Assembly (NCBI GenBank): GCA_951406725.2
Contig: OX597814.1
Span: forward strand, 209,622,001-209,686,000
DNA length: 64,000 nt
Source: Octopus vulgaris
Lineage: Eukaryota
Direction: 5' to 3'
The position numbers and the translations under genes are program-made. This document shows positions 1-64,000 of this stretch, one piece after another. The notes beneath the pieces are model-generated. The model had not been told where the DNA came from. It saw only the letters and a list, made by a program, of their open reading frames with translations, and searched no databases. Numbering within the stretch: position 1 is the stretch's first letter; each line of letters starts with the position of its first letter.

Positions 1-232
1 TGTGTAAATACAACTGTGAGAGGCAAGCAAATGAACGTCCAAAAGCTTACCCAGTCTGTGTGGGGCACAATAACCACAAAATTATGGTGACTGATTCTTC
101 AGTTTGGTTTCAAGGACAACAAAAAAAGAAATGTTTTTATTGGGGATGGTTCCAGAAAATTTCATTTCAATTTTCCTGAAAAATCTCTTTTGAGAATGAA
201 TAAGTATTCAAAATGCTACAGATTTTTTGCAC

Positions 233-376
233 CATACATACATACATACATACGTACATACGTACGTACATACATACATACATACATACATACATACATA
301 CATACATAAATACATACATACGTACGTACATACATACATACATACATACGTACGTACATACATACATACATACGTT
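233..376. repeat. (CATA)n tetranucleotide microsatellite with CGTA variants
   Basis: Tandem catacata... read directly; source of spurious MYVC ORFs. Confidence 0.95.
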
Positions 377-2166
377 CATAATAATAGAATAGAAATGTTC
401 TGAGATTTTCCAGATTTATCTTAGTTCTAAGTGAATTCTTCGAACAAGGTACATTATTCAATATGTTTGGAATTGCAGAAATGAGAAGTAATAAGATTTT
501 AACCATTTTCCAAGATAATTAGTTTTGGTTGGGGGAAATGGCATGACCTGGCCACAAAAGCAACATGACAATGTTGGTACTTCAAGACTTTTTCAAAGCT
601 CATCACATTCTGTTTGAAGTCATGGATTTCCAACTTTGGGCCAAGGTAAATTATTCTTATAAATGTTATATACACATTCGTCCTCACACATTTCGAGCAC
701 GGATAGTGACGGAGCGATGGAAGCAAAACAAAGTGAATCAGGGGTAACAGAAAATCATTGCAACACACAGTTCCACTTTTTATTCCACATTGAGCCGGAT
801 TAATCTGTAGTGCGCAACTAGTGTAGATCTGATTTAGTTAATGGTGTAGTACATAATGTAAGTTTAATAGTACAATGAGTAAACCAAGGCTTGAATAATA
901 CCAAGATGCCTGCAAATGCATTAGTAAAAATGTTAAAAGAAACTGAAAGGTATCATATAATAGTTTTGCCCGGTGATTTAAAAAAAATGCATTTGGCTCA
1001 AATTGTATATGATTGAAAAAAAGCATTAATCACGGTTGCAGTAACTTGCATCATGGGGAATAAGACGAATGAAATATAATAGCAAAATAAAAATAATAAT
1101 AATAATAATAATAAGCAAACAAAGCAAAAAACCCCTAAAATAAAGAAGGAAAAGCAGCAAGACAAATAAAGTAGAAAATACCTCCTCACCCTCGAAAAAC
1201 CCCCAAACAAACTAGATATATATCAAAATAAAATGCAATCAAGAGTTTGCTAATTAATTGTGACTAAATTCAATTAAAGATTTCAGTTGTAAGTCACGAC
1301 AACAAGGCTAGTTGCAGTATTTCTTTTACAGATATCCATTTATATGTTAGAGCGGCCTTTAAATATAAAGAAGAGGAATGTTCACATATCTCAGTGACTG
1401 ATCATATATTTTGCTGTATTTAAATTTTTTTTTTTGCATTTGATTTTGAATCCAAAGAATGTGGTCGGAAATAAATACTGTTTTTATCTTATTTTACTCC
1501 ACAGGTGATAATTGCCTAATAATCACACCATATATCATGCATTTATCATTAGCTACAGCAGGTGGGGGAAATATATGAAGATTGCGTGATCTGTTGACAT
1601 TTTTCGATGCACGCAGTATATGTAATGGAGATAGATACTTAATGCAAAAGACTTGCTTTACATGCAAGCAAAGAAAAATTATTTGCTCGAAGAAATAACA
1701 ACAACACATAAAATAGAAACAAGAAATACGCAAGAGACACGAAATACGAAAAGATGTAGTCTTCAAATGATTGTCGTTTTGTGCTTAATAGAAAAATATA
1801 AACATGCCAAATACCGCATGGCATATATAACATAAATGTCAATTTGTAGATTTGTTTAACTACTATTTTAACAGAAAAATAGAAGTTTCTATTTGTAGCG
1901 AAGCGATCGTATCGATAATTTGTAAGATGCATATCAAATGTAACACGTACGATGTTATTTTAATGTCTTTCTAGATTATAGTTGGTAATATCTAAATTTG
2001 ATTATAAAACTGTCATTTTACCGCAATATAGATACTACCCCAGTATACATAGATACAAACGTTCATGTATAGATGTATATGTGTGTATCGTTCTCTCTCC
2101 CACTTTCGCTTTCTCCCCCTCCCTCCCCCTCTTTCTCTCTGTTTTATATATATATATATATATATT

Positions 2167-2495
2167 GTTAGAAATGGTAAGACAACAAAAGAATGAAAGA
2201 GATCTCGATATTGTGTAAATAGAGGAATTTATCTGTAAATATAATACGTGACAATTATTCGGTAGCCATGATAAAACTCCGAGTTTCGGATGTCGGAGCG
2301 GAAACCCACGCCGCCATTTCTTCAGTTATCCTACCATCGAAAAAGTGCTATCAATTAACGGTCATTTTCATAGCACTTTTTCGATGGCCGGATAACTGAA
2401 GAGATGGCGGCATGGGTTTCCGTCCCCTTTTAATGTGGTTTAGACATTCGAAACTCTGAGTTTTATCATGGCTACCGAATAATTGTCACATATTA
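2167..2495 (-). mobile_element. Foldback short retroelement (PLE pLTR-like) with a hammerhead motif on each arm
   Basis: Arms 2242-2351 and 2370-2495 are imperfect inverted copies. A second family member lies at 49818-50102. Flanked by (TA)n and (CA)n. Confidence 0.7.
2270..2330 (-). ncRNA. Minimal type I hammerhead ribozyme motif
   Basis: Minus strand: GAUAA-CUGAAGA-aAUGgCGG...CCGaCAUcc-GAAAC-UCGGA-GUU-UUAUC. Stem I GAUAA/UUAUC. A mirror copy lies on + at 2391-2467. Confidence 0.6.
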
Positions 2496-2530
2496 CACAC
2501 ACACACACACACACACACTTGAACACATAC

Positions 2531-2611
<81 letters not shown>

Positions 2612-2879
2612 ACAAACACACACGTATTTATTCTCTATGCTTTTCATACACTCAGACGATTGCGGCAATGCTGATTCACGGTCTTGAAGAGTTTATTGAA
2701 GAAAGTTACCCTGGCAGTCATTCTATCAATTCTAATTGTTGACCAACTTGATCACTGGGACATAAGCAAACCTACCCCAGTTGTCATAGGCTGGTGAGGG
2801 ATAAACACAAACACGAAACCACACGTACACACACACATACACACACATATACGCGCGCATTCTTCGTATGTTAGTATCA

Positions 2880-2933
<54 letters not shown>

Positions 2934-3281
2934 TTACCTATCTATACATTTATCACAACTGGACACCGATATATCTTATGATTTTATATGATTTTAAATG
3001 ACGGTGCAAGTGTAAGGATATCTTAGGTCGTACTGTCGAAATAGATTGAGAAATCTGTGAGAAATTTGAACTGGAATTAACATTTATACACGTTATATCG
3101 ACGCTCCTGTTTAAACCGCTATGTAAATATGTAAATTGGTAAATAAGAGAACTTTTGCATTATTCGTAAAACATACATTCTTTCCATTAGACAGCCAATC
3201 TGATGCTCCTGGCTTGTAAGAATCTTGAAGTTTAACCGGGATCATGCTTTTGTAAAGAGGCTTCTACGTATTTATTACATA

Positions 3282-3582
3282 CTAGCAGTATCGCCCGGCG
3301 TTGCTCGGGTTTGTAAGGGAAATAACTATATAAGCATTTTTAGAGAGTTATAGCCAAAAAATAGCAAAAACATGCATTAAAAATGGAAAAAAAATGATGG
3401 TAAATTTTTTTTTAAATCGTAGACTCATCGTAGACGTGCGCTAATACCCAGAAGGGCTCGATATGAATCACGACTATAAGATACCCGGTTTTGGTTAAAC
3501 TGCACCGCAAAATGTGGGAGTAGTTAGGAATCTAAATCGTAGGAGACAGACAGACACACAACTTCACTTTTATATATAAAGA
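3282..3582 (-). mobile_element. Non-autonomous Helitron
   Basis: Minus strand begins A^TC(tttatatata) and ends with hairpin CCCG-agcaacgc-CGGG (3294-3309) then CTAG^T. Inserted in AT with no TSD. Confidence 0.8.
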
Positions 3583-4189
3583 TATGATTGTAATTTTGCT
3601 TATAAATTTGTTGTCATATACGCTAAGGTGGCGTCCATATTAATTAATACTTCCGATCAACTTTGTATTTCTTTCAGGCCTAACGTGATTGTATTTACAT
3701 AATTCGAAATTAATACCGTTCACCAGGTTCTCTAGGCAATCCCGAACTAATTGATTAACTGACTCGATCTATTCCTTCGGCTGCTGAGAAATATGGATTT
3801 GAATGACGCGGATAATTTCCATAGCCAGTCCAACGATTTGTGTATTTAATATAGAATTTTAACTTTGTTTACAAACATACTTATACATACATATGTGCAG
3901 ATACATATACATTCGTCCATGATATATGTATGTGTGCGTGTGTGTATTTATAAATGAATGTATGTATGTCATTATTCAGTTTAATTCATCTCTTGCCAGT
4001 AGAAAAAGGACCGGTTTCTAACCTAGATCAAAGGCTCCTTCATTGGAATTTCCACATCAGCAACAGGGTATTTTTGTTTATTTGTTTATTTGTTTGTTTG
4101 TATGTATGTATTCTTATAGATATAGTTGCATATCTAGACATGCTCATACATATTTAAATGATAAACCTCTCAATAGTTAAGCATAGATA

Positions 4190-5220
4190 TTCTCTTCTTC
4201 GCTGATCTTCAGCTTTATGTTAACATCTGCTGGGAAGCTAATTTCCACAACTGTGCGCAGTTTCTCTTCTCTATCCCAAATCATTATTAAATCAGGTCTG
4301 TTGTGCTTATATATTTTTGAAGCCTTCGCTGCTACATTCCACCTGTATTCCTTCTTATTATGAGTGGCTTTGGCTTCTACTCTATTCTAGGTTCTTATTT
4401 CTTTATCTTCGGGCTTATCCTTTCGATGGATTTCATTATAGAGTGTTCTAGCTTCAACACCATGTCTCATCGGCAGATAATGCCGTCATGACATTTTCGG
4501 ACAACTGCTTTCAGTGTGGGTGATATCTTTAGTGTGAACTCCACAAAGTCTGCATCGGTTGTCATATTTTAAGGCTTTACCTGTATCTCTATCCATTTTG
4601 TACATCAGGTACTTGGTTCATATATTCCTCTATTGCAAAGGCATACCCTCAAAGTGGGAGGCAGTAATCCAGCTATTAGTGTATGATAAACTGCTTTGAT
4701 GATCGATGTTACTATCATCACGGAGCTTTCTACTGATATATCTAGGCATTGTCTTCTGCTCATATAGGCTCATCCTTTCATCTGAGGATATGTTGTGGTA
4801 GAGTCGTGCGACTTCTTTGGGCATGTTTTCGAGGTTATCAGACAAAGAGTGTTGTTTAAGGAGCTGCCTTCCGAGTATTATGATGTTATCAGCCTCATGT
4901 ATGCAAACTTGGTCAAGAGATGCACTTCGACACTTGGTGGTTAAACGATGTTGCCGAAGGGATACGGTGCGACATTCAAGGGCATTTTGGACCGAGGTTA
5001 AACCTCTGTCGCCTTATTTTCATTTTAGATAGCGGCGATCTACGTCGCTGTTTATGTGGAAATTATATGTGTTTGTTAGAATATTTCGGGTTTTCACATC
5101 GATGGCTCAGATCTCATCAAGCGTCCAATCAAGCAGCTCAAATGTTGGTACTAGTACTGGCTCTGTAAACAGATTGTGGGCCACTGTTTTATTGAATGCA
5201 GAGTTCTGACGTCCAAATTT
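4190..5220 (-). mobile_element. Degenerate non-LTR retrotransposon, RLE type (R4/Dong-like C-terminus)
   Basis: Interrupted minus frames give CRLCGVHTKDITHTESSC (CCHC knuckle) followed by HNRPDL...WDREEK...EISFPADVN (RLE PD motif). Confidence 0.7.
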
Positions 5221-5280
5221 TCTTTATTCGGTTTTAATATTCTTTAGTGATACGTGTTTTGTTACAGGTGCCATTGTAAA

Positions 5281-5281
<1 letters not shown>

Positions 5282-5311
<30 letters not shown>

Positions 5312-5329
5312 TGTATGTATGTATGTATG

Positions 5330-5360
<31 letters not shown>

Positions 5361-5361
5361 G

Positions 5362-5395
<34 letters not shown>

Positions 5396-5436
5396 TGTAT
5401 GTATGTATGTATATATGTAATCATGTATGTATGTAT
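5282..5436. repeat. (ATGT)n microsatellite, followed by degenerate GT-rich low-complexity sequence to about 6240
   Basis: Read directly. Confidence 0.9.
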
Positions 5437-6374
5437 ATTTCTGTGTGCTGCAAACGCATGGGCCTTGATATGTGTGCATGGGAGCATGTGTGTGTATGTG
5501 AACAAATAATTTAGAGCGTGCGTTGTGTGGAGTGATGTGCGTTTCATGGATTTGTGCGTGTGTGTATATTTGCGTGTGCAAACGCTTGTGTGTAGTAGTT
5601 GACATGTCCTCTTTCGGGTATAATATGTACATGTGTATGTGTGTGTGTGTGTGTGACCTTATAGTGTGCGTGTGTATTGTGTATGTTTGTGTGCAAATGT
5701 TGTTTGTGTTCATGCGTATGTGCGTTGTGTATGCATGTACATTTCGAATGAATACTGTGTGTTGTGGGGAAATGCATAGAGTTGTGACGTGGGACAAGTG
5801 TGACGAGAGTTAGGGGTTGTAAGGTGGGATAGGAGTGAGGGCATGTGAGAAATGGGTAACGGGATTTAGGGATTCGCAGGTATAGGTTGCTAGTGTGTGT
5901 ATGTGGAGTAGCAAGGTGTGTGTGTGTGTGAATGCATATGCATAGGAGTGTATGTGTGTGGATGTGTGCATAGTGGTGTGTGGTGTGTGTAGTGATATGA
6001 ACAGTATGTTGTGGTGTTTGTATAGTTCTGTGTGTGGTGAAGATATTGTTGGAGTGTGTGTGTGGCTGTGCGCATAACGGTATGTGATGTGGGTACTGGG
6101 AGAAGTTGGGTGCTAGTGTGCACGGAGTGGGAAGGTGTATGTGGATGTGTGCGTAATGGTGTGTGGTGTGAGTACTGAATTAAGGAGTGTGTATGGGTGT
6201 TTGCATAGTGGTACGTGTGGTGAGGGTACTGAGTTAGGCGGTGTACAGATGTGGGGGCGGAGGGTTGGGGCAGTTGAGGTGGGAGTTGTGTGAGAATCTG
6301 TATGGGGTTGGTGTTAGTTGAAGAGAGTTGGCGAATTTAAGCCATATATGTGTGCGTGTGTGTCTGCGAGCGCG

Positions 6375-6419
<45 letters not shown>

Positions 6420-6420
6420 G

Positions 6421-6725
6421 TTTACGACGACGGTTACGACGACGAGGGTCCCAGCTGATACGATCAACGGAACAGCCTGCTCGTGATATTAACGTGCAAG
6501 TGACTGAGCAATCCACAGACACGCGTACTCCTAACGTAGTTCTCAGGGAGATTCAGCGTGACACAGAGTGTGACAAGGCCGGCCCTTTGAAATACAGGTA
6601 CAACTCATTTTTGCCAGCTGAGTGGACTGGAGTGACGCGAAATAAAGTGTCTTGCCCAATGACACAACGCGTCACCGGGAATCGAACTCACGACCTTACA
6701 ATCGTGAGGCGAATGCCCTAACCAC
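6421..6725 (-). mobile_element. tRNA-derived SINE, family A variant (family A 3' tail, different core)
   Basis: Tail shared with 6735-7118 and 37017-37401. Minus-strand head has gtggttagggcattc and gttcgattccc (B box). Confidence 0.7.
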
Positions 6726-6734
6726 ACACATGCA

Positions 6735-7118
6735 TGGAAGCACTCAGTCGGTTACGACGACGAGGGTTCCGGTTGGTCCGAATCAACGGAACAGCCTGCT
6801 CGTGAAATTAACGTGTAAGTGGCTGAGCACTCCACAGACACGTGTACCCTTAACGTAGTTCTCGGGGATATTCAGCGTGACACAGAGAGTGACAAGGCCG
6901 GCCCTTTGAAATACAGGTACAACAGAAACAGGAAGTAAGAGTGAGAGAAGGTTGTGGCGAAAGAGTACAGCAGGGATCACCACCATCCCCTGCCGGAGCC
7001 TCGTGGAGCTTTAGGTGTTTTCGCTCAATAAACACTCACAACGCCCGGTCTGGGAATCGAAACCGCGATCCTACGACCGCGAGTCCGCTGCCCTAACCAC
7101 TGGGCAATTGCGCCTCCA
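6735..7118 (-). mobile_element. tRNA-derived SINE family A, full length
   Basis: Near-identical to 37017-37401. A/B boxes tggcccagtggttagg and gtttcgattccc. 12-bp TSD acacacatgcat at 6724-6735 and 7120-7131. Confidence 0.85.
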
Positions 7119-8173
7119 AACACACATGCATACAAGTATACAAATACATAGTATACTGTGATAGCTCGTTCGTCAGTTGGATGCTGCCCTAGTTGCTACA
7201 GGCAAATACTATACGATTACAAGGCTATCTGTCTCACACTTTAGTTCCACATAATGTATTCATTTTCAAATTACGATCGTGGCAACTGTTCTTGCATGAG
7301 TATGCCAAAAGGCTGAAAGGATTACCTGATATTGTAGCACCGTCTATCTTGGTGTGTGTGACCTGGTCATAAAATATCAACAAAATATTTGTTTTCCATT
7401 ATGGCTTCTAGATCAGTATGATGAAATATCGCCATCTACACCCGTTGTAGGCATTTGTCTCTTGCCATGAAAGCCATAAAAACGAAGGCAATATATTTCA
7501 TTCATAACCCACTTGAAACATGAACGACAGCATGAAATTAACCACACTCACAAATGTTTAATGTGAACCAGTAGCGTTCTTAAACGATCTGATTTAAAGC
7601 ACACATACATACTCACAAATGTAAGAAGAGGGATATTAATATTAACCCGACATATTTTGTCTATGTTATCGAAAAGGCGCGCTCAACGCAATGTGTGTTT
7701 ATTCAGAGCGCAATATATAGAAATGCTAATAAACAGAGATCAGTCTAATCCTTATATATATTCCAATAATTTCAGTGGTTTATTTGCGCACCGAATCTGT
7801 CTCTTTCTCGCTTTTCTTTCAACACGCTCACACAGATACCGACAGGTGCACTCACACATATGTTCGATGGTGGCGTATTAGTTTACGATGAAAATATTGC
7901 CAAAATTAAATCAGAATAAGGACAATGTGACAAAAGAGATTTTTTTTTCTTCAGAGTGGGAAACCAATTACAACTGTTGTCTTGCCGACGCCCCTCATAA
8001 ATTCAGCCCCTTTAGTCGAAGGAGATGAGAAGTTATTAGAATGATGTATTTGTTTATCTATTTAGTGTTAATTCAGAATTATTCGTCGACCGCCAAAGAA
8101 GCTAAAGATTACTCTCACAAATCTTACAAATATCATATTAATGTATATACGAGTATGTGCAAGAACACACACA

Positions 8174-8347
<174 letters not shown>

Positions 8348-8719
8348 TTATGATATTTTCAGGAGATGCTAAAGGCATGATTAATGAAATTATAAATGAA
8401 TAGTAAAGAATATGAGAAAGCAAACAGAAGTAATGCGAATTTGTGTTTAAAATCGGGTCAAAACCTAATTCAATGAAGATCAATGCAAAGTTGATTAAAG
8501 TAGAACAGCTGTCAGAAAAGTTAAAATGCCAAAATATTATTCTATAGAAATACTGCAGCTGTCCCTCGAATAAGCACACCCACCACCTGGTAATCCTTCA
8601 GTAATAGTGTTTTCATTATTGCTTTTAAACTCGACGTTTTTGTTCTTTTCATCTAAACTCCCTCAATTCGTTTTGACCAAATGACTTCTTACTCCAGATA
8701 ACATTGATGACAATATTGC

Positions 8720-8896
8720 CACTGCTGCTGCTGCTGATGTTGTTGCTGCTGTTGCTGTTTGTTGTTGTTGTTGTTGTTGCTGCTGCTGTTGCTATTGTTG
8801 CTGCTGCTGCTACTATTAGTACTATTTCTCCTACTTCTAGCAGTACCCTTGTTATTGGTAGTTATGATGATGGTGATGATAATGACAATGACAATG

Positions 8897-8966
<70 letters not shown>

Positions 8967-8970
8967 TAAT
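8720..8970. repeat. Compound trinucleotide microsatellite (CTG/TTG/GAT/AAT)
   Basis: Read directly. Confidence 0.9.
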
Positions 8971-9936
8971 GGTAATACTAATATTAAAATAATGAGGAGA
9001 TATATCCTTTTCAGACATATCTAATCGATCTCAGAGAAATCTTGGAGCAAATATCATAGATTTCGATTATTAAGATATTTGAATTTTGCTCTTTTTGACC
9101 TTTCGCCAGTTCTTGGAGTCTGGCCATTCACTTTTAAGACTATCCATCATTCATCTTGTCATAGAAATAATACCTGAAGTGAACTATTGAGAACCAGGGC
9201 TAGATACGTCATATAAAAAGATCATTTTGATAAGCTGTAAAAATATTGATATTCGGATTTACAAACCTCAGCAAACAGTGATTGTTTTGGCTTTAAATCC
9301 CTACCGAAACGAAGTGTAAAGATAACCATATTGAACACATTCTTATTCTCTATAATTATGTATACGTGGCAGTTTTGCTTTTTCAGTTATCATTATTCAT
9401 ACAGTCTTTATAAATCGGTTTATACTAGAGAACGTAGTCTGATAGATATCTATTTCTAAATTAATATTTATATAAACTCGTATTCATTTCTTTCGAAAGC
9501 AAGGTAAATGGTTCATATTTACGTTCACATTTTTGTTTGTTTCGTTTTTTATCAGTTTCGGTCCTTATGTTGTGTGCAAGAGCTTAACTCGCTAGGACAA
9601 GTGGAATACCATTTAGATACAAAGAGCGAATTGCAAGTCCATAAGCATCAACGGTATAAATGTGCATCGAAAATAAATTTTAAAAAACCCAAATGAACGT
9701 GACAGTTTCTTCTTTCATATCAGTTTTGACAGAGGTCGTTAGCGGATGACTTCAAATTTCAATACGAGTGAAATTTTATCTTACAGGTTTCGAAGAACAA
9801 TCAGAGTAGTAATATGAGATGTTCTGAGTAAAATTGTAACTACAGATTAGCTGTATCAGCTGTTTGTTAAAATTATTTCATACTAAATTCTACACACATG
9901 TAATAATTATATTTGTTATTATTAATCGGGTCTCTA

Positions 9937-10150
9937 AGGTGGTGAGCTGGCAGAGTCGTGAGCATGTCGGACAAAATGCTTAGCGACATGTAGTTTGTCT
10001 TTCCATTCTGAGTTCAGATTCCGCTGATATCGACTTTACCTTTCATCCTCTTGGGGGTCGATAAAATAAATATCATTTGAACACTGGGATCAATTTTATC
10101 GACTTGCCATCTTCCCCAAAAATGCTGGTCTTCTGTCAAAACTTGAAACC
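9937..10150 (+). mobile_element. SINE family B, older diverged copy
   Basis: ggtggtgagctggcagag...tttcatcctcttgggggtcgataaa matches the family B consensus. Confidence 0.7.
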
Positions 10151-10391
10151 ATTATTAATCTGCACTCTATTTGCGCTTATATTCACATTTACTCTAAATG
10201 TTAGAATTATCTTTTTTCTACACGATGCAATGTTATTCCATATTAAGCACTTAAGTTTATTCCGAGATCAGCAATTTTCAACATACTCCGATGTATTTCT
10301 TTTATTCCAAAAGATATGTATATCTCTGAATCATAACACGTATGCTTTAGTAACGCTTCTTCTTCTTTTTCTTCTTCTTCTTCTTCTTCTT

Positions 10392-10504
<113 letters not shown>

Positions 10505-10690
10505 CAGAGTTGTTAGCGCGATGGAGAAATCTATTTTCTGCAGTTGATCCGACTCGTTATGTTTCTAGTTCAATTTTCGTCGAGGTACATTTCGCCGTTC
10601 ATTCTTTCGGAGTCGATATAATATATTCCCAGTAAATCAGTGGCGGGGGGCGGGGGTCTATGTAATCAACTATCCTCCTCCCCTAATAAA

Positions 10691-11165
10691 GGCGGCGAGC
10701 TGGCAGAAACGTTAGCATACCGGGCGAAATGCTTAGCAGTATTTCGCCTGTCTTTACGTTTTGAGTTCAAATTCCGCCGAGGTCGACTTTGCCTTTCATC
10801 CTTTCGGGGTCGATAAATTAAATACCAGTAACGCACTGGGGCCGATATAATCGACTTAATCCGTTTGTCTGTCCTTGTTTGTCCCCTTGTGGGTTGTAAA
10901 GAAATAGGTATTTCGTCTGCCGTTACGTTCCGAGTTCAAATTCCGCCGAGGTCGACTTTGCCTTTCATCCTTTCGGGGTCGATAAATTAAGTACCAGTAA
11001 CGCACTGGGGTCGATGTAATCGACTTAATCCGCTTGTCTGTCCTTGTTTGTCCTCTCTATTTAGCCCCTTGTGGGTAGTAAAGAAATAGGTATTTCGTAT
11101 GTCTTTACGTTCTGAGTTCAAATTCTGCCGAAGTCGACTTTACATTTCTTCGTTTCCGGGTCGAT
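10691..11165 (+). mobile_element. SINE family B multimer
   Basis: ggcggcgagctggcagaaacgttagc head; body repeated after aaagaaataggtatttcg junctions. Confidence 0.85.
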
Positions 11166-11555
11166 ATGATGCAATATTATTCCTTATTATGAACTTACTC
11201 AAGTTTATTCCGAGATCAGCAGTTTTCGAAATATTCCGATGTATTTTTTTTTATTCCAATAGATATATAGATCTTTGAATCATAACACGTATGTTTTAGT
11301 ACTGCACGAATATACGTCTGAGGCAACAACTACTTTACGGCTGGTAAATGTGATTCTCAAATCAGTTTCCGTGACATGCAGAGTAGAATGGAATGTCTAC
11401 TCGGCAAAAGATTTAGTATTCATCTCTGTTTCACTCATCCTTCCCCCTAGTGGAAAATATAAGAAACCACGACGACGACGACCACCACCATCACCACCAA
11501 TACCACCACCACCACCACCACCACCACCAATGCCATCATTATCATCATCATCATT

Positions 11556-12542
11556 ACTTTTCAGTAGTTTTATTTTTATAGCGTGCTTTCACTTCACTAC
11601 CGAGCGCAGCTCTGTATGCCTTGGGTATGTGCTGTGGTTTGCTGTGATGCTCTTATGGTTACTGTATTGAAAGTGTTCTGCGTAGGATGTGTGCAGTACC
11701 CAGTAGTGCAATTTTCTGTATGTTATATATATTTATAAGTCCTGGTGGTTTTGTTATGTATTTGTCTGAATAGTTTTTTTATCATACCTAATGCGCCTAG
11801 TATGATAGGAATTGTTTCTGTTTTTAGAGTCCACGCTCGAGTTACCTCTATTTCCAGGTCTTATCATTTTGAAAGTTTCTCCATTTCTTTTAAAGAAACG
11901 TTGTCATCTACTGGTATTGATTCATCAATTAGAAAGTATTTTTTTCTTCATGATCTCTGACAACTATTTCTTTATCTGTGTGTATTGACATATCCCAGAG
12001 TATGGTTGCTTTCTCGTTTTCTGCGACCTTTTCTGGTGTGTGCCTATACCATCTTTTTCTGTTGTTATTCCATAGTGTTAGCATAGCTTCCAGTGTATGT
12101 AGGTCCCAACTCTGTTGTGTCTGTGAATATATTCCTTCTTAGCCAGGACTGGGCAGCCAGAGATAATATGATTTATTGTTTCTTGTCCATCTTCACATAT
12201 TCTGCAGTTATTTGTTATATTTCTTTTCATTATATGTTTTTGGTAATTTCTGGAGAGGAGCTTTGGTCTTGTGCTGCAATTAAAAATCCCTCTGTCTCTG
12301 CTTTGAGTCCTGAGCTTCTCAACCACTGCTGAAGTTTTTCTTTGTCTATTTCTTTTGCGTTTAGTTTAGTCCAGTATTTGCCATGAACGGGCTTTTCTAG
12401 GTATCGTTTTCTCATGGTCTATTGTTGTTCAAGTTTTAGTTTGTATTTCATTTGTTTTATAGCTTTTGTTGTTTCTTCTTCGTGTTTATTAGGTAGTATG
12501 GTTTCTTATTTGTATTTGTCAGCTTCCTTAAATACTGAGAAC
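11556..12542 (-). mobile_element. RLE-type non-LTR retrotransposon 3' fragment (R4/Dong-like) with 3' UTR
   Basis: ORF pieces HGKYW...ETEGFLIAAQDQS and CRICEDGQETINHIISGCPVLAKKEYIHRHNRVG (CCHC), then RLE ...FLID.SIP.D.N...EK...IPIILGALG...GTAHILRR. Ends at an (ATG)n microsatellite. Confidence 0.85.
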
Positions 12543-12917
12543 GGGGACATGGTCAACTGGTTACGGTCAAACAACTGACTAGCAAATCTATGGTATTGAG
12601 CAAAATATTTGCTGTAGACCATCTTTTGTTGTTGTTGTCGTCGTTGTCATTGTTGTTGTTGTTGTTGATAGCACGACAGGAGAAAAGAAAGATAAATTTT
12701 TCGCGTAAAAATTGTAGATATTAAAGTTTTAAAATTTTCTAGAGATGTTCGTTTGTAAGTCTGATCAGAGAAGACAGTAGTATATTATTATTATTATTAT
12801 CAATGATATTAATACGCCAATTTGTTTTTTGTATGTACCCATTTCTTTATTACCCACAAGGGGCTAAACACAGAGGGGACAAACAAGGACAGACATAGGT
12901 ATTAAGTCGATTAAAAA

Positions 12918-13115
12918 AATTTTAATTCGATCTCTTGTAATTTCTGGAAGAGATTTGAAACCGCATGCTCACTGGTCCACCGAAGAGCAACGATCGAGCT
13001 GTGTCATGCTTAAGAAATTTTGTTTGCTTGAATAAGAATTTCAATTCGATCTCTAGTAATTTCTGGAAGAGATTTGAAACCGCATGCTCACTGGTCCACC
13101 GAAGCGGCAACGATC
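12918..13115. repeat. Tandem repeat, period about 119 bp (about 1.7 copies)
   Basis: 12918-12995 and 13037-13115 are nearly identical. Confidence 0.85.
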
Positions 13116-13299
13116 TTAAAGGCAAACATTAAGATACTTAAATGTGACGCGTGTCGAGCAAGGGAGAGAGGAAGTGAGAAAGAAAGAGAGAGAGTGAGTG
13201 AGTGAGAGGGAGTGGCTGAATTCCTTTCTGTGATTGAACTGAAATTGACCCCTGGCTATTAAAGGATCAACCACATCCACACATACAGCACACACATAC

Positions 13300-13382
<83 letters not shown>

Positions 13383-14044
13383 TTGTTTTAGGTTTTCTGC
13401 CCATTTGAATTCGGCCATACACTAGATAACGTCTTATGTTCCGAAAACTGAATTTCGAATTTGTTTTCATTATAATATTACACTTCAGCTAAAAGAAAAC
13501 ACCTTTTGGCTTTCGAATACAACCTTTTCTTTCTCTTTCTATATTTTTGTTAAGTTACAATTTCTCTGTTTTGGTTAGAATTTTTCCAATTTCTTTTTTC
13601 TTGTATCAAATAATAGAGGAAAGTGCTAAAAAGATAATTAATTTCATAGAGCCAAACAAAATCAAAAATATTCTATTTTTTCCCTTTCCTTAATACTAAC
13701 AAGAACATTGTATGTGAGAGATTTAGCTATTATTTTTAGCAAATTGAACAACCACTCAGCGTTGTTCAGTCGACTCCTTTGTTGATGTGTATAAGCAAAC
13801 AAAAACTAAAAGACACACACAGCATGTCCACCGTCAAATGACTGAAACAAGTAAAAGAATAAAGGAATACGAGAAAAACGTTCCGTACCATTAAACCAAG
13901 AGGATTCTCTGAATATGTACGATGTATTTTAAGGCTAAATAGTAATTCTATTTACGTTTGTGTGACTGAGATATTTTGGTTGGATTATTAAGTTATCGGT
14001 TTCATCCTTCTTTATATATTCTGTAACTGTCGCAATATACTCTC

Positions 14045-14664
14045 CTACTATAGGCACAAGTGCTGAAATTTTTTGGAGTGGTGGGGTGGGTGGTAGTTAA
14101 TTAGATCGACCCCAGTATGCAACTGGTACTTAACTTATCAACCCCGAAAGGCAAAGCCGACCTCGGCAGAATTTGAAGTCAGAACATTAAAGACAGACGA
14201 ATTACCTATTTCTATTTCTTTACTACCCACAAGGGGCTAAACACAGAGAGGACAAACAAGGACGGATTAAGTCGATTACATCGACCCCAGTGCGTAACTA
14301 GTACTTAATTTATCGACCCCGAAAGAATAAAAGGCAAAGTCGACCTCGGCGGAATTTGAACTCAGAATGTAGCAGCAGACGAAATACTGCTAAGCATTTC
14401 GCCCGGCGCGCTAACGATTCTGCCAGCTCGCCGCCTTTAGTTGCCATAATATAGAAACATAAGGCGGTGAGCTGGCAGAAACGTTAGCACGCCGGACGAG
14501 ATGCTTGGCGGTGTTTTGTCTATCTTTACGTCCTGAGTTCAAATTCCGCCGAGGTCGATTTGCCTTTCATCCTTTACGGGTCGATAAATTAAGTACCAGT
14601 TTCGTACTGAGGTCGACCTAATCCACTAGTCCCCTCGCCAAAAATTTCGGGCCGGGTCCAGCTA

Positions 14665-14705
<41 letters not shown>

Positions 14706-15057
14706 GAGAAAGCTGAACCGTTATCGCCTCGAACAAACTGCTTAGCGGCATTTCTTCTAACTCTTTACGTTCTGTGTTCTGACTCGTCAAGTTCGATTTG
14801 CGTCTCATCATTTTGTAATCAATAAAATAAGTACCAGTTCAGCAATCGACTGTGCCCCTCCCCATAAAATTATTAGCGTTCTGCTAAAATTTGAAACAAT
14901 TATAATTATTACTGATATAATATTGATTTCAAAGTTTGGCACATGGCCAACATATTCAGGGGAGGGGTAAGTCGCTTACCTCAACGCCAGTGTTCAATTG
15001 GTACTTATTTTATCGAACCCGATAGGATGAAAGACAAAGTCAGCCTCGGCGGAATTT
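14045..15057. mobile_element. Cluster of SINE family B copies in both orientations (minus to 14437, plus from 14462, minus 14930-15057)
   Basis: Matches to the family B consensus. Confidence 0.8.
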
Positions 15058-17699
15058 ATTACTGATATAATATTAATTTCATGTAATTCTGGTAGGGTTT
15101 TCTAGCGCTAGTTATCGTGGATCTCATTATTAGAGACTAAGAATGTATTCTCTAATACGAAATTGCTTACGGATAAATAAGTAGTTTTATTCGATATAAG
15201 CTTAGTCGTTTACACTGAGTACCATCGAAAGGGACCGCCGTTGTATCCTTCCAGCAGTGATTTAATATACTGTCTACTTAGTCTATTGTAACACTTCATA
15301 AAATGTATTTGCTTTCAATGCATATGTGTTCAGTAAGTTTTTCATGATAGATAATAGTTTGAACTTTGAAATGTTATGCTAAAACTGGAAGCACTGCCAA
15401 GTTGGCTATTGTATCAGAGTGAAAATGCAACCAAGACCTAGGGAAAACATAGATATACAAGATTTAGAAATATAAACAGAATTTTGACTTATGAGAGCCA
15501 GAAGTTTTAGTAGTATTGCACAGCAATTTTATTATCGAGAAGGTTAAATAGTGTGTCTATATATTAATGTGAAGGAATGTAGCTTACATTTTAAAATTTG
15601 TGGGAACATAATTAAATCTTTTGGGATATATTTCCTCTGATATTTTTTGAAATTTAAAGTTGTTGAAATACGCTTAAAATGTTATAGCTTTTGTCTATGA
15701 CTGCTGAGAGATCAACAATATTTTAACAACCAATAAATAGATAAAGAAACACAACCACCTAATTTAATAACTCTACTTCAAAGTTTTCTATTAAAATCAC
15801 TAAACTGTCAATTCCCATGGAGCTCTATAAATTTCATTCATGAGTTTCGTATTAACTGAAGATATATTGGATATTATGAGACAAAATGAATTAGTAAAAC
15901 AAATATTCCCTTTGACCTTAGATTATTAGTTGTGGGTTTGAGACAGCAAAATGATATTGATACTCTACTGATATTTAATAATCTTCGATATAGTGTAGTA
16001 GGATATTCTCTGTAAAGTTATAAATGACCGCTAAAGAATATATAAAAAAAAAAAAATGCTATTCTGACTCGAGTAAAGCGAATGTTTGGAATTAATAGTG
16101 TGTGGTGAGTAAACGGCTAGTAGTCATCTATGAATACAAGCTAGAAGTGAAAGAAGAAGTACTTCAGTATATGGTTCAAAATATTATACTAAATACAATT
16201 TCCTGTTAAAGTTTGAAACAAAAGTGATGAAACATAAATTCTTCAGCTTTGAAATATTTCATTTCAAAATTCAATGCTTTATTTCAACTCGTCAATCTCT
16301 TGATCACTGCAGAATGTGAAACATTAACAGCAACAACAACAACAAAAAAGAAGAAAGAAAACGCACCCATCCCAGTTTTAATGGGTAAAATTTGTAACAT
16401 GTTTGTACTTAATGTTACTACAGTGACTACATTTTGTAAAAAAAAACAAAAAAACATTGTTAGTAACAGATTGAAAAAACATACTTAAGCCACTGTTGGT
16501 TGAGACGACCAGACATCTGTTCAATGAGTTATGATGTCATTGTAGGAGTCGTCACAGTTAAAATATTCATTATGGATCGGTGTTTGTTCTGCAGTTTACA
16601 AAAGAATCTATTGATAATTGACTTGAAAGAATTCTGATTAGTAAGTAGTAAACTTGTTGCTGATGAGAATGTAGCGAAATTGTTTTATTTCAACTAAATT
16701 TTATTTGCCATCAAAATGTTTCTCTGTCATTACCATGAGAAAACAGCATTCTAATTACAGTTTTTCGCTACAGACTTTCAATACCAATCACTGAAGAAGA
16801 ATTTAATGTTTTAAGTGAATCTGCACTCAGTAAATTACCTACTACCTGAAATTTAATATTCCTGCGACATTCTTCTCAATAAAGTTCATATCTTTTCGTT
16901 TTATGAGTACCTTGTTCATTTACAGAATCATGTCACAAGTAGGTAACTACTCTAGCTAGCCATACAGACCATCGATTTACACATTTCGCTTTCAATATCT
17001 TAGAGGTGATCGAAACATTGATACAGTCGTAAACGAGCAGCAACTTCTTTGATCAGTTTTTTAAATATTTACTCCATGAAATACAGCTTCGATAAAAACC
17101 AAATCTACACCACACACACCTGACTCTATTTCTTTCCGTCTCTCACTTTCTCTCTTTGTCTGCCTGTCCATCTGTCTGCCTGACTGCCTCTCTCTCTCTC
17201 TCTAAACTAAAGAAACTCTCTCAATTGTGTCTAGAGTAATAACACTTTGTTAAAGTTGCAAGTATCCAGCAGAATGCTGATGCTATATTTGAGAGGGGTC
17301 ATCTGTCTGTCTCTATGTCTGTTTCTCACTCTTTCTTTCTCTCTCACTCTCTCTCTCCCTCTCCCTTTCTCTTTCTGTCTCTCATACACACGCGCACATG
17401 CATTATTCTACATTCAACCAAAAGAGAGAAGCCAATTTGATTGGCAAAACTTCAGCCACAATGGTACAACAATGACAATATTGCAACACACCGCGCCCTC
17501 CATCACCCTCTCCTTCCCTCTCTCATCGTATCCATTCCTCCCTCTCTCTCTTCCTCTCTCTCTCTCTTGTCTCCCTCCTCTCTTATTTTCTCTCTTCTCA
17601 TGCAAATATCCACAGTTCCTACTCTTCAAATTAATACATTTTTCTTTCGATAGACAGATATAGATACATCAATAGATACATATAACTATTTGTTTACTT

Positions 17700-18090
17700 A
17701 ATTCTTTTACTTGTTTCAGTCATTTGACTGTGGCCATGCTGGAGCACCGCCTTTAGTCGAGCAAATCGACCCCAGGACTTATTCTTTGTAAGCCTAGTAC
17801 TTATTTTATCGGTCTCTCTTGCCGAACTGCTAAATAACGGAGACGTAAACACACCAGCATCGGTTTTCAAGTGCTGTTGGGGGAACAAACACAGACACAC
17901 AAACATATACATACACACATATATATACGACGGGCTTCTTTCAGTTTCCGTCTACCAAATCCACTCACAAGGCATTGGTCGTCCCAAGGCTATAGTAGAA
18001 GACATTTACCCAAGGTTCCACGCAGTGGGACTGAACCCAGAAACATGTGGTTGTTAAGCAAGCTATTTACCACACAGCTACTCCTGCGCC
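17700..18090 (-). mobile_element. tRNA-derived SINE family C with internal microsatellite
   Basis: Minus strand ggcgcaggagtagctgtgtggtaa...ggttcagtccc...gaagcccgtcg(ta)n...gactgaaacaagtaaaagaat. Confidence 0.85.
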
Positions 18091-19140
18091 TAAGTTATTT
18101 AAGGTAACTAGGACCAAAAATCATAGGTAAAAAAAGTACAATCAGCTTTATCTTGTGGACTTCTCTTCATGAAATGTAAAGCAAAAACGGATGTCACTTA
18201 AAATTCTCAACATTTGTCTGTATAGCTTATAGTGTCGAGATTAATTTCATATTCCTGGAGTTTCTTAAAATTAATTCCAATATTTCCTTTGAGATTCGCG
18301 GGCATCACTGGGTATCTTAGCAAATTTTCTCTATGACATCTATTCATAAGTATCAATGGTAGGGTAGCGTGACAATTTGTTAATTATTTATGAAATTTTA
18401 AAGCCGGTGTTTATATTTCGTCTATCATCTGGTATCCTATGATATTTCAATAGTTGAATTAGTTCTTTTTATTTTAAAAATATTCAGTGTAGTGAGAATT
18501 AAAATTTTGATTAGAAATTCTTATGCGCGGAGAAAATGAAAAACGACATTATTAGTTAAATGATATGATATTAATCATTTCAACAATTACAGGAGAGAAA
18601 CAAATGAGGTTTCTTCAGCTAAATATATGCGTCAAATATACGTCACTGTACTTTCTGAATAAGTCATTAGAGAGTAACAAATAAAATAAACTATATTTTA
18701 CACGAGTAGGCGTGAAAGATTAAGGCATTAAAAGTAAATCAATGAGGTTAATGACTCGGAGACTTTGATGCTCTCTAAATATTGTTGATGGTATGAACTG
18801 ATGTGTTAGTACGTCAGATAGTGAATCGATTCTTGATGAGTCATATATATATATATAACTTGCTGAGGCGTATATTCTAGAGAGACGTCGGTGTGACATA
18901 TGATGCCTTAAAAAATAAACTACAAACAGTTATTTATGAAAATAAATCAATGAAGCTCTACAAACACTAATATATAGAATAAAACAAAACCCTAATAAAT
19001 AATCGGTTTATAAACAAGTCAGTAGACCAAGCAATAGATCAATACGGAAACAAATTCAGCACAGCAAATATAACAAACGACGTCCGGTGAAAAAAGCAGT
19101 TCATATGTAAAGTGTATTACATGAATCAAATATTCCCTGG

Positions 19141-19220
<80 letters not shown>

Positions 19221-19263
19221 TACGTACATACATACATACATACATAGACACACACATACATAC

Positions 19264-19318
<55 letters not shown>

Positions 19319-19367
19319 TATATATGTACACCAACTGTCTTCGTCTTTTGTTTTTTTCGTAAACTCT

Positions 19368-19428
<61 letters not shown>

Positions 19429-20249
19429 AGAATAAGCACATAAATGCGGAACAAGGCGGAGAAAATAGTACTCCAATACCAGAGGTATATGTATATATAT
19501 ATTTACATACATGCATATAAATTTGCGTATCCATACATACACATCTATACACACTTACACACACACATATAGGTTTATATGTATATGCATATATATATCC
19601 TAAAATAGAAAACAGTAGAAGGTCAATGTTACATCATCATAAATTAACAATAAATATATGTTACAAATGTGTACAAATTAAACAATGTACTCATCAAATC
19701 ATGTGCAATAAACTTCAAGTATGCAAGACTGAATAAAATTTAGAAGGCCAATGCTCTTGGCAAATTTTATGAAAACAAATGTAAAATTTACGACTAGCTT
19801 TGCTTCGGTCATACCAGCATGGTACTTCTCGTGGGTACAACATTGTTAATAGTTTAATCATTAGACTAACGACTAACTAATCATTAGACTAACGACAACG
19901 CCTATGAACATAAGGTCTCTGAGACTGACAGGAGCCCTGACCCAATTCTTGGATCAGAACAGGCTACTTCAAAATTTCTTCAAATTCCAAAGAATAAATT
20001 TACTGCCCTATAATAGGATAGGCCACTCTGACTCTGGGGTGTCCTATCCCGTTCTTCCTAGTTGCTGTCTACGATATTTTGCTGATAAGGAATTTGTCGA
20101 ACCAAGTAAGAAACACTGCTCTAAGGTGCAGCGTTGCTGGTTTGAACCATTATTACAAGAAAGTATTGGATCACATTTCATTATACGTTATAAATGAGAG
20201 CTAGATTAGAATTCAATAGTTGTTGACTTACTTTTGTCTTCTATTTTTA

Positions 20250-20610
20250 GCTTGATACAGTCATCGGACTGCGGCCATGCTGGAGCATAGCTTTTTAGAT
20301 TTTGGTCGAAGAAATCGACACCACTAATTTTTTACGCGTGACATATATTGTATCTGTCTCCTTCGCGGAACCACAAACTTAGAGGGACATAAACAAACTA
20401 ACACCAGATGTCAAGCTGTAGTGGAGGACAAAGACAAACACAAAGACACACACATAGACACGCATATCTATACGGCGGGTTTCTTTCAGTTACTGTCTAC
20501 AACATCCACTCACAAAGCTTTGGTCGGCCCAGGGCTAAATTTAAAAAAACTACTGCAATGCAGTGTGAAGGAAATCGGAACCATGTGGTTCTGAATCAAA
20601 CTGAAGCAAA
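20250..20610 (-). mobile_element. SINE family C, diverged copy
   Basis: gactgcggccatgctggagca...ccactcacaaagctttggtcggccc. Confidence 0.65.
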
Positions 20611-20648
20611 CTTTTTTACAATTATAAAAATGATTAGTCATAACATTT

Positions 20649-21349
20649 ATGTTTGTTGCCACTTCAATATGACCGTTCCGCACGGAACGATGTTACCCCT
20701 AATTCTTAATCCCAAGAGAACACCTTCCCCAGCTGGTTAACAACGCAACCTGTGTCCGATATATTGCAAGCAGGGAAGCGAAGCCTCACCATCTTCTAGC
20801 GATTTGACAGGACTAGTAGACCAGCGTGGTTTCGAGCTATTTTTGGCCCATCCTCAGTACTGGACACCTGTCCGCTACAGATGGTAGATGTTCGGCGAGC
20901 TGGCAGAAACGTTAGCACGCCGGGCGAAATGCGTAGCCGTATTTCGTCTGCCGCTACGTTCTGAGTTCAAATTCCGCCGAGGTCGACTTTGCCTTTCATC
21001 CTTTCGGGGTCGATTAAATAAGTACCAGTTACGTTCTGGGGTCGATATAATCGACTTAATCCGTTTGTCTGTCCTTGTTTGCCCCCCCCCTCTGTGTTTA
21101 GCCCCTTGTGGGTAGTAAAGAAATAGGTAGATGTTCGCTCTAGCTTGCAATATATAGAAAAATAAACGACATACCCGGAAACGAAGCTGGTCTACTGGTC
21201 CTATCAAATCGTTAAAAGATGGCAGGCGTTCGCTGCCCTGCCTGCAATATATCGGACGCAGGTTGTATCGTTAACCAGCTGGAGAATATATTCTCATGGC
21301 AAGAATGTCGTTCTGTACGGAACAGCCATGATGAAGTGGCAAGAAACAT
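20649..21349. mobile_element. Foldback/MITE-like element with about 180-bp imperfect terminal inverted repeats, interrupted by a SINE
   Basis: 20649-20833 is the reverse complement of 21178-21349 (e.g. ccagctggttaac/gttaaccagctgg and tccgatatattgca/tgcaatatatcgga). Confidence 0.7.
20893..21129 (+). mobile_element. SINE family B, young copy with TSD
   Basis: 12-bp duplication ggtagatgttcg at 20883-20894 and 21126-21137. Confidence 0.9.
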
Positions 21350-22405
21350 TACTTTTTTTGTATAATTAATACTGGCATCCCTTATAGAGATCTTAGATTT
21401 AGCTACTTTGTTCATAGAATTGATATTAATAGAAGAACACAATAGAATAAAAAGCCGAGCTAGGGCATCCTATTCTACGAACGGTGATCAGTTTCTTAAT
21501 TGGCAGTAATCATATTAGAGCATATAAAATTTGTCTACAATGAATTAATACTTTCTAACCTTGTTTAAAGGAAATTAGAATCGATTAAATAACCCTCAGT
21601 ACTTGACAGTGCAATAATTATATATGCACAAATTTCTATGCAAAACTCTTCTCGTTCGGATTTGAATTGAGAAGGTAAAATGCCGGGAATAAGTATCAGA
21701 AGATATTTTGTTAGACACTCGAAAGATTTGGGCGCGCCACCGAATAATGAATTTTTAACACAGTATTCCCATGGCTTTTGTCAACTATAAAGTTAACAGC
21801 GATAACAACGACACCAATAATTATTTCCTGCAGAAAAATACCACAAGGGAGGTCGACGAACAATCAATGGGCAGAACAAACTATAAAGGAAAAATAAAAT
21901 ATAACGAATAAATAAGGAAATGGAAACAATACAAATAAAAGTCAACTAAATCCCCAAACAATTGAGCAGTCATGTGTGACTCTCGCACATACACACAAAC
22001 ACTAGTTTACTCATATACAAATACTACAAATGTAAATTTTTCCAGGCGAAAACATGAATTTGCTGTAATATAATAACTGATATATTATCATGTAAGGATA
22101 AAAAAAAAACGATCCTTGATTCCATATTCGTTCGCGATAATTGTAACCATTTATGTTTCCGTTCTATAATAGATTTGTGTAATGTATATACACAAACACG
22201 CAAGGAAGCTTAGATGCATGCTTGCACGCATGCATATATATATTTATATATATCCACACACATTTATATACATATATATGTATTATATATTGTATATGTA
22301 TCTATATAAATATATATACATATGTATATATAGCATGTATATATCTATATACATACATATACATTATATATATATATATATGAATATGAATGTATACAGG
22401 AGTGT

Positions 22406-22461
<56 letters not shown>

Positions 22462-22631
22462 ATGTGAATGCATTAAAAGATTTGTTGATGCGTATGTATG
22501 TGTTTTACCATTTAACAATGAAATATCGATATGACGATTATGTACAGGGTTAAATGAAATATTTACCCTTTCCGTAACTTATCTATGAGAATTAAGCAAA
22601 AGTGGGGTCCAAAAGAGAAAGAGAAGAAAGA

Positions 22632-22687
<56 letters not shown>

Positions 22688-23052
22688 AGAGCGAGAGAGA
22701 GCGGGCTGGGTGGCGGCTCGCAACCGAGATACTGCGCCTCAGTGAGCGTAACTGCAGGAAAATGAAAGTAAGAGAAGGTGGTAAGGAAAAAGAAATAATA
22801 AATTTATATTATAAATTTGCTTATAGATAATACTTAGGAATAATAGATAGTGTAACATTACTGTATTCTCCTAACATAATCTTCACTTTAACCCATGATT
22901 GAAAACTTGAACTGAACACATATATTGAAATATATTCCATTATTTATTCATATGAAATTATAATATCCATATAAACGTTCCTTTTTCTATGATTTTTAGC
23001 TGGCTTTCACCACATATGTGTGTGTGTTTCTGTCCGCACACACTGAGGCGCG

Positions 23053-23130
<78 letters not shown>

Positions 23131-23687
23131 TATATATAAACACATACATTTCTCGTAATTGTTTAGTTTTTTTCCTTTTTTGAAGTATTTCCTTTCTTTA
23201 AACTACGCCATGGTTTAATTTTCTGATTCATCGAAATAGATAAGAGAGGGCTTTAGAACAATTATATCAATCGGGTGATTGTATATTATTTATTGTTTCA
23301 TTCATGAAACGTTTGTAGCTCAAATTTAACACAAGAATGGCAAATTGACGGGAAAATGATTAAAAAGATCGCTTTCTTTTCCCCTCTCTTTCCTTCTCTC
23401 TTTTTCTTTCTCTCTCTCTCTATATACATATATATATATATATATCTCAGTATCTATATCTATGTGTCCATCTATCTCTCTATACGTATATATAAATATA
23501 CACATGCACACATACATACATACATTCACCCCCCCCCATATATATATATATATATACATATATATATGTATATATATATACATATAATGTATGTATATAT
23601 GTATGTATGTTTGTATATATATATATGAATATATATATATATAAAATGTATGTATATATGTATGTATGTTTGTATGATATATGTTTG

Positions 23688-23835
<148 letters not shown>

Positions 23836-24429
23836 CGCATATGTGAGTGCGTGTGTTATGTGGGGGAGAATGAAAGAAAAAGAGACAAAGAGACAGAGTG
23901 ACAGAGACAGAAAGAGAAAGGGAGAAAATACTTCTTTGTGTTTTTCTTGCCGCAGAATATCTTGTAAACTTTCATTCAATGAAAAATTCATTTAAATCTT
24001 TTGAACTCAAAAGATGAATTGTGTTTTGATATTTTGATGATAACAATTTGTTCAGAAAATTTGTTATAATATTGAAGTCTTTGATAATCGGATGCGTTAC
24101 CATGACAAGACTAGTTTGGTTTCTGACAACAGTTAAGAGATGTGACTGAAGCGGCTGTAGCTGAGTTTCAGGATAATGTCACCAACTCAGTTCACAAAAA
24201 GCTGGTGGAATTCAAATTCTTAGATACACTCGTATAATTGTCAAAGTTCAATGTTGTAACGAATAAATGCATGTTTACAAAAGCAAATCACAGTTAAAAT
24301 GATGAGCAATTAATTTAAAAAGAAATTGCAATATCAGCAGCATGAAATAGAGTGATATGTTATACTCCTCTCTTTAACTACAAGCTACAATTCTACCATT
24401 GCCGTTGAAAATAATCCATATGCACGCAC

Positions 24430-25150
24430 AAGAGCAAAAACGTCAGGCCGGATATTTTGATAGGCTTTTGTCGGAAAGTATACACCTACTAACAAACCAC
24501 CAACATCAGCCATACCTTCTTAGCTTGACCTTCAATGGAAAGTCGTCAACAAAACGCAAGACACAAAACCTTATAAGCCCTCCGACGCTGAATAAAATAT
24601 CGCCAGATTCCTAAAGAATATTATATCGAGCTAGCTTACTCTCTGTTTCGGCTACCTAGTTTTGCTTCACATGTGGTGAATTTTCAGACCTGTGCAAGAA
24701 GACCCCTGTGGTTCCTATTTATAAGAAAAAACTTTGAATATAATTGAACACCGGCAAAGTTTTGCTATCATTCACACGCAAACAACCGTTAAGCAACCTC
24801 TGGGACAATCAACTCATTTCCCAAAACCAATTTGGCTTCGAACCAAGCTATAGCAGGGCATATATCCTGGATATTCTGTCAGTAATATGGAACAACTAGA
24901 GCAGCATAAGCCTGAATGTGTGTATTGTAACTTGCACTGGAAAATTTAATTGAATTCTACGCCATGTTCGAATTAAGGAAAACAGCAGACATTACTTCGG
25001 TGAATATAAATGTACCTAAATAGAGATTCCATGAAGTCCAACATTTTAGTCCAACACTGTGGTCCAAGCTTTACAAGTAAGCTTTACAAGTCTGAGTCCT
25101 CTCAGTTTTCATAGATGATCTGCTCAACCGCGTAGAAGTACATGTCATTT
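24430..25150 (+). mobile_element. Highly decayed LINE RT remnant (CR1/L2-like)
   Basis: Fragmentary motifs VVPIYKK, NQLISQNQFGF and SVFIDDL in broken frames. Confidence 0.45.
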
Positions 25151-26321
25151 GAACATTATTTGTACGTCTATATCGACTCCTCCACGCACTTTGCATCTAT
25201 AAAAGGGGAACGGTACGTGGATGTAGTTAGCTTAAACTTATAACAAAGACTTAGAAGATGAGTGAAGCGTAACATTTGTTTAACCAATATGTAAAACGAA
25301 CAACGTTACAATTTGAGAATTGATGGCTACTTTTGAAAAAGCAGATTGAGGTTCTGAGTATAACAACAAACAGCAGACTGGCGCTGGTACAACAAAACGT
25401 CTTTGCATGTAACAGTGTCTTGGGATCCAACATAGAGTTGCCGGAAATTTTAATAAGGAAGAGAGAGTTATGTTTTTAATGCCTAAACCTCAAGCAAATA
25501 TGAAGTAATGTATATGTTCATCGAATGCCTTATAAAGTATATTCATTTAACTAACTACAATTCAAAAGAATCCTCTCGAGATAATTTCAGTTGATGGAAG
25601 CAATGCTTCGAAAAAACTCTCTACCAACAGCTTACAACATAGCTGACAGTTTACAATAGCTGCAACTTTCTATACAATTCACTGAAACTACCTGCCGGCT
25701 CTTAGTGTAGGGCTATCACTGCAATTTGAAAGAATCCGTTTCGCAAGGAATAGCAGCATCATTTCTACATGTAACCACAATATAGCTGATGCCAAGATAT
25801 ATACAGTGTACAGAAGCGTGCTGTACTCAACTATAAGAAATTAAAAATACAAAAACAAAAACAGAAAGAAAATAACTAAAAAAAAAACTTTCAAGGACTC
25901 CTACTAAAACATGTTATCTTGATCGACAAGCTAACAAGGTATCAAAAGCTGACTGTGACGTCTCTTCTGATCAATCTCTGGACATCGGCTTGCAAGAAAC
26001 TAATGAATTACTACTTCGAAAATAGAATATGTAGAGGCGCGTGTGTTTGTGTGCATGTGTTTGCATTATTTAACACTTAGTCCTTAAATCTTGTGTGATG
26101 CGGTGTGTAATGTAGTTGGTGCAAAGGAATTTCATCATTCTTTTCCGGTGGTAGGATCGTCGTTCAGAGTGACTTGTATGAATTTGCTTTGCCAATAATG
26201 TTCCAAGTAATGAATAAGGAAAATTGGTGTGATAAGCTAGTATCCAATGTTAAGTCAATGTCTCGAAATATGTACAGGTATTGACTATGACATCCTTTGA
26301 ATTCAGTAGGGGCTATTTCAG

Positions 26322-26800
<479 letters not shown>

Positions 26801-27858
26801 ATCTCTCTCTATGTATATATATATATATATATATCTTTTAAATTTGTTTACTGGAAACGTGCGCAGTGATGCATTAAAATATTTATAAATTCCATCTAAG
26901 AATTATTATTGTTCCTATATATATTTATATATATATATATATATATGTACAGATACATACACAAACGCGCACATGCACACACACACATATATGTATATAT
27001 AGATGTGTGTATGTACGTATATATGTCTGTTTGTCTGTCTGTATGTATGTAAGGCTGTTGACCTATATGATCGAATGCACATGTAATTCAGTAATTCAGT
27101 TTTATAAAGCTAAGTTTTCTAATTGATAGGACACTACTTTTCTCGTTTTCAGTTAATTTAAATTATTCATATTTTGACATTTTACGCCTTTATGTTTTTT
27201 TTTTAAAATATTTTTTCACTAATACTCCTTATTCTGAAGAATCGAAAGACGAATAGGATATATTGACAACTGTTTTTATATTCCTTTAAACCTAAATAAC
27301 CACGTAACAATTTCGAAAATAAAAAAATATAAAAAAAGGTCCCTGAACTGAACTGATTGCGTGTTCCAGTAAATATTTCGTTCCTGACAAGGAGGGACAG
27401 AAAAGACGAACGAGCAAATATTCTATAATTTTATAAGAGGCTTCGCTTTACATTTCAGACAGCACTAAGTTCACGGTTGTTTACCTCCTTGTAAACCATG
27501 TGTGACCTTTTTGCCTTTTCCCTAAGATATTAGCATCGTTAAATGAAGTGAAATAGGTTAAAACGATAATTCAAAATTTGTCATGCTCTCAGCTTCTGGA
27601 AACACCACATTTTCTGTATTGACCTCTACACGCAATGACTAAAGAATAAAGTGGTTTTCTTACTGTGAGTACAACACCGAAAAATTGTTGCTTTTAATTT
27701 CATTTCGCTTTAAACTGAATTTTGACAGTTATTTAAACATACAAATCAACTGACATTAATATTGTAGGGTGTTTTATTAAAATATGACATTACTAGAATA
27801 AAATACGATCTCCCTCTCTCCCTCTCTCTCTCTCTCTATTTATCTATCTATCTATCTC

Positions 27859-27896
<38 letters not shown>

Positions 27897-28227
27897 CATC
27901 TATCTATCTATCTATCTATCTGTCTATCTGTGTGTAAACGAGTATATAGGTATATACATATATTGGTCTGTGTGTGTGTATATATATATACATATATATA
28001 CATATATACACATGTGCACGCTTATATATATATATACACATATATACACATGTGCACGCTTATATATATATATATACACACACACACGCGCACACATATA
28101 ATATGCACTTTCACAAAGATATATTTGAGCAATATATATATGTGCATCAATATAAATGTCAATATATGTATATGTATAATATACATACACACACACATAT
28201 ATACACATATATACGTATATCTCTATC

Positions 28228-28327
<100 letters not shown>

Positions 28328-28933
28328 CATATATATATATACATACACACACACACACACACATACATATATCTATGCATGGACATTTATGAGTGTGTTT
28401 GTGTTTGTATGTCTTTATGTATGTCGATGTTCATGTTTGTCTGCGTGCGCATGCGTACACGATACTACTTTTTCTTTAAATAGCGTGAAATTAAATGACT
28501 TCGAAAGCAATAAATTTAGTATTTGTGGTGTTAGACTAAAATATCGTATGCGCAATAGCTTTTCAGTCTGAGAAATGTATCGTTAAGCTGGTGAGGAGAA
28601 AATATCTGTGAGCATACTATTGGAGTACATAGCTTACTTCCAGAAACATGGCTGTGCTTCTAATAATATAACCACTAGATCCAAATGTATGCACACGAAT
28701 GGAGATGTAAAACTGATACTGTTCCTATCATCATGAGCCACCCTACCGAAACAGACATCGCCGCTGCCGTCACCGCCGCCGTCACCGCCACCACCGCCAC
28801 CACCGCCGCCGCCACCATCACCATGACCACCACCACCACCACCACCGATGATAACACCGCTGCCACTGTAGCCTCAACCGCTGCTTCTGTCTCTGTTTTT
28901 CCAACAACAACAAAAGCAAGAACTGCATCTACA

Positions 28934-29335
28934 GTGGAGGCGAAATGGCCCAGTGGTTAGGGCAGCGGATTCGCGGTCGGAGGATCGCGGTTTCGATGCC
29001 CAGACCGGGCGTTGTGTGTGTGTTTATTGAGCGAAAACACCTAAAGCTCCACGAGGCTCCGGCAGGTGGTGGTGGCGACCTCTGTTGTACTCTTTCGCCC
29101 CAACTTTCTCTCACTCTTTCTTCCTGTTCCTTGTCCCCGAGTTCCTACGCAACCGCTGAGCCTGGATGCGCAGTCATCCATCTGTCGATGCTCTCGGTGT
29201 CGGGGTTTGACCTGCTTTCTCTTCTGCGGGTCTTACGAATAGCAAAGGACCACGTTTCGGACTTTTCCCATCTTGCGAGCTCTGGGACGAAGACCGTTCG
29301 CTCAGCAGCAACAGCAACAGCAACAGTATCTACAA
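28934..29335 (+). mobile_element. SINE with family A head and core but a different 3' tail ending in (GCAACA)n
   Basis: Matches 37017-37210 up to ttcctgtt (about 29128), then an unrelated tail. Confidence 0.7.
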
Positions 29336-29544
29336 TAACCTGTACTATATTAATAGTGGTTGCAAATTTTGGCACAGGCCCAGCAGGTCTTGCATTTTTT
29401 AGGGGTGAGGGAAGTCGATTACATCGACTGGCAGTGTTTAACTTGTACTTATTTTATCGATATCGGTCTGGATGAAAAGCCTGGTCGACCTCGGCAGAGG
29501 AGTACTATCGTGTATCTGACAAATCCAGTAGGTAATTTTATTAA

Positions 29545-29593
29545 CTAGTACTACTGCAACTGCTGCTGCTGCTGCTGTTACTACTACTACTAT

Positions 29594-29654
<61 letters not shown>

Positions 29655-29797
29655 GCTTCTGCTGTTACTACTACTTAAAAAGACTCCGCCGGTTACGACG
29701 ACGAGGGTCCCAGCTGATACGATCAACGGAACAGCTTGCAACCACTAAGCCACGCGCCCTCACAGGTTACTACTACTATTACTACTGCTTCTGCTGT

Positions 29798-29856
<59 letters not shown>

Positions 29857-29928
29857 TTACTACTTCTGCTACCACCACCACTACTACTACTACTTCTACT
29901 ACTACTATTACTACTGCTTCTGCTGTTA

Positions 29929-30008
<80 letters not shown>

Positions 30009-30210
30009 GCTGCTGCTACTACTACTACTTCTGCTACCACCACCACTACTACTACTACTTCTACTACTACTACTACTACTGCTTCTGCTGTTACTACTAC
30101 TACTACTGCTGCTGCTACTGCTGCTACTGCTAATGATAAAAGTAATGATGACGACGACAACAACAAAAGCAAAAATAACAACAACAACAACGACGACGAC
30201 AACAACAATA
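29545..30210. repeat. (CTA)n/(CTG)n trinucleotide array containing an 80-bp internally deleted SINE (29686-29766, minus)
   Basis: Read directly; the insert is a family A tail joined to a head remnant. Confidence 0.85.
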
Positions 30211-30644
30211 ATTTTTTGAATTTCCAAACTCGCCGTCAGCTTCTTTGAACTCATTCTTGGTAGGTCTCTCGGTGAGCTAAATTTTGTAACGTTTTATTTA
30301 TTTAGTCAGAAGGTTAGGATGTAGTGTACATAGTCTTGGTAGTCCCTCGCGTATTGGTGCTGTTTATGTTCACTTTAAACTTTTGCAGATTAATGCCTGC
30401 AAGGAAAAATTTTGTCGGAAAAGATATGTGAAGGTGGTGGCAGTTCTGGGAATAAGGGATCTTTCTTATTTTCATTCCGAACTCCTTGCACTTTAATAGA
30501 TTTCGACTTTTTTTTTTCTTTGGGGCGATGTGTTGTATTATTTACTTTATTGTTTGCAGTTTGTGAAATGCATCATGAGTTTCCTCCACGAGTTTACAAC
30601 TTTCGGGGTTAACAAATGCTTTTGCTAAGTATGTTTACGTATAG

Positions 30645-31045
30645 CAGCCATGGATGTGTGGTTAAGATGCTCGATTTGCAACCACGTGGTTTCCGGTTCA
30701 GTCTCACTGCACGACATCTTAGGCAAAGGACTTCTTCTATAGCCCCTGATCAAGCAATAACTTGTGAGTGAATTCGGTAGAAGAAAATTGTGTGGAATCT
30801 TGTTGTATATATTCGTGTGTGTGTCTTTTTCGCTGCGTTATTCCACTCACCACTGCTTGACAATTTGTGTTGGTTTGTTTACGTCCCCGCGACTTAGCGG
30901 TTCGGAAAAAAGACAACGATAGAATGAGTACCAGACTATAAAAAAGGGTAAAATAAGTAGTAATGTCGATTTGTTCGACTAAAACCCTCCAAAGCGGTGC
31001 CCCAACTTTGCCGTAGTCCAGGGACTGAAATTAGTAAAAGAAGAT
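30645..31045 (+). mobile_element. SINE family C, diverged copy
   Basis: gtgtggttaagatgctcg...ggttcagtc...gactgaaattagtaaaagaa. Confidence 0.7.
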
Positions 31046-31069
31046 AATAGAAGACACTATTGTTCTTTT

Positions 31070-31480
31070 CTACTCTAGGCACAAGACACGAAATCTTGGG
31101 GAAGAGGCCAGTCGACTAGATCGATCCCAGTCCGTAACAGGTAATTAATTTATACAAGGCGGCGAGCTGGCAGAAACGTTAGCACGCCGGGCGACATGCT
31201 TAGCTGTATTTCGTCTGCGTTACGTTGTGAGCTCAAAATCCGCCGAGGTCGACTTTGCCTTTCATCCTTTCGGGGTCGATAAATTAAGTACCAGTTACGC
31301 ACTGGGGTAGATGTAATCGACTTAATACCTATGTCTGTCCTTGTTTGCCCCCTCTGTGTTTAGCCCCTTGTGGGTAATAAAGAAATAGGTATTTAATTTA
31401 TCGACCTCGAAAAATGAAAGGCAAAGTCGAGCTCGGCGGAATTTGAACTCAGAACGTAAAAATAGACGAAATACCGCTAG
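31070..31480. mobile_element. SINE family B plus-strand copy (31158-31391) nested in a minus-strand copy
   Basis: Duplicated ggta(a/t)ttaatttat flanks the inner copy. Confidence 0.8.
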
Positions 31481-32412
31481 AGGACACTAGTACTGCAACA
31501 TTTTGTTCTATAGTAAGCCTATGTTTATCTTTGTAGGTAATTTTATAATGTCTTTCTTTTCATAATTGGTTGTATATCATTCCAGTTTTAACAATCTCTA
31601 AATATGATGCTAGAGACATTAACTGCCATAACGTTTTAGTCCAACGGGTAGGTCTCTGCAATTTTTTGGCTTTTCGGTTCTTTTCACTAATTTGATATTG
31701 ATGTATGGGAAAGTAGTAGATTATTGTCATTTTTGTAAAAGAAACTGGTCACGTCGACTGAAACCCAGGACAAGCAACGTAAACAGAATTAAGAAACGGT
31801 ATAAGAATAGCTTAGAAATTGGGAGGGGAGGTTAATACAAGCATAAATAAAAGAAGTCTAAAAAATAAGACTAAAATGCCTATAAGAACATCTGGAGTTT
31901 TCTCAAACTTGTGAATCAAACTTCATTTTGTACAGTCGTTATTCTGGTCGTCTTTCAATTTCTGGTATTCTGCAGCACTTTTCTTCTAACGTGTTATAGG
32001 AGGGAACACCATCTAATCCACAACCTGGGTAACGTTGCACCATTTGGACTTAACACATGCCTCAAAACCTTATGATACTTCTATTCTACATATTATTTGT
32101 TTCCTCATTCGGTTCTTATTTGCTATTACTTAATGTGTACATACGACATATATGTACATGTAGGTATTCATTCATGTCTGTATCTATATACGAAAAGATA
32201 TATATATATATAAAGAAATATCAGACACGTGCCCTCAATAATTACTCAAGGTAGGCAGTTGGTGACGTTTATGTAGTAAAACACGAAAAAAAAAAAAATA
32301 GCGAAACACGGGCGGGCAAATGAATTGGAGGCAGAATTACTTCTGCTTTTAGAGCGCGTAAAGAAAACGTTGTTGTAGAAATGTACGCAGCAAACAGTAC
32401 TATATGTAGTTA

Positions 32413-32818
32413 AGGTGGCGAGCTGGCAGAAACGTTAGCACGCTGTGCGAAATGCCTAGCGGTATTTCGTCTGTCTTTACGTTCTGAGTTCAAATTCCGC
32501 CGTGGTCGACTTTGCATTTCCTCCTTTCGTGGTCGATTAAATAAGTACCAGTTACGCACTGGGGTCGATATAATCGACTTGATCCGTCTGTCTGTCCTTG
32601 TTTGTCCTCTCTGTGTTTAGCCCTCTGTGGGTTGTAAAGAAATAGGTATTTCGTCTGCCGTTACGTTCTGAGTTCAAATTCCGCCGAGGTCGACTTTGCA
32701 TTTCATCCTTTCGCGGTCGATAAATTAAGTACCAGTTACGCACTGGGGTCGATGTAATTGACTTAATCCCTTTGTCTGTCCTTGTTTGTCCCCTCTATGT
32801 TTAGCCCCTTGTGGGCAA
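32413..32818 (+). mobile_element. SINE family B dimer
   Basis: Consensus match; junction aaagaaataggtatttcg. Confidence 0.85.
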
Positions 32819-32884
32819 TGACTGAAACAAGTGGATTAAAAACTAAAAGGACAAAAGGACACACACACACTTACACACACATAC

Positions 32885-33150
32885 ATGATGGCTGCCCCCT
32901 CGTTATCGAGTATCGCCATTGCACGAAGCTTAACTGTTACTGGTGCTGTGATCGAATGTGACTTTTTAGCCCAGCTAAAGATCTACAATGTCTTGTACAG
33001 AATTGGCAGCTAAAACCTTTACTGGTAATAGCCAGCTGTAGTTGTAACTGGGCTTCATGTACCTTTGCATGTCGTTTAAGTCCTCCTGCCGAAGTACACT
33101 CTCTTCCACATGCCCAACAGATATGATAAGTATGGTGTGTTACACCACCA
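32885..33150 (-). mobile_element. 3' end of an RTE-like LINE encoding two C2H2-type zinc fingers
   Basis: CWACGRECTSAGGLKRHAKVH and CQFCTRHCRSLAGLKSHIRSQH*, then a short 3' UTR. Similar to 59290-59900. Confidence 0.6.
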
Positions 33151-33303
33151 CCAGTGGCCCACACACATACACACATGTATATGCTTGTGTTTCTAATAAT
33201 ATAGCTATTAGATCCAAATATGGGCACATGAGTGAAGATGTAAAAAATGATACTATTCCTATCATCATAAGCCATCCTCCACCTAAGTTGACACTGTCGC
33301 TGA

Positions 33304-33536
33304 TACCTATTTCTTTACTACCCACAAGGGGCTGAACAGAGAAAGGGCAAACAAGGACAGACAAACGGATTAAGTCGATTACATTGACCCCAGTGTGTAG
33401 CTGGTACTTATTCAATCGACTCAGAAAGGAAGAAAGGCAAAGTCGACCTCGGCAGAATTTGAACTCAAAACGTAACGGCAGAAGAAATACGGCTACGCAT
33501 TTCGGCCGGCGTGCTAACGTTTCTGCCAGCTCGCCG
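33304..33536 (-). mobile_element. SINE family B with TSD
   Basis: cgctgatac at 33298-33306 and 33537-33545. Confidence 0.85.
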
Positions 33537-33699
33537 CGCTGATACTCCACCACTGTTAGCATCGTTTCAGCCGCCACCGCCACCGCCACGGCCACCGCTG
33601 CTGTTACCGCTACCGCTACCGCCACCACTCCACCACCACCACCTCTACTAACTTTGTTGCTCCGCAAATAACAACTACAGTAACTAGTTCTATATTGAT

Positions 33700-34045
33700 A
33701 ATGGTTTCGACTTTTGGCACAAGCCGAGTACGTTTTGAGTGGAGGGGGAAGTCGCTTAACCGACCTCCAGTACTTAGCTGGTATTTATGGCGGCGAGCTG
33801 GCAGAAACGTTTGCAAGCCGGGCGAAATTCTTCGCGGTATTTCGTCTGCCGCTACGTTCTGAGTTCAAATTCCGCCGAGGTCGACTTTGCCTTTCATCCT
33901 TTCGGGGTCGATTAAATAAGTACCAGTTACGCACTGGGGTCGATATAATCGACTTAATCCCTTTGTCTGTCCTTGTTTGTCCTCTCTGTGTTTAGCCCCT
34001 TGTGGGTAGTAAAGAAATATGTATGTATTTTATCGACCCCGAAAT
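33700..34045. mobile_element. SINE family B plus-strand copy (33789-34018) nested in a minus-strand copy
   Basis: Consensus match; same insertion point as at 31157. Confidence 0.8.
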
Positions 34046-34118
34046 GATAATGATAACCCTATTTGCTATATCTACTACTACTACTACCACGACGACGACG
34101 ACGACGACCACCACCACC

Positions 34119-34174
<56 letters not shown>

Positions 34175-34233
34175 CACCACCAGTAATGATGATGATAATA
34201 ACAATAACAATACTAGCAACATCAGCAACAACA

Positions 34234-34505
34234 ATATCATTATTGCTGTGAAAGACCAAAGCAATAAAGTCTGTGTATTGATGGACATGAGCGTTACTTG
34301 CCATCATAATATCTGGGCAAAAGAGTTTGACCAGTGCAGAAAATATAAAGATTTGCTCATTGAAACCCCAAAAAGCTGTAGTATCTCAAGGCGCTTACAA
34401 TACCAATGATTGTAGGAGCACTTGGAATGATCACAAAAAAAAAAACTGAAAATTATTTTAGAACGACACCTAGTTTACCATCCACACGAGAAGTGCGAAG
34501 GATTA
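34234..34505 (+). mobile_element. RLE endonuclease remnant of a non-LTR retrotransposon
   Basis: KDQSNKVCVLMDMSVTCHHNIWAKEFDQCRKYKDLLIE...IVGALGMI. Confidence 0.7.
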
Positions 34506-34555
34506 TTTGCATTATTTACATTGGACGGATATGTGTCCTCATCTTGTTTTTTGTT

Positions 34556-34601
34556 ACCATAACGTTTCGGCTAATTTACTCTCCAGCCTTCATCAGGTAT
34601 C
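34556..34601 (-). ncRNA. Minimal hammerhead motif (stem I degenerate) in a short repeat at about 34508-34660
   Basis: Minus strand CUGAUGA-a-GGCUG...UAGCC-GAAAC-GUU. Confidence 0.55.
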
Positions 34602-34666
34602 CTAGTGGAATTTTGAACCTAACCCTGGGTTCTCATTCCTAAGGTATTTTGATATTATTATTTTGA

Positions 34667-34840
34667 TCTTCTTCTTCTTCTTCTTCTTCTTCTTCTTCTT
34701 CTTCTTCTTCTTCTTCTTCTTCTTCTTCTTCTTCTTTTTCTTCTTTTCTTCTTTTTCTTTTCTTCTTCTTCTTCTTCTTCTTCTTCTTCTTCTTCGTCTT
34801 CTTCTTCGTTTTCTTCTTTCTTCTTCTTCTTCTTCTTCTT

Positions 34841-34925
<85 letters not shown>
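34667..34925. repeat. (TTC)n followed by (TTA)n
   Basis: Read directly. Confidence 0.95.
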
Positions 34926-34926
<1 letters not shown>

Positions 34927-35155
34927 ATAAGTAACTAATAAGAAATAAATAACGGTACCTAATAATAGAAGAAAGAGGTGGAGTGCAGTGTCATGAGATT
35001 TTGAGACGGGTATTACGTCCACATGGTGTATCGTTACCCAGGTTGTAGATTAAACGTTGTTCCTTTCTATAACTTGTTAGAAGAAACGTGTTGTATAATA
35101 TCAGAGATTGAAAGATGACCAGAGAACGTCTATGCAAAGTAAAGTGTTCGATTTT

Positions 35156-35841
<686 letters not shown>

Positions 35842-37016
35842 GATATATCCTTATGTATGTATGTATGTATGTTTGTATGTATGTATGTATCTATCTATCT
35901 ATCTATCTATCTACCTACCTGTCCTCTTTCTTTCCATTTACGATCCCTTTTGATCGAAAACCAAACCCCCTTCTTTTAACCCCAAAAGAATGCTCTACCT
36001 TGTAATTTTGTCCTGTCTGTGTGCAACCCTGTGTGGCTAATAAAGAAACATATCTATCTATCTATCTATCTATCTATTTATCTATCTATCTATCTGTGTG
36101 TGTGTGTGTGACCGATGAAACAGGAGTAGTGCAACAATTTTGAGAACGTGCTGTTAGTGAGCAGGAATCCTCAGCAAATTTCCATAATATCACCACATAT
36201 CGTATTATGAACGAATGTAACGCGTTGTTCAATAATTGTATAAGGTTTTCTTTTGAGTATTAAGCTTGAAAAGTCAATGATAGATTTGCTCCTCTCAAAC
36301 TGGACAGATATTTTGCTAAAGCATTACAGCAACTGTCTTAACTATAATTAAGTGTTGTACTGACAAGCAGATATAGATTCCCTCAAAGCAATGTAACTCA
36401 TGAAGGAAAGGCTTCTTAGTTCACTATGATATTCAGTCAACCAGTTCTCATTTCAAAGAATACATGCTTATTGAACTTGTTTAATAAATGTAGTCGATCG
36501 ATTGGTTGTCTTATTTTTCGGGATGAGTTATCGCTAACAGTCGTCTATGATCTTTTTCAACATCAGGTATCGAAATTTCACCAATCGACAACTAGAGAAA
36601 TATGCATGCTTCTCAGAAATACAAGAGCACATAGATTGTAGATTCAATGATAGTTCAAAGTTGACAATGTATTTATCGCTATAAAATATAGATAAAATGC
36701 AATAGGTTATATATTAAATTCAGAACGTATAGAATGCCGCGATGTACATAATTTTCCAAAAAAAATCATTCGTTAAAATGTCCGACATATAGACGCAAAC
36801 GTGCTGTGTGGTAAGAGATTTGTTTCTCAAGCATGTAGTCTTGAGTTCAGCCCTCTTGAGCAACACTTTTGCCAAGTGTCTTCCGCTATGATGCGGGAAG
36901 TGGAATTGGTGGCTGGAAACTGAAACCTGTCATATGAATGAGTGTACGAGTGTTTGTGTGTACGTATGTCTGTGTGCAAGTATATGTGAGTGTGTATGTG
37001 TGTGTATAGTGTGTTT

Positions 37017-37401
37017 GTGGAGGCGCAATGGCCCAGTGGTTAGGGCAGCGGACTCGCGGTCATAGGATCGCGGTTTCGATTCCCAGACCGGGCGTTGTGA
37101 GTGTTTATTGAGCGAAAACACCTAAAGCTCCACGAGGCTCCGGCAGGGGATGGTGGTGATCCCTGCTGTACTCTTTCACCACAACTTTCTCTCACTCTTA
37201 TTTCCTGTTTCTGTTGTACCTGTATTTCAAAGGGCCGGCCTTGTCACTCTCTGTGTCACGCTGAATATCCCCGAGAACTACGTTAAGGGTACACGTGTCT
37301 GTGGAGTGCTCAGCCACTTACACGTTAATTTCGCGAGCAGGCTGTTCCGTTGATTCGGATCAACCGGAACCCTCGTCGTCGTAACCGACGGAGTGCTTCC
37401 A
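37017..37401 (+). mobile_element. SINE family A, full length, inserted in the microsatellite of an older family C copy (about 36800-37600)
   Basis: Near-identical to the reverse complement of 6735-7118. Confidence 0.9.
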
Positions 37402-38006
37402 TGTGGTTGTTCCCCAACAGCGTTTGACAACCGTCGTTTGTTTGTTTGCGCCCACTTAACTTAGTGGTTCGACAAAAGGTGGACGATAAAATAAGTACCG
37501 TGTTTTAAAATAAAATAATGGGGTTGATGATTTGATCGATCAAACCTTCCAAGGCAGTACTCCAGTATCGCGACAGTCGAAAAATTTGAACCAATTAAAC
37601 TATAAAAAAAATAAGAGATATCTGTTGCAGACAGCGATCACCATAAAATTTAATGATATTATTTTGTGTGCGTCATTTGTAAAAAGTTGAAAGGCAAGTC
37701 TGTGGCGGTTTTGATAATGGTGTCACTTAATTCTATTTAGCAACAAAGAACACAGAAAACACTCGCTTATTCTATGTTTTTGGGCAAGTGCTAAAGAATT
37801 TTATTATCCAGTATATCAAAAGTTACCTCATAAATTACTTATATAATTTTCTTTATTCTGCTCCTACTATTTTAATTTCAATACCCAGTTTAGCATTTTT
37901 TTTTTTGCCATAACAAAAACATAATATAAAAAGAAATATCTATATGTAGAAAATAATAAGGAATTATATATGAATTGACACCCGCTTTCTCTTTCATTTC
38001 TATTTT

Positions 38007-38046
<40 letters not shown>

Positions 38047-38590
38047 TATACTTCTATCTCTTCCCGTCTCTGTGTTTATGTTTGTATGAGTGCATGTCAT
38101 TTATATATATATACACCATGCGCACACGCACACACGCATGCATACATACATACATACATATATACATACACAAACGTGCACACACTCACACACACGTGTG
38201 TGTAAACCAAAAGTATGGAAGCACTGTTATCTCCTTTATTCCTTGGTTACAGCTGTTCCAAAAATATACGTGTTGCACAATACATCTAACTAGCTGGAAA
38301 ACATAATTACGTAACATTATTTGCTTTATATACATATTATGCATGATGTAAGTTAGAGGTACTAAAACCATCTAAGGGATGGATGTATCCAGAGGCATTC
38401 CTGGTAGCTACCTCAGTATGTATGGTCCTTGTTATAAGGTATACGGTAGTAGGTAATTTAAAAGGTAAACCGTAGTTTAATGTATATAAAGATAAGAAAA
38501 TGGAGAAATAAATAACAATGAGAAGTGGATGTTTGGTGTTATAAAGCCATTATTTAATTAATTAAGTAAGATAAGAGTATGTTAGTATAA

Positions 38591-38667
38591 GTTTACAGCT
38601 GTTTCGGTATATCAGGCTGGGGTAAATATGTATGTATCTCATTGCAACTGATAGACCTCATCAGAAC
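38591..38667 (-). ncRNA. Type I hammerhead ribozyme with canonical core and palindromic stem III
   Basis: Minus strand: GUU-CUGAUGA-GGUcUAUCAG...CUGAUAuACC-GAAAC-AGCU-GUA-AAC. Confidence 0.75.
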
Positions 38668-39613
38668 GAAAAAGGCAAAGACAAACAAATAGAGAATAGA
38701 GAGAACGAAAATGTAAGGAAAAACAGGAAAAAGAAAATGTTCAATAATTCGATAGTCTTACATTTTAGTTAGGTTCAAAGTTCAATAAATCAGTTGTAGG
38801 ATAGATGAGAAGAGAGCTAGTTGAATCTGAGGTCTCATAATTAGTTATTAACTTAGCTTACACGTGTCCGTAGTTGACCGCCGGTGTAATCCGAGGGAGT
38901 TATCTCTATTGGGGATATCCGGTGTAGTTCTATGGAATTACTCGGTGCTATGAATGTCGACGAGAATTAAATAAACAAGGAGAAAAGAACGCAAATCATA
39001 AAGAATTCTTCACATAAACTACGTCACAGTATTTCAGTTGTTTTGGTGACTGTTCACATCACCAGCCTCATAACAGAACTTAAAACAGTCACTGAATATA
39101 TTGTCACACACTGTATGCCGGTGATCGGCATCGCAAGTGGTTGGTATGAAAATTGACATAAACAGACAAAGAATGAAACAGTCATTTTTATATGTGGAAT
39201 CACTATATTTAGAGGGAGAGAATGCAATGCACTTTGAATGCGAAACTATTATATAGGCATACCCATATCAAGCAAACCTTGTCATTGGCAAGCAACAATT
39301 TGTTTCAAAATAGGTTTGATAGTCACATCGTATATCTCTGATTTCAGGTTCCTGAGTATGGAAGCTGAAGCAATGTTTGTAAATAAAAAAAAAGAAAAAG
39401 AAAAGAAAAGAAAAATAATTTTCCAAATTAGAATTTGAAAGTTTTTTTCCTACGGAATTTTGGCCGAGAAGGGAGAGATAAAAAGGGAGCCAACCAGTCT
39501 TATGTGTTGTAGATGACCTAGACAAATGTTATATTACAAATTTTAGCGACAAAGTTTGAAATCATAAGCTGACGAACAAATTAAGTGGAACAAAATGCGA
39601 CCAGGTGCTGATA

Positions 39614-39658
<45 letters not shown>

Positions 39659-39961
39659 CAGCAACAGCAGCAGCAGTAGTAGTCCAGAGAACGATTGTTT
39701 AAGTTTTGAGGATGTAGATGGTCTGAGCGCCGAGAACAAAGGAATGGCCGAAGACATTACTGGAATCGAAATTAAATGGATTTACGAAAGTGGATAGAAA
39801 TTTGCTAAGGGGTTGGAAACGGAAGGGGAATAAAGTCCCGAAAGAAATTAAGACGGATGATATGACCGGAAACGAATAGATTGATTGAAATTTGTATCCT
39901 CTACATTGGAAGGATCACTTTCCATCGTACCCAGCAAAATAAGGTGTGAGTTTTTATCACA

Positions 39962-40024
<63 letters not shown>

Positions 40025-40025
40025 C

Positions 40026-40077
<52 letters not shown>

Positions 40078-40096
40078 ATAATAATAATAATATAAC

Positions 40097-40558
40097 AGAT
40101 GGGCTACAGCAAATATTCTGCTCAATACCACAGATTTGCTTGTCAGTTGTTTGATCTTAACCAGTTGAGCATGTCCCTTAGTGGTTGACGATAAGTGCAT
40201 CTCTGATCACGAGCAGAAGTAGTGGGGGAGCATCATAGCCATGTGTTGAGAGGGATGATTTGGGGTTTGAATAATTCACCTCTGGAAACATGGGTGTTTC
40301 GTTCAACAGCCTTAAACAATCCTTATTCAGGGACCTTGTGAGAGGGATGGGTTACTCGACCAGAAGAAAATTCTAATTGGGCCCCACCTGCAAGGTCATG
40401 TGCCGTTTATCTTGGTATGAGATCACCATGTCACGCACATATGGTTGTGATGCATGTGCCTGGTGTACCCTTATCAGACGAGTAGTCATGATGGGTATAC
40501 TGGGCTTCGTTTATTTTACCCCAGTGTCACTTTGATGGCATGCACTGCTCTCTCACAC
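40097..40558 (+). mobile_element. About 460-bp non-coding element inserted in an (AAT)n microsatellite
   Basis: Bounded by (AAT)n on both sides. First 81 bp match the reverse complement of 12544-12624. Confidence 0.6.
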
Positions 40559-40624
<66 letters not shown>

Positions 40625-40772
40625 GATAATGATAATAATAATAATAACAATTAGCAGGAGAAAAAGAAGGGGAAGAAAAAGAATAGGGAATAGAAAAAGA
40701 AGAATGAAAAGGAAAGGGGAAAAGAGGAAGAAGAATTATAATAACAATAAAATAAGAATAATTCTAATAATA

Positions 40773-40809
<37 letters not shown>

Positions 40810-40954
40810 CGATGATGATGATGATGATGGTGATGATGACGATGACGATGACGATGATGACGATGGTATTCGGGAAGACGATAATGATACTGATAATAAT
40901 AAGAACATGGAAATCTGAGTGTATTCACACTCATACTGTCTCACATAGACACGT

Positions 40955-40991
<37 letters not shown>

Positions 40992-41030
40992 CTCACACAT
41001 TCATACACAAGTATGATGTCGGCACCGAGT

Positions 41031-41243
41031 AAATTGCCATAACAAGGGGTTGAAGTACTTATCCAAGTGAACTTCACTTTCTTCAATGGCACTCTGCTTC
41101 TAAGTTGTTTAATATATTTATTTGTGTACACCTCTGATAAAAGCGTTAAATCCGACACACACACACACACATATATATGTATATATATGTATATATATAT
41201 ATGTATATATATATATGTATATATATATATGTATATATATGTA

Positions 41244-41293
<50 letters not shown>

Positions 41294-41657
41294 GTATATA
41301 TATGTATATATGTATATATATGTATATATATATATATATGTATATATGTATACATATATATATGTATATATATATGTATATATATATATGTATGTATACA
41401 TATATGTACGTATATATATGTATATATATGTATATATGTATGTATACATACATAAATATATATATATATATATGTATGCATGTGAGAATGTGTGTGTGTG
41501 TGTGTGTGTATGCGTATGTGTGTAATGTTTAGCGCTTTTAATTGTAGTATGGCAATATAATGCTATTATACAGCATGGCAACATGGATTCAGAGTGCTAT
41601 TGAAGAATGAAATGCAGTCCACTCGGATAAGTACTTCATATCCTGTAATGGCAACTT
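41031..41657. repeat. About 66-bp imperfect inverted repeats flanking a TA/TG microsatellite
   Basis: 41031-41096 versus 41590-41657. Confidence 0.7.
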
Positions 41658-41780
41658 GTATAGGCTAACATTTTCATACATGAAATATCAATATTTTCAA
41701 TCAAACTATTATAATATAATTCCTTCTCTCCTATTGCAGGAATTCGAAGAAATGTTTCATCATACGAACTCACTACTACT

Positions 41781-41842
<62 letters not shown>

Positions 41843-41889
41843 TTACTACTACTAGTAGTAGTAGTAGTATCACCACCACCACTACCAAA

Positions 41890-41969
<80 letters not shown>

Positions 41970-42146
41970 ATAATAATAATATTACTAAAGATGTAGAACA
42001 ACAATAATCACGTTGGCGACGGCGTCAACGACAAAGACGACAATACAACAAATGATGAGGCAAATAATGATGATGATGATGATGATGGTGATGACGATGG
42101 TGATGACGATGTCGATGCTGATAATGAATAGATATCTAATATTATT

Positions 42147-42177
<31 letters not shown>

Positions 42178-42512
42178 GGCCGTAGCCGCTGTGGCAATCA
42201 CCTCCACCTTCTCCTTCCTCCCTCGCCTTATCCTCCGCCTCCTCCTCCCTCTCCCTACACATCTTCTCTCCTTCATGGCCATCATCCTTTGCAGTAATAA
42301 ACTCATATCGATTCCTTCAGAAGGTGTATCAGTCATTTGGGCTGCTCTTCAAAATCGTTGACATCCAGAAAATTGTATTGATGACACATAACTTGTATAC
42401 TTATTATATATGAAGAGAATTTATATACGCACCCATCAATGCGTCTAGTTACATAGCTGCATCTCTCTATCTATCACACTCTTCCTCGCTTTTCCTCTCT
42501 GTACGTATTTGC

Positions 42513-42545
<33 letters not shown>

Positions 42546-42636
42546 ATTTTAATCCAAACGGGAAACAAAAAAACAACAACAATGGAACAATTACAGTATT
42601 ATTATTAATAGGCGCTCAGGAAATGGAAGCAGGGAG

Positions 42637-42671
42637 GTATGACGTTTCGAGCGGAGCTCTTCGTCGGAAAC
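42637..42671 (-). ncRNA. Minimal hammerhead motif, U4C core variant, in a short (TA)n-flanked element at about 42545-42770
   Basis: Minus strand: GUUU-CCGACGA-a-GAGC-ucc-GCUC-GAAAC-GUC-AUAC. Confidence 0.6.
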
Positions 42672-43237
42672 ATAAAGAAGGAAGAGAGAGGAAAGAAAGA
42701 TCCCGGAGCGGGCAACGGAGATAGAGAAAAAAACGACTGGTGTTAGGAGTTACACATAGTGAAAGGCGATATATATGTATGTATACATATACATGTGCAT
42801 GTATGTATGCATGTATGCATATATATAGATGTATGTGTGTGTATGTGAATGTATATATATATATACATACACATTCACACACGCACACACACACACATAT
42901 ATATATATATATGTATACATGTATATATATATATATCTATCTCTCACACTCTTCCTCGCTTTTCCTCTCTGTACGTATTTGTGTGTGTGTGTGTGTATAT
43001 ATGTATACATATACATGTGCATGTATGTATGCATGTATGCATATATATAGATGTATGTGTGTGTATGTGAATGTATATATATATACATACACATTCACAC
43101 ACATACACACATATATATATATATGTATACATATACATGTGCGTGTATGTATGCATGTATGCATATATATAGATGTATATGTGTGTATGTGAATGTATAT
43201 ATATATATATATATATACACATTCACACACACACACG

Positions 43238-43322
<85 letters not shown>

Positions 43323-43486
43323 CGGAGATGTAATTGCATAGCAAGTGACCTGATCTGAGATCGTGTACAGGAACGTAAACAATTGCAGCGGGGAAGGTGT
43401 TTATAAGCCATTCAAGAAACACAGAAAAAACCGTTAGATTCACTTCAACATTTGAATTTAATTTGTCAAAATATTTTCGTCGCTTT

Positions 43487-44104
43487 GTACAGGCACCATT
43501 TTTCGTCGCCAGTAGCGATTCGGTAAAGAAATCGTTGCTTGTGTCCATGAGTTGAGCAGTGACGAGCAGTCAAACCAGCGAAGATTGTGGCTCGTTGATT
43601 TTTGATGTTGTCACTTAAAGCATGCGGAACCTATGCTCCATACTTCTGAATCTTTCCCAGTGAGCGAAGATGCTTCTCTATAGCAGTGTGGGAGCATTCA
43701 ATTGTCTCTGCCAGTTCCCCTGTTGTTTGACGAGAATTTTCGTGCAAAAGTTGGTTTAATCGCTTGTTATCGAACTCAACTGGACGGCCAGAACGAGGTG
43801 CGTCTTTGAGGTCAAAATTTTCATACCAATCACAAGCTGTTCTTTCAACTACGAGACCCTCTCCATACATAGCACAATTGTTGCTAGCAGCTTTTGCGAC
43901 CTTAGAGCCTTGGTTAAAGGCAAAAAGAAGGAGGTGGTGAAAATGCTCTTTTTTCTTAACTTGACATTCCATTTTAATGATCTAAAAAGGAACAAAAGTA
44001 AACAAAATTTAACTAGAAAATAAGAAACAAAATAGATTCCAAAATTTAAAAATGCGATAAATTCCAAAATTTGAAAAACACGGCGAGAACTTAGTTGCCA
44101 ACCC
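43487..44104 (-). mobile_element. Mariner (Tc1/mariner) transposon 5' half, pseudogenised
   Basis: ORF 43631-43972 has the HTH region and PRSGRP. It continues through *VPHAL (WVPHEL motif) to TGDEKWCLY. Putative TIR gggttggcaactaagttctcgccg ends at 44104. Confidence 0.9.
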
Positions 44105-44184
44105 GAGACTATAGTAGAAGACACTTGCCCAAGAGACCACGCAGTGGAACTGAACCCGGAACTATGTGGTTGGTAAGCAAGCTA

Positions 44185-44188
<4 letters not shown>
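44102..44188 (-). mobile_element. SINE family C 5' segment
   Basis: taagtagcttgcttaccaacc...gggcaagtgtcttctactatagtctcggg on the minus strand. Confidence 0.85.
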
Positions 44189-44225
<37 letters not shown>

Positions 44226-44400
44226 GTTTAAATATTTGTTGTGCAAGATTTTTTATGTGAAGTCGTGTGTTGAAACAGATATTGTTATATTTCGGAATGG
44301 TCATATTGCCAGTTTAGCCAATAAAAACACACGCACTATATATTTGGTGTTATTTTGCTTCAGTGATATTTATTTTTTACATTAATCTTAATCTTATTTC

Positions 44401-44445
44401 GGCCAGAGTTCTTTCATCACACTCCTGTGACCGCATCAGTGGTCC
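44401..44445 (-). ncRNA. Variant minimal hammerhead motif in the PLE 3' UTR
   Basis: Minus strand: GGACCA-CUGAUGCG-GUCAC-aggagu-GUGAU-GAAAG-aa-CUC-UGGCC. Confidence 0.55.
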
Positions 44446-44886
44446 TTTGTTTTCTTCTCACTTACTTGTGTCTCTCCTTACTAACCGTCAGCCATTTTGT
44501 ATTTCTATTGTATGTCTTCATTTGCGCATGCTTATATCTCTATGTGCATCTATGTTTATTTAGTGTGTGTGTGTGTGGGGGGATGCCTGTAATATTTGTA
44601 TCTTCTGTTTATATACATTCATGTAATTTGTATTTTGTTTTTGTTGTTGTTGCTTTTGTTCTAATTTTGTTCATGTGTTTACATCCACCCATTATTATCA
44701 TTACATATGCTTGTATGTATGTATAACAACAATATTAGTAATAATAATAATAAATCTAATCGAAAAAAAAAAAATATATATACATACATATACATACATA
44801 GATATATATACATATATATAGTTATTCAGTTCTATTTGTTTATTTATCTGTGTATTTATTTATTATGTTTTCGGGATCCTCTATCG

Positions 44887-47800
44887 TCATATGTTGTGGT
44901 GTGTGCTATTGCTCCATTCTAGTTTTCTATTCAGGCTAGGTTTATTTTCTATTATATGTGTAGCTTCTGTAATTTGTCTAATTGTTGCATCTGTTCTATG
45001 TGTGGACAATATCTTAATCTCTATGTTATTGATTGATCCCCCGTGTTCCTGTTCGGCGTGTTGATACAGAATCGACGAGCTTTTACCTTCCTTCAGTTGT
45101 CTCCAATGTCCATTCACCCGCTCTCCTATGCTTCTTGCCGTTTCCCCTACGTATGTTATTGTCTTGTTACTGCATCGTCCCTCTATACATCTTATACTAT
45201 AGACTACATTTCTGGCTTTACAGTTTGTTTGTGGGCTAAATCTACATACAGTGCAATAGTTATCCGTACAGAGGCTTCTACTAAAAGGATAGGTTCTACC
45301 AATTATAGATTTGATAGGGTTGCCTGGCTTTTCAACAACCTTAATTCTTAGTTTAAGTTTATCCAGGGTCCTTCTAAAGCGGTACGCCAGTTCACCTCCA
45401 GGGGTGGTGTCAACGAACATGACACTCTGGTATTTATGGCTATCATACCAAGTGTTGGCCTTCCCTATTTTCTTTTTTGTCCTTTCTATAGTGTTCCATG
45501 ACTTGTTCCTATAGAGTGGGCAAATCCCATTCCTATCATTACATAATATATTATCAAATTTCTTCATGGCTCCTTTCTATACTCTGATCCTTTCTTTATG
45601 GCTGTAACCTGAGAACTGCATGCGGTGAATGAAATACTGTATGTGTCTCTTTAATTCTGTAGGCTCGCACATGCGTGACACATTTCTCATTATTCTGACG
45701 AGGTCTGCCATCAAAATATTGAATTTGGCATTGCCCGCAATGGCTGAGTTCCGGTGGATCAGGTATTTTGAGGCCATAGGTTTTGCATAGTATGAATGAA
45801 GGATTTTGGTTTTATTTTTCACAATTTCTAGCCAGAGTTCAGTGTCTAGTACTGGTAGTCTATGGTTGGGGTGTTTAGTGGGGTAGTCTATTGTGACCTT
45901 AATACTCTGGTGGATGGAGTTAGCTATTTGCTGGATGCTCTCCATAGTATTAGTTTCTAATTACTATATCAACATTACTCTCTTGTGGGGGTGCCTTTAC
46001 TACTATGTTCATATCATCAACATAGCGAGAGTACATGTTCACGAGTATGGATTTCTGCAGTAGTCGTTCTTTAAGCCTTCTGTCCCACCATACCATGAAA
46101 AGGTTGGCCACATCACCAGCGATACTAACACCGATGGCTGCACCCTCGTCCTGGGCATATATTTTATTATTAAATTTAAATGTGTGGCCTTTTAGGGTAA
46201 CTCTTATACTAGCTCCTAGTGCATGTGCGATCATTTTCTTTACCTGATGGACATTTGCGGGGCTCCGTATTGCTCTGGTCCATCCGCGCCATCTTTCTAT
46301 ATGTGTCTTCCTAGCCATAGAAGTAATTGTAGGCGGTCTACCACTTATACATCTACTGGGGCAGAAACTACTAAGATTATGTTTATCTAAGTATTCGTTA
46401 TTATATGTCAGTCTAAGTAGGAGGCCGAGTTCTTCTGTGTTGACATTACAGAACTCCACCTGGCTCTCGTTGATCATCTCCACGCACTTCTCCACTGCAA
46501 AATCTACGTCAATCGATGGGTATAGGGATACCACATCCATGCTACCTACTATACATCCTGTCAAGTCACAAGTTTTGTTACAGTCACTGATCCTGCTTAG
46601 GAGATCTTCTGTGCTGTCACACACATCAGGTGACATCTTGATTATAGGGCGTATGATCATTGAGAGGAAGTAGGAGATTCTGTAATTGCTAGCGATATTC
46701 GCTCCACAGACTGGTCTTGTTGGTGGTCCTGCTATAGGGTCAGTAAAAACTTTATGGTCCTTGCGAAGTCCATACAGTGCCGAGATATCATTGTTCCAGG
46801 CTTGGAAATTCTTTGCAGTACGTTTCTGGGGTCCCAAAACAATTGTCCACATCATCATGTGGGCATTGAGGACCTTTTCTCTCTCCTCATGCGCCTGTAC
46901 AGTTGTTATTTTTGTATTGGCGATATGAGGTTGCATTGCCTGGATGTAGTTCGGTAAGCTGTCTATTGACATCCTGCCGGACTTATCTGTGGGAAGGCAT
47001 ATCACCTCTCCGTTCCTCGTGCGCTGAATGAGCTTCTGTACGTCACATGCAGGTTTAATCCCGAGTTGTTGGGCCTCTGTCTTATTCTGTCTCTGTCTCT
47101 TAATGTATAATCCTAAAATCTGTCTAAGTTTGTTCCTAGCTATAGTGAACTGTGCTTCCATATGGTCATTAGTACGTCTTGGGGTGTATACTCTTTTGTT
47201 GAAGGGTAATGTTGTTGGATAAATCCGGTTCATGCAGTAAGTTTTGTCACATACGTTGAAGAATTGAGTGTCAAAGAGATGGGTATACATGTCAATGGTC
47301 TTTCTAGGGTTATCTTTATTATCGTTACTGTTTCCAACATCAGCCTTCCTATTATTATTATCACCATTACCACTACTACTATTATTCCTATTACCACCAC
47401 AACTATCACTACTATCCTCATTACTACTTCTACTGTTACCATCACCACTACTACTACCACTATTATTGTTATTACCTTTATTCCTACCATTGCCATTATT
47501 ACTATCATCGCTAGTGATATATTCATTGTTCCTGTTTCTGGTATATGTGTTGTTCATATTAGTGTTGGGTTTTATGTCTGTCTGTTGGTCCCTGTCATTC
47601 CCCCTGTTGTGGTTGTTATTTTTGTTCCTATGAGTATTGTTATCTGTTTCAAGTCTGCTGACTCCCTGTCCAAGGATTCTGTTGCATTCAACTTTATTTT
47701 CCATCGTGACCCCCATGACACAACTTTTATTCGTATCTTTGTGACTATGGTTATCTGTGTGTGTGTTTGTGTGTCGGTTCTCCCTATAATTGTTGTTGTT

Positions 47801-48278
47801 GTTGCTGTTGTATACGATTTTTTTCTCTCTGTTTGTGTTTTTGTTTTTGTATCTATTGTTTGCGTCTATGCATTCATTTTTTCTATTGTTGTTGTTGTTG
47901 CCGCTGTTAGGGTTCGTGTTGCTTTTGTTGATACGGTTGTTATTGCTGCGGTCATTATTGTTTGTGTTGTTGTTGCTGCGGTTAGTGTTTTTCACGTTGT
48001 TGTTGTTGTCGCAAGTGTTGCTTTCATTGTATCTATTCAAATTCCAACGTATTTTTGTGAACGACTTTTCAATCTCAGACAGGCATTTGATGGTATTCAC
48101 CTTTACTATACACTGCATACTTTGGTGGTAGTTGAAGTATCGATATTTCGTCTGGGTCCGTTGTTACTCCCCCATAGATGTTCGCTTCATTGTCTTTATT
48201 GAACTCTTCTGGTAGTAGCACATCTTCCATAATAATTCCATTTATTGTATCTGGATACTTCTGTTTTTCTTCCTTTGC
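44887..48278 (-). pseudogene. PLE reverse transcriptase / GIY-YIG endonuclease polyprotein (about 1130 codons remaining; frameshifts near 48101 and 45960, in-frame TAG at 45577-45579)
   Basis: RT motifs: PTDKSG, LYGLRKDHK, PTRPVCG, SMDVVSLYPSID, QDEGAAIGVSIAGDVANLFM, YSRYVDD, LPVLD. Linker: CTDNYCTVC. Endonuclease: VVY-x-YVGET-ER-H...H..H...EA...LN. Confidence 0.92.
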
Positions 48279-48316
48279 GATCCCGAAAACATAATAAATA
48301 AATACACAGATAAATA

Positions 48317-48401
48317 GGCAAGTGTCTTCTACTATAGTCTCGGGCCGACCAAACCCTTGTGAGTGGATTTGGTAGACAGAAACTGAAATAAGCCCGTCGT
48401 A

Positions 48402-48455
<54 letters not shown>

Positions 48456-48690
48456 TGTGTGTGCGTGTATGTGTGTGTGTGTGTGTATGTTTGTGTGTCT
48501 GTGTTTGTCCCTCCACTTGACGACCGAAGTTGGTGTGTTACGTCCCTGTAACTTAACGTTTCGGCAAAAGGGGACGATAGAATAAGTACTAGGCTTATAA
48601 TGATTACGTCCTGGGTCGAATTGTCCGACTAAAGGCAGTGCTCCAGCATGACCGCAGTCAAATGACTGAAACACAAATAAAAGAATAAAG
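48317..48690 (+). mobile_element. SINE family C 3' segment
   Basis: ggcaagtgtcttctactatag...aagcccgtcg(ta)n...gactgaaacacaaataaaagaata. Confidence 0.85.
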
Positions 48691-49630
48691 GAAGTATGTG
48701 TGTGTATATATAATCGCGTAAAGCGCGTACACGTACACCCATGTTTTGCTGCATGTTTCCTCAAACGGCGGAAGTTAACAACGAAGATGTTGGGCGATGC
48801 TACAAAGACATAGATTCTATACCAAGAGAGTATATGCGCGCACACACGTATGTGATATGTTTCTTTGTGTGTGTGTGTGTGTTTGTGTTTGTGTGTTTGT
48901 GTGTAAGGTCTTGGAGGGTCTCACTCTTTGCTCTGAAAAGGAAATGTCGTCCTCTCTCCAGACTGGATCAAAGTCTCTCTTGACCAGAAATGGCCTGAAC
49001 TCTTTGCATGAACACCCTCCCGGAACATAAATCCATGTCCCCTACATGGCCTTGCTTTTTGCTTTTTAAGCCAAAAAATTAACTCAACTTAACTTAACTA
49101 CCATACCAAAGTTCTCACGTTCATTCTCGATTAGAGATCCATCACCGTAATAGCTCAGGATTAAGAATGAAGGACCCTTCAATACCTTTAAAAAATATCA
49201 TAGATCTGCGAATTATAGAAGTGGATGTATCTAAAACCACATTTTAAAAAATGGCTGATCAATCAGACGAACCCTTATCTCGTTGAGGAACACAAGTGAG
49301 AGTGTCTTTGTGCATCCTCTCCATTCAACAGAAACCAAACGCGAAGAAGGGTCCACAAACACACACACACACACACACAGACACACACACGCATGTACAT
49401 ACTCACACTTACCTTACCTACCTATCTACCTACCTACCTACCTACCTACCTACCTACCTACCTACCTACCTACATATATACATACCTACCTATTTACCAA
49501 CCTACCTACCTACATACATACATACATATATAGATGCATACATACATGATGTCTGTCAACCCGTTAGATGGACATAACCATCGCTGATAGATGTGACAGC
49601 AATACCCTCGCAATACACACACACACGCAA

Positions 49631-49669
<39 letters not shown>

Positions 49670-49817
49670 AATATAGTAGAGTAACAAAATAAAGATAAAA
49701 ATCAAAAATTAGTCCCCAAAAAGCCATCTCATTTTTTCAAATATACATATATACATACTCATATACAAACACGTCTATATATAGATATATATATATGTAT
49801 GTATGTTTATATATATA

Positions 49818-50102
49818 TATCTGTAAATGTAATATGTGACAATTATTCGGTAGCCATGATAAAACTCCGAGTTTCGGATGCCAAGGTGGAAAACCACGCC
49901 GCCATCTGTTCAGTTCTCCGGCCATTTTTCCCGATGGCCGGATAACTGAACAGATGGTTGCGTGTTTTTCCACCTCGGCATCCGAAACTCGGAGTTTTAT
50001 CATGGCTACCGAATAATTGTTACATATTAACTTTACAGATACATTCCTCTATTTACATAATATCGAGGTCTCTTTTATTCTTTTGTTGTCTTACCATTTC
50101 TA
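49818..50102 (+). mobile_element. Second foldback hammerhead-bearing element (same family as 2167-2495)
   Basis: Arms 49818-49925 and 49934-50041. Hammerhead-like motif at 49941-50001 with a CUGAACA core. Confidence 0.7.
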
Positions 50103-51218
50103 TCGTGTGTAATATATATATATTTCTGTAGATGTTATAGGAAAAGGGAGCCATAAATCGATGGACAGTTATCGAATTAAAGGAAATTTCGATCTGATTT
50201 ACGTTCCTGTGGATTTCCGTGGTCCACTCACGGTAGCTATTAGTGATTGCGCTTTATTCATCAATGTAACCAGGGAAATTACTTTGCTAGTTTGGAGTTC
50301 CCATTTCAATTCTCTACCATGCACGTGGCAGGAAAGCGAATCTAAAAAGTTTGGATTTATGAGTTTCATTTATATTATACGCGTACGCATGCATAGGAGA
50401 AAGAGAGTGGCAGAGAAAGAAAGAATGAGAGAGAAAAATAGATGTACGGATACGTGTTTTGATAATCACGTACACAGCAACATAAACATGTATTCATATA
50501 AGGATATAAGCTAACAAAGTGTTCTCTTTTTGTCGGTCGCTCAGCTAGAAAAAGCATTGGAAACTTTTTTCTCAAACCACAATCTAATACCATAAAAAAA
50601 GGAATGGCAATAATGTAGTCTTAGTTACTTTATGTCTAACTTGAAAGAAAAAGGAAGGACGATTATGATTGCAAGAACATTGATCATACTTTCGCTTGTT
50701 GGATCAAAGTCGACCTAGGGTTAAACATGAACAACGATGATAGAGACAACAACTGGAAAACATCGCACCCAAAAACAATAAGGGTATGTGTGCATACCTA
50801 TACATACATCTATTTCCTATCATCACAGTCGCAGTCATCTATTTATACATCTCACTTCCCCTCTTTCTTCCTCTCTCCCTTTCTGTGCTTCCTCCGCCCC
50901 CCCTCGGTACTTTCACCTGTATGTATAATATATATATATATATATATACATACATATATTACATATGTATGTGCTTAAATATATATATATGTATATACGT
51001 ATACATACATGTGTATATGTATGAGTATATATGTATGTGTTTATATATTTATATGTAAATACGTATATATATATATGCGTGTGTGTCTGTTTGTGTTCTT
51101 ATATATGTATGTATATATATATGTGTGTCTATACGTATATACATGTTGATATAAATATATAATGTACATATATACGTTGATACATATACATGTTTATATA
51201 TATGTGTATGCGTATGTT

Positions 51219-51292
<74 letters not shown>

Positions 51293-51890
51293 CATATATA
51301 TATACAAACATATATATATGTATGCCGTGCATAGTATGTATATAAGAGTGTCTGTGCGTGTGTATGTGTGTGTATGTATATATGTATGTATGAATGTATG
51401 TGAGCATGTATGCAAATATGCTTGTTTGGATGAGTGCGGATGATTTTGTAAAACTTATATCTACAGTCTCTCAAATAGCAAAACGCACAAATAATATAAA
51501 ATTGCCTAACCAGAAATATGAACATGAATGCTGTAGAGAAGACACCGTAGTAGATAAGCAGGCTGCTGTTGCATTCCATTTCCAAAAGATTGCAAAAGCA
51601 ATAGCAAACATATAAAGAAAAAATATTTCCTATCAGTTACAGTATAATAGTAATGAATGAAATAGGCCTCTATGGAAGTGACCCGATTTAAATAAAGGTT
51701 GATACAATAAATTGTTGGATGAGGCTTGATAATCACAATTTTCAGTAAATATATTTCGTAATGATACTGTTATTGATTTTTATAACTTCATCCTACTTCA
51801 TCTTAGAATTATAGCTATTGAGGAAGAATTTACTTAATAGCATTTTTTGTTGTCAAGTACGAAATATATGAAAGATTTATGTCCGGCAGT

Positions 51891-51944
<54 letters not shown>

Positions 51945-52083
51945 TAGAATAGAATAGATGGTGACAATACAATTGCTTGGTTTGCTTATTAAAAAATACA
52001 TTCTCCTAAAAATCACTATTCATCTATTATGAAAGGATGTCTATGTATGTATGTATAAATATATATGTATATACATATACATG

Positions 52084-52139
<56 letters not shown>

Positions 52140-52408
52140 GTGTGTGTGTGTGTGTATGTACACACACACATACACATGTAATTCCTTTACTGGTTTCAGC
52201 GATTGCACTATGACCATACTGGAGGACCGCCATATAGGATTAATCGAAGACATCGACCACCTTACTTATTTTCAAAGTTTGGTACGTATTGCATGGAAAT
52301 GAGGGACGTTTACGGGGAACGTCAACAAAGGAACATCGATTGCCATGAGGTGAGGGGCAAAAGCTCTCTTTTGGCACCTCCGGCTAACAATATTACTTCG
52401 ATTAGTAA

Positions 52409-53055
52409 GGAGGTGAGCTGGCAGAAACGTTAGCACGCCGGGCGAAATGCTTAGCAGTATTTCGTCTGCCGTTACGTTCTGAGTTCGAATTCCGCCGAGG
52501 TCGACTTTGCTTTCCATCCTTTCGGGGTCGATAAACTAAGTACCAGTTACGCACTGGGGTCGATATAATCGACTTAATCCGTTTGTCTGTCCTTGTTTGT
52601 CCCTTCTGTGTTTAGACCCTTGTGGGTAGTAAAGAAATAGGTATTTCGTCTGCCGAAAGGCGGCGAGCTGGCAGAAACGTTAGCACTCCGGGCGAAATGC
52701 TTAGCGGTATTTCGTCTGTCGTTACGTTCTGAGTTCAAATTCCGCCGAGGTCGACTTTGCCTTTCATCCTTTCGGGGTCGATAAACTAAGTACCAGTTAC
52801 GCACTGGGGTCGATATAATCGACTTAATCCGTCTGTCTGTCCTTGTTTGTCTCCCCTGTGTTTAGCCCCTTGTGGGTAGTAAAGAAATAGGTATTTCGTA
52901 TGTCGCTACGTTCTGAGTTCAAATTCCGCCGACGTCGACTTTGCTTTTCATCCTTTCGCGGTCGATTAAATTAAGTACCAGTTGCGAACTGGGGTCGATC
53001 TAATCGACTCGCTCCTTCTCCCAAAATTTCGAGCCTTGTGCCTAGAGTAGAAAAG
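52409..53055 (+). mobile_element. SINE family B nested multimer
   Basis: Two heads (52409 and 52659) and three bodies; ggtatttcgt duplicated at the junctions. Confidence 0.85.
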
Positions 53056-53827
53056 AATATTACTTATATTAGTGAAGGACTTCAGGTAATCTTTTGGTAG
53101 GATCCTATGTTATGGTTCATCACAATTCTCTATTGTAAAACCGTGGATGGGCTCCAGAAAAACTAGTTATTTACACAGAGTGATATATAAGAAACAAGTT
53201 AAAAGTAATGGTCATTACAAACTGTTTCTTTACTGGACCAAATTTCCACATTTTTCTTTCACTGTTTTCAGTTTTCATAATAGGTACATCACCAATAGGT
53301 TTACTCAATTGCTCTAATAATATGTAATGGTCATTATTTTTAACTTGTTATATTTATATATATATATATATTTGATACAGGAAAGAGATAATTAAATAAG
53401 AGATTGTATAAGGTCACTCGTCGTCAGGAGATCATGGAACACATCTCTCTGAAATCAAAACCTTGAAACAGCAAGGGCGCGTCAGATAAATTAGCACACG
53501 ATGTACAGTTGCACAACGCATCAAATAAAACAGGATGGCTACGGACGGATCTCCTTTGACCACATACGTTAACTCAATAACAAAAATATTCAGCCAAGAG
53601 AGCAAGTTTCGGTATCTTGTATCAAGTCTTGTGACGGTTCCTTTGCCTGGACAATTAATTTTTAAATTGTTGATCTCATAAATTTTAAAGCGGATACAAG
53701 TTTATACTACTCACTGTCGTAAGCAGCAATATTTATTGAAGAAATTTCGGTGAGGTTGACTTTACCTTTCATCCTTTCGGAATCGATAAAATGAGAACTA
53801 GTTGAACACTAGGGAGAACTAGTTGAA

Positions 53828-54062
53828 TACCTATTTCTTTTACTACCCACAAGGGGCTAAACACAGTGGGGACAAACAAGGACAGACAAACGGATTAAGT
53901 CGATTAGATCGACCCCAGCGCATTGCGTAACTGGTACTTATTTAATCGACCTCGAAAGGATGAAAGGCAAAGTCAACCTCGGCGGAATTTGAACTCAGAA
54001 CGTAACGGCAGACGAAATACGGCTAAGCATTTCGCCCGGCGTGCTAACGTTTCTGCCACCTC
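53828..54062 (-). mobile_element. SINE family B
   Basis: Consensus match. Confidence 0.85.
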
Positions 54063-54755
54063 AAGCTTGCTGGCATTGTGTTGAAATTTGTAACCAATAT
54101 CTATTTAATGTCATTTAGATTTGCATTTGAATTTTTCTATAGGTATGAATTAATATACTAAATTGGTTTATCCATAGGTCAAAACAAATGACCCTTATCA
54201 CTTACTGATATTTTGGATAATAAAAAAACTGGAATATTTGAATCATTCATATAACAACATAAGACTTAGGACTCAGAAATGCAGCATAAAAGGAGAATGA
54301 CGCTATTCCCATTAGAGATTTCAACACCCATCCATTAGAAATAGATATTTGATGCTGCTCACATATTTCAAAGATATGAAGTAAATCAATAAAAGTATAA
54401 TACACAGTTACTTTCTGTCACTGTGAGCTTGAGTTTTGACAGAAGGCAATTCATATTTCTAACTTATATGATTGATAATTGAGTTTTATGATATCATAAT
54501 GCAAGGAGTAATAAATTAAATTTCTTTCTTTTAAACCTTTAGATACCCAATCCTTTTATTGGGACATATGTATGTACACACACACACACACACACACGTA
54601 ATATATTCATATATATATACACACACATATTTATATGTATGTATTTGTATATATGTATGTATATATATATATATGTATATATACATACATATATAGATTA
54701 AATATATATATATATATATATATTTATGTATATATATATGTGTGTGTGTTTGTCT

Positions 54756-54820
<65 letters not shown>

Positions 54821-55228
54821 CATATACATACATACATACATATACATATATATATATATATATAGTGGACTTTTCCGTTATGGTAAGATCAGCAAAAGAA
54901 GTAATCCATATGGTGAGAGATAAATATTTCTTAATAAATATGATGTATGTTTTCTTATGTGCTACTATTTGTTTCATGTACTGAGAGCATGCCGCACGTG
55001 TTTTTAACGCGTCTGGTGTCATAGCACAATCATCGGACAATGTATAATGGCATACATTATGCCATGTGCGCAGTGTCTGAAGATTGTGCTAATAGTGTCA
55101 TATACAAACATATAAGTTATCTATTTATTATTAAATATGATAATATAAGTTATTTGCATGTTTTTGACTTACGAAAGAAATTTGCCATGCTACTTGGATT
55201 TTTCTCTTCCTAAATATGTGTGTGTGTC

Positions 55229-55279
<51 letters not shown>

Positions 55280-55429
55280 TTGTTTGTGTGTTTGTATGTG
55301 TGTTTGTGTGTGTGTATAGATGATTACATTTTCGGATGCGTGTGTTTTCGTTCTACAAACTTTTAGCGTATTGCACGGTGAGTATCTAATGTCTGCATTA
55401 TGTGCTTATTTACGTACGTGTATGTGTGT

Positions 55430-55466
<37 letters not shown>

Positions 55467-55692
55467 TGCGTATGTGTTGTTATTAGCCCTAACGACGCGC
55501 AGAACGCAATGATAGAAAAATACAACAGTGCCATCAAGATTCCCAAAGCACATGCTCGTATTAAATATGTTAGAAGCTATTTCTCTCGATAATGACGAAA
55601 ACAGTCTGAATCGAATCATCAGAAATTACCTCAGGCTTCCTAGCCTTACACCGCGTGCTATATTCCGTTGTGTCTGAGCTGAAATACCCTTC

Positions 55693-55926
55693 ACCTATTT
55701 CTTTATTACCCACAAGGGGCTAAACATAGAGGGGACAAACAAGGACAGACATAGGTATTAAGTCGATTACATCGACCCCAGTGCATAACTGGTACTTAAT
55801 TTATCGACCCCGAAAGGATGAAAGGCAGAGTCGACCTCGGCGGAATTTGAACTCACAACATAACGGCAGACGAAATACTGCTAAGCATTTCGCCCGATGT
55901 GCTAACGGTTCTGCTAGCTCGCCGCC
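55693..55926 (-). mobile_element. SINE family B
   Basis: Consensus match; lies within a 22-bp TSD together with a tRNA fragment. Confidence 0.85.
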
Positions 55927-55937
55927 TTTTTTCTTAA

Positions 55938-55993
55938 CGAACCCAGGCCGCGTGGGTGAAAGCCAGGAATCCTAGCCACTAGACCACATGAGA
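55938..55993 (-). pseudogene. tRNA-Glu(TTC) 5' fragment (about nt 1-56), retrocopied
   Basis: Minus strand TCTCATGTGGTCTAGTGGCTAGGATTCCTGGCTTTCACCCACGCGGCCTGGGTTCG; anticodon loop CT-TTC-AC; truncated in the T loop. Confidence 0.8.
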
Positions 55994-56329
55994 CCACACT
56001 AGACCACATGAGCTGAAATACCTTTCACCTGCAGAAGTGTTTCATCTGTGGTCTTTTGCCAACCATGATAACATTGTACACGTCTTAGCTTCCATGGTTC
56101 TCTCTGCCGGAACTTCCTTCAGTTCTTAGACTCTATACCGATCTTAAAGAAATTGTGCACTGATCTTGCTCGGAAAACCGCTGCAGTTGACTTCAGTGAG
56201 GTAGGAGGCTGTACACCATCCTTGACAAAAGCCTCATCAATCAAGTTTTGGCATTTAACTATTTTTGCTTGGTGAGAAATAAAAGCTTTTCCTTCCAGTA
56301 CACAGTGACTTTAACTATCATATTGTTTT

Positions 56330-57210
56330 CCTACTACTGAACCCTTGCAAGTTATGTAGACGATACAAAAGTCTCTCAGAGGCTACAAAATCCCTGGAGA
56401 TGTTGCACACCTGCAATAGGAGTTAGATACAATATGCAAGTGGACTGAGGACAATAACATGTAGCTTAATACTGAAAACTTCCGAGCCTTTGGATACCAA
56501 CACACGAAGCTGAATGAAATGCAGAGAGGATACACTGACCCAGAAGGAATTGCAATCCCAGAGTCAAAATTAGTGTGCGACCTGGGCATTGACATGAGTA
56601 ATGATGTATCTTTCCTGCTGCGAATTACTACGTTGGCATTAAGATGTAGGCGGTTGGTCGCATAGTTCCTTAGAACTTCTAGAACGAGAGGACAAGAAAC
56701 CATGATGGTCCTCTGGAGGACATTTGTCTTCAGTTGCTTAGACTATAGCTCCCAACTATGGTCACCATACAATGTAAAATTAACGGCAGAAATCGAAGCA
56801 ATTCAGATAATTTTAGAGCGATATGTCAGCTACTGGAAAACGTTGAAAAATTTAAGATTCTATTTCCTTGAACGAAGGCGGTGAGATATGCAGTGATATA
56901 GATCTGGAAAATCCTTGAAGGTCTTATATCAAACGTTGTAATTGAAATTTACACAAACAGAATCGGGTACCATTGTATAGTGCCAAAGATCCCAAGATCA
57001 CCATCAAAGTACAGGAATAGATATTGCAACAGTTTGGATTTCAAGGAGCGATAGGTGTTCAATCTCCCGTCAAAATGCCTGATCGAACTACATAGGGTAG
57101 ATGTAGGTATCTTCAAAACAAAACTGAATTTCTTCCTGTCATCAGTTCTGGATGAACCTACTCTGCGGCAGGAAAGGTAGATGACGGTAGTAACATCAAA
57201 CTCCTGCATT
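56330..57210 (+). mobile_element. CR1-like LINE, 3' RT fragment
   Basis: YVDDTKV...LQ*ELD...W..DNNM*LN, DLGIDMS, LDYSSQLWSPY...IEAIQ, Y..TLKNL..YFLERRR. Confidence 0.8.
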
Positions 57211-57321
57211 CACAAAATGCCACAAACCAGAAAATGTTTCAAGTAGTGAAAATGCTGCAACTGAAGCCAACAAAAGATGAAAGACAAACGATAAAAGATG
57301 CCGTATAAGCCACTCGTTTCT

Positions 57322-57322
<1 letters not shown>

Positions 57323-57383
<61 letters not shown>

Positions 57384-57554
57384 TGCACACACACACGCAC
57401 ACACATGCACACACACACGCACACACACACATACACACATGCACACATACACATGCACACGCACACACATGCACACACGCACACACACACATGCACACAC
57501 ACACATGCACACACGCATATGCACACTCACACACATATGCACGCACACACACAT

Positions 57555-57592
<38 letters not shown>

Positions 57593-57605
57593 ACACACAC
57601 ACACA
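57323..57605. repeat. (CA)n with interspersed TG/CG
   Basis: Read directly. Confidence 0.9.
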
Positions 57606-58214
57606 TTTGACTCTAATATATTAGACATAAAGAATATTTAGCTTTATACGTGTTTAAACAGACAAATCAAATAGGAAAAACAATCCGACAAACCACAGAA
57701 AGACAAACCTTGCTGGACGAACGTACTACCAGATTGCACTCATCTGTGTTCATTAGTTTATAGCACACGTCTTATCATAATTGACTGACTTTACTTAAAC
57801 CCATATGACGTACTCGTTACTTTCATTGAAACTCATCTTCAACTTACCAGAGAAGAGATAAATTCCTTTACTCAAAATCTGTATCATAGCAAGATATTTC
57901 AACATGATTCGATGAATAAGTTATTATTAAAGTAACAAATACTCAATACAAACATGAATGGAAGTTGCTATAATGATCTTGAGATAAAAGTTTACTATAA
58001 AAGAAAACATTTATTGCAGAATTGGGAGGGGAAGTGCATACAAACTTTGTATGGTGCCTGAGATAATATGTTGTTTATCCAGCGAACGAAAGATAGCGGC
58101 TTTATCTCAGTAATTTTAGTGTTCGTTTTCGCTTTCAAATTCGTGTTTATAAAGATATATTTATTATTGTTGTAAGAAAAATCTTCGCAATAAATTTATA
58201 ACATAAACGGTTAA

Positions 58215-58407
58215 ATACATACATACATACATACACACATACACACATTCATACATACATACATACATACATACATACATACATACACACACATTCATAC
58301 ATACATACATACATACATACACACACACATACATACATACATACACACACACATTCATACATACATACATACATATATACATACATACATACATACACAC
58401 ACACATT

Positions 58408-58439
<32 letters not shown>

Positions 58440-58565
58440 CATACGTACATACATACATACATACACACACACATTCATACATACATACATACATACATAC
58501 ACACAAATTCATACATACACACATACATACATACACACACACATACATACATACCTACACACACA
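58215..58565. repeat. Compound (CATA)n(CA)n minisatellite-like array
   Basis: Read directly. Confidence 0.9.
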
Positions 58566-59048
58566 TATATGTACATACATATATGTACATATATATATAT
58601 GTATCTGTATATACATAAATGAATATAATATACAATGTTACATATGTATATATTAGTGCGTATATAATATACAAACCTATGCTTATATGTGTATATTGGA
58701 ACAGTGTGCTTGGTCGCGTGTGCGCGCGTGTGTGTGGTGAAGTCACGTGTTTTATCCAGCTAGAAACCATTTTTATATATGCTATATTTTGGTTGAAAGA
58801 GAACAATAAGCTAACCTTAATTGTGAATTCCGTACCATCAGAGTTATACTTATATCGATTACAACAAATAGAGAACAAAAGATGATTGATAAATTCTTAG
58901 CTATTCCAACAAGGAAAATAATACCTTCGAATTTTCCCTAGAGATATTGGCATATTGTCCTAACGTGCATACATACATATATACATTCATAAATGCATAT
59001 ACATATATATATAAACACTTTCATATATATTTATATTCTTAATCAAGA

Positions 59049-59079
<31 letters not shown>

Positions 59080-59289
59080 CTTAATCAATAATAATATATA
59101 TATATATACTATTCTTAAACAATATATGTTATCGATAGTGTCTTTGAAGATTCAACCAGCTAAGCCATAACCAGACAAGGGGTTAGGTAGACGAACCTTC
59201 GAAGTCACTGTTTGCTAATATTCTTGTTTAAGAATAATAAATTTGTACTCTACTAAAGTCGTTTTTATTGTAATTGAACATTAAAACTT

Positions 59290-59895
59290 TAATATGGTGG
59301 TTGTCTACTCCTTCTGCAGAGTCTGACCACCTCTTGTACACACACCTTAATCCATTATGGCGTCTGATATGGCTTTTTAAACCAGACAATATATTGAAAA
59401 GACACCCACTTAGATTGCATATCCGACTTATACCACCAAGAGCTGCGGTTAAGTTCTGATCTTTGTGGATCTTAGAATATCTTTCGAGGCCTCCGTTAGA
59501 ATTGCAGACATTATGGCATACACTGCATTGAAAAGTGTGCACAGATATATGGACAGAACTGTTGGTGGAGGTTCGGTTTTATTGGTCCTCAAATGAAATT
59601 TGAGGCCAGCAAAAGAATGGCATGGTCTGTCATAAACTGTGCACACTAAAAGGTCACTGAGATTCACATTCTCGATCGCAACATTCTTCTTTAAATCTCT
59701 CTTGAGTCTTGTATGTGTTATCCAAGCCTTTTGAAACGCTTTCACTTCTCTCTACAATTTCGTTCGCTATCCAGCTCAATCCAAAGCAAGGGTTTCTATG
59801 GCCTTTGGCTCCATTGGAAGTGACTTCATGGTAAGCTTTATGCCGTCTTTAAACTTCTTTTTAGGTTTACACCGACTGCGTTTTCCCCCTTGCAA
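59290..59895 (-). mobile_element. RTE-like LINE 3' fragment with three C2H2-type zinc fingers
   Basis: QGGKRSRCKPKKKFKDGIK (RTE G.R..G.P..R.KD motif), then CTVYDRPCHSFAGLKFH, CSVCHNVCNSNGGL...H and CNLSGCLFNILSGLKSHIRRH. Confidence 0.65.
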
Positions 59896-60328
59896 GCTTA
59901 GAGCTGTCTGCATTTTCCCTTTCAGCTTTCTGTAAGCTTCATTTGAGTTGCCTAAGTTTCTAAAAGTAGATCATGAATTTCTGGTGATTTGTCTGCAAAC
60001 CAGTCACTGGACTTACGCGATTTAAATCCCTCTGACGAACTTGCAACCGGAAATATTTTTGTTTTGAAAGCTTACCCTAGACTGTTTAGATCAAGATTGA
60101 TACTCAGTATAACATTGTGGAATCTTTGCAAGTTGGTTGGTAATCTGAAGTTTGCAACATTTAAGTTTTTCGGTAACGTAGGACCAGACTGTCGACTTTT
60201 AGGCATTATCGACGATGGTCAGTCCAGCTCTCTGCTCCTCTCATGGCCCGAACACTAGAAACATCTTTCATATCACGCTTTCTGCTTTCTGCTCAAAATA
60301 TAATCTCATAGATTATATTTTGATTATA

Positions 60329-60403
<75 letters not shown>

Positions 60404-60733
60404 CACACATTGTGTGTTTCGATCTGAGACTGTGTGTTGAAACAGGAGCAATTTCAAAAGTTCTAGCCAATTAATAACGAACAAAGATGTGTTAAATTCA
60501 CTTCAGATTTAAATTTATTTCATGAGGTTTTAGTGACTAGATGCCATTTGAGTGAGACAAATTTTGACATTTCACGAAAAAATTGGGCAGGTGTTTTCTA
60601 CTATAGCCTTGGGCCAACCAAACCCTCATTAGGGGATTTTGTTGGCGGAAACTCTGTGTGTGTGTGTGTGTATGTGTGTGTGTGTATACATATGTATATA
60701 CTTATATAGATATATAGATATATAGATAATTAA

Positions 60734-61405
60734 TCTGTTCGAAGGTTTTATTTACCTAGTTTCGGTGGAATACATCCACTTGTTTTCAATAATAGAAATA
60801 TTAAAATTACTAAGTCTCTCTAAAAGAGATTACCGCAGCGTTACTGGAAATTAATTGTTATCGCCATATTAATATGGCAGTCTTGTAGATATAAGACTTA
60901 AAGCTGTCTGTGATTAGCTCCATGAGGCCATCGCCTTAAGATAGCTATTTGACACACAAACTGTGTCCATTATAACCTTCGAACAAGGGAGGTCAGCCGC
61001 TTCACACTGCTAGTCAGACAGCTACAGACGCGTTTCAGGGTATTTGAAAACAAGTGGATGTATTCCACCGAAACTAGGTAAATAAAACCTTCGAACAGAG
61101 ACGATCAGTTGCGACACCTGCTGGGTCGACTACGCTACATTGACAAGGGGCAAATACTCTGAAACGCGTCTGTAGCTGTCTGACTAGCAGTGTGAAGCGG
61201 CTGACCTCCCTTGTTCGAAGGTTATAATGGACACAGTTTGTGTGTCAAATAGCTATCTTAAGGCGATGGCCTCATGGAGCTAATCAGCGACAGCTTTTAG
61301 TCTTATATCTATAAGACTGCCATATTAATATGGCGATAACAATTAATTTCCAGTGACGCTGCCGTAATCTCTTTTAGAGAGACTTAGTAATTTTAATATT
61401 TCTAT
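60734..61405. mobile_element. Retrozyme-like element: A-B-A'-C-B' interleaved inverted repeats of a circularly permuted unit of about 360 bp
   Basis: A 60734-60789 is the reverse complement of 61044-61099. B 60792-61046 is the reverse complement of 61151-61405 with few mismatches. Confidence 0.8.
61134..61176 (+). ncRNA. Type I hammerhead ribozyme with U3-A8 compensatory core
   Basis: GCUACA-UUGACAA-GGGG-caaaua-CUCU-GAAAC-GC-GUC-UGUAGC; perfect 6-bp stem I. Confidence 0.7.
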
Positions 61406-62487
61406 GATATATAGATAAATACATATATAGATATAGATATATGCACAGACATATATATGTTTATACATACACAGGCACACACACAAATGTGTGTATGTGT
61501 GTACGTATGTGTGTGTATGTATGTATCTATGTGTGTGTGTATAATAATATATATATTCAGAAAGAGAGAAAGTAAGAGAGAGAGAGATAGAGAGCAAGGG
61601 GAGAGGGAAAGAGTGATTTATACTGTCTGTAGGCGGTGGAGTTGTCACAGTATTTACGTTTAATCAGCAACAGTTTAACTAGCACATGTCGGCCATTGAT
61701 ATGGATGGCGATAGACTGTCATGTGAAGTGTTTCACAAACTGCGCCCATCTCTCGGCCAGCACTTATTAAATTCAATCGAAACCGCCATCCGCTTATACA
61801 CGCACATAGAGCAAATATAATTATTCAACTTCGCGTATGAAAAGATGCGTCAGTTAGTTGGAGATACAAGGCCAAAAATGTCTATCAATGATTAATATGA
61901 CCTATTGACTTCATCAGAAGACGAAATATTGGTCAAGATAGAAATCTCTATTTCGGTTAAATGTTTAAATTCTACTTGGGTTATGTTTGCTTTTAATTCC
62001 TTCAATATTAATATATTAACTGCATGTTATTTACGGAATATACTCAGTCTGTTATGCTGTCTTATTTGTACACACGACTTTATATCGAGCAAAACAGGAA
62101 GATTAGATGTTTGCGTTTAACCTGTTTAAAATGGCAGCCAGTTTCTTCAAAATCATAACTTCTGAGAAAATTAGAAGCACATACAGTACAATGTAGGCTC
62201 CAATATAAAAGAGCAACAACATGGTATCTATTAGAAAGTCTTTGGCTGGAGATCTCTTTAATCAAGCGTGTCATGCTGCTAATCTCTTAAGCTTATACAC
62301 CGCTTTATTAACCAGGAAACAAAACTACAAACATGGATGCACGCACACACGCGCGCATACACACACATACATACACACACATGCACAAACACATACAGAC
62401 ACACAAGCACCAGGCACACGCATGGACGTACAAGCACACTTGCACAAACTTCACAAACACACACGCACACGTGCACACACAGACACA

Positions 62488-62525
<38 letters not shown>

Positions 62526-63389
62526 TACACACACTCATAATTGATCACACACTGTATTTTAATTTTCCTCCGAGGAAAAAAAAAAACACTCATTTATCGC
62601 ACGGGATATTATTATTTTTGTTCTTCAGACCAAAGTCAGTTTTGATCTCATAGAACTAAGATCAAAGACGTTCTATTCGTTTCCATTCCAGCATTATTTC
62701 AGACACAATTCATTTACGACTACATTATTCCAACTTTTTTTCTTTGTATATAAATTACAATATTTTTTGTGACTGGTTAGAGATTTAAGTACTATTTCCT
62801 CCATTTCGAGCTATCACATAACAAATTGTAAAATTTCAAAATAGTCGAATTCACGCCATGCTTTCAATTACCATTAGAATTTCATTTAATCTAAATCGAG
62901 TAGAGAATAAGTGACACAAGTATCTGTTTCTCTTTGCAGCCACAGGAATACGGTCATACTGTGACAGCACCTTCAACGATTTTAGTTGATCATATCTCCC
63001 CCACGTCCATTCCTGTCTGCTACTTAATTTACAGATCTATAGTTATCAAATAACTAAATTAACTCTTAGACTTAAACACCGCTTTATCAAACAGAAAAAC
63101 AAAACTACAAACACGGATGGACACACACACACAAGCATGCGCATGCACGTGCACACACACGCACATATACACACATACATACATATATATACATATGTAT
63201 ATATATATATGACTGAGGTTAGTAAATCAAACTAACTAGAGTCTTTTACACACTCACGGATATTAGCTGACATTAATAACTAGTACTTGCGACTACGATA
63301 CCCACTTGAATTCTATATCCCTACCAACCATAATTTGAAAACTTATTTATATATATATATATAGCTTTATATAGATGTTTTGCGAACAA

Positions 63390-64000
63390 CTTGCACATGG
63401 AAGTGCTACCAGTCGAAAGCTCCGCAAATCGGAAGCCACAGGTGTATGGCATCATCAGGAGAGAATGCGCGCCATTTCGGGGCGTAATTCTCCTTTCCCA
63501 GTTTCTCCACTGTAGATCCTGTCATATTATCAAGAGATTGACATACCTTGTTCCCAAACTCTTTATATCTTCCTTTCTCATTAGCAGCAGGCCCCAGCAT
63601 CCTCGGTTTCCTCGGTACTGTCTGATACACCAGTCTCATAACCTCCAGTTTCCTGTCGAGGAAAGGTCTTTGCCATAGCATTTATCGATCCGCTGTGGTT
63701 TGAGTCCGGGAATGATTTGCCACGTGTTTTACGATCAGATGATCCACACTGCTCAGTCCTTTTCTTACAACTCTTTCCCCGATGTGTCTTCAAGCCTCTT
63801 TCGATTGCAAAAATCCCACAGCACAGCTTGCGTCCAAAGATGTTTGCACTTCGTTCGCCGTTCGAAGGAATGGCCATATTCATGTTCAAGGTCATTTCGG
63901 TGTGAACTTGGTTTGACTGATTCTCGACTCACCCCTCTCGGTCAATGACGGGGCTGTCAATCTCATAGGTAGTTATTACAATATGTCAGAGAGGCAAGGA
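63390..64000 (-). mobile_element. RLE non-LTR retrotransposon N-terminal fragment (HERO-like), probably internally deleted
   Basis: CCGIFAIERGLKTHRGKSC zinc finger, DSNHS, and KPRMLGPAANEK..YKEF, resembling the HERO N-terminus. Runs off the window edge. Confidence 0.5.

Follow-up and report, generated by a model that had tools for sequence, protein, structure and literature searches.

A dead copy of a very young octopus Penelope-like element points to a large, likely unnamed group with a long insertion in the reverse transcriptase fingers

The Penelope-like element (PLE) on the minus strand of the Octopus vulgaris window (the 64,000-nt stretch of DNA analysed here; 44224..48316, reading frame of ~1,130 codons) is best read as dead and 5'-truncated, a copy from a very young family. 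Its intact members would nick (TA)n DNA with a GIY-YIG endonuclease (EN) and reverse-transcribe their RNA there, and the family falls in a large group, likely without a name so far and probably closest to Nematis, that carries an insertion of ~70 residues in the fingers of the reverse transcriptase (RT). We give this reading a probability of roughly 0.7. On a wider claim we would lay even odds: that the group, widespread among animals, is a ninth major clade of PLEs, combining a C-terminal nuclease with a fingers insertion of telomerase length, and represented in the octopus by at least ten intact, probably active copies that have lost a hammerhead core base.

The window copy was previously identified, in a preliminary description, as an EN+ PLE, and this call is borne out by a telomerase-like RT and a GIY-YIG domain within the same ORF, a pLTR with a hammerhead, tandem and inverted arrangements, and an optional tail among the family copies. 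The YVDD motif of the RT, the FVDTTPGGEL motif, the CX4CX2CX7C linker and the GIY-YIG domain with CCHH were all found in the element (Table 1), and alignment to an intact genomic copy (L016) reproduced exactly its two +1 insertions and one TAG. In this alignment 1,127 codons are gap-free and 103 of 4,000 aligned bases differ, with two in-frame length differences (36 and 9 nt), both in an Asn-rich tract. The same description had regarded the element as nearly intact; of the 1,309 codons the copy retains only those from ~165 on, the 164 before them being gone together with the upstream pLTR and its start codon. Since these ~164 codons and the 5' repeat are missing, the copy is dead: an ordinary, broken, 5'-truncated insertion. 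The 38 nt that close the interval first given for the element are an inverted copy of its 3' UTR and not its 5' end, and a host short repeat is divided between the two flanks. The Asn-rich tract recalls the Asn-rich Penelope ORFs of Adineta vaga (PMC3846280), where several hundred in-frame residues with ~30% Asn likewise interrupt an otherwise intact ORF; there, in the Penelope/Poseidon group, the insert lies between RT and EN or between RT and thumb, whereas in the octopus it lies upstream of the RT.

Table 1. Features of the window copy and its flanks (window coordinates)
Feature	Position	Strand	Evidence
28 nt of a host short repeat, inverted duplicate of 48317-48344	44102..44129	+	
(TA)n tract at the element 3' end, likely target	44187..44223	.	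sequence
3' UTR and pLTR with microsatellite tracts	44224..44886	-	alignment to L016
3' "tail" of ~56 nt, longer of the two preferred 3' ends	44224..44278	-	
ATG and first 27 ORF codons, repeated within the 3' pLTR	44224..44304	-	tblastn, 100% over aa 1-27
Minimal type-I hammerhead, variant core (C at position 9, here also U at 11.1)	44401..44445	-	motif scan
5'-truncated ORF, codons ~165-1309, two +1 insertions and one TAG	44887..48280	-	alignment to L016
CX4CX2CX7C linker and GIY-YIG with CCHH; catalytic R, H, E, N	44920..45267	-	
FVDTTPGGEL motif after the thumb, conserved across the group	45388..45417	-	
Premature TAG (TAC>TAG, codon 1080)	45577..45579	-	private to window copy among loci compared
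+1 insertion after RT5	45961	-	private to window copy among loci compared
RT5(C) YVDD	46013..46024	-	
Conserved ~70-aa insertion between RT3(A) and RT4(B), telomerase IFD position	46253..46465	-	spacing, motifs, pLDDT 92-98
TDKS, counterpart in this group of the PLE DKG motif	46979..46990	-	
In-frame insert rich in Asn (intact copy: ~260 aa, 33% N)	47305..48037	-	not in aligned relatives
+1 insertion in the N-terminal domain	48102	-	private to window copy among loci compared
38-nt inverted copy of the 3' UTR (44841-44878), 5' truncation junction, 2-nt microhomology	48279..48316	+	100% identity
Second, inverted copy of the 28-nt host short repeat	48317..48344	-	

The family unit measures 4.59 kb (tandem units of 4,587-4,598 nt) and holds one ORF of 1,309 codons, whose start lies within the pLTR, 135 nt past the core of the hammerhead. 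A named protein of 100% identity identifies the host as Octopus vulgaris. The RT identity is far beyond chance, as all 120 genomic places scored with the RT query match at E < 1e-200. Intact ORFs of 1,307-1,309 aa were found in 10 of 20 genomic stretches picked for long open frames, and they differ from each other by 1-26 of ~3,930 nt, a near-identity that may be inflated by assembly polishing (Nanopore and 10x reads; PMC13282606). Judged from these copies the family is very young, and the earlier expectations of a young family and of intact copies elsewhere are both supported. A 22-nt hammerhead probe has 3,302 exact matches and a probe just past the pLTR has 34, a ratio that indicates heavy 5' truncation across the family. 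Between older and young subfamilies, synonymous exceed replacement changes in RT and EN (11:6, 12:6 and 17:4 codons; pN/pS about 0.07-0.15), while the Asn-rich insert displays no synonymous excess in the same comparison. In four sequencing runs, whose RNA origin is a guess, contigs reach 25-28 of the 30 bins of an intact copy and include a 571-nt piece of the low-copy 5' part of the ORF; a control stretch has no cover in its non-repeat parts. We do not count this cover as evidence of expression.

The group is marked by the distance between RT3 and RT4, which is 128 aa in the family and 57-60 aa in canonical PLEs; this long insertion, the element's most unusual trait, had escaped the preliminary description. 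This spacing is 126-135 in 101 of 120 relatives (the other 19 were unmeasurable by pattern) and 117-159 in 85 of 150 profile matches, in contrast to 58-61 in 109/120 Neptune-type and 47-63 in 83/120 Poseidon-type proteins. Motifs within the insertion are conserved over 117 sequences; between the subfamilies it differs by one synonymous and three replacement changes in 69 codons, too few for selection on it to be inferred. RT4 reads GG[APS]IG in 100 of the 122 profile matches with a parsed motif, and GAAIG in the octopus family. Pfam matched the GIY-YIG of the window copy below the cut-off (E 0.0014), recognised no family in the intact 1,309-aa ORF and gave only sub-threshold RVT_1 and GIY-YIG matches for the relatives, and a sequence search of the PDB returned no PLE or TERT, the best matches of the profile being bacterial DRT RTs (E 3.6e-5 and 0.0064). 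If the group is indeed a ninth clade, it would have been overlooked because Pfam barely recognises its RT.

The EN is C-terminal in all ten intact ORFs, and its model matches I-TevI (Z 10.2, rmsd 2.1, 88 aligned residues). Among the 120 relatives, the linker has the form CX3-5CX2CX6-11C in 51 and another form in five, while 64 are without an EN by pattern. In trees built with the insertion removed, the group forms one side of a long branch (SH-aLRT 99 and 100, the later tree being a quick run and not a mixture-model one); the trees contained no Nematis, Naiad, Chlamys, Athena, Coprina or TERT sequence, and the labels Neptune, Poseidon and Hydra are our own assignments, made on motifs shown in figures of PMC8557442. 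The RT of the group branches apart from the Neptune-type set so labelled, a narrow set comprising the relatives of one octopus family. The single Hydra-type row joined the branch of the group in one tree; we distrust this as a meeting of long branches, and the octopus Hydra-type ORF (L234) sits on a very long branch of its own. Like the octopus family, Hydra elements have a C-terminal EN, a short linker, a divergent RT4, an RW pair within the N-terminal region and (TA)n as target, but they have neither CCHH nor an IFD and their unit is below 3 kb. Penelope/Poseidon elements have no linker finger between RT and EN, and the finger was lacking in 94/94 Poseidon-type proteins in which an EN was found, unlike in the octopus family. 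Naiad and Chlamys do share an insertion between RT3 and RT4, and some Naiads the preference for (TA)n; however, their insertions are shorter (~20 aa in Naiad and ~20-40 in Chlamys; PMC8557442), their EN is N-terminal and they lack canonical hammerheads. A Naiad pattern had no match in the octopus genome or in viral contigs.

The closest competitor, which we hold to be possible though clearly the less probable, is that the group is Nematis in a wide sense, a big sub-branch of invertebrates in which the insertion was acquired and RT4 altered, with some members already in Repbase. In the three rows given for Nematis (Nematis_C4, Nematis_Cr and Nematis_Pp; PMC8557442), the C-terminal GIY-YIG with CCHH is shared, the short CX4CX2CX7C linker has the spacing of Nematis_C4 and Nematis_Cr, and by eye the post-thumb stretch leading up to the linker is alike, as is the EN end. 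The linker, said at first to be typical of Neptune, has in its 7-residue gap to the last Cys the spacing of the Nematis rows of Fig. S2/S7, against 19-30 residues in 77/120 Neptune-type proteins. As to the catalogue, PMC13282606 describes 30 "Penelope" families as recently active, and these likely include the ten intact copies of the octopus. On the other side, two Nematis rows of Fig. S1 are without the insertion (~60 aa in C. remanei, by our count), all three Fig. S7 rows have GLAMGxRLAP at RT4 where the octopus group has GG[AP]IG, and PMC8557442 states that canonical PLEs are without an IFD; the ORFs of the group also differ, being 1,000-1,300 aa in length and having an N-terminus that is long and helical. 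A Nematis pattern matched a phage tape-measure-like ORF and one bacterial contig, and yielded no Nematis seed. The RT4 motifs of the group are absent from the parts of the supplement of Craig et al. that were covered, which is a weak test, and a search of the openly accessible literature returned no description of the group. From the sequences compared, we consider the group a large and likely unnamed PLE branch marked by its ~70-aa insertion; Repbase or Dfam may nonetheless already list it under "Penelope" names, or it may be part of Nematis in Fig. 8 of PMC8557442.

A less probable alternative, and in our view an unlikely one, is that the insertion is truly homologous to telomerase RT's IFD (insertion-in-fingers domain), kept from a PLE-TERT ancestor, with the group branching deeper than the canonical C-terminal-EN clades. 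The insertion is at the same position and of roughly the same length, within the TERT range (~110-150, counted on Fig. S1), and telomerases are the best overall fold match of the RT, taking all of the top 14 places in a structural search with an AlphaFold model (pLDDT 93.6; best Z 16.2, rmsd 3.3, 265 aligned). With a 201-aa model of RT3-RT5, however, 104-153 of the 201 residues align to TERTs at rmsd 4.3-8 and Z <=6.2 (118-119 for Tribolium, 104-124 for human, 111-127 for Tetrahymena and 130-136 for Candida), and these few aligned residues and low scores suggest that most of the modelled insertion does not superpose on solved IFDs. Craig et al. 2021 (PMC8557442) reported an IFD within EN+ PLEs from the clades with N-terminal EN alone, noted sporadic IFD-like regions in Coprina, and cautioned against the IFD as a shared mark. 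In our main reading, the insertion of the octopus group would have arisen independently of the telomerase IFD.

A9 is a conserved base of the hammerhead core, and in the family this core has drifted stepwise (A9C) during continued amplification. From this we infer that hammerhead cleavage is likely dispensable for the family, and cleavage was not needed in vitro in PMC11167929. Three natural forms of the hammerhead occur: A9 with CUC, C9 with CUC and C9 with CUU. Positions are numbered as in PMC4209133, and a literature search found no published effect of A9C on the hammerhead. The predicted fold of the intact copy has stems I and II, with an energy no better than that of shuffles (z -0.8); of 80 related metagenome loci, 10 have a minimal hammerhead downstream on the sense strand and none has one on the other strand. 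Rfam at gathering scores has no matches within the window, and a motif scan found no hammerhead in its 235-bp and ~400-bp repeats. The element had been proposed as the autonomous partner of the local hammerhead repeats. Its pLTR has no match elsewhere within the window, and against six local candidates it scores no better than shuffles in five; for the sixth (20857) the figure is 1/200 shuffles, on the opposite strand only and in one of 12 comparisons. The hammerhead repeat at 34596 accompanies Poseidon-type ORFs, occurring in 23 of 30 Poseidon-type loci and in 0 of 83 loci of the insertion-bearing family. Given the unmatched pLTR and a local hammerhead that goes with a Poseidon-type family, the proposed partnership does not hold. 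That a Neptune-type, nearly intact element mobilises these repeats is thus very improbable: Neptune elements do share the C-terminal EN with a Cys-rich linker, (TA)n targets and a pLTR hammerhead, and the family is young, but the window copy is truncated and broken, and the textbook Neptune-type family of this genome (L066) aligns patchily (at best 28% over 170 aa) and has DKG, AMG at RT4, a spacing of 59 aa without an IFD and a long linker (19-30 residues in Neptune, 6-11 in the octopus group), where the octopus family has TDKS, GAAIG and 128. Neptune is itself paraphyletic in PMC8557442.

For the dead copy of a young, insertion-bearing family, we propose the following course, drawn in part from PLE biology (PMC11167929, PMC8557442). 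A tandem copy would supply promoter and start codon, and the protein would bind its own RNA near the ORF start and nick AT-rich DNA through its C-terminal GIY-YIG domain, the element RNA being reverse-transcribed at the nick. A TA repeat follows 66 of 81 family 3' ends, and the preferred ends, counted from the ATG, are +26 (26/81) and +82 to +85 (30/81); cDNA synthesis could start at either internal site, +26 or +82, and the two start sites would make the tail optional. The basic, conserved insertion may help to hold the short RNA-DNA duplex, by analogy with the telomerase IFD. Early termination with a template switch would then leave a 5' truncation with an inverted arm; afterwards the window copy would have acquired its three breaks and likely lost most of this arm through an inversion.

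A C-terminal nuclease together with a long insertion at the IFD site, in a large clade, would break the published pattern of an IFD in N-terminal-EN clades and sporadic Coprina only, and would mark the RT3-RT4 site as one where additions have been made repeatedly. That the hammerhead core drifted stepwise while the family amplified lends genomic support to the dispensability of cleavage seen in vitro in PMC11167929, and, with intact and near-identical copies at hand, the protein should be directly usable in the in vitro assay of that study. If the ninth clade is real, the octopus family would offer a ready system in which to ask what the insertion contributes to target-primed reverse transcription and whether the ribozyme is of importance.

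The Penelope-like element (PLE) lies on the minus strand, where six-frame translation gives four reported frame segments and the YVDD motif of its reverse transcriptase (RT). Alignment to L016, an intact copy of the same family, confirmed the earlier count of frames, two +1 frameshifts and one TAG, and revealed two in-frame differences in the Asn-rich tract; both +1 insertions and the TAG are private to this copy among the loci compared. Its preliminary description as nearly intact did not hold, as the copy starts at codon ~165 of L016, with the first 164 codons and the upstream terminal repeat (pLTR) missing. The window copy is a genuine PLE, inactivated at this locus.

Coordinates of the element and of neighbouring or related features
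Feature	Positions	Strand
PLE (window copy)	44224..48316	minus
YVDD motif	46013-46024	
+1 insertions	~48102, ~45961	
TAG	45577-45579	
Segment of the putative later inversion	44102-48316	
Region with a decayed transposase fragment, which we take to be mariner-like; its end adjoins the duplicated 28 nt	43590-44101 (fragment 43631-43981)	minus
Solo pLTR with canonical minimal hammerhead (34596), from an old broken Poseidon-type PLE family	34500-34660	minus
Inverted pair of the 20857-type hammerhead repeat (core CUGAGGA), broken by a 235-bp repeat	20640-21350	
Long palindromic repeat, 258-nt arms, 97%; similar copies in loci L033, L054	60734-61408	
Apparent decayed type-I hammerhead in the palindrome, by eye	near 61135-61180	
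~235-bp repeat, very abundant, often partial tandems; extremely deep coverage in contigs of four sequencing runs	10685-11166, 14094-14653, 31156-31480, 32406-32819, 33303-34024, 52406-53062, 53826-54063, 55693-55932	
U3-A8 hammerhead core variant in relatives (L116 also C at position 9)	L116:2497, L136:2426	
Second young PLE family, Neptune-type (G000:C16), many intact 781-aa frames in the octopus genome	L066:2244-4586	

The family unit measures 4,587-4,598 nt, and its ORF starts within the pLTR, at an ATG 135 nt past the hammerhead core. Copies form partial tandems with inverted 5'-truncated arms, an arrangement also drawn for PLEs in PMC8557442. We surveyed 97 pLTR ends in 69 loci: 16 continue into the ORF. 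The two preferred stops among the remaining 81 are +26 (26 ends) and +82 to +85 (30 ends); a TA repeat follows 66 of the 81. The window copy has the long 3' end. Its 5' junction carries 38 nt of the 3' UTR in inverted copy, joined via 2 nt of microhomology. The flanks divide a host short repeat between them, and 28 nt of this repeat are duplicated, one copy inverted relative to the other. A later inversion probably occurred here, also deleting the remainder of the inverted arm.

The family hammerhead, with a short stem I, an extra base before stem II and a tiny stem III, fits the minimal PLE type described in PMC4209133. The dominant form carries C at position 9; A is kept there in 297 exact matches, and the five of these examined are all older (85-93% identity over the longest match). 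The cut site is CUC in 12/13 older copies, compared to CUU in 48/71 motifs from mostly young loci. Among relatives, sense-strand minimal hammerheads were found in 10/80 metagenome loci, nine with A and one with C at position 9. Such drift of the family core, read from sequence, would be compatible with the report that cleavage is unnecessary for insertion in vitro (PMC11167929).

The element had been proposed as the autonomous partner of the local hammerhead elements. This claim fails because pLTR similarity is what links non-autonomous hammerhead repeats to PLEs (10.64898/2026.07.22.740005): when the pLTR was aligned locally to six candidates in the window on both strands, it scored above shuffles once only, marginally and on the opposite strand, and the element region matches the rest of the window solely in flanking host repeats. 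By motif scan, the window has two further hammerheads that are clearly minimal or canonical, at 34596 and 20857. The 34596 repeat goes with Poseidon-type loci (23/30, versus 0/83 loci of the young family); the 20857 repeat belongs to an older family with copies 72-85% identical to each other, and tblastn gave no link to the element's ORF in 11 other loci. The Poseidon-type family itself has 3,651 first-look genome candidates, with ORFs mostly interrupted.

The RT was used to search the genome (2.80 Gb, 227 contigs), yielding 4,487 candidates. The 120 scored among them all matched at 88-100% identity, several within open frames of 1,310-1,312 aa, and one Octopus vulgaris protein is 100% identical across the RT region. 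As anticipated, intact copies exist elsewhere in this genome: of 20 stretches picked for long frames, 10 contain a full ORF, 1,307-1,309 aa counted from the first Met. These ORFs differ pairwise by 1-26 nt (median 16) over ~3,930, which bears out the suggested youth: the family is very young, with intact copies. With 22 private bases in 2,463 (0.9%), the window copy is about 2.5 million years old at the rate applied in PMC13282606 (0.0036 per million years); for the closest intact pairs the age would fall far below 0.2 million years, unless polishing has made them artificially alike. Exact probes counted 3,302 pLTRs with the family's hammerhead core versus 34 copies extending just beyond the pLTR. 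A third young family, Hydra-type (loci L232, L234, L235; G000:C1), has intact ~710-aa ORFs, its RT4 pattern matching exactly 320 times in the genome.

Changes shared by 20 older copies (91-95% identical), relative to a young copy, are mostly synonymous in RT and EN (synonymous:replacement codons 11:6, 12:6, 17:4); the Asn-rich tract shows no synonymous excess (3:18), and the RT3-RT4 insertion (1:3) offers too few to judge selection. Asn-rich in-frame inserts are already known from rotifer Penelope ORFs (PMC3846280), and the N-terminal site of the octopus tract may tolerate expansions, because two related proteins, P0046 and P0050, carry their own long low-complexity inserts there. Separately, P0105, annotated as an Octopus vulgaris F-box/LRR protein isoform, has ~150 aa 98% identical to the family's RT, where the gene model probably extends into an inserted element.

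In the element, 128 aa separate RT3(A) from RT4(B). This spacing is 126-135 in all 101 measurable of 120 listed relatives (33-54% identity, except two octopus proteins) and 117-159 for 85 of the top 150 profile hits; the group profile reached 2,818 clusters with E no higher than 1e-30, which may include other PLEs. In control proteins seeded by other PLE families of the genome, it is 58-61 (Neptune-type, 109/120) or 47-63 (Poseidon-type, 83/120). By our own count in Fig. S1 of PMC8557442, it is ~57-60 in Penelope, Neptune and Nematis rows, ~84 in one Naiad row, up to ~119 in one Chlamys row and 110-150 in TERTs. Further marks are DKS or DKT replacing DKG, GG[APS]IG at RT4, and a CX3-5CX2CX6-11C linker plus CCHH. 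Conservation of the insertion is similar to that of the RT core (top-residue frequency averages 0.50 and 0.53-0.58, respectively). Atlas clusters near the query are from Mollusca and Ctenophora, on very few records.

The RT-thumb-EN model (pLDDT 93.6) best matches telomerases and, for EN, I-TevI. The insertion occupies the telomerase IFD position; an IFD fold is not clearly shared in the 201-aa RT3-RT5 model, because its alignment to TERTs (104-153 residues, Z 6.2 or less) scarcely exceeds the insertion-free core.

Trees were built with the insertion excised, from 60 and 35 of 115 aligned rows, four rows whose motifs did not parse having been removed. A long branch (SH-aLRT 99 and 100) sets the sampled group members (24/24 and 14/14) apart from the Neptune-type and Poseidon-type sets in both trees. 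Judged by figure rows (Figs S2, S7 of PMC8557442), Nematis looks closest in the linker and neighbouring region; its rows, however, lack the insertion that is the group's feature. Eight PLE clades are distinguished in the 2026 preprint (10.64898/2026.07.22.740005); the group, compared here in trees with Neptune-type and Poseidon-type sets, may be a further clade or may nest within Nematis. The group is a feature combination not reported together in the searchable papers, and the interest of the window copy lies in this group to which it belongs.

What the first reader, a model, noticed from the sequence alone, without database searches (positions are those of the whole stretch)
61134..61176. 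Hammerhead with double core change C3U plus G8A
Seen: the core reads UUGACAA instead of CUGANGA. It sits within a perfect 6-bp stem I (extendable across an internal loop by GAC/GUC), a 4-bp stem II, GAAA, palindromic stem III ACGCGU and a GUC triplet. Established: positions 3 and 8 form a Watson-Crick tertiary pair in the active fold, so U3-A8 is compensatory. Inference: the variant is preserved by function rather than produced by decay, and standard CUGANGA searches would miss it. A weaker UUGAAAA...GAAAC-UAG-GUA look-alike spans the B'/A' junction.
Basis: partly seen in the sequence, partly recalled or inferred. Interest (0 to 1): 0.75.

Follow-up and report, generated by a model that had tools for sequence, protein, structure and literature searches.

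The report
U3-A8 hammerhead in a retrozyme repeat
This is one copy of a widespread 365-base jumping repeat whose units carry a predicted self-cutting RNA with a paired two-letter swap; the swap is shared by nearly all sampled copies and has already been described in other animals, so the element is real but of a known kind.

Summary
The motif is real and both core changes are family-wide. It lies in a 362-365 bp tandem repeat. In a sample chosen without using this core, 55 of 57 copies read U3-A8 and none C3-G8. N7 varies (A/C/U), the stems and the stem III palindrome covary, and no core column carries a lineage-level change (0 of 11 against 56 of 193, p=0.026). The repeat looks like an animal non-LTR retrozyme: tandem monomers, inverted truncated 5' parts, two preferred 3' ends, insertion into (TA)n. 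A Penelope-like element (PLE) family in the same genome also ends in TA runs and carries its own U3-A8 hammerhead, so it is the likely mobiliser. U3-A8 is already in print (Perreault 2011; about 1,300 hits in Schistosoma PLEs, Cervera 2014), and this scan noted such retrozymes before in other genomes. This copy has a weakened stem II and no tandem partner, so it is probably a poor cutter. The weaker look-alike is a fixed part of every monomer but is imperfect and overlaps a possible snRNA-type promoter. Cleavage and expression are untested. New member of a known kind.

The parts
61134..61176 (+). Type I hammerhead (HH-B) with U3-A8 core; predicted cut after C17 at 61170
   Evidence: Sequence; family counts; RNAalifold finds stems I and II unaided on 16 copies
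61140..61146 (+). Core U3 U4 G5 A6 C7 A8 A9; U3 = 61140, A8 = 61145
   Evidence: 55 of 57 copies U3-A8, 1 A3-A8, 1 truncated; N7 = A 27, C 17, U 12
61147..61160 (+). Stem II, 4 bp with two G-U pairs in this copy, 6-nt loop
   Evidence: Closing pair G-C 36, A-U 13, G-U 7 of 57; hairpin energies
61164..61169 (+). Palindrome ACGCGU; would give a 6-bp stem III between two hammerheads
   Evidence: One subfamily has ACAUGU, a double change that keeps the palindrome (10 of 57); two 43-nt segments cofold into a double hammerhead
61044..61408 (+). One full 365-bp monomer of the retrozyme-like repeat
   Evidence: Head-to-tail arrays of 2 to 7 or more units at other loci; predicted circular fold z -5.4 to -9.6 in 6 of 6 full monomers
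60734..61046 (-). Inverted, 5'-truncated copy (unit positions 108-365 then 1-56); lacks the 5' half of the hammerhead core
   Evidence: Inverted repeats I1 (258 nt, 97%) and I2 (56 nt, 100%); mapping
61083..61226 (+). Long hairpin that extends stem I outward
   Evidence: Inverted repeat I6; compensatory G-C/A-U changes at two flanking pairs
61044..61080 (+). Second hammerhead-like motif (HH-A, also U3-A8) that overlaps a possible snRNA-type promoter element; at this junction its natural upstream stem I strand is missing
   Evidence: 1,048 matches genome-wide, control 0; A15.1 changed in 8 of 52 copies of one lineage; promoter match inconclusive
60753..60789 (-). HH-A in the inverted copy, with the natural tandem junction upstream
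60684..60733 (.). Degenerate TA-repeat flank (left side of the insertion)
61409..61465 (.). Degenerate TA-repeat flank (right side of the insertion)
   Evidence: 60 of 77 element ends are followed by TA repeats

Best explanation
The motif is a type I hammerhead with a U3-A8 core inside one monomer of a 362-365 bp tandem repeat family, likely a non-LTR retrozyme, whose multimeric transcripts would be cut once per unit and likely copied back into TA repeats by a Penelope-like element of the same genome. Shown: the motif, its fixation in the family, covariation of stems I, II and the stem III palindrome, tandem and inverted architecture, two preferred 3' ends, TA-repeat flanks, and a co-resident PLE family (RT + GIY-YIG) with its own U3-A8 hammerhead and TA-run ends. 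Established: U3-A8 keeps the 3-8 Watson-Crick pair and such variants cut in vitro (as stated in PMC3088659); hammerheads with a 1-2 bp helix III and a palindromic loop cut best as dimers (PMC4209133, PMC7229834). Inferred: transcription of arrays, possibly from an snRNA-type promoter near unit positions 2-21 with a start near 64-68; cutting after GUC through a double-hammerhead fold; ligation to a ~363-nt self-paired circle; reverse transcription by the PLE protein primed at a nicked (TA)n, starting at one of two AT-rich sites and giving more-than-unit cDNA. This genomic copy is probably a weak or dead end.
For: Fixation: 98 of 100 listed matches with the core left as N read UUGACAA (126 matches, 26 not listed); 97 of 100 listed of 1,769 are U3-A8; among 52 C3 matches, 6 have the family stem II and all 6 keep A8. 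Selection signature in the core-independent sample: shared changes in 0 of 11 core columns against 56 of 193 others (Fisher p=0.026), private changes at the background rate (6 in 11 against 104 in 193). Covariation: stem I pair A-U 18 / G-U 28 / G-C 9; stem II closing pair G-C/A-U/G-U; palindrome GC/AU; 97.4% of cells paired, far above the slid controls. Retrozyme and PLE architecture. Mobiliser: 781-aa ORF with GIY-YIG (E 5e-7) and RT (E 5e-6, under the curated cut-off), a CX4CxxC linker, U3-A8 hammerhead downstream in 10 of 11 loci. Family also present in contigs of runs labelled as six organisms.
Against: No cleavage or expression data. In 4 of 4 natural tandem dimers the double-hammerhead fold lies 3.4-8.4 kcal/mol above the minimum and the cross-palindrome pairs have probability 0.0 (tertiary contacts are not modelled). 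The selection test rests on a few lineages (p=0.026); the number of pairs with two-sided changes was not above shuffles (145 of 500). The retrozyme shares almost no sequence with the PLE: best match 17 of 20 bases, E 0.029 in a small search. Another PLE family in the loci (L132) also ends in a TA run, so the partner is not unique. In the anole PLE, hammerhead cutting was not needed for insertion in vitro (PMC11167929).
Confidence: 0.75

Rival explanations
1. The hammerhead is a relic. U3-A8 was inherited from a founder, and the repeat spreads through PLE machinery as uncut linear RNA; the hairpin is kept as a protein-binding structure, not for cutting.
For: Hammerhead mutants did not block insertion by the anole PLE in vitro, and no reads ended at its cut site (PMC11167929). 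The active fold is not the predicted minimum. The conservation test is only p=0.026.
Against: Unpaired core positions are invariant across lineages while N7, the one free position, changed twice. The stem III palindrome was kept through a double change, which fits dimer cutting.
Confidence: 0.15
2. The repeat is the detached pseudo-LTR of an autonomous PLE that still exists, not an independent non-coding retrozyme.
For: PLE-like footprints; PLE pLTRs carry such hammerheads (PMC4209133); retrozymes are proposed to derive from pLTRs (bioRxiv 10.64898/2026.07.22.740005).
Against: No PLE ORF adjoins the unit as its body in the 20 + 12 loci screened for ORFs. Among 42 PLE-centred loci (30 GIY-YIG hits and 12 fetched stretches) the unit matched in one, as a separate insertion about 1.2 kb from the ORF end. 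The pLTR of the abundant PLE has a different sequence. Only 150 of 6,136 GIY-YIG candidates were scored.
Confidence: 0.07
3. The repeat is ordinary satellite DNA spread by recombination, and the hammerhead match is chance or decay.
For: No Rfam hit; the isolated motif folds no better than shuffles.
Against: Short arrays scattered over many contigs, 5' truncation and inversion, fixed 3' ends in TA repeats; 1,769 matches against 9 controls; covariation.
Confidence: 0.03

Closest known systems
Animal non-LTR retrozymes (mussel, coral, axolotl; PMC7229834)
   Same: Non-coding tandem monomers of similar size (mussel 350-390 bp), type I hammerhead, GC below 50%, strongly self-paired predicted circle; weak palindromic helix III as in axolotl HHR_Amex1, which needs dimers.
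   Different: U3-A8 core; a second hammerhead-like motif in every unit; insertion in (TA)n with PLE-type inverted 5' parts. Circular RNA and cleavage are shown for the known cases, not here.
U3-A8 minimal hammerheads of Schistosoma mansoni Cercyon PLEs (PMC4209133)
   Same: Same core covariation, about 1,300 hits; palindromic helix III region; PLE context.
   Different: Those are mostly single, heterogeneous motifs; the Schistosoma minimal hammerheads are described with a 7-8 bp helix II and an unpaired base after A9. Here helix II is 4 bp, stem I is 6 bp in a long hairpin, and the motif sits in young tandem monomers.
Natural U3-A8 hammerheads (Perreault et al. 2011, PMC3088659)
   Same: First report of natural C3-G8 to U3-A8 covariation; states that such variants were already proven active in vitro.
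   Different: Several scattered examples there; here thousands of copies in one animal genome.
EN+ PLEs of the Neptune/Nematis type (features as described in PMC8557442)
   Same: Partial tandems, inverted 5'-truncated copy, optional 3' tail, (TA)n targets; the co-resident PLE has the CX2-5CxxC linker before GIY-YIG.
   Different: The repeat encodes no protein; its two 3' ends are about 60 nt apart, against a 30-40 bp tail. The clade of the co-resident PLE was judged by motif only; no tree was built.

Membership tests
Type I hammerhead ribozyme | Core N3-UGA-N7-N8-A9 / GAAA / NUH with a Watson-Crick 3-8 pair | tested here: met
   U3-A8 in 55 of 57 copies; other core positions without shared change
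Type I hammerhead ribozyme | Stems I and II pair, stem I open-ended | tested here: met
   stem II weak in this copy
Type I hammerhead ribozyme | Stem III, as monomer or through a palindrome in a dimer | tested here: inconclusive
   Palindrome kept by a double change; isolated segments cofold as a double hammerhead, but full tandem dimers do not at the energy minimum
Type I hammerhead ribozyme | Match to an Rfam hammerhead model | tested here: not met
   No hit at gathering score or E<=10; a library match, not a defining biochemical feature
Type I hammerhead ribozyme | Site-specific self-cleavage | not testable with these tools
   Only contigs were available
Animal non-LTR retrozyme | 150-450 bp tandem monomers, each with a type I hammerhead | tested here: met
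   362-365 bp arrays with the motif in each unit
Animal non-LTR retrozyme | No coding body or LTRs; GC below 50% | tested here: met
   No associated ORF body in the loci screened; sequence; PBS and PPT were not searched for
Animal non-LTR retrozyme | Highly self-paired monomer | tested here: met
   61-64% paired, z -5.4 to -9.6 against 30 shuffles each, 6 of 6 full monomers
Animal non-LTR retrozyme | Expressed as linear and circular RNA | not testable with these tools
   No raw-read RNA run was offered
Metazoan PLE minimal hammerhead (Cervera 2014) | Unpaired base between A9 and G10.1; long helix II | tested here: not met
   HH-B has a 4-bp stem II directly after A9 in the commonest subfamilies
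Autonomous Penelope-like element | RT plus GIY-YIG ORF between pseudo-LTRs | tested here: not met
   None at this locus or attached to the unit elsewhere in the loci examined
PLE-mobilised element | Partial tandems, inverted 5'-truncated copy, preferred 3' ends, (TA)n targets | tested here: met
   71 of 77 ends fall at unit positions 285-310 (37) or 345-365 (34); 60 of 77 followed by TA repeats; inversions
Second hammerhead HH-A | Intact junction: stem I next to U3, stem II next to A9, conserved A15.1 | tested here: not met
   One extra A before U3, 2-3 extra bases after A9; A15.1 to G in 8 of 52 copies of one lineage
snRNA-type promoter (PSE) | Match to this genome's U1/U2 upstream element at the right distance | tested here: inconclusive
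   7.1 bits, first or second best site in 3 of 3 units but not above shuffles (P 0.26-0.34 where it tied for best); TTA 33 nt upstream as in U1/U2; a LINE insertion begins 54 nt downstream

The most novel reading that the evidence does not exclude
The retrozyme and the abundant PLE family form a matched parasite-host pair. The monomer is built from a relic of the PLE's own U3-A8 ribozyme (HH-A), now doubling as an snRNA-type promoter, plus a working U3-A8 hammerhead in a long hairpin. The U3-A8 core is a lineage-wide, slowed ribozyme that cuts only when the PLE protein binds, which ties RNA processing to the mobiliser and has made U3-A8 the majority core in this genome.
Probability: 0.15. Interest if true: 0.6.

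Novelty: new member of a known kind. Interest (0 to 1): 0.3.

Why it matters
The core variant itself is known, so the finding does not change hammerhead chemistry. Its value is practical. For one descriptor U3-A8 motifs outnumber canonical ones in this genome (4,389 against 2,472), so censuses built on CUGANGA undercount retrozymes here. The genome also holds a young retrozyme family and an intact PLE family with the same rare core and the same TA-repeat ends. The enzyme that moves animal retrozymes is still a hypothesis in the papers read, and this pair offers a direct test of it.

Tried and rejected
Rfam: no hammerhead hit; the miRNA-family hits come from microsatellites and the inverted repeat. 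Expression: no RNA holder listed; contigs of four runs guessed to be RNA cover the unit but cannot show strand, ends or level, so they are not used as evidence. The first conservation test (52 loci) was set aside for HH-B because many loci had been picked through the core itself; one search repeated it on a sample picked through HH-A. One stem II energy (L002) was cut one base off register and is ignored. Suspected full-length PLEs between distant repeat clusters (L031, L032) were separate insertions, one with a LINE inside. Other U3-A8 matches outside the two families were few (60 against 24 controls) and not followed. Long ORFs in the window had no Pfam match (4 of 10 tested). Literature: 'hammerhead + C3U + G8A' gave 0 papers; 'hammerhead + Penelope + octopus' gave nothing on this family; the retrozyme/cephalopod search returned shark and fishery papers and was uninformative. 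Lunse et al. 2017 and Przybilski and Hammann 2007 are not held; one search fetched an unrelated paper. Rejected readings: private decay of this copy; HH-A as an equally good ribozyme; U3-A8 as the only core in this genome.

Full report
OBSERVATION. It is the only such match in the window, against 0.02 expected. Rfam does not see it. Two caveats apply to this copy. Stem II has two G-U pairs and is worth about -0.9 kcal/mol against -5.3 for the commonest family form. Folded alone, the 43 nt pair G5-A6-C7 with the GUC triplet and do no better than shuffles (z -0.83).

WHAT IT SITS IN. The window is from a 2.8-Gb animal genome, G000; I guessed a cephalopod from recalled repeats, and no call confirms that. 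The motif lies in a 365-bp unit (61044-61408). Upstream is an inverted, 5'-truncated copy (60734-61046; unit positions 108-365 then 1-56), and both sides are TA-rich microsatellite. Elsewhere the unit forms head-to-tail arrays of 2 to 7 or more copies with a 362-365 bp period, often with an inverted part at the 5' side. Of 77 distinct element ends, 37 fall at unit positions 285-310, 34 at 345-365 and 6 elsewhere; 60 of 77 are followed by TA repeats. Six of six full monomers folded as circles are 61-64% paired, z -5.4 to -9.6 against 30 shuffles each. Contigs from runs labelled as six organisms hold the unit; the listed differences include N7 but not positions 3 or 8, though 28 and 39 rows were not shown.

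IS U3-A8 FIXED? Yes. With the core written as seven N, there were 126 matches and 0 controls; 98 of the 100 listed read UUGACAA, one had G5A and one U3-G8. A looser pattern gave 1,769 matches against 9 controls, and 97 of 100 listed were U3-A8. Among all 52 C3 matches (22 controls), 6 had the family's stem II and all 6 kept A8. To avoid picking copies by the core, I took 60 of the first 100 listed hits (of 1,048) to the other motif, HH-A, one per array in list order, leaving out the window's own copy and the last four rows. Three ended early and were dropped. Of 57, 55 were U3-A8, one A3-A8, one truncated, none C3-G8.

IS IT KEPT BY FUNCTION? The pattern fits selection on the source elements followed by neutral decay of inserted copies. 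On a tree of the 57 copies, shared changes hit 0 of 11 core columns and 56 of 193 other columns (one-sided Fisher p=0.026), while private changes hit the core at the background rate (6 in 11 columns against 104 in 193). N7, the free position, is A in 27, C in 17 and U in 12. One stem I pair is A-U (18), G-U (28) or G-C (9); the stem II closing pair is G-C (36), A-U (13) or G-U (7); the palindrome is ACGCGU in most and ACAUGU in 10. RNAalifold recovers stems I and II and a flanking helix with compensatory changes on 16 copies. The named structure has 97.4% of cells paired against 21-49% for slid controls, but the number of pairs with two-sided changes was not above shuffles (145 of 500). The test rests on a handful of lineages, and the ACAUGU change could also arise by two CpG mutations.

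THE LIKELY MOBILISER. A GIY-YIG search found an abundant family with an intact 781-aa frame (148 matches among 150 scored of 6,136 candidates). It has GIY-YIG and RT domains (the RT score is under the curated cut-off), a CX4CxxC linker, an upstream second frame and partial terminal repeats. These are features of Neptune/Nematis-type PLEs as described in PMC8557442 (passages); I built no tree. Ten of 11 such loci carry a hammerhead downstream of the ORF with core UUGAUAA, an unrelated 5-bp stem II, the palindrome ACAUGU and a weak A/U stem I; the eleventh is another PLE family. The four members printed end in TA runs, as does the other family. So a second, unrelated element has the same U3-A8 core. 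Sequence shared with the retrozyme is slight: 17 of 20 bases around HH-A (E 0.029, small search). Genome-wide, one descriptor gives 4,389 U3-A8 matches (control 350) and 2,472 C3-G8 matches (control 117); canonical families exist here too.

THE SECOND LOOK-ALIKE. HH-A opens every monomer (1,048 matches, 0 controls), so it is not an accident of the inversion junction. Its junction is imperfect: an extra A before U3, extra bases after A9, and A15.1 changed in 8 of 52 copies of one lineage. An earlier scan note (e1-8663845) suggested a promoter-like motif. U1 and U2 genes here share a core at -54 to -58 with TTAA about 33 nt further up (28 of 30 loci). Unit positions 2-21 score 7.1 bits, first or second best in 3 of 3 units but not above shuffles, with TTA at the same spacing. 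A LINE in L032 sits in a 17-bp duplication that begins at position 64, 54 nt behind that core. This is suggestive, not shown.

MECHANISM. Shown: anatomy, fixation, covariation, footprints. Established: U3-A8 preserves the 3-8 pair and such variants are active in vitro (PMC3088659, passages); weak palindromic helix III favours cutting as dimers (PMC4209133, parts 1-2 of 4; PMC7229834, passages and section 14). Inferred: arrays are transcribed, cut once per unit through a double hammerhead, ligated to circles, and copied by the PLE protein at nicked (TA)n from two AT-rich start sites. Internal RT starts and AT-rich cleavage were shown for an anole PLE, whose hammerhead needed the protein to cut and was not needed for insertion (PMC11167929, parts 1-2 of 4). 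Folding gives mixed support. Two isolated segments cofold as a double hammerhead (-24.1 kcal/mol, stem II shifted by one base), but in 4 of 4 natural dimers that fold is 3.4-8.4 kcal/mol above the minimum. At this locus there is no tandem partner, and a read-through RNA would fold into the inverted repeat; forcing the hammerhead costs 45 kcal/mol.

COMPARISON WITH WHAT IS KNOWN. Natural U3-A8 covariation was reported in 2011 (PMC3088659) and in Schistosoma PLE hammerheads in 2014, with about 1,300 hits (PMC4209133). Non-LTR retrozymes of 350-390 bp are known from mussel (PMC7229834), and their link to PLEs is argued in PMC7761336 (passages) and bioRxiv 10.64898/2026.07.22.740005 (part 1 of 5 and passages). 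PMC7151607 was seen as passages only. I found no paper on this family in the searches, but the library is partial. Lunse et al. 2017 and Przybilski and Hammann 2007 were seen only as reference-list titles, and no supplements were read; they may list this family. This scan noted U3-A8 retrozymes before in other genomes; those are AI notes and are not counted as support.

VERDICT. Observation confirmed; interpretation right on fixation, but the variant is known and this copy is a poor example. It works like an animal non-LTR retrozyme and meets every sequence-level feature tested; cleavage and circular RNA remain untested. New member of a known kind, interest 0.3.

Noticed in passing
L032:1590-6931 (G000:C1, about 162622090-162627430): A two-ORF LINE (zinc knuckle ORF1; endonuclease, RT, zf-RVT ORF2 of 1,140 aa) is inserted inside a retrozyme unit with a 17-bp duplication starting at unit position 64.
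   Followed up: partly
L230 and L237, upstream of U2: These two U2 genes lack the promoter core; the sequence before +1 resembles the 3' end of the LINE in L032, as if a related LINE inserted at the U2 start.
   Followed up: partly
L123-L131, L133: Young two-ORF PLE family with an intact 781-aa frame; its terminal repeat holds a U3-A8 hammerhead and short tandem repeats with CCAAT-like and TGACGT motifs.
   Followed up: partly
L135, L140, L143: An abundant family with a canonical C3-G8 minimal hammerhead (5-bp stem II, extra A after A9), often in inverted pairs; not characterised.
   Followed up: no
L057:1013-1531: A canonical hammerhead-like motif directly follows the end of a frame that looks like the C-terminus of an RTE-type LINE (resemblance recalled, not tested).
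   Followed up: no
L040 (G000:C16:10847072-10847105): One family copy has U3-G8; six others have C3-A8. No doubly reverted copy was seen.
   Followed up: yes
window 10739-11166, 32461-32815, 52407-52899: Tandem copies of a SINE-like repeat with periods of 169, 184 and 250 bp.
   Followed up: no
window 45950-48920: Long overlapping stop-free frames (737, 330 and 281 aa) in a repeat-rich stretch; no Pfam match.
   Followed up: partly
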